A stretch of 63,941 nt of DNA, filler included, from Lenisia limosa (taxonomy: Eukaryota > Protista > Breviatea): assembly GCA_001655205.1 (NCBI GenBank). It is 16 parts of 16 records of this genome, joined end to end, with 100 filler letters (N's around TTAATTAATTAA, not from the genome) between each part and the next. Parts side by side here need not be neighbours in the genome. Positions count along the whole stretch, not along the records: positions 1 to 18,200 come from LPNZ01009456.1; 15 more parts are not named here. One strand, given 5' to 3'. Both the position numbers and the translations under genes were made by a program. This document shows positions 1-63,941 of this stretch, piece by piece (position 1 is the first letter of the stretch; the number at the start of each line of letters is the position of its first letter). The notes under the pieces were generated by a model. The model had not been told where the DNA came from, did not search any database, and saw nothing but the letters and a program-made list of their open reading frames with translations.

Positions 1-1822
1 CCTGCCCACTGTGCACTACAATATGGGCGGCATCCCCACGAACTACCGTGGTGAAGTCCTGACAACCGACGAGGACGGCAATGACGTTGTTGTTCCTGGT
101 GAGTAAGGGAACACGAGGGGATGGGATACTGACTGAAGGGTATCAGGAGGGGAGAAATGAAGTACAAAAGCGATGACGAATTACCTCAACGATCCTCAAT
201 GATTAGAGGGATTTAACATATTACAGGCCTGCTTGCAGCTGGTGAAGCCGCCTGTGCCTCCGTCCATGGTGCTAACCGTCTTGGTGGGGGGGGGGGGNNN
301 NNNNNNNNNNNNNNNNNNNNNNNNNNNNNNNNNNNNNNNNNNNNNNNNNNNNNNNNNNNNNNNNNNNNNNNNNNTCACATCCAGGCGGCAACTCCCTCAT
401 CGACATTGTGGTCTTTGGCCGAGCTTGCTCCCACACTGCTGCTGAGAAGGTCTGCCAGCTGAAAAATGAATCCACTGTTTCTTTACTCGATATTTTCTCA
501 ATTGATTTCGGACAAACTTTCGCCTCTAATGTGAAGTCCACATAATTTAGGATTTTTTTTCTTTCATAAATTCCCTATTACCCCCCCCCCCCCAGTTNNN
601 NNNNNNNNNNNNNNNNNNNNNNNNNNNNNNNNNNNNNNNNNNNNNNNNNNNNNNNNNNNNNNNNNNNNNNNNNNNNNNNNNNNNNNNNNNNNNNNNNNNN
701 NNNNNNNNNNNNNNNNNNNNNNNNNNNNNNNNNNNNNNNNNNNNNNNNNNNNNNNNNNNNNNNNNNNNNNNNNNNNNNNNNNNNNNNNNNNNNNNNNNNN
801 NNNNNNNNNNNNNNNNNNNNNNNNNNNNNNNNNNNNNNNNNNNNNNNNCGACCAGGTTAAAACTTACTCCGTTTACGAATGTGACGTCCACCGCTATTCC
901 ACCTGTTTGATGCATACAGGTCCGCGAGGAAATGCAATGGGCTATGCAACAGCATGCCGCTGTGTTCAGACGTGGAGACATTCTAGAAGAAGGTTGCACC
1001 AAGCTTGACAAGGGTGGGGGGGATTATTGTATTTTTTGTTAACTTTTCATTGACATCCTAAACATGATATTGTGGACTGCTTCGGCTTGAAACAACCTTT
1101 ATTGATTTCGCATTTCGCCGTCCCCAGTATTCCCATTAACAACCATAGTACAAGAGAAGCTGGGCAGTCTACACACTTCCGACCGCTCAATGGAGTGGAA
1201 TACTGATGTCATCGAAACCCTTGAACTGCAGAACCTCATGTCCAATGTAGGCAAAGGGTGTGTCTTGTGCTTTTAGCTTTTATCTTTTGTTACTTCCATT
1301 TCCAATACTTATCCCCCCCCCCCCNNNNNNNNNNNNNNNNNNNNNNNNNNNNNNNNNNNNNNNNNNNNNNNNNNNNNNNNNNNNNNNNNNNNNNNNNNNN
1401 NNNNNNNNNNNNNNNNNNNNNNNNNNNNNNNNNNNNNNNNNNNNNNNNNNNNNNNNNNNGAGCCCACTCAAGAGACGACTTCCCTGAACGTGACGATGAG
1501 AAGTGGATGCACCACACGCTGTCATGGATCGTGGGTTGCGGGTGTGGTCTTGTTTTTGTCCTTTCACCTCTTCCATTATCCCCATTCTCCATTTCCTTCT
1601 CCTTTCGACGTCTCCCTTCCTCCCCTTGGTTTTTGAAATGTTGAGCAGAGTTGATATTGTTCAGGGGGTCCACTTTTATTTTTGCTTAACCTATCCCAAT
1701 CAACCAACCTTACCACCCAGGGTCCTGAAGGCAAGGTCACTTTTGGCCAACGTAAGGTTCAGTCTGAGTCCCTCGACCTCGACGAAATGCCCCACATTCC
1801 GCCCGCCAAGCGTGTGTACTAG
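1..1822 (+). CDS. sdhA: Succinate dehydrogenase/fumarate reductase flavoprotein subunit, 3' part (multi-exon, 5' end outside window)
   Basis: Spliced exons read [95 protein letters not shown]-stop (TAG 1820-1822); these are the canonical SdhA C-terminal motifs. Confidence 0.96.
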
Positions 1823-2084
1823 ATCATCGTTTTATTTATTCTCTGTAGCTCTTAATACATTTTTCTCTCCTTTTTCACAATCCCATAACACAAAACGCTC
1901 GGCTTTTTTTTTTTTTGTTTCACCGTTATTTCAGGTTTCGAATAGTTCGCTGTGTGTGATGCTTGAAAAAAACGCTCAACACCCATACACACCGAGGTGA
2001 AAAGGAAACAATTTAAAAACATCATACACATCACATCAATATACAACCATCAGGACCACGTGTCTGAGTCAACGGCCAAGCCGC

Positions 2085-5000
2085 CTAAAGCACCTGGCCT
2101 TCGCTCCTTTCGTGGTAACGTACGGGGTCGCCCCACTCGTGGAAGCCAACCTCCAAGTCGGCCTGGCGCACTAGATGGGTGAGTTGTAAGAAAACTTTCA
2201 AGGGGAATTGATTCAACAAATGCACATGATTGAGAAAGATTGAGGAAAAGCTGATAGTTAACAAAGAGAGAAAAAAACAATAAATTGACGAATAAAAAGA
2301 GAATCATTGAAAGAACACGGGGAAAGGAAAAAGGAAGACCTAAGAGGTAAACCAAAATAAGAAAGGTAGAGACAAATAGAGAGGAATGGGACGTTATGCT
2401 AAAAAAACAAAACCTGAACAATATTTCACGGGGTGTTACGAGAATATATGAGGGGGGAAAGGAGGGAGGGTGGTGGAAAGCACGGCATTCCAACCTCTGT
2501 CCACAAGGCTGTCGCGAGAAAGAATACGGTCATCAGTAATGCCTGGGCGGTTGTCATAGAGTTGGTAGTACTTGCGGAACTCCAACGTAGTCAAAACTGG
2601 CATAAGCTGGGGGGTAGGGTAAATGAAGCAAACTTCAACGTTTCAAAGGTCATAATCACGAGCCCAAAAGCAAAAAAAAAAAACCAACAACAACATGGGG
2701 ACTAGATGATCCCGTTTCCTCACAATATTTGAGCCACGAGTCAGGGCAATTTCACGACCAGAAGTGTTGAGAGCCTGAAGCATGAGAACTTGTGATTAGC
2801 AAGAAGAAACTGAAGGAGACAAGCAGTCGTTTCAAAAGTAAAAAAGAAGCAAAGGTGAAGAGGCCATCCTACAGCAAGAGCCGTGGAAGCAGCCATATTG
2901 GCGCCGCCCAGGATCATGCGGGTCAAAGCAATAACGCGCGTAGACAGGTCAAACATGCGGCTGGGATGTGAGACGGGGCGGAGGGGTGAAAATGGAACGA
3001 CAGAAAAACAAGAACGAAATATCATACATACAACTTATCTATACTACTTTAGTTCACCCATTGTGATGCATGTTAAATAAGCCAAGGAAGAAGGCATGCA
3101 TGCATGGGAGGTATTGGAGCTGATATATCACTTTTCACACCACTCACTTTTCATGTTCTTCAAGATTGGCGACGGCCTCAGGGAACTCCTTCTCCCACAT
3201 AGCGCCAACAGGAGTTGACGCTTGTGGGCAGTAGGGGCCCATCCTGGACCAGGTCAGTCATCAGAAATAGTTTATATTATGTGGGGGGGGGGGGNNNNNN
3301 NNNNNNNNNNNNNNNNNNNNNNNNNNNNNNNNNNNNNNNNNNNNNNNNNNNNNNNNNNNNNNNNNNNNNNNNNNNNNNNNNNNNNNNNNNNNNNNNNNNN
3401 NNNNNNNNNNNNNNNNNNNNNNNNNNNNACTCGACCTACCCGATCATATCCAACTCCTCGTTTTTGAAGAAGAGAATGTCATCTTTTGAGTGAAAGGTAG
3501 TACAAAAGATTGGGCCAAAAAGAAACGTGTGTTAACAATGAATAAACACTGCGATTCAACAGTAACAACAGAGAGCCGAGGGGGTGGCAAATAAGTAGAA
3601 CAATGGCAAAGCATACTTGCAAGGTCGCTGATAGTTTGAGTAGGCAGACCAATCATGATGCCAGATCCAGTCTGATGGGGGGGGGGGGGNNNNNNNNNNN
3701 NNNNNNNNNNNNNNNNNNNNNNNNNNNNNNNNNNNNNNNNNNNNNNNNNNNNNNNNNNNNNNNNNNNNNNNNNNNNNNNNNNNNNNNNNNNNNNNNNNNN
3801 NNNNNNNNNNGAGGGCTGCCAGGCCAAAAGTCCCCAGCAAACCTGGAAACCAACACGTTTGAGAGATCTGATACACTCCACTCTCTGAAACTATGAAAAC
3901 ACTACCAACAGTACGGACGTAAGAGGGTTATCAAACACTGATAGATAACAAAATGAGAGAACAAATATGTCTTGGTCTAAGATAACACTTGTGATTGTTA
4001 AAACTGTCAACCAGACCTGTTCCCAGCTGTGGTTTCCGTCTTGAGGATGAATGCGATTGTAGAGCCTGGGTTGTGAGGCTATGGCAGTTGACGAATATAT
4101 CATATATTGAATCAACTCACTCTTCACCATGTACTAATTGACATTATATTTGACAATATGGGTTGCTTCACCTCCCAATCCCTCAAAACGCTAGCAATCA
4201 GATAAGTGTATTAGATGCTATCATCATACATTATGTATGATTACATAGTATAAATGATACATGACCCCCCCCCCCCCCNNNNNNNNNNNNNNNNNNNNNN
4301 NNNNNNNNNNNNNNNNNNNNNNNNNNNNNNNNNNNNNNNNNNNNNNNNNNNNNNNNNNNNNNNNNNNNNNNNNNNNNNNNNNNNNNNNNNNNNNNNNNNN
4401 NNNNNNNNNNNNNNNNNNNNNNNNNNNNNNNNNNNNNNNNNNNNNNNNNNNNNNNNNNNCACTCTGAAACCGAAAAAGCACCATTATACCAAATTTCCTA
4501 CCCCCCCCCCATACCAGCCTCCTCAAATCGGCGCTGTTCATCTTCCAAAGTTGAGGCCTTAATGTCTCGAATAGTGTCGCACAGCTTCTTAATGCGATTG
4601 CGGTCTACACAGTTAACAAATATGTCAGTGTGAAGGTCAAACTTCAGTAGACGTTCAATAACTTGTGAGTCCCATACAACCTCATGCCCCCCCACTATTA
4701 ACTTCACCAGACTGGAGCATTATGGAGCCGTAGCCATTTTCATGTGCCCATTGTGTGGCCTCAACCATCTGCAGAAGTCAATGGACGAAATAGATGCAGT
4801 GAGAGGAAGGAAAAGGAGCAAACCGAGAACAGCATTAGAATGGGGAGAAAAGAACACAACTTCAATAAGGACAATAAAAGTAGGACGAGAGAAAAGAAGA
4901 GAAAAATTAAAAAAAAAAAAAAANNNNNNNNNNNNNNNNNNNNNNNNNNNNNNNNNNNNNNNNACCTCTCTACATCAACATCAGCACCAAGTCCGCAGTA

Positions 5001-6049
5001 AAGGCAGTTCTTCTCACACCTAAGGCAGGTAAACAGATGTAGCGAAAGAGTTATTGACAACGAAGAGAGACACCGGGAAAAATATATATATAGCTATCTG
5101 AGCCAAGCATTCCAACCCACATGTTGGAGAATTCGAGGAGGCCTCTGAAGTGGACCTTATTGCTGCAGTACTTGCGCCTGAACAGTCAAAAGATTGACTA
5201 GCAACTGATGTAAAAGTAAATAAAAAGGTTAGGAATTGACTCAGAACAGAAAACCAAATACATCATCTGAGCAAGAAGACCCATGATACACCCCCAGCTC
5301 CATCAACATCCATGCTCACTGTACGGTGTGACTCTGGCGATACATGGCCTTTTCGAGGTCAAGATCATGGGTGGTTAGAAGGCCCTCCAGCTGATCTTTG
5401 GTGAAGTTAATGACCTCTCCAGGCTCGAGGGACGAACAGCCCAGGTAGGCTGCGAGGGGGGCTAAAGCGGTCACAACGCACGGAATCAAGGAGTATTCTA
5501 ATAATTCATAACCATAACTACACCGCTTTGTCAATAGTAAGACACAAGGGTTTAGCAAAAAAACTACTTGAAACTGACTCATGAACTTAGTGATGAATTT
5601 TGTTGGCTGGCAAAAAAGACAATAACAGGACAGACTCGTTCATCAAACACGTGTACCAAACGCCAAAAAAAAGAAATTGGAATTTTGGCAATGGAGATTG
5701 GAAGATTGGCTTATATGTTTAGAATATGGTAATGAATCCAGTGTTAATATGATATTTTGATATGCAGTCAAAGAGGATCAACATTCCAAAGGGTAGACCT
5801 GATAATTGAAGGGTACTGACCATGAAGGCTCCCCGTATTTAGTGTCTTACCAGTTGCTTCTTTATGAGAGCCTTCATTGCGCTCGCGAATCTCCCTTTCA
5901 AGGTCGAAAGGCTGGGAGGTTACAAAATGAGAACGATCAAAAAGATATCAAACCCTAAGGGGAATCTGAAGGCTTGAAAGACTGTGGTGGAAACGACTAA
6001 ACGACTGCCTTACAACACCTGAGACCGACTTTCCAACCAAACCAAACAT
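2085..6049 (-). CDS. hydE: [FeFe]-hydrogenase maturase HydE (radical SAM) with predicted mitochondrial targeting presequence
   Basis: Exons give RKYCSNKVHFRGLLEFSNM|CEKNCLYCGL (CxxxCxxC), WAHENGYGSIMLQSGE, LYNRIHPQDGNHSWEQ|RVECIRSLKRVGFQ|TGSGIMIGLP, DDILFF..LDMIG|MGPYCP, RVIALTRMILGGANMAASTAL, GREIALTRGSNI|LMP, GFHEWGDPVRYH, then stop at 2085-2087. The N-terminus is MFGLVGKSVSGVVRQSFSRFHHSLSSLQIPLR. Confidence 0.88.
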
Positions 6050-6232
6050 TTTTGAGAGGTTAAGCAAAGTATCTCTTGTCCAAATCCAAGGTTTATCTCA
6101 AAGACAATGAGATAACAGCAGAGAGGTCCAATATTTGAATAATGCGCGAAAAAGAGGTGTATATCTGGACCAGTAGATTGTTTTTGAGGAATTTACGGAA
6201 AAGTTTCTGGCCTTTATCCGCTAACCGACACA
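6050..6232. promoter_or_regulatory. Putative bidirectional promoter between hydE and FTHFS (183 bp between start codons)
   Basis: Divergent ATGs at 6049 (-) and 6233 (+); no specific promoter motif identified. Confidence 0.55.
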
Positions 6233-10771
<4,539 letters not shown>

Positions 10772-10962
10772 GCTTCCCACTCGCCCTATGTTTGCATAAT
10801 TTCCTGTTCTTTCTACTATTTATCGTCCATGTATTTCTGTTTTTGGTATCTCCAAACGACTCTCCAAATGGCGTCTCCAAATGGCTTCCATTTGTTTAAT
10901 TTCTCACTTCCACATAGCTCTCTTTCCCCAATAAGTCAATCAAAATTTGTAAATAAAGTGAA

Positions 10963-13454
10963 TTAGAGGAAAACCTTGGATTCACCAGCCACATTTGCGA
11001 TCCAAGAGTAGTAGTAGATTTCCTATCAAAGTTAAAAACGACTTTGGTGGGGAGATAGCCATATGAAAGAAAAACTTGTAAAAAAAGCCCCCCCCTGCGC
11101 CGCCGTACATAAGATGTGGACGCGCCTCTGTGGGATTTGATCACCGTAAACCCAGTGGTGGTGACACTATCAAGCTCTGGGCAGTGACAGGGTGCGGGAT
11201 GGAAGTAAAAGGATACAGGGTTTGGCAGCGAAAAATGAAAGATAAGGAATAGTGAAGGGGGGAAAGACAAGACAACGAGAGCACAGGAGACTGTAATGTT
11301 CATATTCCTGGTCCCCTACGGAGGAGCGTGAGTCCACTGGTCGATACAATGTTGCTGATGATAACAATAGGGGGAGTGGCAAAAGGGGTCGAGAAAGTAA
11401 CTGTTGCCTAAAGCTTGAGTTGTACAATTTTTAAAACTCACAACATAGGAAGATAATTGGCATGTTCAGTATAACGACCCAAGGCCTACTGTATTGGCGA
11501 GTCCCGAAAGAGAAGTGGCAGGTATGACACTGAGGGCAGCGACATTAATAGTATCGCCACTGCAATCATTAGCTGCTGATTTTGAAAACAAAATCCTCTG
11601 ATAGTAGTAATGAATCCTGAACTTTATCAATATGATCAGGTCTTATCCGAGACGTTGCATGAAAAATAATAAGAAAATAGTTCAGTCATACATCTCATCT
11701 ACGAATTGAGTGGCTGTAGGAAGGGAATCCTGTCGTCCCTGTGCTGTCAATTGTACTGAACCATCACAACCCCCACCACAATCCAAAAAGTCATTTTCAA
11801 GAACATGTATCACATTCCCCTAACATATTTGGCTGTGGTTCCCGAAGTGATTGCAGTCATAAAAACCAGCGGTGTTGTGACAAACGGTGTATTAAATATC
11901 GTGATTTCAGTAGAAGGTGTGAAGTTAGTCCAGATCTAAACTCAATTTAGTGGATTGTTATACAAAAGATCTAATATATGCAATGTTTTTCAAAAATAAA
12001 AGTGCAAAAGCCTACTTCGACCTTCCGCTCAGCCCCACTTGTTGGAACATCAATGGCAAGAACGTTCAGTGTCGAGATGGATTTAGCACTCTACAAAAAT
12101 AGGTGATCAGTCTGGAATTCTCCGAATATATAGCTACTACTAGATGTACATATTACAGCATATGTACTAGATATGATATGATATGATATATGATATGATA
12201 TGTATAATATATCATACTATATTATGTCTTTTTAAAGTAACTGGTCAAAATCAATTTGTTAAATCGGGAAATCAAAGTGTAAAAATTCAACAGCAAAGGT
12301 GAACCGCGAACCATAACATGACTGATGTCAACTGAATATGTGTAGAACTCAGGCTGAATGGTGAGATTTGGGGGTAACTCTACCAGATTCAAAGAGGTGT
12401 ATTAAAAACACACTCACAGAAAACGATGAAAACGGTCTGATTAAGCATCCAGCATAAGCGGAGTTCACAACTGAGCAAAAGAATGTCCTCTCATAACCTT
12501 CTTCAACTGCAATTGTGATTCAATTTCAATAAAAGACTGTATATAAACCGAAGAAGCAACAGAAAATATTACACTCAGAGGAAACATACACTCTAACTTG
12601 AAATAGAAAATCCTAAATGGAGTCTGGGCAAAAAGGGAGTGGAAGAGAGAGGTAGCAGAGTATCATTAGTCCAGTTTACCTGCTCCCAAATTGATGATGG
12701 GTGTTGTAGAAGGGTTTGTCTAGACTCAATAAGGGGGGTGGAGTGAGAATTTTGGAAATAGTTATGATTGACTAAAATTGTTGGCTTAGCAAAGAAGAAT
12801 GAAGCCAGAATCAGAAATAAAAAAAAGTGTATCTGATCAAAGCTGTCCATCATACAAAATAGATACCAGGATATGAGAAAGAAAATATCGTCGTAAACCT
12901 GAGAACAGTAAGAATGTGGTTTAGCAATTAAAAATATTATGCTTGTAAATTCTCAGCCCACTTACAATGCTATATGAAGAGAACTTGACATAGCTCTAAA
13001 ACAATCAATGTGAAAGAGGACGATAAGACGAGCAGAGGAACATTCACAATAATACACCCCATACACAAGACCAACCGGTTCGGCAAGTACTGTGGCATTG
13101 AGCATGTCCTAGAACATAAGAATGTACATGAAATGAAACATTGCTGTTTTGGCAATCAACCATCCGATTTTTAAAGGATATCCAGTACCCCCCCCCCCCT
13201 TCCAACAATTTTTGNNNNNNNNNNNNNNNNNNNNNNNNNNNNNNNNNNNNNNNNNNNNNNNNNNNNNNNNNNNNNNNNNNNGTCCTAGAAAAATGAGGGG
13301 GCCTGGGGGAAGACAACCCAAAACTCACAATAGACACTACGCTGGAAGAGCCTTTGAGGACATCTCCGTCCGTTCTAAGGTTAATTGAACAATTTGACAG
13401 TGATATTAAGAGGAATAGTGCACATATAAAAACACCATTAGCCGCAAATAACAT
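10963..13454 (-). CDS. Secreted protein with at least two tandem H-type-lectin-like beta-sandwich repeats at its C-terminus
   Basis: Hydrophobic N-terminus MLFAANGVFICALFLLISLSNC. Phase-consistent last exons give VTFSTPFATPPIVIISNIVSTSGLTLLQLDSVTTTGFTVIKSHRGASTSYEIYYYSWIANVAGESKVFL-stop (10963-10965). An upstream homologous repeat reads FNTPFVTTPLVFMTAITSGTTAKYVRGITIDSTGTTGF. Both resemble the H-type lectin pattern VTF..PF..PP.V..S..VT.TGFT..SW.A from memory (no HMM run). Middle exons are uncertain. Confidence 0.6.
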
Positions 13455-13649
13455 TATTTTGGAAATCTTAAAACTTTAGCCCGATTTATTGGTCTCAATA
13501 GTATCAACAACACATCAACACCCGATCAGCCAGCACCACGTGGTAATTCAATCAGAGGCAAGAATTTTGGTGAATTTTGGTATTTTTCCAGATACCCGGT
13601 CCGGGATAGAGAGTATTTAAACTTAATTTTGTGTCAAAATTATTACAGT
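13455..13649. promoter_or_regulatory. Putative bidirectional promoter between lectin-like gene and double-MACPF gene (195 bp); contains palindromic CCACGTGG (E/G-box-like)
   Basis: Divergent ATGs at 13454 (-) and 13650 (+); CCACGTGG near 13537-13544. Confidence 0.5.
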
Positions 13650-16600
13650 ATGGCACTTACTCAAACGTTTTGTGTCGCATTGGCACTGCTCTTTGCAGCT
13701 GCCTTTGCAAGCTATAATGACTTGAAGCAAATTCCTGGTCTTGATCAGGCTATTGGCCATGGTTACGACCGTGCTTACGACAAGCCTCTTGGTATGATTT
13801 ATATAATGTATATCGCGACTTATTTTTTCAGCTCCTCTTCTGAGATGGTCTTTCGACCAAAAGAAACAATACCGTTCATCCGTAGCTGGTGACATTCAAT
13901 ATTACAAGGTACTGTGTTTTAATCTTGGTCTATATTACGGATTGATTTTTTGACATTCGGCAGGTTCCTGATCAGCTTGAAGTGATTTCTAGTCCCTCTG
14001 CCTACACTCGTGATGAAAGGTAGGCTTTTTATGACAGATTAAAGAGTTTTGAACAATGCCGACCTTTTTTTGGTTTTCTGACCCCTTTAGCTTCTTCTAC
14101 CGCAACATGACTGAGGTTCAGGAGTCACACTACAAGTGGCACAACTTCCACATCGGAATTCCTCATTGTAAGCTTCTCTCTTGTTGTATCCGAGTTCTTG
14201 AATTGACTCTAACCTGCCGCCAGTCCTCTTTGACTTCGAGTATACCGATGCAGCTGGACACATTCGTGACATGCTTGCTGATAACAGCCACATTGTCTAC
14301 CTTAACGAGAGACATTTCTCCTTCTACCGTGGGTGATCTTTTTTTGAATTAAAGTGCCAACCCTCCGTACCTCAGTATTTTATTTTGATGACCATTTCCA
14401 GAGGTTGCTGCTTACCCCATGGGCATTCAACAAGAAAGCCTTGACCCCCGCTTCAAGAAACTTGTAAGCGTTTTCAGACGTGATTGGACATCGCATTTTT
14501 TGGAGCCTTTGTCCTAACCAATCAATCCTTTTATTATTGGTAGTTATCACCCCCTCCTGCTCTTCTTGCGATTTCAATGGGATCACGCTATATCAGTCAT
14601 TTCAATGTTCATCTCTAGCCCTTCCTTCATTTCCTAATCTATCATATCCGGCGGCCAATTTCTCTGTTCTATAAGCCACGCTCTGTCCCTCGTTCGGTCT
14701 CCTTACCCCCCACCCCAGATTGACGGATTCCTCCCCGAGACTTGCACCACCAAGGCCGACCAAGACAAGTACCAGTATGAAACTATTGGATTAACATTAT
14801 TGCACTTCTTAAAGAAGGGTAATCTTACCCCGCATGGGCTTCGTTTTTTTTTTTTTTTTTTCTCAAATNNNNNNNNNNNNNNNNNNNNNNNNNNNNNNNN
14901 NNNNNNNNNNNNNNNNNNNNNNNNNNNNNNNNNNNNNNNNNNNNNNNNGATGGTTTTGGGTATTTTTTTGTTTATATTCTCCATTTTTACCCCCTCAGAC
15001 AGGTCCGTCGCACCTACGGTACTGACTACTCTCCGAACGCCCATTACGGTGGCAAGGCTTCCGTCTTCCAGGTTGTTGACTCCGCCATCTTCCAGAAGTA
15101 CGCACCGGTCTCGTTGTCAACAGCATCTTGTAGCCTCTCCAACCCTGACCTCTTAGGCATACCGAGGACTGGGTCTACCACCAAGTCAGTATGTCGATTG
15201 AGCTCTACTTCATCGGTCTCGGCTTCTCCAGCGGCAAGAACGCTTCCGACATCCACATCGACAAAGACTTCTCCAAGCACGCACACATCATCATCGGTCG
15301 GTTCCCAGCACAATACAATTTGACTCGAATGAGAGGCTGTAGCAATCTGTTTTTGTGACCAGGTTCTTTTATGATGCCCCCTTCCTGACCGCTGCAGAAT
15401 GGGGCGGTGGAAACTCCACTGACGAGGTCAAGGACTACGAGAAGTGGATCCAGCACGTTGAGGTGAGTATGTAATGGTACTGTATAATATGAGAATCATT
15501 CTTATGCGCTCTATTAACTTTTGACCGCCACTCATCACCTGCCATCATCATGTGACCATCCAGACTGAGCCCGTTGCTCTCTACCCCTCTCTCGAGCCTA
15601 TCTACTCCCTCATCAACCACCCCGCCAAGAAGGTCTGCATGCAAGCCGAGGTTAGCCGGGAGGGTCTGCATGCAAGTGTATTTAAACAATATTTGCGTTA
15701 GCTCTAAATAAACGTTGTTCTCCTTCTCACACTACAGATCACTCGCTACCTCTCCAAGGACCCTAAGAAGGACAAGGCCACCTCCTTTGCCCTCAGCGCC
15801 TCCTCCACTGACGACCTCCCCGTCATCCCAGGACTTCGCTCTGGTGTCGGCCTTGGTAGGCTTGGGGGGGGGGGTGTCTTCTGATCTGCAGATCGTGATA
15901 GCTCCATCTGATTTATTATTATTATTATTGATATTATTTTTATTTGTTTTGTCTCAAACATAATTATCATTTCCTCACCCCCAGGTTACGATATTGCCAC
16001 CGAGCAGCTCCGTCAAGGTGTGACCGGTGAGTACACCTACGAGTACGGCCAGACCTGGACTTGCCCCCTCAACAAGAAAACCTACAAGGTTTGTAACTCT
16101 GTTTTTTTCAACTGCCTTTTCTAAGCAGAGGACCTTGGCCCCAAAAGCTATTTATTTCACACCACAGGTTCCCGACCAAGTTACCCTTACCGAGACTCCC
16201 TCAGGAAAGATTGACCTCGACCGTGTTGTCACCAAGAACTGGGAGTCTTACCAGGTATGCTCTTCCTCAGCCTTTTTATTCGCTTGTTTCGAAACAGTTA
16301 TTTCTGCACTATTGTTGATTTTGGGCTATTCCCGTATTTCTGTGCTGCGGAAGCGACTGGCCTGGCCTCATGTGTTATCAGCCAACAGNNNNNNNNNNNN
16401 NNNNNNNNNNNNNNNNNNNNNNNNNNNNNNNNNNNNNNNNNNNNNNNNNNNNNNNNNNNNNNNNNNNNNNNNNNNNNNNNNNNNNNNNNNNNNNNNNNNN
16501 NNNNNNNNNNNNNNNNNNNNNNNNNNGACGGCGTCAACGCCGAGGGCACCTTCAAGCGCACTTCCCATGAGATTGACGGCTATCTCAAGGTCTGACTCAG

Positions 16601-18144
16601 CTCATCTGCTTCTGTTTTTTTTTTTGTTTTTTGTTCTTTTTGCTTTTGCTTGTTAGTGGACCGAAGACAGCTTAGCTTGTATTATTAAAGGAAAACAACC
16701 ATATTAAACCTAGGCGCCTCCCTTCACTGACCTTCAGAACCACACCCGCTCTCTGTCCATTGAGACCCGTGCTCTCTCCATCTACCAACTGGACGCCAAC
16801 TTCGGCTCTCCTTTCACGTAGGCTGCCATCTTATTCTTTCATCATATCTCTTCACAGCCTTCCGATGCTCCATCTTCCCTTTCTTCATATTTGGCACCTT
16901 TGATTCCACTCAGTCGCAACTTCGCCAACGCTATCCGCATTCTCCCCAAGACCCTTGACTCCGCTTCTGACAAGGCCATTTACACGTGGGCGAGGGGTTG
17001 CATATATCCTTCCTGCTTCTGAACATCGCGGAAGACCGAATGTGACCAAACAGTCGCTTCCTGAAGTCCTTCGGAACCCACTACGTCGTTTCCGCCGACT
17101 ACGGAGGAAAGCTCAACGTCACGTGAGAGGGCTTTTGTCATTTTTGTTGCTTTTTTCATCTTTGCTCTTCTTCTTTTCCCCAGAAGCGGTTTAGCCTCCC
17201 TCTGTGTAATTTCCACAGCATTGCCTACAACCTCGACCTTCTTGATAAGTACGACGCCCAATGGGTTGACACCCAGATCGACCTTGCCGTCACCTGGGGT
17301 GGGCAGGGCTTGTGCTTTATGTTTTTGGACTATCAGAGTACGCACAAGATATCTTCTTCTCACGTTGGAGTTCTTTGACTGATACAGGTGAAATCAACGC
17401 TGGTATTCACTCCGAGCGCAACGAAACCACCAAGCACAACTCTGAGGATTTCACTGTGGGGGGGGGGGGGTCTTGTCGATGTTATAAGTTGGTATGTCCA
17501 CGCCACCCCTTTCTTTACTCTGGCCCCTTGCTTTACTCTGGCCTAGGAGCATTCCGACACTATCGTCGAGCATGTTGGTGGTACTGGAGACTACGACAAC
17601 GATAAGGACTATGAAAAGTGGGTAGAACGTTATCAAAATAATCCTTTGTTTCTGTTTCCGTTCGTTCTTCTCCAAGCCTTGGCGTAACCCCCCCTCCCCA
17701 GGTGGGCCTCAAGCCTCATGGACTGGCCCGGATGGATCCAGGAGAAGACCATTCTCATGCCCATCACTGACGTCATTGACGACCCTGTATGCTGCTTACT
17801 ATATTTGGAATGCCGCATTAGGCTGCCTATCTCAGTTGTTCCCACTTTCCTTGTTTTGAGTCACTTACCATATTAGGAAGTTGCTGCTAACGTTGCCACC
17901 ATGGCTGTGGAATACATCAACGCCAACGCCAAGCCTAAGGTAAGAAAATGTCATCTGTGAACCTTGACAAAGCTCCATTCTTCCCTTCCCCTCGATCTTT
18001 TACACCCATCAGTATCGTAATTCTAATCATCACTATCATCCGAGGAGTTACCTGAGATTGTATTTTCCATAATTTCACACTTCAGGTCCAGGCACCTCCC
18101 ACTTTCAAGCCCCGCGCTGACCACGCCACCCCCGAATGGCCCGG
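13650..18144 (+). CDS. Secreted perforin-like protein with two tandem MACPF domains (3' end lost at linker)
   Basis: Signal peptide MALTQTFCVALALLFAAAFA. Domain 1 runs IPGLDQAIGHGYD..YK|VPDQL..YGTDYSPNAHYGG (15015-15053)..GGGN..YEKWIQHV..PVALYPSLEPIYSLI. Domain 2 runs IPGLRSGVGLGYD..YK|VPDQV..FGTHYVVSADYGG (17070-17108)..VGG..YEKWASS..LMPITDVI. Both fit the MACPF signature (Y/W/F)G(T/S)H(F/Y)x6GG, with D for H in domain 1. Confidence 0.88.
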
Positions 18145-18244
18145 GTAGGAGGGCTGCAACGGGTCTGTTCATTATTGGCTTCGTCATCTTGCCATCATCA
18201 NNNNNNNNNNNNNNNNNNNNNNNNNNNNNNNNNNNNNNNNNNNN

Positions 18245-18256
18245 TTAATTAATTAA
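18245..18256. other. Artificial six-frame-stop scaffold linker TTAATTAATTAA in ~100-bp N block (first of 15)
   Basis: The identical 12-mer flanked by ~44 N on each side also starts at 28630, 35675, 38323, 39811, 41278, 42886, 47002, 48462, 52129, 54065, 56290, 58656, 60330 and 62725; genes are cut at these points. Confidence 0.97.
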
Positions 18257-18300
18257 NNNNNNNNNNNNNNNNNNNNNNNNNNNNNNNNNNNNNNNNNNNN

Positions 18301-21300
18301 AGGTCTTTGGTTGCGTACATGACCTCCCTCTTGTCCTGCAAACGCGTCTCAAAACACTGGAGGCATATTATTCCAGCTCAGATGAATTACACACACGAGG
18401 AGTGTTATTCCAGGCGATGAATGACACGAGGAACAAGGGGAGGAGTGAGGCGATGAGAGCATAAACAGTTGTTGCCCACCTGGATGAACTTCTGACAGGC
18501 CGCAAGTGGCACCCTTGTGTCTACAATGGAACTGTCCTGGGAGGGGGGGGGGGGNNNNNNNNNNNNNNNNNNNNNNNNNNNNNNNNNNNNNNNNNNNNNN
18601 NNNNNNNNNNNNNNNNNNNNNNNNNNNNNNNNNNNNNNNNNNNNNNNNNNNNNNNNNNNNNNNNNNNNNNNNNNNNNNNNNNNNNNNNNNNNNNNNNNNN
18701 NNNNNNNNNNNNNNNNNNNNNNNNNNNNNNNNNNNNNNNNNNNNNNNNNNNNNNNNNNNNNNNNNNNNNNNNNNNNNNNNNNNNNNNNNNNNNNNNNNNN
18801 NNNNNNNNNNNNNNNNGTTCTTTTTCGAACCAAGTGAAACCCTAGAAACTAAGCCCAAGCCCACAAGGAACACCTGTCTCAGAAGGTCAGGATAGTGAGG
18901 GCCTGTAGCCCGACAAATGGACCGCAATGCCTCCATAAGGCTGCCCATCTGCAGGGGTGAGGTTGAAAAAAATAAAATAATAATAAGAGGAAGACGCAGT
19001 TTCTTATTGCAAGTTCATAAACATGAGGCTTTTCAGCCATCAAAGGTCTGCTACAAACCTGCATTTGGAGCATGCCACCAGTCATGGCCTTGGCAATGTG
19101 GTACACAAGGGTTGGCAGGGCTGGTTGCATCTATGTGTCAGATTGGTCTTTTGAATTGTGTTGAGCTTTCCTATTACCATAGAATTGTTGAGATTATTCA
19201 GCCCTCTCACTTCAGTCATCACAGTTGACGAGATAATGTTCATCTTTTCTGGCCTAAAAAGGTTAACATTACATGGATAGAAGTAGCAAAAGAGTGACAG
19301 GAGAAGTGGGATTGAGAACCACAGAATTGAATAGGCTTTCCCAACAACCAAAGAAAATATATTACCATCTACTTTTGCTTTCTTAAGCTATAAGATCTCC
19401 CCCTCTACGTTATCCTGGCTGGAGTGGACATGGACAGTTTGCCGGCGGTCATGCAGAGCNNNNNNNNNNNNNNNNNNNNNNNNNNNNNNNNNNNNNNNNN
19501 NNNNNNNNNNNNNNNNNNNNNNNNNNNNNNNNNNNNNNNNNNNNNNNNNNNNNNNNNNNNNNNNNNNNGCAAGGTTAGATTGATTAGATTGCTGCAATAA
19601 AGCCTGAACAAGACATACATAATAACAACAACATAATAAAAGAAAAAGGGGGTAGCAAAAGAATAGATATTATTTGCTGGTGACTTAATATACTTATGGA
19701 CACAGTTACCACCCCCCCCCCCCCNNNNNNNNNNNNNNNNNNNNNNNNNNNNNNNNNNNNNNNNNNNNNNNNNNNNNNNNNNNNNNNNNNNNNNNNNNNN
19801 NNNNNNNNNNNNNNNNNNNNNNNNNNNNNNNNNNNNNNNNNNNNNNNNNNNNNNNNNNNNNNNNNNNNNNNNNNNNNNNNNNNNNNNNNNNNNNNNNNNN
19901 NNNNNNNNNNNNNNNNNNNNNNNNNNNAAAAAAAATTTGGTGATAAAAACTAAATTAGCCTGACAGCAGAAACAGTTGTCTTTTAATAAATAAAACAGTA
20001 TAGCTAAGACAATGTTCAGTTGTTCGGCAGTATTAGGTTCACTTCGTTTCGAAAAATACTGATAACATATCGATAGCTTTCGAAGATTTATCGAGACATT
20101 CAGTCCTTTTTCGAACCGAAGTGATTAGGCAGTATTGAAAGAACCCCTTCCCACTAGATTCGGGAGCCTTGTCATCCTTTTCGCGTCCGACTTGACTGGA
20201 TGCCTAAACAGTCAGTGGTGGGAGATACAGTCACAGCCCAAAATCAACTCTGTTGGCTGACAACACACGAGGGTTGATAACAAGTTAACTGTCCCCCTTT
20301 TGAAAATCATGGGCACATACCTGAGCGGCAACATGGGGGTTATTGAAGGCCCTCATGGAGGTTTCAGAAATCATGCTCAGTACCTGGGAGAACGTTGGAA
20401 CCAGCTCGCTGCGAAATGAAAGGGAAGCTGACATTGGTTTATAAATGGAAATATAGATAATGTAGCGAAATCACTGGCTCATACTTGACATCGTCTCAAT
20501 CCAAAACCCAGTCTTATCATATAAAACTGAAGCCTCCCCATTCTCCAATACAAAATTCTCCTCAACACCCCCTCTTACGGTACACCAGCATAGAAATGGT
20601 TCAGTTTTGAGATGAGGAAGAGAATGGAGCAATGGGGATGGACAGAGAAGACTTTGCAGAGCAACTCAAGGAGCTGTGGGGAAGGAGTTAGATGAACATG
20701 CACGCACAAATAAAGTATATTATGTGCATATATAATATATAACAAGTTGTATAAAGAAAAACGGTCGAGAACTGAACGGGCATCACCTTGGGTACAGTGG
20801 GAAGGAAAAGGTCTTCCTGGTCATTCTGGAGAGCCGTGATGTTCTTTTGGGCCAGAGTGATGAAGAGCTGGGACATGGCTTCGAAGAGGTCGGGGGATGA
20901 CTGGGGGGATTGTGATAAAACAGTTCTGTGACANNNNNNNNNNNNNNNNNNNNNNNNNNNNNNNNNNNNNNNNNNNNNNNNNNNNNNNNNNNNNNNNNNN
21001 NNNNNNNNNNNNNNNNNNNNNNNNNNNNNNNNNNNNNNNNNNNNNNTGCAAAAGAAGCTCGTGGGTTCAACCCAAAAGCATTCCAATAATAATGGTGAAG
21101 AGGAACGGAAAAAGCTCTCTTTGTAAAAGATCAATGTATGCTCTTGCCTGATGCTTTATGCAATTATTCGCTCTCCACCCACGACGTATTTCTCGAGGAC
21201 TGGCTGGATGATGCTGAGGATGGAGTTGGCGACTGCAGGGATAGGGTTGACCTGGGGGTCACGGGAAGGACGGGTACATTTTGAAAGAAAGGGGTTATAA

Positions 21301-24300
21301 ACTACATGCCCTTGCTCAGCGAGGGAATCAAAAAATGATACAGGGAACAATACCGCAAAATGCCATTCGAGAAGCAAACGAATCAACTGCCCCCCCTCTA
21401 TTGCTTAGTCTTTAAAGTGTAAAAATATGAGGTCACCGTAAATTAGGTTCGGATATCCCTGATAATTTTCTCGAACTATAACTTGCTTTAAGGGGAGAAA
21501 GCCCCTCACGATGAAGTGACTGTTGTGGGTGTAGGATCTGAAGAGGCTGCGAAGGAGGAAGAGAGCCTCAATGTGGTCTGGAAGTGCCAGATCGGCGTTC
21601 TAGGAGGGTCAATCGGAACCCTGGAAAAGAAACAATTAATATATCACCTATTCAAAAAACAATTTAAGACCTTGACGCCCNNNNNNNNNNNNNNNNNNNN
21701 NNNNNNNNNNNNNNNNNNNNNNNNNNNNNNNNNNNNNNNNNNNNNNNNNNNNNNNNNNNNNNNNNNNNNNNNNNNNNNNNNNNNNNNNNGTCCTCAACAC
21801 ACTCGATAACCTTAAACAGTATGAACATAATCGCCACTTCGGCAAAAAAATAGTTTAGAGAAATTCGTTCATTTATGAGGACATCAGACTCAAGTAACAG
21901 CATTCTTCAGCTACCCTACCTCCGATACACCGACAATAAGCTCCTCTCTGTCGCACTGCTTCAAACTGGACGTGGCCCTGCAGGCACGCATAGACTCGAA
22001 AACAGACACGACGTCCGCTGTCTTACCAAGCTCAACAAGCAGTTCGGCTCCTGCGCCGTGTGAGAAAGGAATTTCACTGAGACGAGAGGAAAATGAAATT
22101 AATACTAGTAATATATGATATGATGTACAACAAGAAGAGATTCAGGGCAATCAAGGCAGTAATCCATTTCATATTTCATTGTCAATCACCCATCTACCCA
22201 TGACCCCCATAGTCAACACACCTGAGTTACACAGTTTGGAGAAGCAGAGGGCACCCGCGGCACATACACGCGAATTTGGGTCTTTCTAAAAGACGTAAAG
22301 AACCCATTGCTCTGAAGGTTAGCAATACCCCAGGTTTTATACTTTGATCCAAGAAAGAAAAAGGTCCTTCTAATATACAATGCCGCCGCCCACCAAGCTT
22401 TCGACTGCGAAGTTGACTGCCCCGAGGAGGGAGTCAGGCTTGTTTGCCAGTAACGCGGTGTATGAGGCGAAGACGCGCAGAGATGAGTATCTAAGGATAA
22501 TCAATACGTATTTCTCAGACAAATAAGTAGGAATCTAAACGGCCATCTATTGAATCGCATATTTGGAGCCTGGATAAATCTCCTGTTATACTGGTAGACA
22601 CTCACCCCCAACCTGACGGTATCATGCTGTCCCTGTGAGTTCTTGAGGATGGACACTCTCTGCAACATCGAGCTGATGATCTCGGTAATCTCCCTGTTGT
22701 TTTGGTCCATGATGCGAGCGTAGGGCCTGAGAGTTAAATGAGGGTATTGCGGAGAACTTTGGAGAGGGGTAATTAAAAAAAAAGGGGGGGAGGGGGGGAA
22801 TTAGGGGGGGAATCTACAATATGTAATGGGTTGTATCTAGGGCTTCAGTTCGGTTCGAAAAAACCCGATGAATTATCGAGGATTTATCGAGAAACTCAGT
22901 CTTTTTTTTTTGAACTGAAGTGAAGCCCTAGTTGTATCATATGAAGTTGTTTCAAACACCTACCGCATAGCATAGAGAACAGCCTCGGTGGTTTCCCACG
23001 GCAGGTCTGGCGAGAGCCCAAAGAGCATCTCAGCAAGAGTCCTGAGAGGTCAGACCTTCACGAAGACTACCCCAAGGAGTTCTATTTCAACCTCCAAATA
23101 GAAAAATGTCCTTGGGGTATCAAAACACCGAATGTCACAAAATCACCATTGGTTCTTATTTTCCAGGACTTATTCGGACGAAAAGAAAGAAGCCCGCCTC
23201 CCACCTAATGTACCCATCATCAAGAAGAAGACCCATGTCATTGAGGTGACTGTCTGCGAGCGTAAAATGCAAACACAAAACATAGTCTCAAGACGAAACA
23301 CAAAACATAGTCCCAGTACGAAAAAATCTCCTCTCCAAAATCCCGTGTCGGACTATCACAAAGGATATAAACATAGACCCACTTATCTCAGGATAATGGT
23401 GGACAACACATTTGGTTTTGTATAAAACACTAGCATTAGAGCTCCTCTGCCCTTCCCCCCACAGATCAAATCTCTGAACTGCTCGCAGGACTCTTTGCCG
23501 TCATTGGGCAGACTATCGAAATTACTCGGGAACCTGAGCTGCAACACAAGGGCCTTCACAGCCTCCACCAGGATCTAGGGACAATCAGAGATCAGCGTAA
23601 GTCATCTGAAGCCAATGTTCTATCAAATAGAACTACATTGAGTCTCCAATTGTTAGGACACATTTACCAGTAGAAGTACGAACACACTCACCCCTCTGAA
23701 AGCCTCGCGCTTCTCAGGCGTGCTATGATCCACCATGGTCTCATGGAAGCGGTACCTTTAGGAAATGACGGCGGAACAGCCAAAAAGACTCGACAAAAAA
23801 GAGCCACAACTTGGGCTTCACTTCGGTTCGAAAAAAACAGGTGAAATATCGACAGTTTTTGAGGATTTTCCAGAGAAATTCAGTCATTTTCCGTACCGAA
23901 GTACCCACAACGCAAACAAACCAGAATGGTAGGGTTATGGACGCGATTTCCTTTTCAGGGTTCTGCAGCCCCACAAGCATGAAGAGCATGATCTGTTGTC
24001 CTACAGCCATTATTAGAATCTCAATAAGCTAAGACTGAACAAAAATCTTGGCATTTCTTCAGCCCCCCTTGTAGCGCACCGATTTCCTGTCCCTGTAAAA
24101 TGGCTTCGGAGCAAAGGCTTGAGGAAGCTACCTCTGTCACAGTCGCAAGAACTCGGCGCTATAAATATGAGGGGGGGGGGGAGTAAAAATGGAATATTTA
24201 TGAAACAAAAAAAACCCAAATCAACTCTGATGGCTGACAACACAACAACAAAACAAACAAAGCCCAGGTCAGTCGCTTTTGCAGCACCGCGTCCCATCAC

Positions 24301-27300
24301 TCATAAATAAAACCAAACCATTCTGTTGGAGACACGCACAGGATTGTTAATGAAAATGAAATATCTCAATTTAATAATACTGATGAAACGTCAAATTAAC
24401 TGAGCAGTCCTTGAGGGGTGATCAATGTTAATCAATAATTGCTCTTGGTTTCCAACCAGCTCCCATGCCCACCATGGTTTCTTCATCACCAGACTGACGA
24501 GAAGTGTCGAAAAGCTGACGCGTGGAAACAACTAGGCGGTCAGTGATGCCTAACTGCAAAGCTATGATTAAGGCTTCACTTCGGTTCAAAAAAAGACTGA
24601 ATTTCTCGATAAATCCTCGAAAACTATCGATATTTTACTGATCTTTTTCGAACCGAAGTGAAGCCCAAGCTATGATGCTAATCGCTTTTGATTTCAACAG
24701 AGAACCATTTTGCGCTTCCAGTTGAAAGACTCAACCTCAAACTCTTTGTGATGAAGGTTCCAAGTTGCATGCAGATAGTTGCTTCAAGTTCGGGAACATG
24801 GATGCAGTCCTCTACAGTGGGGAGTAAAAAGAAGGAAATTTCGATGAAGAATAGTGGCGTAAAGGTACTAATCACGAACTGAATCATCTGAAACTCCAGA
24901 CAAACAAAAAAAAACAAGCAATAACAAACATTAGCAACCAACGCTACAACTAGAAAAAAGCCAGATGACAAAAACACAAAAACAAAACAAGTCCGAGCCA
25001 GCCTTTGGTCCCACCACCGCTCGATCACCCAAACGTACCTGTAAGGCGTTGGGAAATGTTAACAAATCCGACTTATTAACGGTCGCAACCCAATCATAAC
25101 GCTTAGAGCCGTCCCAAGCATACGACCCCCGAGGGGAGGTAAAGATGGAAAATTTTTAATATATCATATGTATACAAAACCAGAATCAACTCTGCTGGCT
25201 AAGCATTTGGGGGGGGGGGGCTAGTGGAAATAACAATTAATGGACAACAAACATTTTCCAAAACCTCATAGCGATTTAGAAACAAAATAAAGCCAAAGTC
25301 CCATCCCCTCAAATATGCTATGCCACCAACTGAGAAGACGAATGTACTCCAGCAACAATTCCATAGCGCTGTCTCCAGCCTCTTCGTCGTTGAGCTTGCT
25401 GAGTGCCACGTCCTAAGGAGTGACTATCTGGGTGCAGGGAATTGAACAGAGTAAAAACAAATAATTACACAGGTTGCGAGGAGAGACGTTATGGGTACAG
25501 CTTTGGCCATGTGATACTATAAACATGGTTTTGTATTATAAACGTTTGATAGGCATAATTAAGCAGTTGTGTGACACAAAAAGTCGTCATGAGAAGAGAC
25601 TTTTGGCAGATAACAGGATATTTGACAATACCCCCCTCTCACAGTAAAGGGAGAAGTCACGATAGGTGCCACGTCATATCCAGTGTTGCGAATGATGGAT
25701 GCCATACACATCAGAACCTGGAAGTCAGCACGCTCAAAACCAGATACCAGGATCAATGCGTTGCAATATAAGAGGCAATGGAAGTGTTGTGCAAAAAACA
25801 TTCAACTAACCGTGAGATTGAAATACTTGTCATATTTGTTTTTCAATAGTATTATGGGACAATAAAGAACCTTTGCTCTCTAATAATTTATTCAGCTTTT
25901 AAGCAGATTGGACATTAACCCCCACCTCAGAATTGGAATAGAATTCGGCCGGTGTGGCCACATTGGGGTTGGGCTGGATGAGGTATTGGATTGCACGCGG
26001 TGCACCAGCGCGCACCCTGTTTACTGCTGCACGCGACTCATCAGGCTGGAGGGNNNNNNNNNNNNNNNNNNNNNNNNNNNNNNNNNNNNNNNNNNNNNNN
26101 NNNNNNNNNNNNNNNNNNNNNNNNNNNNNNNNNNNNNNNNNNNNNNNNNNNNNNNNNNNNNNNNNNNNNNNAACAGGTACAAGACATGTAGCATGGAAAA
26201 TATGAATAGCCCCACAAGAAGATCGTAATGCTGTTTGAAGGCTTCGTCCGATATGGCAGTAAGGAACGAAACACACAGCATTTCAAGTCCGGGTTGGTTG
26301 AAAGCTTGTACTGGAATGTCAGAAAATGTCGCCTTCAAGAAATATGTTCTCCTCAACTTCCCTTACCGATATCGCCAATAGGGTCCTCCCACGTCGGCAT
26401 TCTCATAGCCAGGGCAGAGAGCATAGCCAAGAGGAGGCGGACAACAACCTCATGTCCCTCTTGCTTCAGGAACTACGAAGGAAATCACAAACTAATGTGT
26501 TTTCATACATATCATATGTGTATTTTTTTATATTGCTCAACTATATAATCATATACTTTACTAGCTAAATATTTGAGATGCATAAGGGGTTTAACACAAG
26601 AAAAAAAGGAGGAAGTGGGGGGTGCAATGGGAATTTCTGAAAACAAAAATAATACACTAAATTCCATAAACATAAATCAACACATTATGAATCTTGAATA
26701 TAAGAGTGCGGTAATACAAACTAATACTACAAACTAATAGAAGAAGAGAATAACAATAACGCCATAACCAAATTGATTCTAATAACGCCGCAACCAAATT
26801 GATTCTAATAATAACGCCGCAACCAAATTGATTCTACTGTTCAATACATTGCACTACTCCTGCAGAACTCAAGAAAAATTTTCAAAGATATAAGGATATG
26901 AAATTATTCAAAAAAAAAGGGGGGGGGGTAACTATCCCCCAAAAAACATCCCTCGCCAACGTTTTGAATATGGGTTAGAACTGAGTTCTTAAGACCGGTC
27001 ACTGACTCTTTGGGCAATTCGCGGAATGACAAGGATGTCTGAGAGGAAATGATTGGGGATCAAAAAACGGTTGTTTATGCAAGTAACCGTTAGCCTGGGA
27101 GAAATGCTCCAAGCTTGGTAGTCCAGTTGTGTCCCCTCAAATCACCTTGTTCTTCAAAATTGTGGCAACAAAAGAATAGACTGTGATTGGAAGACCCGGG
27201 GTGCGAAGAAGACCATCACAGAGAGACCAAGCATGAGGCTAAATTCATAAGACCTGAAGCTTAATAAAAGAGTTTACGCTTTTAAGGAACGATTTGAGCC

Positions 27301-27438
27301 AAACATGAGCCTGGTGCTGGCGGTTAACATCACTAGGATTATAGAAGGCGCTGATAGCCTCCACAACCTGTTTATATAAGATAAGATGTATATACTGTAG
27401 CAATACTCTACCTGCTTGTCTGTGGGAGCAACTTCCAT
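18301..27438 (-). CDS. TNPO3: Importin-beta family karyopherin, transportin-SR/TNPO3 (Mtr10)/importin-13-like, many exons
   Basis: MEVAPTDKQ|VVEAISAFYNPSDVNRQHQAHVWLKSFLKS|PHAWSLCDGLL..VATILKNK|TSLSFRELPKESVTGLKNSVLTHIQN..VVRLLLAMLSALAMRMPTWEDPIGDI matches the TNPO3/IPO13 N-terminus; helical-repeat-like exons continue down to ~18300. Confidence 0.8.
20034..20127. mobile_element. MITE-A (hAT-type) copy with 8-bp TSD GGCAGTAT
   Basis: GGCAGTAT at 20026-20033 and 20128-20135; degenerate TIR TAGGTTCACTTCG..CGAAGTGATTA. Confidence 0.8.
22838..22930. mobile_element. MITE-A (hAT-type) copy with 8-bp TSD GTTGTATC
   Basis: TIR TAGGGCTTCAGTTCGGTTCGAAAAAA..TTTTTTGAACTGAAGTGAAGCCCTA; GTTGTATC at 22830-22837 and 22931-22938. 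Confidence 0.9.
23811..23905. mobile_element. MITE-A degenerate copy
   Basis: TTGGGCTTCACTTCGGTTCGAAAAAAA..CCGAAGTACC; partial flank repeat CCACAAC. Confidence 0.7.
24181..24300 (-). repeat. Intronic acceptor-associated repeat, module B, sense to TNPO3
   Basis: Reverse complement GTGATGGGACGCGGTGCTGCAAAAGCGACTGACCTGGGCTTTG..CCATTTTTACTCCCC runs into the C-tract and AG of a TNPO3 exon. Confidence 0.85.
24569..24668. mobile_element. MITE-A (hAT-type), 100 bp, 8-bp TSD GCTATGAT
   Basis: GCTATGAT at 24561-24568 and 24669-24676; TIR TAAGGCTTCACTTCGGTTC..GAACCGAAGTGAAGCCCAA. Confidence 0.92.
24811..24910 (-). repeat. Intronic acceptor-associated repeat, module A, sense to TNPO3
   Basis: Reverse complement GGAGTTTCAGATGATTCAGTTCGTGATTAGTACCTTTACGCC..GAAATTTCCTTCTTTTTACTCCCCACTGTAG leads directly into an exon. 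Confidence 0.8.
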
Positions 27439-27705
27439 GTTTCTAAGCCAACTAAACAAGAATTACGATACTTCTAACTGGTTACTTAAACAATTTGAGC
27501 AACAATCGTGTTTCTAAAAGGCTGTTTTTGACGAAAAAGCAATTTTTGTCAAAAGTGGCGCCGACGCAATGAGCGCCGTTTCTCTCAGCTTGCTTTTTCC
27601 TTTCCTTTTTTTGCCCTTCTTGCTCTCTCTTCCCATATATATCATGAAATAGAGAAAAAAATACGACTGCATGTCTGAATGCCTCAATCTTTGCCACCAA
27701 CGATC

Positions 27706-28540
27706 ATGGCAGCTATGGACGCGGACTTCAACTTCCCCTTCACTGCCTACCCTACCCAGAAGGAATTAATGAATGATGTCTACAACAAACTAGATAGTGG
27801 CGGAGTCGGCATCTTCGAGTCTCCTACAGGCACGGTATGTGTCTTCTATCAGATGTATTTTTGGCGCGTTGATTTATTTTTAACGGTCAAGGGAAAGTCA
27901 CTCGCTCTCCTTTGCTCCTCATTGACATGGTTGGAAAAGTCTCGTAAAAATGTGAGGGGTCAAAGCGTGATATTTATTGTTAATCTTGATTGTTATATTT
28001 CTTTTGGCTCAAAGTTGACTTTTTTTTTTTTTTTTTTTTTNNNNNNNNNNNNNNNNNNNNNNNNNNNNNNNNNNNNNNNNNNNNNNNNNNNNNNNNNNNN
28101 NNNNNNNNNNNNNNNNNNNNNNNNNNNNNNNNNNNNNNNNNNNNNNNNNNNNNNNNNNNNNNNNNNNNNNNNNNNNNNNNNNNNNNNGCGTTTGTTTGAA
28201 ATCAATTCAAAAATTTGTGATGATTGAGGAGTTAATTTGACTCAAATGCTCTCAGGACTAGCCAGCTGGGTCCATGAGCAAATTTCAGCCAATGATCTGA
28301 AGAGACAAGCGGAACATATTAGTCGGGTAAAGAAGCTCAAGGAAATTAGGCGTGACAAACTTGAGGAGGTGGGTTGGTATCTGAAAGCAAATCATATTGG
28401 TAGCCGTGTCACTTTTTTGGCATATTTTCACAGAAACATCATTATTGTGATTTTTCGACAAGTCTCAGTTGGTTATTGTTGATTGAGCACCTCATCATGA
28501 TTTAGGCTAGAAAGCAGGTGTTTTCTTACAAAGAGGTTTG
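27706..28540 (+). CDS. DDX11: DDX11/Chl1-type Fe-S DNA helicase, N-terminal fragment (cut by linker)
   Basis: MAAMDADFNFPFTAYPTQKELMNDVYNKLDSGGVGIFESPTGT|GKSLALLCSSLTWLEK (Q motif and Walker A of the Chl1/XPD family), followed by the charged SWVHEQ..RRDKLEE exon. Confidence 0.88.
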
Positions 28541-28952
28541 TGACCCGTACTTCCTTACTGATGTTCACAATATAGACAGAGGACGNNNNNNNNNNNNNNN
28601 NNNNNNNNNNNNNNNNNNNNNNNNNNNNNTTAATTAATTAANNNNNNNNNNNNNNNNNNNNNNNNNNNNNNNNNNNNNNNNNNNNATAGTGAGGTAAATA
28701 AAGGTGTGGACAATGTGAAGGGCCCACCTTTCTTTTGGCCTGGAATTGTTTGCCATCAGAGTCACCGGAGCGATTGGCAGTTTCCCTTCGGTAATAGGCC
28801 TGGTCTGGGATTGTCAGGGTTTTTATCATGAAGCAAAGTTTTAATGGGAAAGTTGTCTGGGATTTTCAAGTTTGTTATCAATAGAAAGTAGGGTTTCAAA
28901 TATGGAAGTTGTCTCCGATTGCAGATTAATCATCAAAGCACTTCATTTTATC

Positions 28953-29051
28953 TAGGGCTTCCTTATGATCCTAAAAAAAGACAACATTCTCGATAAATCT
29001 TCGATATATCGATATTTCCCCGGTATTTTTCTAACCGTAGTGGACGCCCTA
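28953..29051. mobile_element. MITE-A degenerate copy
   Basis: TAGGGCTTCC..GGACGCCCTA with the shared CTCGATAAATC/ATCGATATTT core; no TSD visible. Confidence 0.65.
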
Positions 29052-30042
29052 ACTGTGCCCAATTTTATTCCATTGAATCCGTATAAATTTTGAAAATATA
29101 CTCATATAAACCTTACACAGGTACCATGACTGTACTACCTACAAAAACATCACCATCACCACCATCACCACCATCATCATCACCTCTAAACAAACATTTC
29201 ATCATCACCTCCTTAAACCAACACAGGTCCTAACGCACCTCCTCCATGTAGAGATAATAAATAACAATGGCTAAAGCGGTCCACACCATGACAGTAATAC
29301 AATGACATGATACACTGCTCTCGGTCAGAATGCCCCACGTATAAAACAAGGCCCATTCATGCGTATTCAGTGGACATGTGAAATAAAACAACAGAGTATC
29401 TGGTTGAAGCCTTCCATACCATTTCGCTTCTAAAACGTAGAAGGGTTACATTTCACTAATTTTAATTTGCCTAACAGTTTTATTTTTATATTAGTGTGGA
29501 TCATAGTATCTTTCTTCCTTTCGGGCTCTAAGGCCCTATTGATGCAGCTAATGGATTGAACAACATTGATGTTTGACAGTCCCAAAGAAGAAGCAGCGGT
29601 AGGGATCAGAATAGTGTCTCACCTCGATGTTTGCCAATATGGAAGCCTGCCGAATAGCGAAACGCTGGATCGGCCTTTAAATGCGACTAAAATGTTATAT
29701 TTGCACAGGAAACTAAGAAAGGCGATTGTAGAAATGAAGGAAAACAAACCATGTTCGTATAGTTTTCGAGTCAAAGAATATATCCTATAATTAGGTTTAT
29801 TCTAATATGTTAGCAACAACAAATGAGGATAGAGGCGTTTTTATTTTTTGAATGTTAAGCATTTGTAGACATTCCTGGTACAACACTTATCAGATTGTTT
29901 CAATTCGAGAAACGACTTTGGAAACAACAAAAGAGCAAAAGTTGAGTTATTACGCGAGTTAAATATATATCATAAGTATAGAGCAGCTATATCTCCAAGA
30001 AAGACAAAGCCAATGTAGTAAGAGGAGAATTTAGAGCTCATA

Positions 30043-33000
30043 ATGGAGCGTTACCAAGTCTGTGAACTCATTGGAGAAGGTTCCTTCGGTCGAGTTTACA
30101 AGGTAGCATCACCAAGGTTGTTCTTGTCTTAACCCACTGCAGGGGAGAAAACGCTTCAGTGGCCAAGTTGTTGCTCTCAAGTTTATTCCAAAGTTTGGAA
30201 AAACCCCAAAAGACATCGATGCGCTTCGTTCTGAAATAGAGATTCTCCAGAAAACAAGGTATACACGTTCTTCCCTGCGTTTAAACCGCTTATTTATGGC
30301 AAAAACATGGATTATTTGCAGTTTCTGGGGCCATATTACAGTTGCTTCTACTCACTTCCCCCTAGTCATGAGAACGTGATCGGCCTGCTCGACTCCTTTG
30401 AGACAGATGCTGAGTTCTGCGTGGTCATGGAATATGCCCATGTAGGTGGTTTAATGGTTGTTCGATGGGTGATGGGTGATTTCCGGAGGATCATGTTCGG
30501 AGGGTAAAAATGAAGATTGGCGGTTTGGACCGTTTTTAATGGTTTTCGATCATTTGTTATGCTTCTTTTTAGAGCTTTTAATGGAATTTAATATGAATTA
30601 ATATGAATCAGTAGACGATATTCCAAATCTGTTCCAATTTTCTACTCCGTGAAACGCTATGGAATAGAGGACAATGATTATTAAGCTTTATAAAAAATTA
30701 ATGCAAGAAATCGCTTTCCTCATTTCCTTAAAAGTGTTTTGTCCTGATTTTACTTGTTGTAATAGTCCAATTTCCACATATTGTTCAGACTATATTTCCT
30801 TTGCTTATTTCGGTCTTGACGTAATGCTTATATTTCCTTTGCTTATTTTGGTCTGAATGTAATGGGTCATTTACTTGTGCTTATATTTGCCTGAATGGTC
30901 ATTTACTTGTGCTAAAATTTGCCTGAATATAATGGTCATTTACTTGTGCTAAAATTTGCCTGAATGTAATGGTCATTTAGGGCGAGCTCTTTGAGATTCT
31001 AGAAGATGACAAGCACTTATCAGAAGCAGAGGTTTGCTGAATTGTGGCCCTTGTGTGTATTTGTTTCTCGTATCACTTTTTGTTTCATTTTCTCACGTGT
31101 CATTTTCCACGCAGTGATACAATTCGTGATAATTGAACAACAAGTCTCAATGATACACTCGGGATGGAACCTCCTCGTATTATCTTCAGCGGTTATTTGG
31201 TCATATTACAAATAGATACAGGTCAATTTCCTCAAATTAGGAGGGCAAAAGCAGGTCTTCCTGCGGTCCGAAAAAGCCCGTTAAATGTGATATTGTTTAT
31301 CGAAGATTTACTTAGTCTTTTTTGGGCCGTAGGGAAGCCTTGTCAGGAAGGACAGCAAGGAATATGCTGACGGAGGGAGTGTGGCAATGGCTGTTGAATT
31401 GGATGAAGGATTGAAGATACTTGTAGCATTCCCCGACATTATATACAGTGATCAGGATAAGTCTTGCTCTATGATTTCCCAGAAATCATAGAGCAAATCG
31501 GCTTTGTTTGCTTTGTTGTTACCAAACCTTGTATATTAGAGTTGATTTGGGCTTTTGTTTTTGGTTTCATAATTTTCTAATTTTAAATTTTTCCAATTTT
31601 ACCCACTCACGGAATAGGTTCGAAAAGTGGCTCAGCAGCTGGTTATGGCGCTCCATCATCTCCATAGTTACAGAGTTATTCACAGGTGCGTGTGACATGG
31701 GGATTTAGAGGTGACACGTTGAAATGCGGATTTTGGTTGTGGTGAATTTTTTTGTTCTTTTTTGTTCTTTTTTTTTTTCTCTCTTTTTTTTTTTATTGAT
31801 TTTTGATTTAAATTCTNNNNNNNNNNNNNNNNNNNNNNNNNNNNNNNNNNNNNNNNNNNNNNNNNNNNTTCCCTTTTTTTTCTTCCTCTGGGTGTTTGTC
31901 GTTTTATCACACAAATGAACAGCAATGAAAAACAAAGATGTGAAAAAAACTCCCAGGAACAAAAAACTTGGAGTTTTCTCTGGCAGATTTCGACTTCAGG
32001 CCGTGTTCGAAGTGTATAGTTTTCTTAACCCTCGTGTGTTGTCAGCCAACATAATTGATTTTGGGCTTTTTTTATTTTCTAAATTTCAAAAATTACTCTT
32101 TGTTGTGTGTGATGATGGAGATTGGAGATTAATATTACAGGGATATGAAGCCGCAGAACATTCTCATTGGCGAAGATGGGCTTATTAAGCTTTGTGATTT
32201 TGGTTTGAGGGTCATTTAGCTTTCCCCTCACTAAATCAATATGTTATATCTCGCCCCCTCTCCCCCAGGTTTCTTAGTATGTATAGTAGAATGCATTTTG
32301 ATTACCTCCTTACACGTTAATTTTGGGCTTGTTTCAATTTTACTCCCCAAACACACATAATAAACAAATCATATTTTTAACCCCCCCTCCCCTAAACAAT
32401 AAAAGTTCTTACCCCCCTCTCAGGATTTGCCCGGGCCATNNNNNNNNNNNNNNNNNNNNNNNNNNNNNNNNNNNNNNNNNNNNNNNNNNNNNNNNNNNNN
32501 NNNNNNNNNNNNNNNNNNNNNNNNNNNNNNNNNNNNNNNNNNNNNNNNNNNNNNAGGGCACCCCACTTTATATGGCCCCGGAGCTGGTACAGGAGAAACC
32601 GTATAGCTTCAAGGTTCGTGATAATCCCCTTATTTTTAAATTTTCCAATTTTCCGTCACATACTTTTATCATAAACATCTTCTCAACATACATATCATCT
32701 CATACCCCCCAAATTCATATCCCCCAATTAACCGATTAGGCCGACCTGTGGTCCCTGGGTGTAATCCTCTACGAGCTGAACTTCGGCAAGCCGCCATTCT
32801 ACACCAACAGTATCTACGCTCTTATCACCAGAATTGTCAACCAGGATGTGGGTGGGGGTAAATTAAGGACGTTTATGTGGAAGGGGGATGAAAAATGGGA
32901 GATGTTTCGATTTCATCTCCTACTTTTTCTTCTATTTCTTCTCCTATTTCTTCTCCTATTTCTTCTCCTATTTCTTCTTTTCTTCTATTTCTTCTTCTGT

Positions 33001-35352
33001 TTCTTCTATTTCTTCTTCTATTTCTTCTATTTCTTCTATTTCTTCTATTTCTTCTATTTCTTCTCCTCTCTCTTGGTTCCCCGTTCAGAAATAATATTGT
33101 AACTATCGTGTGTCATCAGCCAGTTTTTTGTTTCATAAATTTCCCAATTTTTTTCTTTCTTTCAGTGTCCAAATGAACGCTCCCCCCCCCCCCCNNNNNN
33201 NNNNNNNNNNNNNNNNNNNNNNNNNNNNNNNNNNNNNNNNNNNNNNNNNNNNNNNNNNNNNNNNTTCCGATCGTTTCTCTCCGGTCTTTTACAAAAGGAG
33301 CCTTCTAACCGCATGGACTGGTCCCAGTTGGCCAACCACCCCTTTGTCAGGTTCACTAAAGAGGAAATGTGGGGGGGGGGGTGAGTAGGAAATTGGGACC
33401 ATGAAGGAGCGTGGTGTCATTTGTTCTGCGTTTTATTGTCCTTTTAGCCAGTATTTTATTGTCCATTTAGCCAAGCAATGGACTTGCGAAGGAGTCGAAG
33501 AGGAGAGCCTCACTTGGCCATCCCGATTGAACTTCCGACTATGGGTAAGAAGGAGAGGGGATAATATTAGTGGGAGTATTTTATCCAAATGATTTTCCGA
33601 CAGCTATGGATAAGAGGGGGAGGGATTTTTGACAAGAGAAATAATATATTAGAAATCTATAAATACACAGGGACACCATAAACAATTTTCCAAAGGGGGT
33701 GGGGGGAGTTAGAGACGAGTAGGTATTTATCGATAGTTTATCGGGAATTCACTCTTTATTGAGACCGTAGGGAACCCCTAGGATTGAGGTATAAAAAGGT
33801 ATCATGCCATTGTATCTTCACCCCTCTCCCAGGATTTTTAAGAACCCTTCATTCATAAATTTTCCAATTTTAGCGACTGGCCTGGGCTTTNNNNNNNNNN
33901 NNNNNNNNNNNNNNNNNNNNNNNNNNNNNNNNNNNNNNNNNNNNNNNNNNNNNNNNNNNNNNNNNNNNNNNNNNNNNNNNNNNNNNNNNNATTGTCCAAT
34001 TTTACTCCCCCACCCCCCAGGATTTGTAGAACCCGTGTCCGTCCAGCCGCCCACGACCCCAAAGCGGGCAAGTCCAGTCTCATTCCGATCTTCTAGAACT
34101 TTCCCGAGTCGGCATAATTCCGGCGGCCGAACTTCAGTGGAGCCGAGAGATACCAAGTCGCCTTCTTCCGCGTTGATTCCGATACGTCCGGACAGCTCCG
34201 ATACCAAGTCTACAAAGGAGAAATTCGAGGTGCACTGCACTCCCTCTACTGAACCGGCAAAGCTTACGCCGACCCCTCCTGCAGCCTCAACTAAACCCCG
34301 TCGATCTGGCAGGGCTACTCCNNNNNNNNNNNNNNNNNNNNNNNNNNNNNNNNNNNNNNNNNNNNNNNNNNNNNNNNNNNNNNNNNNNNNNNNNNNNNNN
34401 NNNNNNNNNNNNNNNNNNNNNNNNNNNNNNNNNNNNNNNNNNNNNNNNNNNNNNNNNNNNNNNNNNNTTATTGAGGGTGTTTTTCTAAGCTAGTAGAGGG
34501 TTTTTCTAAGAGATTTACTTTTCAAAGATTTACCAAGGATTTGTCTAAGATTTATCGAGGTCTTACGCTCTATCCCACTTTGTCTCTCTCTAACCTTGCA
34601 GACGGAAACATGGACACCCCTCACACCGCCTCTGCCCCGGTCACCATAAGAGCCTCAGCCAAAGACCTTATTGCCCTTCATTCTGTAGGGGGGGAGGGGG
34701 ATGTGGAATGAGGGAATATTTGCTTTACTGAGGGGTGGTGGTGGTGTTTGTTTACTGGCGGTAAGTGTAAGAATGGATTTATTATTTGTAAGGGGGTATT
34801 AGGATGGAAGGTGTTTTCTTTGGTTTGGGTTTATCTTCTAATTTCCTATGTTTCACACATTATTGATTTTGGGCTTTTTTGCTTCATAAATTTCTTTTGT
34901 TCATCCCCCGCAGACCAGCGATCCGTCCCTGCCATCTTCCACGCATTCCCCCTCGTCTCTTCTTCCTGTCCACTCCCATAGGAGGAAAAGTATCACGTCT
35001 ACTCCACCAGGTTTGGGGAGGGGGGGATATTTGTGAAAATGATTAGCTTGTGAACACCGTGATCTTTTATTAGTCTGTTTGTGGAGAGAGGGGTGGTAGT
35101 ATGATGTATAAATATATTGATTATCATTATTATGATTATTTTCTATCATAATATATCCTGATTTGTTTAGCCTCCCCCATCCCCTCTGACACCAATATCC
35201 GGCCGCTTGCTCGTCGCCCGGGGCCTCCATCTATTCTTACGGCCGCGCCAGTTCCACTTCCTCCTGTCACGCGACGACCGCAGGAGAAGAAAGTGGCGTC
35301 CGCGTTTGCCGCCTTTTCGACGCAGAAGAAAAGCGTGCATCTGCCCACCCCG
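30043..35352 (+). CDS. STK36: Fused/STK36 (TIO/Tsunami-like) Ser/Thr kinase: kinase domain plus Pro/Ser-rich linker, C-terminus probably missing
   Basis: [134 protein letters not shown]. Confidence 0.92.
32930..33066 (+). repeat. Intronic (TTCTTCTAT/TTCTCCTAT)-type microsatellite
   Basis: Visible 9-12 nt pyrimidine-rich tandem units. Confidence 0.85.
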
Positions 35353-35375
35353 TAGGAACTATATCAATATCTAGT

Positions 35376-35475
35376 TAGGGCTTCACTTTGGTTCAAAAAA
35401 GACCAGTAAAATATCGATAGTTTTCGATGATTTATCGATAAATTCAGTCTTTCTTCGAACCAAAGTGAAGCCCTA
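35376..35475. mobile_element. MITE-A copy, 100 bp
   Basis: TAGGGCTTCACTTTGGTTCAAAAAA..GAACCAAAGTGAAGCCCTA with intact TIRs; TSD not conserved. Confidence 0.85.
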
Positions 35476-35859
35476 TATAATTTAGTACATAGTATATCAT
35501 GTACATGTACATGTATATTCTACTTATATGTATAATAGTATAATAGTATATCGACATCATATGGCAATTAGCGGAATTGTTTCATAAATTATCCATTCAC
35601 GTACGCTGGAGTGATGGGATGCGGTGCTGCNNNNNNNNNNNNNNNNNNNNNNNNNNNNNNNNNNNNNNNNNNNNTTAATTAATTAANNNNNNNNNNNNNN
35701 NNNNNNNNNNNNNNNNNNNNNNNNNNNNNNTGGTCCCTATTTCTCAAAGATTTTCCAAAAAAAAAAAATTGGACCAAAGTGGCGCTCGTGTTACATTACC
35801 TATTACTTTAGTACCTTTACCTTCATCGAAATTTCTTTCGTTTTACTCCCCCCCCCTAG

Positions 35860-38277
35860 GCCGTGTGCACATTGACCTGTCACCGCTGTTGTTAGCAGAC
35901 GGGCCTCCTGTTCTCGAAGGATGGATGCCGATTTGGGATGTCATGCATGGTGGGTGAAGGATGGTGCATGGCGGGNNNNNNNNNNNNNNNNNNNNNNNNN
36001 NNNNNNNNNNNNNNNNNNNNNNNNNNNNNNNNNNNNNNNNNNNNNNNNNNNNNNNNNNNNNNNNNNNNNNNNNNNNNNNNNNNNNNNNNNNNNNNNNNNN
36101 NNNNNNNNNNNNNNNTTTATCGATAAATTCAGTCTTTTTTCGAACCGAAGTGAAGCCCTGGTGGAGGTGCATATATGGTCAATGGTGGTGGTGGTGTTAG
36201 GGATATTGAGAAATAAATCAAGCTAGTATCTGACCGAAGCCGTCCACCCCATCACGTTTATATCAGATATTGGATTAGAGTATCTAGCCGAGGCCATCCA
36301 CACCATCACGCGTCTTAGAGATATTGGACTATAGGCCTCCGTGAAATTGTTGACAAAATATGAGGTGGAGATGATGGTGTAGGTACCTATGTCCCCCAGG
36401 ACTAAGAGGCGAATTCCATTTTAAAGGTCATTCATTCATTAATCAATAACAAATTAAAGCCACTTCCATTTCAATAAACTTGAAACACGTATAACGTGAT
36501 GGGATGCGGTGCTGCAGAAGCGACTGGTCTGGGCTCTTTTTGTTTTGTTATCACCCCTCGTGTTTTGTCAGCTAACAGAGTTGATTTGTGTTTTTTTTTT
36601 TNNNNNNNNNNNNNNNNNNNNNNNNNNNNNNNNNNNNNNNNNNNNNNNNNNNNNNNNNNNNNNNNNNNNNNNNNNNNNNNNNNNNNNNNNNNNNNNNNNN
36701 NNNNNNNNNNNNNNNNNNNNNNNNNNNNNNNNNNNNNNNNNNNNNNNNNNNNNNNNNNNNNNNNNNNNNNNNNNNNNNNNNNNNNNNNNNNNNNNACAGT
36801 CTCTTTCAGACTACATGAAGGGCTAAGAGATGTTGTAAAACCCACTAATCAAGCCTTTTTTACTAAAGGGAACCGAAATCCCCCACCTTAAGCCTAATTT
36901 CTCTATAAATTGCCGTTTCACATCCCCTCTCAGGCCACACGCCGCCAAAGAACCAGGAAGTTGTCCAGGTATTCCCTGAGGTTCACGAGGTCCTAACAGC
37001 CGATGACCCCGAATTTAAATGGTTTGGGGGGGGGGAGATATCGTTGTATATTTCGCATATTTGCCTTATCTCTTCTCTATTTTATTTTTAATATTCCTTC
37101 CTCTGAAGATTAATAGATATCACATATCATATTCAACTTTTTTATTCAACCTTTTGCATGGTTGCCCATGATTTGCTCAATTCGATTTTCGGATGTGGCC
37201 TGGTTTTATTATGATTATGATTATTATGATTATTATCATGTCAAATACAGTGACAGGGATAGTCTTTGACCTATTTTCCTTGGAAAATCACAGAGCAAAT
37301 CGGTCAAGACTTATCCTGGTCACTGTGTGGTATATCATATCAGATATGTATAATACTATGATGATTATATTATAAAAACAAAAGGAGTATAGTTTCCCCT
37401 TGGATAACCCCATAGGACCGATACCTTCCGGACACAACGGTCTGCAAACGAATCCCGCCAGGAACTTCTCTACATAACTGCAGCGTAGGGGGGGGGGGGT
37501 CTTGATATACAGTGAAAGGGATAAGCCTTGACCGATTTGCTATATTTCCCAAGGTACTTATCCCGGTCACTGTATGTCCGACAAATCCTCACTATCTGGT
37601 GCCATGATTCTATTAATAAAATGATACAATAAACAGTTATATTCATAGTATTGGATAGCTAGTTGAGACCCCTTTCTTGTAATTTAAATTTTTACGCAGA
37701 AATGTATACTATTTCAATCAGTTCTTCCAGTGAAAACGTTTATTTATCGCAATCCATACTCTCGAGATAATCAGCCTGTTCTGACCTCCCCTTAGTCGAG
37801 TGAGACGGTCCATTTGCCATAAGGCTCATTTGACTGGTGCAAATGCTGTGCTTGGTTGGCCAAGTGCTTGGTCTCGGTTTTTTATCTACAATTACAGCCA
37901 TATAATAATGATAGCTGTTGGGTCGTGGTGTTTAATGACGAGATTTGTGCCTTGTTTTTTGGGTGTTATCAACTCTTCGTTTGTTGTCAGCCAACAGAGT
38001 TGGTTTGGGCTTTTTTGTTTCATAAATTCCCATTTACCCCATCCCCATTTGTCAAGTTTTGGCGTTGGTTGCTCGTGTTTGTTATTGCTTGTTTTTCGTT
38101 TTTGTTTTTTTGGAGTTTCAGAATATTCGGTTCGTACCTTTACGCCAATATTCTTCATCGAAATTTCCCTCGTTTTACTCCCCCTCTCCCCAGCCTACAA
38201 CCAACGCATTGACTCAACGGAGGAATTAGGCCTTGTGGTGCGCGCCATCGCCACCCCCGTGCGCCTGGTCAGTACGG
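35860..38277 (+). CDS. C2CD5: C2CD5/KIAA0528-like C2-domain protein, internal fragment
   Basis: LGRVHIDLSPLLLADGPPVLEGWMPIWDVMHG, EVHEVLTADDPEFKW and AYNQRIDSTEELGLVVRAIATPVRL parallel C2CD5 motifs (GKVYIDIDPLL..GWFPIYDTIHG; EELVVNEDPEYQW; ESGLVVRAIGTA). Confidence 0.8.
36496..36601 (+). repeat. Intronic repeat module B, sense to C2CD5
   Basis: GTGATGGGATGCGGTGCTGCAGAAGCGACTGGTCTGGGCTC..CCCTCGTGTTTTGTCAGCTAACAGAGTTGATTT. Confidence 0.85.
37248..37325. mobile_element. MITE-B (CAGTGAC..GTCACTG, Tc1/mariner-pogo type); second copy at 37510-37572
   Basis: TA-CAGTGACAGGGATAG..CTTATCCTGGTCACTG; the second copy is TA-CAGTGAAAGGGATAAG..CTTATCCCGGTCACTG-TA. Confidence 0.8.
38105..38192 (+). repeat. 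Intronic repeat module A forming the C2CD5 acceptor
   Basis: GGAGTTTCAGAATATTCGGTTCGTACCTTTACGCCAATATTCTTCATCGAAATTTCCCTCGTTTTACTCCCCCTCTCCCCAG then exon. Confidence 0.85.
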
Positions 38278-38379
38278 CNNNNNNNNNNNNNNNNNNNNNN
38301 NNNNNNNNNNNNNNNNNNNNNNTTAATTAATTAANNNNNNNNNNNNNNNNNNNNNNNNNNNNNNNNNNNNNNNNNNNNA

Positions 38380-39745
38380 GCCCCCCCAAAAGCAACACCC
38401 ACTGCTCCTCCTAAAACTGCACCTAAACCCTTACCAAAGTCATCTGATCCCCCCAAATCCACCCCTCCGGTAGAGAAGCCTCTCCCCAAACCTGCGCCAA
38501 AGCCTCTCCCGAAAGAGCCGAAGGAACCGCCGAAGACCGCGCCAAAACCTCTGCCCAAGCCCTCGGAGGCTCCAAAACCGCTCCCTAAGTTCCAAGGTGC
38601 GGTGTCAATGATTTTGGCGTTATCACCTGTGACTAGACAGAAATTCTCGCTGATCCATTATTTAATTTTTTTGTAAAGGAGGGACTTTCTGTTCATTGTA
38701 CATGTAGCAATGTGAATTGAGAAATTTACCCTCTGCATTTTTGTAACTTTGTGTTTCAAATAAGTTGATTTTATCTCTCAACCTATCTTTTTTTTTCTAT
38801 TATTCCCAATGACTGTTTGCTTACTACCCTTACTCCGCTTATTTTCTAGATCCTCCTGCCTCAACACCGCCAAAGACTGCTCCCAAGCTGGCACCTAAAC
38901 CCGCACCCAAGCCTTCCCCAAAGCCCGAAGAAAAGGTTTGAATCAGAATTCAGACTTTGATTTGGAGTATCTGTACAAATATGATGCTAAACTGATGATT
39001 CAAAATAATCAAATCATGTCGTAATGTTCATATTTAAATAATCATAATATTAAAGCTACTTGGTGTTTAACCCCCCAGTCGGAAGCGAAACCCCTTCCAA
39101 AGCCTCTTCCGAAACCTAAAACTGATGAGGAGAAAGTGGGTGAATACGAAAGGGAACTTTTGTTTATTGCTTCTAGTCTGAAGTTAAACCCTTACCTAAG
39201 CCGTTGCCCAAACCCACGCCCCCTCCAAAGGTTGTTTATTTCTTTAACTTGTCTTCAACAATGTTATGTTGCAACATCTCTTTTGACCCCCTTCTTCAGG
39301 ACGCCCCGAAGCCTGCAGCTCCCAATAAGCCAGCACCAACCCCCAAAGATTCCCCACCAAAGAAGTCCACAAACCCCTTCTTGACTGCTGAGACTGTGAG
39401 AGATTTTAATATTTCAGAACTAAACATTTTTAAAAAAATAGTGAAAATGGGTGAAAAATTAATCAAGGAAATTGAAAGATGATGGTGGGATTTTTGTCTT
39501 CGTTTTTGGGCTTGTTTCTATAAGGTACAAAATATATAGATATGAACTGCAATCATATCCTCTCATGGTCTTTTAGAGTGCACCTGCTGTCTCGCCTAGA
39601 AGCTCGGGATCTGTAAAAATTGCCCCCGTACCACCAGTGAAAAAGGATGCCCCCAAAATGTGAGTTGAGAATTAACATCATTTCACTGAGATTGTTTGAG
39701 GTAAAACTGTCTTTTGAGCTACTTAACAGTTCAGCCCGCTCACAC
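38380..39745 (+). CDS. Pro/Lys-rich low-complexity protein fragment (KPLPK/KTAPK repeats), function unknown
   Basis: Several phase-compatible GT-AG exons: APPKTAPKPLPKSSDPPK.., DPPASTPPKTAPKLAPK.., SEAKPLPKPLPKPK, DAPKPAAPNKPAP..STNPFL. Confidence 0.7.
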
Positions 39746-39869
39746 AGGAGTCACGAGACACGGCAANNNNNNNNNNNNNNNNNNNNNNNNNNNNNNNNNN
39801 NNNNNNNNNNTTAATTAATTAANNNNNNNNNNNNNNNNNNNNNNNNNNNNNNNNNNNNNNNNNNNNACC

Positions 39870-41020
39870 TGGAGTGTGAAGTCCAGTTCGGCTTGTCGGA
39901 TGCCGAGAGCCGTGCTGGCTTCCGAGTTGGCCACGTTCATGTGTCGCTCGCAGTTGCTGTTCGTGATGTTTACCTGGTGGGGTAAAACGAAGGAAATTTT
40001 GATGAAGAATACTTGTGTAAAGGTACTAATCACGAACAAAATGATCTGGGTATTGAATAGACAAAACAAAACCTGAGAAAAAGCAAAACGAAATGTTGAT
40101 AAAGAAGATTGGAAACCGAATAATCTTGAACTCCAAAAAATAAAGCAGAGGGGGGGGGGGAGAGGATAGAGAAAAAGAATGGAAATATATTACTCCCTTC
40201 CCTCCCCCCCCCCCNNNNNNNNNNNNNNNNNNNNNNNNNNNNNNNNNNNNNNNNNNNNNNNNNNNNNNNNNNNNNNNNNNNNNNNNNNNNNNNNNNCGAC
40301 TCCGACACGGTTTGATTGGCCAAATTCTCAGCCGCGACCGCATTGGCCTCAATATGCGCAATTTCCTGCCTTGCCTGGGCTCTCTTCTCCTTCTCGCCAA
40401 TGTCTCCTTTCTGGCGAGCTTCGGCGACCTGAGCGTGGTGACTGGTTGGTTCACAGGAAATGGGGAAGACGGTTTATTAACGATGACTGGTTATTTTTTG
40501 GGAATGGGGACGGACTCCCGAGAAAAAACTTGGGAGTTTTCTAATTGGAAAAAGCTGGAGTAGGTATTTTACCCCTTCGGAAAATACCTCACTTTATCAA
40601 AACAGTTATTATCTTTATCAAACCATCCCACCTCCACTCTCGACTCATTGACGGCTCCCTCCAATGCCTTCATTCGTCGAAACTCTGGAAGAGATATTAC
40701 GATCATTAAGAAAATACAGGGCTTTGGTTCGAAAGATGACCGAATTTCTTAATAAATCCTCGAAAACTACCGATATTTTACGGGTATTTTTCGAACCGAA
40801 GTGAAGCCCTACTCTCGAGGGGTTGTACAAGACAAAGAAGAAAGTAATATTAATGAAAATAAAAGGAATTCTTGTCAGGTCAAAATTAGGACTCTGTGCA
40901 ACTAATTATTTGAGGAAATTGTATCCCCTTCCCCCACTGAAGTATCTAGAACCTTCAACGTCCTGCATGTCTTCGATGTTGGCGTTGTAAATGGTCAGGC
41001 CAAATTGAGCCAGTTCCTCC
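39870..41020 (-). CDS. FLOT: Flotillin-like (SPFH/band 7) protein, plant/fungal type, internal fragment
   Basis: EELAQFGLTIYNANIEDMQDVEGSRYF|EFRRMKALEGAVNESR|..QVAEARQKGDIGEKEKRAQARQEIAHIEA matches plant/fungal flotillin (QFGLLIYNANVKQL..VAEAKMKGEIG). Confidence 0.85.
40717..40811. mobile_element. MITE-A copy in flotillin intron
   Basis: CAGGGCTTTGGTTCGAAAG..TTTTTCGAACCGAAGTGAAGCCCTA. Confidence 0.75.
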
Positions 41021-41878
41021 TGAGGTTTGTGAGGAATAAAGAACCTTCCTCACAAACTGTATCATTATTTTGTTTGCGCTTAGTGAAGATTACTATCACA
41101 AAGCAAAATCAACATCAATTGTGAATACATGATAAAAAAAATAACTTAGTGCACCTCCCTCAGCAGCACCACCCTCCCCTCCCCTCCCACACAGAATTTG
41201 GATTTTTTTGTTTGTTTGTTTGGATTTTTAGAGNNNNNNNNNNNNNNNNNNNNNNNNNNNNNNNNNNNNNNNNNNNNTTAATTAATTAANNNNNNNNNNN
41301 NNNNNNNNNNNNNNNNNNNNNNNNNNNNNNNNNTCGAAAGGCAGAATAAACTCGTTGGCAATTAAACATTTTCTGACTGATTAGAATTTTGTCTTGCATG
41401 CGGGCATAACCCTATTGGGATACGTGTGAACTATAATACACCATTTTAAATGAAGTTAACCCAAGAAACAACACTACTACATGTTGTCATCAAGAAGACC
41501 AGACTGTGCCCACTTAAGCTTCAGACCCCCCCATTATGATAAACCTAGCCTGACTTCCTTAATAAACCACCCTGCGATGCTGACCTTGAATATTGTCGTT
41601 GTTGTGTTGAACTCGTCCCATAACGGGACATTGGGCTCGTTCATAGCAAAGGCCGAAAATGAAGATCAGTAGATTTCTCGGGGTTGGCGGCTTAAGCGTT
41701 CATAATTTCTACTCTATGTGTATAACGTTATGCAATACCTTTATATCAGGTAGGCAGCCAAGAAAGGAAGAAAATTTGACAATTTCCTTCAAATACGGTA
41801 TAAGTTCCCCCCATGTCATGGTATAAAAGCGTTTTGACAATTTTTTCTATGTCCTCAATTGTACTTTATTCTTTTAAA

Positions 41879-42410
41879 ATGGGTAAGACTATTATTGTTG
41901 GTGGTGTTGCTGCTGGGCCTAAGGCTGGAGCTCGCATTATGCGCTGTGACCCTACTCAGGAGGTCGTTCTGTTCGAAAAGGTACGTTATTGAATTCTATT
42001 TTCTTAATAAACACGAAAAAATCAGGGACCAAGTGTATTTACGTTTTGTAGAACAAGATCGTCTCATACTCTGGCTGTGGACTCCCTTACCGCGTTTGTA
42101 AGCCGATAATTTGCTCTTTATTAATTTGATCGTTTAACTTAAGGCTATTACAACGTATATACTTGTGCCATTTTTACCCGATCAGCTGGAGTCATCCACT
42201 CCGATGACGAGCTCATTGCCACGCCCACTGGCACAGTATGTTTTTATTAGCACTTTCACACTCTTTTGTAAATCTCCGCCGACAATAACACCGTCTAGCT
42301 TCGTAACCCCGAGTTCTTTGAGAATGTCAAGGGCTTCAAGATGCACGTTGAGACCGAGATTACCAAGATCGACAGAGACAACAAAAAGGTGCTTGCTAAG
42401 GCCAAGGACG
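41879..42410 (+). CDS. Bacterial-type pyridine nucleotide-disulfide oxidoreductase (CoA-disulfide reductase/NADH oxidase/persulfide reductase family), N-terminal part with spliceosomal introns
   Basis: MGKTIIVGGVAAGPKAGARIMRCDPTQEVVLFEK|NKIVSYSGCGLPYRV|SGVIHSDDELIATPTGT|LRNPEFFENVKGFKMHVETEITKIDRDNKKV: FAD-binding GGVAAG plus the single redox Cys motif SYxxCGLPY. Confidence 0.9.
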
Positions 42411-42941
42411 GTGGGGGGGAGAGTCTCGGGGGGTTGCGTTTATTTAGTTGCTACTGTCCGATTGCCTCGGATGGTATTTTGTGATTAGTGGGATGGTGTC
42501 TGTCAGTTGTTTCTTGCTCCTTCCTTCCTCTGATACAAGTGGGATGATTGTCGGAGGGTTGCAACCAAAATTGGAACTCCGTCACGCACAACATCTCCGA
42601 TTTCCTTCACCCTCCCCTGATTTGTTTGCTGTTGACCCCTTTGTCATCCCAAGTTGTCTCCTTTGTTTACCTCAGGGGTGTAAAGCCAACAGAGGTGATT
42701 TTCTTTTTGTTCATGCTTTCTGTCAATACTCTACCACAAACTTCCCTCCTATGTATTTTTCCTGCTCTCATGTCTCTTCACAGCCTTCTTAATCTTCAAC
42801 CCTCTTGTAATTTTCAATTTGATATGGGGGGGGGGGGGGGGNNNNNNNNNNNNNNNNNNNNNNNNNNNNNNNNNNNNNNNNNNNNTTAATTAATTAANNN
42901 NNNNNNNNNNNNNNNNNNNNNNNNNNNNNNNNNNNNNNNNN

Positions 42942-43090
42942 ACAAAACAAACAAAGCCCAAGCCAGTCGCTTCAGCAGCACTGCATCCCATCACTCCAGC
43001 GTACGTGAAACGAAGTAAATCTATGAAGAATGTTGACGTGATAAAGGTAGTAATCATGAACCGAATAATCTGAAACTCTAAACAAACAAA
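42942..43090 (-). repeat. Composite intronic repeat (module A + B)
   Basis: Plus strand CAAAGCCCAAGCCAGTCGCTTCAGCAGCACTGCATCCCATCACTCCAGCGTACG..AATAATCTGAAACTC. Confidence 0.8.
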
Positions 43091-43275
43091 CAAAAAAATA
43101 TACAGTATATAAAAAAAACACAAAAACAAAAACCGGTTTTGGCGAAATATAAAGAAACAGCTACCTGTCTGTCGCTTAGCAAACACCGTGATTAACCTAT
43201 ATTATATAATTGTGCTAATTGCTAATCGTGCAGAGCATACGCCAACTGCCGAGTCAATAACCGCCACCTTGTGGG

Positions 43276-43380
43276 TAGCCATTCACTTTGGTTCAAAAAA
43301 CGACTGATTTTCTCGATAAATCCTCAAAAACTATCGATAATTTACCGGTCTGTTTTCGTACCGAAGTAAATAAAGCCCTA
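43276..43380. mobile_element. MITE-A degenerate copy (flanks CTTGTGGG / CTTATAGG, 6 of 8 match)
   Basis: Shared core CTCGATAAATCCTCAAAAACTATCGATA and right TIR AAGCCCTA. Confidence 0.7.
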
Positions 43381-43904
43381 CTTATAGGAGACACAACAAT
43401 GCCCACCTTGTAGGCGAAACAATAGGGATGCCTCGTGAGGTGGAGCGTTTTGCAGCACTCCTAGGGGTCTCCTGGTTGGCCCTGAACGGCTTGCTATGTT
43501 GCGAGTGGAACTACGGAGACTTTAACCAGGCAATGCAAGGAAATAAGGAAAAATTAACCAAAATAACTTAAGAGCATATAAACCAAGGCATTGGAAGGAA
43601 ATAAGAGCATGGTAAAGTGGAAAACAACATCATATCATCATAGTATAATATGAGGTAGAAATGAGAAATAAAAAGGGAAAATAAGATTGAAGTAGATTCA
43701 CAAAATAAACTAAAAGGTACAGGTGGGCGCTGACAAAAAAAAACTGCCAAATTGAGATTGTTTCCTGCCTGAANNNNNNNNNNNNNNNNNNNNNNNNNNN
43801 NNNNNNNNNNNNNNNNNNNNNNNNNNNNNNNNNNNNNNNNNNNNNNNNNNNNNNNNNNNNNNNNNNNNNNNNNNNNNNNNNNNNNNNNNNNNNNNNNNNN
43901 NNNN

Positions 43905-44300
43905 NNACGTAACCGTCTTGGTGTTTCTCCAGAAACCTGGACTCTTCTCATCATGGACGGACACTCTTCACGATACGTTGCTTTCGCCATGGAGTAGCTG
44001 TGAGCTAACCACATCCACGTCTACATCTCCCATCCCACACATAATCCCCTATTGTAGCCGAATAGACACCGCTTTCTTAGACTTGGCTCAGGCCTTCTTG
44101 GGTTTCGTGATATGGTGATTGGACGAGATGACACTAGTCCTATGCATAAGACGGATGACGTACGGCAGGACACTGCTTTCGAAGACTTGGCAATAGTGCT
44201 CCGGTTGCAGCTTGCTTAAAGGCCATTTAAGTCCTTTCAAGTGAAACAAAGGCCCAACCTCGCATCATTCACTTATTACGACCAACTTGCCCTTTCATCT
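43905..44300 (-). pseudogene. Possible decayed Tc1/IS630-like transposase
   Basis: Frame reads EVGPLFHLKG..LQPEHYCQVFESSVLPY and later PSMMRRVQ, reminiscent of Tc1 GVGPL..G.M....Y..ILE..LLP and SMPRR; in-frame stops and no clear DDE triad. Confidence 0.35.
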
Positions 44301-44399
44301 ACGGCCTTTTCAAGACCCACAACGGCCTTGACATTGCCAAACACCCCGCTGCAGGCTATGCCCAACCGATCAAAGACTGCGTCTACAGTGAGCTCCTCA

Positions 44400-44532
44400 C
44401 TGGTGTAGGCTCAGCTGGGGGTATCTTTTGAACGGTGTAGGCTCAGCTGGGGATACATTTTGAACGGTAGGCTCAGCTGGGGATATCTTTCGAACTGGTG
44501 TAGGCTCAGCTGGGGGTATCTTTTGAACGGTG
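44400..44532 (+). repeat. ~30-33 bp minisatellite, 4 copies
   Basis: Unit GGTGTAGGCTCAGCTGGGGGTATCTTTTGAAC, no spacers. Confidence 0.9.
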
Positions 44533-45875
44533 TTTTTTGGATATACGCTTAATGAGATGAAACTGGAAGAAATGACCACAGCTGTTGGCGAATATTGGTT
44601 CTCAACCGATTTAGTTATGCGGAAAGCAGGAAGCCTATAGTGTCTCTCTCATACACTAGCCGGAGTCTATCAGAAGGACGTTGAACTCGCTGAAGCAGCT
44701 GCTTTGGGGCTGATGTTGTGTTTTGTAATGCCAAATTAATAGTAAAGCAAGCCATATTATTCGGGTTGGATGAGCATCCTTGTTCTTTTTTTTTTCTTTC
44801 AGTCTTTGGCATCAACATTGGGACCATCACTTTCTTGATATGATGATAATAATAATAACAAAATAGTAAAGATTCTTGCCTACTTCATTGCAAGTGGTGG
44901 TCAGACGTCATTTGTACCTGAGAAAATGACTGACGAGCATTGGGGCATGTTTTTTGCGATCACGAGGAAGGGATTTACTGCGTCAGGATCACACGCCCAC
45001 CCACTGGATTCTATTTTACCATTCATCAATTCCATTGCTCTTTTGGGGAAAGGCGTCCTTATCGTTTGTCTTTCATTTTCATCCAGGCCATTGATGATCT
45101 TGCTCACAAACTACGATTCGGCGCTATATCAAACAGAGGTATGCTTGAAATACGATTATTATTTTACAATTAGGGCCGAAAACAGCATCGACGAGATCCC
45201 TTTGCTTCTTTCATTTCATATTATTATACTACTATATGTTCGTTTTGGTTTGAGATGTATGTTTTTCATACCTACCCCACAGGTAATCGCAGGAATTGGC
45301 CATGGCGATCAGAGTGGAGGCCCAGTGACCTGATTCTTAAAGGTCTCTGTCGGCAGCAGCGCAAGCAATACCGCCATGCAACAAACCGACCACTTTGTCA
45401 AGTAGGGTTACTTTTCATTCAAACTTGACATTGTGGAAAACCACATCATTTTGCACTTATACATGACATGTACAGTTACCGGGATAAGACTTGACCGATT
45501 TGTTATGATTTCCCAGGAGGTCAGGATTTATACCGGTAATGAATGTTATTGCCTTTTTCAATCATTTTTGAAAGCTATTTTGAACCTTATGCAGAAACTG
45601 TATTACTGCGGAAAGACATTTTCACATCGGTTTTACTTCTTTCAGAGTGGCGCAGGATATTGTTGCAGTCTTTAATTCACCAAGATATTGCACCAGGAAA
45701 GAGAAAAAAAGATGTACGTATAAGATGTTAACACATAAAGGGGACAGAAATAAAATAAAATAAAACGTGGAAGAAAAAAAAGAAAAAAAGAAAAAAAAAA
45801 TAACAGTCTTTTACAAGGAGACAAGAAAGTTGCTTGCTACACAGCTGTGTCATGAAGATGCTAGTTGGGGCCAAA

Positions 45876-46958
45876 TCAATATTGAATATTCCGTATGCGC
45901 ATATAGCAAAAGTAATGGTCTTTGTCAAAACAATGCTAGTGCCAACAAACACTAATGTCAAAACCATGACCCCACTTCACCTTGACTTTGATAGGGAACT
46001 TGTCGTAGCTCATCCCAATAACCCAATGGTCGCCAACTTGGAGCTCATCGTTTTTTAGGAGGTAGCCATACTAAATAGGGGAGGGGGGGTAAGACAAAGC
46101 GGGGATAAGATGAGGGTTAGGGGAGAAAATTTGGAAAATAAATATACTATATGAAACAAAAAAAAAAACAAAATCAACTCTCTTGGCTGACAACACACGA
46201 GGGTTGATAACAGCAAAACTGACAAAGCCCAGGCCGGTCGCTTCTGCAGCACCGCATCTCATCCCAGGGGGTTAGGGGATATGATACAGTATTGAAGGAG
46301 GGGAAGGGAAATATAGAGCTGTATGCCGAGAGGAGAGGGGGGGGGGGTGAAACGAAGGAGATTTCNNNNNNNNNNNNNNNNNNNNNNNNNNNGAATATTG
46401 GCGTAAAAGTTACTAACACGAACAATCTGAAACTCCAAATAAAAACAATAATAAAAAAACAAGCTTTAACAAACACAAGCAACCAAAGCTAAAACTTGAC
46501 AAAACCAAATGACAAAAACATAGAGCTTCATTTTCGGTTCCGAAAGACTGACAAAATATCGATATTTATCGAGGATATATTGAGAATTCAGTCTTTTTTG
46601 GAACTGAAAGTGAAGCTCTACAAAAACACAATAACAAAAACGTGAATGAAGAGGGACGACCTTCCAACCATATTATCGACAAGTTTGACCGCATCATCGT
46701 CCCCTCCTTTCCCCTTGGGGGCCTTGAGAATACAGGATGGAATCGCAGACAGCACCTGGACATTATGGAATGGGAAATAAAAAGGAAGTATCAGGCTGAA
46801 GCATTGTAAAACAAACAAACAAAAAACTGCAGTAAATAATGCGTCCACGCTCTATGTGACCAAAGTGATGTGATCTAAATTTAATGATATCATATATCCT
46901 TCGTTACCCCCCCCCCCCACTTTGACCTTCACTCGGTTGCGTTCGAAGGAGACTTCGN
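45876..46958 (-). CDS. Hypothetical protein, C-terminal exons
   Basis: Phase-0 GT-AG exons EVSFERNRVKVK|VLSAIPSCILKAPKGKGGDDDAVKLVDNM|YGYLLKNDELQVGDHWVIGMSYDKFPIKVK|HCFDKDHYFCYMRIRNIQY-stop; family not recognised. Confidence 0.55.
46521..46620. mobile_element. MITE-A variant, 100 bp, 8-bp TSD CAAAAACA, co-varying TIR TAGAGCTTC..GAAGCTCTA
   Basis: CAAAAACA at 46513-46520 and 46621-46628. Confidence 0.9.
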
Positions 46959-47370
46959 NNNNNNNNNNNNNNNNNNNNNNNNNNNNNNNNNNNNNNNNNN
47001 NTTAATTAATTAANNNNNNNNNNNNNNNNNNNNNNNNNNNNNNNNNNNNNNNNNNNNTGATGGTGTGGACGGCTTTGGCCAGATACATCCTAATTTTTTC
47101 TCTCTTTTTCTTCTCTTCTTCTATCCCCACCCTCTCTCACTGGTTTGAAGAAACTGTTTGATATTTTGTGTATGCTCAGGGTTGTATGGGTAACAGCATC
47201 CCGTTGTTTCTGGTAGATTTAAAAGTTAGAAAGATGAGAACTATTGTTTTTACAGACAAGTAGTTTTAGGGGGAGTGACAATGACATAAAGAGTAACTGT
47301 TTGATACTTTTTGTTATCTCAAATTCATTCTCAACTCTGCTTATTTCTTCATTTTACCACCACCCCCCAG

Positions 47371-48415
47371 GTTATGAACCTCCTCGAACGTCTCTATCGG
47401 TCCTATGACAGTATCAGCAAGAGATACGGCCTCTACAAAATGGAAATCACAGGTAAGTTTCGTGGACTTATTGGATTTTTTTTTCAATGCTAATTCATTC
47501 TAAATACATTATAATCTATAAAATGAATATCACAGGTTTATTCTTTTTTTTTGGGGGAGGGGAGTAGATAATGGTTAAATGTTTTCAAAAACGTTACTTT
47601 TTTGTTTTGGTGAAATCATAAACTTTTTGGTGATTGATAATTATTCTAATCTCCTTGAGACTTTTTTCTTGGAAATAAAAATCAGTTGTACTCATTCCTT
47701 TCACCCTTCCCCCTTCTTCCTTAACACGCTGGCGTGATGGGATGTAGTGCTGCAGAACCGACTGGCCTGGGCTTTTTTTGTTTTGTTGTTATCAACCCTC
47801 GTGTGTTGCCAGCTAACAGAGTTGATTTTGAGCTTTTTGTTTTCAAAATTTTCCAATTTTACTCCCACTTCTTTATTCTTCCCATTTCCATCATCTTTTT
47901 TCAAAAACAAAATATCCATTTTCCTCAATCGAACCTTACACTTTAGGTGACCAGTATATGTGTGTGGCCAACCTGCCGGATGCCCTTGATAATTACGCCG
48001 CCCGGGCCGTGCACGGCTGTTTGGATATGATTGAGGCAAGCCAGAAGATTCGGTAGGTGGTCAAATAACGAAACATATCGAAGTTTTATTGGTTATTGGG
48101 GATTTGTTGATATTTTTCGAATATTTTTTTTTTATTATATCAGAATAGTATTTAATTTCTTAATATTTTTTATATATTTTTCAGAATAGTATTTAATTTC
48201 TTTAGTTTCGATGAGTCCGATCCGAACTCACCCTTCATCCAAATTCGGGGTGGTATCAACACCGGGCCTGTTGTATGTGGGGCTGACTTGCCATATTTGG
48301 GTTTTATAATATATATACTGTAATGTTTCATTTTATCCCCAAAGGTTGCATCAGTTGTCGGCGAGTTACGTCCTCGCTTCCTCCTCTTTGGCGACGCTGT
48401 GAATGTTGCTTCTCG
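47371..48415 (+). CDS. Class III adenylyl/guanylyl cyclase catalytic domain fragment
   Basis: VMNLLERLYRSYDSISKRYGLYKMEIT|GDQYMCVANLP..IQIRGGINTGPVV|ASVVGELRPRFLLFGDAVNVASR. Confidence 0.92.
47735..47875 (+). repeat. Intronic repeat module B, sense to cyclase gene
   Basis: GTGATGGGATGTAGTGCTGCAGAACCGACTGGCCTGGGCTTT..AGAGTTGATTTTG..TTCCAATTTTACTCCC. Confidence 0.88.
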
Positions 48416-48619
48416 GTNNNNNNNNNNNNNNNNNNNNNNNNNNNNNNNNNNNNNNNNNNNNTTAATTAATTAANNNNNNNNNNNNNNNNNNNNNNNNNNN
48501 NNNNNNNNNNNNNNNNNACAAAGAAAAATAATAAGATTTAAAAAATTCATGGGAGGAGGGGGAGGAGGGTAAAATGGAACATCTATGAAACAAAACAAAA
48601 CCCAAGGTAAGTGAGATTT

Positions 48620-51600
48620 CGCCCATTACCTCCTCAAGAGACGGGGCAAAACGGTCTCTTCCGGCCATGGCAAAGAGCTGTTTTGTGAAAATGCACCGTC
48701 AATCAAAATTATTTAAAAGAGTGCACTTATAATGTAATATAATCACAAGGATTTTGAGAGTTTATCGAGGCTTTAGAGAGATTTATCGAAAAATGTCCAT
48801 TAAAATAGCATACCTTAGGGTTGTTAGCGATAGTGGTCACAGAGGCCCTCCAGATTTCATCTGCTGCTTGGAACTTCACGTATTCTCCAGGAAGTTGGGA
48901 CTGGGGCGTGAGAAATGCAGAAAAAGTTCAGTTCAATTTAGTTCAGCTCAATTCATCCGTAAAACCACTGATATTCCACAATTTCCTCATTTATAAATGA
49001 AATTTTGACATACCTGCACATCAGAAACGGCAAAAACAGGTTGTAAAAAGACCCAGAGCTTCTGGAGAGGCAGCCAGGCCTAAAGAGATAAAAAAAACAG
49101 AGGAAATCAAGAGAAACAATAATAATGAAAGCCTTAAGGGGTGGAAAATGAATAATGCTTGCACTACAAGTATTCGCTGAGAAAACCACTCGAAAAAAAT
49201 TTGAAATTAAAAGGACTGATGGGGTAGAAAATATAAATATTACAATACAAGATATTTTAAGGCAATTAAATGAAAATTAGAAATTAAGGTGTTTCAACAA
49301 CCACGCCACTAAATAGCCCCTTCATCCGACTAATACTCCCTCATCCCTCACCTGCAGAATCCGACTCAGGATAGAGAGGGAGTTCATCCAGGACTTGACC
49401 CGTTCTAACAGCGGCTGAGGGGGGGGGGGGNNNNNNNNNNNNNNNNNNNNNNNNNNNNNNNNNNNNNNNNNNNNNNNNNNNNNNNNNNNNNNNNNNNNNN
49501 NNNNNNNNNNNNNNNNNNNNNNNNNNNNNNNNNNNNNNNNNNNNNNNNNNNNNNNNNNNNNNNNNNNNNNNNNNNNNNNNNNNNNNNNNNNNNNNNNNNN
49601 NNNNNNNAAAAGAAGCTAGACACCAACTCTGTTGGCTAGTAGTAGTAACACACGAGGGCTGAGAACAACAAAATCCCTACCTCCTCTTTTCGATCTCATC
49701 ACACCCCTCTTACTTCGATATGCGGTGAGGCAAGTAGGGCGTGACAGGCCATAACCTGGTCGTCTATTGCTGTTTCCAAATCGTCCAAACCTATGGGAGG
49801 GTAAAACAAAGCAAATGTATAACACAAAAAACCCCAGAATCAACTCTGTTGATGGTGATAATTAAGAAAATTGGAGAGGGCCAACAAAAGGAACAACTTA
49901 GTCCCTGTCAGACACACAAAAATAACAATTTAGTTCATGTCAGACACATAAATAAGAACAAGTTAGTCCCTTTCAGACACAATTAAAAACAATAATAATA
50001 ATATGACACCTGCCCCCGCCATCATTTGATCAAACCTGGCCCCGCCATCATATGATCAAACCTCCCACCAATAAGAACGTGGGTGGTAGTGTTCTTAGCC
50101 GGAACCATGGTAAACTGGATGAGACGAATTTCGGCGGCCAAGCGATCGAGTGTTGTTTCCAGGCTATGTTCGTGGATAGCAACGTCAGCAACTGCGGAGA
50201 AGTGGGGAGTAAGATTGGAAAATTAATGAAACAAATAAAGCCCAAAATCAACTCTGTTGGTTGACAACATACGAGGGTTGAGAACAACAAAACAAACAAC
50301 GCCCAGGCCAGTCGCTTNNNNNNNNNNNNNNNNNNNNNNNNNNNNNNNNNNNNNNNNNNNNNNNNNNNNNNNNNNNNNNNNNNNAAAACCAACGATATTG
50401 GCTACAGCACCTCCCCAACCAGAATGGATCAAATCAACCTTCTTCTCAAGGTCTAGGCCCAGAAGAAACTTCAGTGAAAATGAGGAATCTGGGGGTGAGA
50501 GTGGTCAGAGAAGCAAAGATTTGGGGGGTGGGGTGTGATAAGGGAAATGAAGAATTTGCAAAAATCCACGTCTCTCATATTATTAGGGCTCCGTGCAATT
50601 AATTTTTGATGAAAATAATTGCCAAAATTTGAAACTTAAGTCTGAAATGGAGTTCAAGTACAATATTATGGCCCACTTAAAATACTGTTCAATTAACTGC
50701 AAGGTTGCACTCAATGATTATCCCAGGAAAATAGGTCAAGACTTTTCCCGGTCAGCGTATATGTACACTTGAATCCCCCCCCCCCCCCNNNNNNNNNNNN
50801 NNNNNNNNNNNNNNNNNNNNNNNNNNNNNNNNNNNNNNNNNNNNNNNNNNNNNNNNNNNNNNNNNNNNNNNNNNNNNNNNNNNNTTCAGCCAGAATCGCG
50901 AAATGCCTCCGTCGGAACCCCGGGTGCCGCAATTTGACTGTTAGCGGGACCCGTTTGTAGAACTGGTCCAATTGGGCTTTCACTCTAAATTCGTAAAATA
51001 ATAGGGGATGGGGGAGATTGGAAAATGTAAAAAACAAAACAAAAAGCCCAATTGACAATATTAACACTACTTATACCCCCCCCACTCCTTGGCGGTATTA
51101 GCGGCCGGCCCGCCCTTAACAGTCAGCGTTTTATAAGCCTTCTGAATAACACGTCTGAATTGAGCCATTGTGAGCTCCAAATTGCTGGCATTGATGGTGT
51201 TGAAGGTTGAGGCTAGCCATTTGTCACGTGATGTGAACCTGGGGGAGTAAAATTGGATAATTTATGTAACAAAAAAACCCGAATCAACTCTGTTGGGGCT
51301 GACAACACACGAGGGTTGACAACAAAACAAACAAAGCCCAGGCCTGTCGCTTCTGCAGAACAGCATCCCATCACTCCAGCGTACGGTAAAACGAAGGAAA
51401 TTTCGATCAAGAATATTGGCATAAAGATACTTTTCAAGGGGGTGAAAATGTAAAGTATATGAAGCAACAAAAAGCCCAACATTAACTATTTTGGCTCTCA
51501 GCCAAACAATAAAGAACAGTCATTCCGAAATATGACAATTATTCAAACCAAAATGTCCCAAAATAAAACAAATTCCATCCAAAACAACACAATCCTTTTT

Positions 51601-51718
51601 TTTTTGCAGTGAAGTCTCTTTGGAATCATAGAGGTCCAGCGGTTGACTACACAATCAATACCCCACCAGTCAGCGGTTGTGGTCCAGAGGTCGTGGTAAG
51701 CCTCAAAGTCCCTTGTCG
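48620..51718 (-). CDS. Dynein heavy chain, N-terminal region 2 (DHC_N2) fragment, probably axonemal type
   Basis: RDFEAYHDLWTTTADW, KAQLDQFYKRVPLTVKLRHPGFRRRHFAIL, FSLKFLLGLDL, VAIHEHSLETTLDRL, LDDLETAIDDQVMACHALLASPHI, WLPLQKLWVFLQPVFAVSDV, SQLPGEYVKFQAADEIWR. The order matches dynein tail motifs (LRNPGMR.RHW; W..CQ..W.YLEPIF; QLP.E..RF). Confidence 0.88.
51239..51425 (-). repeat. Composite intronic repeat (A + B) ending exactly at a dynein acceptor
   Basis: Sense ..GAAATTTCCTTCGTTTTACCGTACGCTGGAGTGATGGGATGC..CCAATTTTACTCCCCCAG then exon GTTCACATC. Confidence 0.9.
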
Positions 51719-52184
51719 CTTTCATTAATAGCGGGTTTGGCGTGGGCTGGGAGAGGTCAAAATGGGACAAGGGGGGGGGGGGGTAAATTGGAAAATTGAT
51801 GAAACAAATAAAACCCAAAATCAACTCTGTTGGCTGANNNNNNNNNNNNNNNNNNNNNNNNNNNNNNNNNNNNNNNNNNNNNNNNNNNNNNNNNNNNNNN
51901 NNNNNNNNNNNNNAACAAAGCCCAGATCAGGGGGTAAACGGGATATTAAATATGGCGATTTTTCATATATTTTTTTGTTATCTAACCAGGATTGAAGAGA
52001 CAAAGTTATTTTTGAGAGTAATTAAAATATACAATATTATATGTAGAAATGAGAAAAAATAATTGTATCAGGCCGAAGCCGTCCNNNNNNNNNNNNNNNN
52101 NNNNNNNNNNNNNNNNNNNNNNNNNNNNTTAATTAATTAANNNNNNNNNNNNNNNNNNNNNNNNNNNNNNNNNNNNNNNNNNNN

Positions 52185-52244
52185 AAAAAAATTAAAAAAT
52201 TCGCACTCAGGTTGGAATTCGCACTCAGGGGGGTCGCCTTATAT
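52185..52244. mobile_element. Transposon-like terminus with 18-bp subterminal repeats, inverted relative to 52985-53065
   Basis: ATTCGCACTCAGGTTGGAATTCGCACTCAGGGGGGTCGCCTTATATA is the reverse complement of TATGTAAGGCGACCCCCCTGAGTGCGAATTCCAACC. Confidence 0.75.
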
Positions 52245-52249
52245 ACAAC

Positions 52250-52910
52250 AATGTAATATCAATTTTAAATCGCTGACCATGTAAGACGGTAGCAATATGC
52301 AACCGTATGTGAAGGAAAAGGCAGTATTGGCAGGACACGGGGCACAAACTCCTGTCGTTGACCAAGTACCTAAATACGTTACATTACATGTTTTAATAAT
52401 GTCAGTGCTACTGGTCCAAAAATCAAACCAATGTGTGTACCTGCTAGGTTTCCACAAATATAATTATTCAAAAGACATTCAAACCAACCTTCAGGACATT
52501 TGACTACGTTATTCGTCGAATTCACCGTGTAGCCAGGGGGAGCATTCAAACAAAAGTGGCCTTGGTACGACGTGTATAGTTCCCCTGTTTGGTAGTTACA
52601 CAAACTGTATATAGTAGTATTTCTTTTAATGATTAGACTGAGTAAAATGCGTGTAAAAAGTTTCAGAAATATAGTAACACCACAATACCTTCTTCACATT
52701 TATAGCAGGAACCATACATTCGGTATTCATAGTCACCCTAAATTTATCAAATCAAAATAAAACGCAACTTGGTTTCTAAAGCATACTGAAACGAATTACG
52801 TGATACAAGATGGCACAATAACCATCACTTACGCAAAGAGGGAAATCCAGCGAAGTTTCTGGAGAGTGAGAACATAGTCGAGTGTGGTGGCTCCAAAAAA
52901 CGAACCGGGG
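52250..52910 (-). CDS. Cys-rich (CxxCxxG, furin/TNFR-like) surface protein fragment
   Basis: Exons GDYEYRMYGSCYKCEEG, CNYQTGELYTSYQGHFCLNAPPGYTVNSTNNVVKCPEG, TWSTTGVCAPCPANTAFS. Confidence 0.5.
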
Positions 52911-52984
52911 GTTAACTATGATAACTACAACACTATAATGCAATAATATATTGTACATAGTATAGTATATAACATACATATATA

Positions 52985-54020
52985 TGTAAGGCGACCCCCC
53001 TGAGTGCGAATTCCAACCTAAGTGCGAATTCCAACCTGAGTGCGAATTTTTTAATGTTTTTAAAATAGTTTTCCCCATTTTTAGGACATTATGCTGTTAA
53101 GAGATACCTTGAGTTATGTAGATTTTAAAGATCAACGAAGTAACTGAACGGATTTCTCTGAATCAAATATATCAAGAAGAATTTGTATTAAACAGACTGA
53201 GACACTACTTCCGTCCTCCACGACCACGACCACGACCGCGACCACGACCATGACCGCGTTCTGCAGCATCAATAATCACACCTCTACCTCTACCACGCCC
53301 GTGTCCTCTTCCACGACCACGTGCAGCAGTGATAGTATCGGGAGGATGTGTACCTTCATTTAAGACAGCATCAGCACGGACAGCACCATTATTCACAGCT
53401 TCAACATCACCAGGTCTCTTCATCATGCGTTTATTCTGACGAGCATCTTCAACCTCCTTTTTTTTCCCTGTCATTTAAGATTTTTCTGAAGGCCTCCTCC
53501 TCTGTAACAGGAGGAGTAATGTCAATTCTTCCACCAGTACCATTATTTGGTNNNNNNNNNNTATACAAGTTCGGATGCTGATGCCAAGGGAGATCAACTG
53601 GGTTAGCATGGAAAGATTCAAGAGACTCTTTGGTTTTTAAATCGGCCATATCTCTGATATTAGCGACAACATGCTCCTGATTAAGATTCCCATGCTTGTT
53701 TTGCTCCAAAATTTTTAAAGTCCGTGGACTGGTCAGCTTAACAGATTCAAGAGATTTTCGGCGAGGTGATGTCAAAGGAGAGGCCAAACTCTTTTGGTTA
53801 TTACACCTTTTAAGAACCGCGTTCGGGTTTATGAACAATTTGCCATTAACAAACGTCTTCCCAGCAAGACGAAATCCTGTACGAATCGTGTCAGAATCAG
53901 TACACTCAACATAAGACTTAAGAGAAGCCTTAATGATGCAAAGACGAGTAGCAAGAGCTCTATTCGGAGCATTCTCAAGATCAACAATTTTGACAAAAAG
54001 CCTCATATACTTCTGAAGCT
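52985..54020 (-). mobile_element. pogo/Fot1-like DNA transposon right part: intronless transposase C-terminus (frameshift in an A-run) with RG-rich tail and TIR with 3 x 18-bp subrepeats
   Basis: ORF 53449-54006 has IIKASLKSYVECTDSDTIRTGFRLAG..NPNAVL (cf. DDE_1 NI.SGFR.TG..P.NP..VL) and continues in frame 53205-53474 with RGRGRGHGRGRG repeats; the TA-bounded terminus is at ~52985. Confidence 0.55.
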
Positions 54021-54120
54021 NNNNNNNNNNNNNNNNNNNNNNNNNNNNNNNNNNNNNNNNNNNNTTAATTAATTAANNNNNNNNNNNNNNNNNNNNNNNN
54101 NNNNNNNNNNNNNNNNNNNN

Positions 54121-63941: not shown

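Follow-up and report, generated by a model that had tools for sequence, protein, structure and literature searches.

Two genes of the breviate protist Lenisia limosa, one for a lectin-like protein and one for a protein with tandem MACPF domains, lie head to head, and the arrangement raises the question of whether the two products form one cooperating toxin (i.e., an AB-type, two-component system) or are encoded by ordinary neighbours. An earlier note on this DNA had proposed the former. The window considered here is the whole stretch of 63,941 nucleotides, filler included, joined from 16 parts of assembly GCA_001655205.1. We describe the two gene models, the domains of each product, and the evidence that bears on their relationship.

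Gene models and the region between them

Both genes are real and expressed, with spliced transcripts of each found in one polyA RNA library (Table 1). For the minus-strand gene, a single GT-AG exon chain gave the exact translation of P0001, a Trinity ORF of L. limosa in EukProt. Exon-by-exon mapping of P0001 against the genome matched this locus only and revealed no paralogue in L. limosa. A minus-strand RNA contig (1,039 nt, from position 13531) showed the leader exon spliced to lectin-like exons (pieces 13531-13328 and 11935-11824). Exon chains built from binned RNA coverage alone were ambiguous (i.e., hundreds to thousands fit), and the choice among them was settled by P0001. The assembly gap in exon 2 (13215-13281) has a true length of 43 nt on a DNA contig, 24 nt shorter than the 67 nt written; since 3 nt of the exon (GAC) precede the gap and 8 nt follow it, the resulting 54 nt equal the 18 residues of P0001 at exon 2, and the exon is thus in frame.

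For the plus-strand gene, an RNA contig of 3,975 nt (from position 13654) contains 13 clean GT-AG introns and one joint, from 16254 to 16736, that crosses the third assembly gap (16389-16526) with unplaced letters in between. The spliced frames are open. Alignment with a relative (P0004) places approximately 21 missing residues between exons 16168-16254 and 16527-16589. A candidate splice donor (GTAGGA) at 18144 adjoins the TAG. The gene may run past the contig end, and the chain may contain up to four MACPF domains in all if contig C9980 is its continuation; no contigs linking the window end to C9980 were found.

Table 1. Features of the head-to-head locus, with positions counted along the window
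Feature	Position	Strand	Evidence
Predicted secreted lectin-like gene, product P0001 (310 aa), 14 exons	10963..13531	-	Unique GT-AG exon chain, RNA contig pieces
Lectin-like gene, exons 1-5	13531 (ATG 13454)-13329; 13284-13207; 13108-13076; 12995-12966; 12719-12680	-	GT-AG chain matching P0001
Lectin-like gene, exons 6-10	12506-12418; 12353-12312; 12090-12016; 11935-11825; 11738-11692	-	GT-AG chain matching P0001
Lectin-like gene, exons 11-14	11559-11490; 11407-11320; 11176-11109; 11022-10963 (stop)	-	GT-AG chain matching P0001
Signal-peptide-like leader, lectin-like protein, about residues 1-22	13389..13454	-	Hydropathy maximum
Exon 2, spanning an assembly gap; 18-residue helix-like stretch	13207..13284	-	DNA contig and P0001
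Degenerate second repeat, P0001 residues 164-238	11490..11935	-	Partial self-alignment
H-type-lectin-like C-terminal domain, P0001 residues 239-300, three exons	10996..11407	-	PF09458 profile match at threshold
Putative shared divergent promoter region	13455..13649		Sequence reading; distance between ATGs
Predicted secreted tandem-MACPF gene, at least 24 visible exons, about 682 aa to TAG 18145-18147	13650..18147	+	RNA contig, open spliced frames, collinear relatives
Tandem-MACPF gene, exons 1-14	within 13650-16254	+	RNA contig and spliced frames
Tandem-MACPF gene, ten more exons	within 16527-18144	+	Open spliced frames
Signal-peptide-like leader, MACPF protein, about residues 1-20	13650..13709	+	Hydropathy maximum; leader in relatives too
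MACPF domain 1, variant signature YGTDYSPNAHYGGK in exon 14999-15097	13731..15824	+	Similarity to domain 2 and relatives
Assembly gap, intronic	14869..14948		RNA joint 14774 to 14999 (GT..AG), intron 14775-14998, skips gap
MACPF domain 2, canonical signature FGTHYVVSADYGGK in exon 17054-17122	15825..18144	+	PF01823 match
Assembly gap, with about 20 codons of the second MACPF domain missing	16389..16526		RNA contig and P0004 alignment

Two claims of the earlier note concerned the layout and the protein starts, and both held. The two ATGs are exactly 195 nt apart, and both products begin with a signal-peptide-like sequence: the best 15-residue Kyte-Doolittle window in the first 30 residues scored 2.47 for the lectin-like protein and 2.44 for the MACPF protein, as against 1.75 or less elsewhere in either protein. 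The lectin-like protein has no other hydrophobic segment in a hydropathy scan. Both products are probably secreted. The RNA contigs flank the intergenic region (the minus contig reaches 13531, and the plus contig begins at 13654), which contains a CACGTG palindrome (13537-13542) and TATTTAAA (13614-13621). The genes would be divergently transcribed from a promoter region of approximately 120 to 195 bp. On the other side of the lectin-like gene, an unrelated formate-tetrahydrofolate ligase gene lies approximately 250 bp from its end, so genes at this locus are generally close together. The L. limosa genome is very gene-dense, and divergent neighbours are the norm in this compact genome.

A tandem-MACPF protein and its family

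MACPF proteins normally combine one pore-forming domain with accessory domains that find the target, and they share the signature (Y/W/F)-G-T-H-(F/Y)-x6-G-G. The plus gene encodes two such domains, as the earlier note had recognised. The 22 aa encoded by 17055-17120, in exon 17054-17122, alone matched the MACPF profile PF01823 (27.1 bits; E = 5.7e-6; cut-off, 21.5), and the same match was obtained in a six-frame scan of the genome (23.8 bits); the signature in this exon is composed of FGTHY, VVSADY, and GG. In domain 1, the corresponding parts are YGTDY, SPNAHY, and GG (i.e., Asp replaces the signature His), and the exon alone had no Pfam match. The two domains are 28% identical over 159 aa (E = 2e-18).

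The plus-gene product aligned collinearly with P0004 and P0003 over approximately 660 aa (27 to 29% identity; E = 1e-106 and 6e-95, respectively), each of which matched PF01823 in two stretches (163 bits for P0004 and 145 bits for P0003). P0003, P0004, and P0005, which are known from transcript contigs, are complete double-MACPF ORFs between UTRs, and a hydrophobic leader directly precedes a conserved IPGL motif in P0003 to P0006 and in P0008. The relatives, of which there are at least six, constitute a small family of double-MACPF proteins (648 to 679 aa) that are predicted to be secreted. No paper in our literature search mentions the run accessions of these relatives.

Profile matches to both halves included perforin-1 (E = 1.8e-14), C8 beta (E = 4.6e-13), and the pleurotolysin component PlyB (E = 3.7e-7). 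The half of the relatives that corresponds to domain 1 is a PF01823 stretch, and a PDB search with it found C6 and C8 beta. A structural model of P0004 (mean pLDDT, 52.8) had only MACPF proteins as Foldseek matches (E = 1e-11 to 1e-12), including perforin, C6, Plu-MACPF, GNIP1Aa, and Astrotactin-2. The plus-gene protein resembles perforin, complement C6-C9, and MPEG1 by the profile matches of both halves, by the modelled fold of a relative, and by the G-T-H-Y-x6-G-G signature in domain 2. It differs from them in that a single chain carries two MACPF domains, both complete, in its breviate source, and in the absence of the usual accessory domains (i.e., C2, TSP, LDLa, EGF, MABP, and beta-prism); the whole family likewise consists of just two MACPF domains. 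In the literature searched, the phrase "two MACPF domains" always referred to C8 alpha/beta, a heteromer of two chains, and no paper was found for "tandem," "double," or "dual" MACPF.

When the whole genome was scanned with Pfam, MACPF exons were too short to be detected at the default E value; raising it to 10 recovered the exon in the window and contig C9980. No paralogues of a domain-1 exon were found. A profile combining one MACPF exon and one lectin exon recovered P0001 and two MACPF relatives, and the L. limosa MACPF protein was absent from its matches. Nor was this protein found by a word search with the relatives' alignment and exon fragments, possibly because it is longer than the length window of the search.

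Both halves are complete domains of the perforin type. We predict that the protein, once secreted or delivered to phagosomes, would oligomerise on a target membrane, where the hairpins of both domains of each chain would enter a beta-barrel pore. Such an activity may kill bacteria taken as prey or may serve in defence. Non-lytic MACPF proteins also exist, and the tandem protein might instead function in adhesion, signalling, or development, as do astrotactins and Torso-like, with one domain retained as a degenerate scaffold. The Asp in the domain-1 signature, the lack of a Pfam match for that exon alone, and the presence of Astrotactin-2 among the fold matches are consistent with such a role. 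We nevertheless regard it as improbable, given the full signature in domain 2, the His kept in domain 1 of the relatives, the alternating hydrophobic/polar stretches seen by eye at the membrane-hairpin sites of both halves, and a predicted secreted location in a bacterivorous phagotroph.

The lectin-like protein

The C-terminal domain of P0001 resembles H-type lectins at the limit of detection. Profile PF09458 scored 22.5 bits against the whole protein (E = 1.3e-4), below the 24-bit cut-off, and 25.8 bits against the isolated residues 230-310 (E = 1.1e-5), above it; positions 1 to 66 of the 67 in the profile were covered. The best PDB sequence matches were the Helix pomatia (HPA) and Helix aspersa agglutinins (E = 0.1), and the top three clusters in an ESM Atlas language-model search were H_lectin (0.79). 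The H-type-lectin-like assignment was thus the top match in the Pfam, PDB, and language-model searches, each with a marginal score. With the HPA/discoidin domain, P0001 shares an F-x-x-P-F-x-x-P-P-V start and a T-G-F strand. It differs in scoring only at the PF09458 cut-off, and in that its domain ends a 310-aa orphan protein that also carries a degenerate additional repeat and, towards the N-terminus, a helical stretch. The sugar-contact residues of HPA also appear not to be kept: in a phmmer alignment to 2ce6, whose loops are aligned with low confidence, P0001 has G, T, and A opposite N61, R63, and H84, taken as the GalNAc contacts of HPA in agreement with the chain numbering.

The earlier note had counted at least two H-type-lectin-like repeats in the minus gene. 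One of them stands, as the C-terminal domain at the PF09458 threshold; the second is reduced to a motif formed by the first 28 residues of the degenerate repeat, which resembles the beginning of the C-terminal domain (z = 4.7; none of 500 shuffles scored as high), and residues 160-240 had no Pfam match even at an E value of 10. An AlphaFold2 model of P0001 from its single sequence (mean pLDDT, 37) was unusable for fold assignment. A similarity of the N-terminus to serine acetyltransferases was weak (E = 0.05), and this kinship was rejected.

No relatives of P0001 were found in a word search of 5.8 billion proteins. The MACPF relatives sit at 28% identity, and relatives of P0001 at that level would escape such a search; because the search cannot see kin of this kind, the absence of lectin relatives is weak evidence.

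We divide P0001 into four parts, namely the leader, the short helix-like stretch, a middle rich in beta structure, and the C-terminal H-type-lectin-like domain. The protein probably forms oligomers that bind glycans or cell surfaces. A different reading is that the C-terminal beta-sandwich is no lectin and is instead a structural or tip domain of the phage tail-fibre kind, which would attach to proteins or cell surfaces (e.g., holding epibiotic bacteria) and would be unrelated to the MACPF gene. The same stretch matches PHROGs tail-fibre families (E = 6e-4) and Gp53-like_C, and both the threshold Pfam score and the replaced contact residues fit this reading. Lenisia is also known to carry Arcobacter epibionts (PMC12453579). 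However, the three types of search all placed PF09458 first, the replacements depend on the low-confidence loop alignment, and binding residues vary among many H-type lectins; we consider this reading very unlikely.

Neighbours or partners

A secreted lectin-type protein and a secreted MACPF protein are also combined in apple-snail perivitellin-2 (PV2), where one chain is a lectin and the other a MACPF protein (PMC3667788, PMC7082926). PV2 is a demonstrated disulfide-linked heterodimer with a tachylectin-like lectin and a single-domain MACPF chain, whereas the Lenisia pair is known from adjoining genes, its lectin-like domain is H-type, and its MACPF protein is tandem. In pleurotolysin, the MACPF component PlyB cannot target membranes alone and needs a small separate binding protein, PlyA. 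That partner is a lipid-binding aegerolysin, whereas P0001 had no aegerolysin match in Pfam at an E value of 1, and PlyB docks via a C-terminal trefoil that the Lenisia MACPF protein does not have. In line with the earlier note, whose author knew of no description of such a pairing, our literature search found no paper that pairs MACPF with an H-type lectin as a system; the breviate paper examined mentions neither lectin nor perforin.

By analogy with PV2 and pleurotolysin, the H-type-lectin-like protein could bind a target glycan and recruit or activate the tandem MACPF protein. A partner would make sense for a MACPF protein with no targeting domain of its own, and the whole family lacks accessory binding domains. 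Both products have leaders, the ATGs of the head-to-head genes are 195 bp apart, and one RNA library contained the transcripts of both. Furthermore, an H_lectin-like exon occurs at only approximately 10 other loci in 49 Mb of the genome, so a chance neighbour of this kind would be uncommon. Several observations argue against such a true two-component system, which we judge to be unlikely. The P0001 alignment does not keep the residues with which HPA binds sugar, the lectin-like protein has no detectable relatives as against at least six for the MACPF family, and those MACPF relatives are free-standing complete ORFs. The only other MACPF locus in the genome has no lectin-like exon on its 5.6-kb contig, which is cut at the 5' end of the locus, and divergent neighbours are normal in this compact genome. 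The support for a cooperating toxin comprises only head-to-head adjacency in a gene-dense genome and one shared RNA library.

A more elaborate proposal is that the single-chain tandem MACPF protein, with up to four domains if C9980 continues the chain, is a built-in heterodimer comparable to C8 alpha/beta. It lacks a targeting domain, and the divergently co-expressed, oligomeric H-type-lectin-like protein would deliver it to targets that bear glycans. Such a two-component MACPF system in a protist would be new, and we hold it to be improbable.

The explanation that we favour, with slightly better than even confidence, is that these are separate expressed genes for secreted proteins, a tandem pore-former and a lectin-like binder, and most likely ordinary neighbours. 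The two products would at most be co-regulated within one secreted repertoire, with no obligate AB complex. The free-standing MACPF relatives, the lack of detected relatives of the lectin-like protein, and the close spacing usual at the locus all fit this explanation. The very short common promoter region, the transcripts in the same library, and the existence in nature of lectin and pore-former pairs weigh against it.

The pairing of lectin and MACPF is at present only a testable hypothesis. If the lectin-like neighbour is a targeting subunit, the locus would represent a second, independent invention of the PV2-like design, this time in an anaerobic bacterivore that lives freely. What is firmly gained is a pair of accurate gene models, together with the recognition of a family of double-MACPF proteins. 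A conserved family of predicted secreted proteins consisting of two MACPF domains alone raises the questions of how such proteins are targeted and how two domains of one chain enter one barrel, and the answers could inform the stepwise heteromeric assembly of the complement membrane attack complex.

The divergent gene pair and its transcripts

The two genes lie head to head on contig C9456, the whole of which makes up window positions 1 to 18200, in a eukaryotic assembly of 49 Mb and 11,727 contigs. The product of the minus-strand gene (P0001) is identical to a Trinity ORF in EukProt entered as Lenisia limosa, described in one report as an anaerobic breviate amoeboflagellate with Arcobacter epibionts (PMC12453579). 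The genome has a high gene density and extremely abundant introns. As the earlier note claimed, 195 nt separate the two ATGs (i.e., 13454 on the minus strand and 13650 on the plus strand), and both genes begin with a signal-peptide-like sequence. A hydrophobic leader stands at the N terminus of each product (15-residue hydropathy maxima, 2.47 for the minus gene and 2.44 for the plus gene), and the same scan detected no further hydrophobic segment in either. The intergenic region contains a CACGTG palindrome, just past the 5' end of the minus-strand RNA contig, and a TATTTAAA box that precedes the plus ATG by approximately 30 nt.

Spliced contigs of both genes are present in one polyA RNA library that belongs to the same study. 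The minus-strand contig (1039 nt) contains the pieces 13531 to 13328 and 11935 to 11824; thus, the leader exon is spliced to the lectin-like exons. The plus-strand contig (3975 nt) begins at 13654 and defines 13 clean GT-AG introns as far as 16254, all of which agree with the prior by-eye reading. Word depth was 41 for the lectin-like contig and 254 for the MACPF contig, contig depth being a poor measure of expression. Exon G+C content differs clearly between the genes (44% at 10963 to 13454 versus 53% for the MACPF gene).

Three assembly gaps interrupt the locus. The first, within the minus gene's second coding exon, is spanned by a DNA contig, according to which its true length is 43 nt rather than 67 (i.e., 24 nt shorter than written). 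Since the 3 nt before the gap, these 43 nt, and the 8 nt after it total 54 nt, equal to 18 residues of P0001, the exon is continuous and in frame. The second gap falls within an RNA-confirmed intron (14775 to 14998). The third conceals part of the region that encodes the second MACPF domain: the RNA contig passes from 16254 to 16736 with unplaced letters between, alignment to relatives leaves approximately 21 residues unaccounted for, and an X was retained at this break in the analyses of the plus-gene protein. Two of the three gaps adjoin homopolymer runs, C12 and T20 (edges, 13189 to 13214 and 14846 to 14868), where the assembly probably broke; the written gap lengths are unreliable.

Features of the locus (window positions)
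Feature	Position	Strand	Remark
Formate-tetrahydrofolate ligase gene	about 7000-10700	+	PF01268; unrelated housekeeping neighbor
Formate-tetrahydrofolate ligase exon ORF	8306-8662	+	PF01268 E 4.9e-25
Formate-tetrahydrofolate ligase exon ORF	9899-10192	+	PF01268 E 9.6e-14
Lectin-like gene	10963-13531	-	P0001, 310 aa
Imperfect (GATAT/GATATGATAT)n microsatellite	12162-12227		minus-gene intron
Gap	13215-13281		coding exon 2 of minus gene
CACGTG palindrome	13537-13542		intergenic
TATTTAAA box	13614-13621		intergenic
Double-MACPF gene (up to TAG)	13650-18147	+
Gap	14869-14948		intronic
Gap	16389-16526		second MACPF domain
TAG	18145-18147	+	stop or part of splice donor

The H-type-lectin-like protein

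The exon chain of the minus gene was ambiguous from RNA coverage alone. An exhaustive protein search with a two-row profile (one exon per gene; scoring of both targets simulated beforehand) recovered P0001, with matched residues 164 to 199 at that exon's place in the partial model. A single GT-AG chain of 14 exons in the window translates exactly to P0001. Mapping of P0001 to the whole genome revealed no second copy, and a protein word search found no relative, which is weak evidence because this search is blind to kin at 28% identity.

The earlier note's lectin assignment is supported for the C-terminal domain, which, judged by sequence, very probably has an H-type-lectin fold. In the whole protein, residues 239 to 300 match positions 1 to 66 of 67 of the H_lectin profile (PF09458) at 22.5 bits (E = 1.3e-4), below the cut-off of 24, while isolated residues 230 to 310 score 25.8 bits (E = 1.1e-5). 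The top PDB sequence matches of this domain are the agglutinins of Helix pomatia and Helix aspersa (E = 0.1), its three nearest ESM Atlas clusters by features are all H_lectin (score, 0.79, weak), and tail-fibre families from PHROGs match this region too. The Helix pomatia agglutinin (HPA) residues N61, R63, and H84, which we take to be GalNAc contacts, align to G, T, and A in P0001; a single-sequence model of the protein had very low confidence (pLDDT 37). The proposed two or more lectin repeats are borne out only in part: residues 164 to 238 resemble the C-terminal domain in a 28-residue motif at their start (z = 4.7) and have no Pfam match.

Nine loci on nine other contigs (L001 to L007, L009, and L010) have an exon resembling the first 20 to 30 positions of the H_lectin profile (E = 0.08 to 2.7), a hint of a dispersed set of H-type-lectin-like genes in this genome. 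The nine include no close paralogue of P0001 and no locus on a MACPF contig.

The double-MACPF protein and its relatives

Intron density in the plus gene is extreme, at least 23 introns (40 to 272 nt) dividing approximately 2 kb of coding sequence into exons that measure 56 to 142 nt; exons 1 to 14 encode 425 residues, and the next ten encode 236. The two MACPF domains of the earlier note are confirmed. The halves of the protein are 28% identical over 159 residues (self-alignment; E = 2e-18) and have a common IPGL...GYD...YK/VPDQ opening (E = 1e-5). The 22-residue exon with FGTHYVVSADYGGK alone exceeds the PF01823 cut-off (27.1 versus 21.5 bits; 23.8 bits in the genome scan), and domain 1 bears the variant signature YGTDYSPNAHYGGK. 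Because two intron positions coincide in both domains (i.e., one immediately preceding VPDQ and one six residues ahead of the G in the GT(H/D)Y motif), the duplication appears to have copied introns together with the domain.

Exhaustive and word searches identified a small family comprising P0003 (679 aa), P0004 (648 aa), and P0005 to P0009. All seven carry PF01823, with two stretches each in P0003 and P0004, the members scanned for this; the plus protein aligns collinearly to P0004 and P0003 across approximately 660 residues (27 to 29% identity; E = 1e-106 and 6e-95). The transcript contigs of P0003, P0004, and P0005 each contain a complete ORF together with UTRs. The second half of the family profile matches perforin-1 and the first half C8 beta and C6; C9, MPEG1, TgPLP1, and pleurotolysin B are also matched. 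With a low-confidence P0004 model (pLDDT 52.8), Foldseek matched MACPF structures only (E = 1e-11 to 1e-12). No accessory domain was found in any member. The C termini of P0003 (...GVIPGI) and P0005 (...GIIPGN) resemble the IPG(L) that opens every MACPF unit of the family, as if they were remnants of another repeat.

A stop at the terminal TAG would yield approximately 682 residues, comparable to the relatives. Three observations speak against a stop there. This TAG overlaps a sequence plausible as a splice donor (GG|GTAGGA; GTAGGC is found at three confirmed donors of the plus gene), and the RNA contig exceeds the coding sequence up to TAG by approximately 1.9 kb. The genome's only other MACPF locus, on the minus strand of contig C9980 (1 to 5648), opens mid-domain at the contig end and bears two more domains, both of domain-2 type (IGTHYISAAQFGG and VGTHYWATTRLGG). 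The plus gene may thus encode three or four MACPF domains; C9980 is about equally likely to be its continuation, making four, or a paralogue. No contig bridges the part end (18086 to 18200) and C9980.

Relationship between the two genes

The proposal of a two-component (AB-type) pore-forming toxin draws on the adjacency of the genes and their common short putative promoter region, the occurrence of both transcripts in one library, the leader on each product, and a MACPF protein without a targeting domain. Precedents are pleurotolysin and apple-snail perivitellin-2 (PV2), which pairs a lectin chain with a MACPF chain (PMC3667788, PMC7082926). However, close gene spacing is normal at this locus, since the unrelated formate-tetrahydrofolate ligase gene is equally near the other flank of the lectin-like gene (tail to tail; about 250 bp). 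Also against the proposal are the lack of conservation of the HPA sugar-contact residues and, weakly, the lack of a detectable relative of P0001. Furthermore, the MACPF relatives are known from transcripts only, and C9980 has no lectin-like exon, although that contig does not include the 5' side of its locus. On this balance, we consider a true two-component system unlikely and lean slightly toward independent or merely co-regulated neighbors. The observation behind the earlier note is thus confirmed and its domain identities are mostly correct, while functional coupling as a toxin is plausible but unsupported.

In the searched literature, no paper describes MACPF proteins as tandem, double, or dual, "two MACPF domains" referring solely to the C8 two-chain heteromer, and we found none on a MACPF and H-type lectin pairing, in agreement with the earlier note, whose author knew of no such description. 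Both domains belong to known families. What is unusual is a conserved tandem architecture made of MACPF alone, an orphan lectin-like protein, and the pairing of an H-type-lectin-like gene with a MACPF gene.
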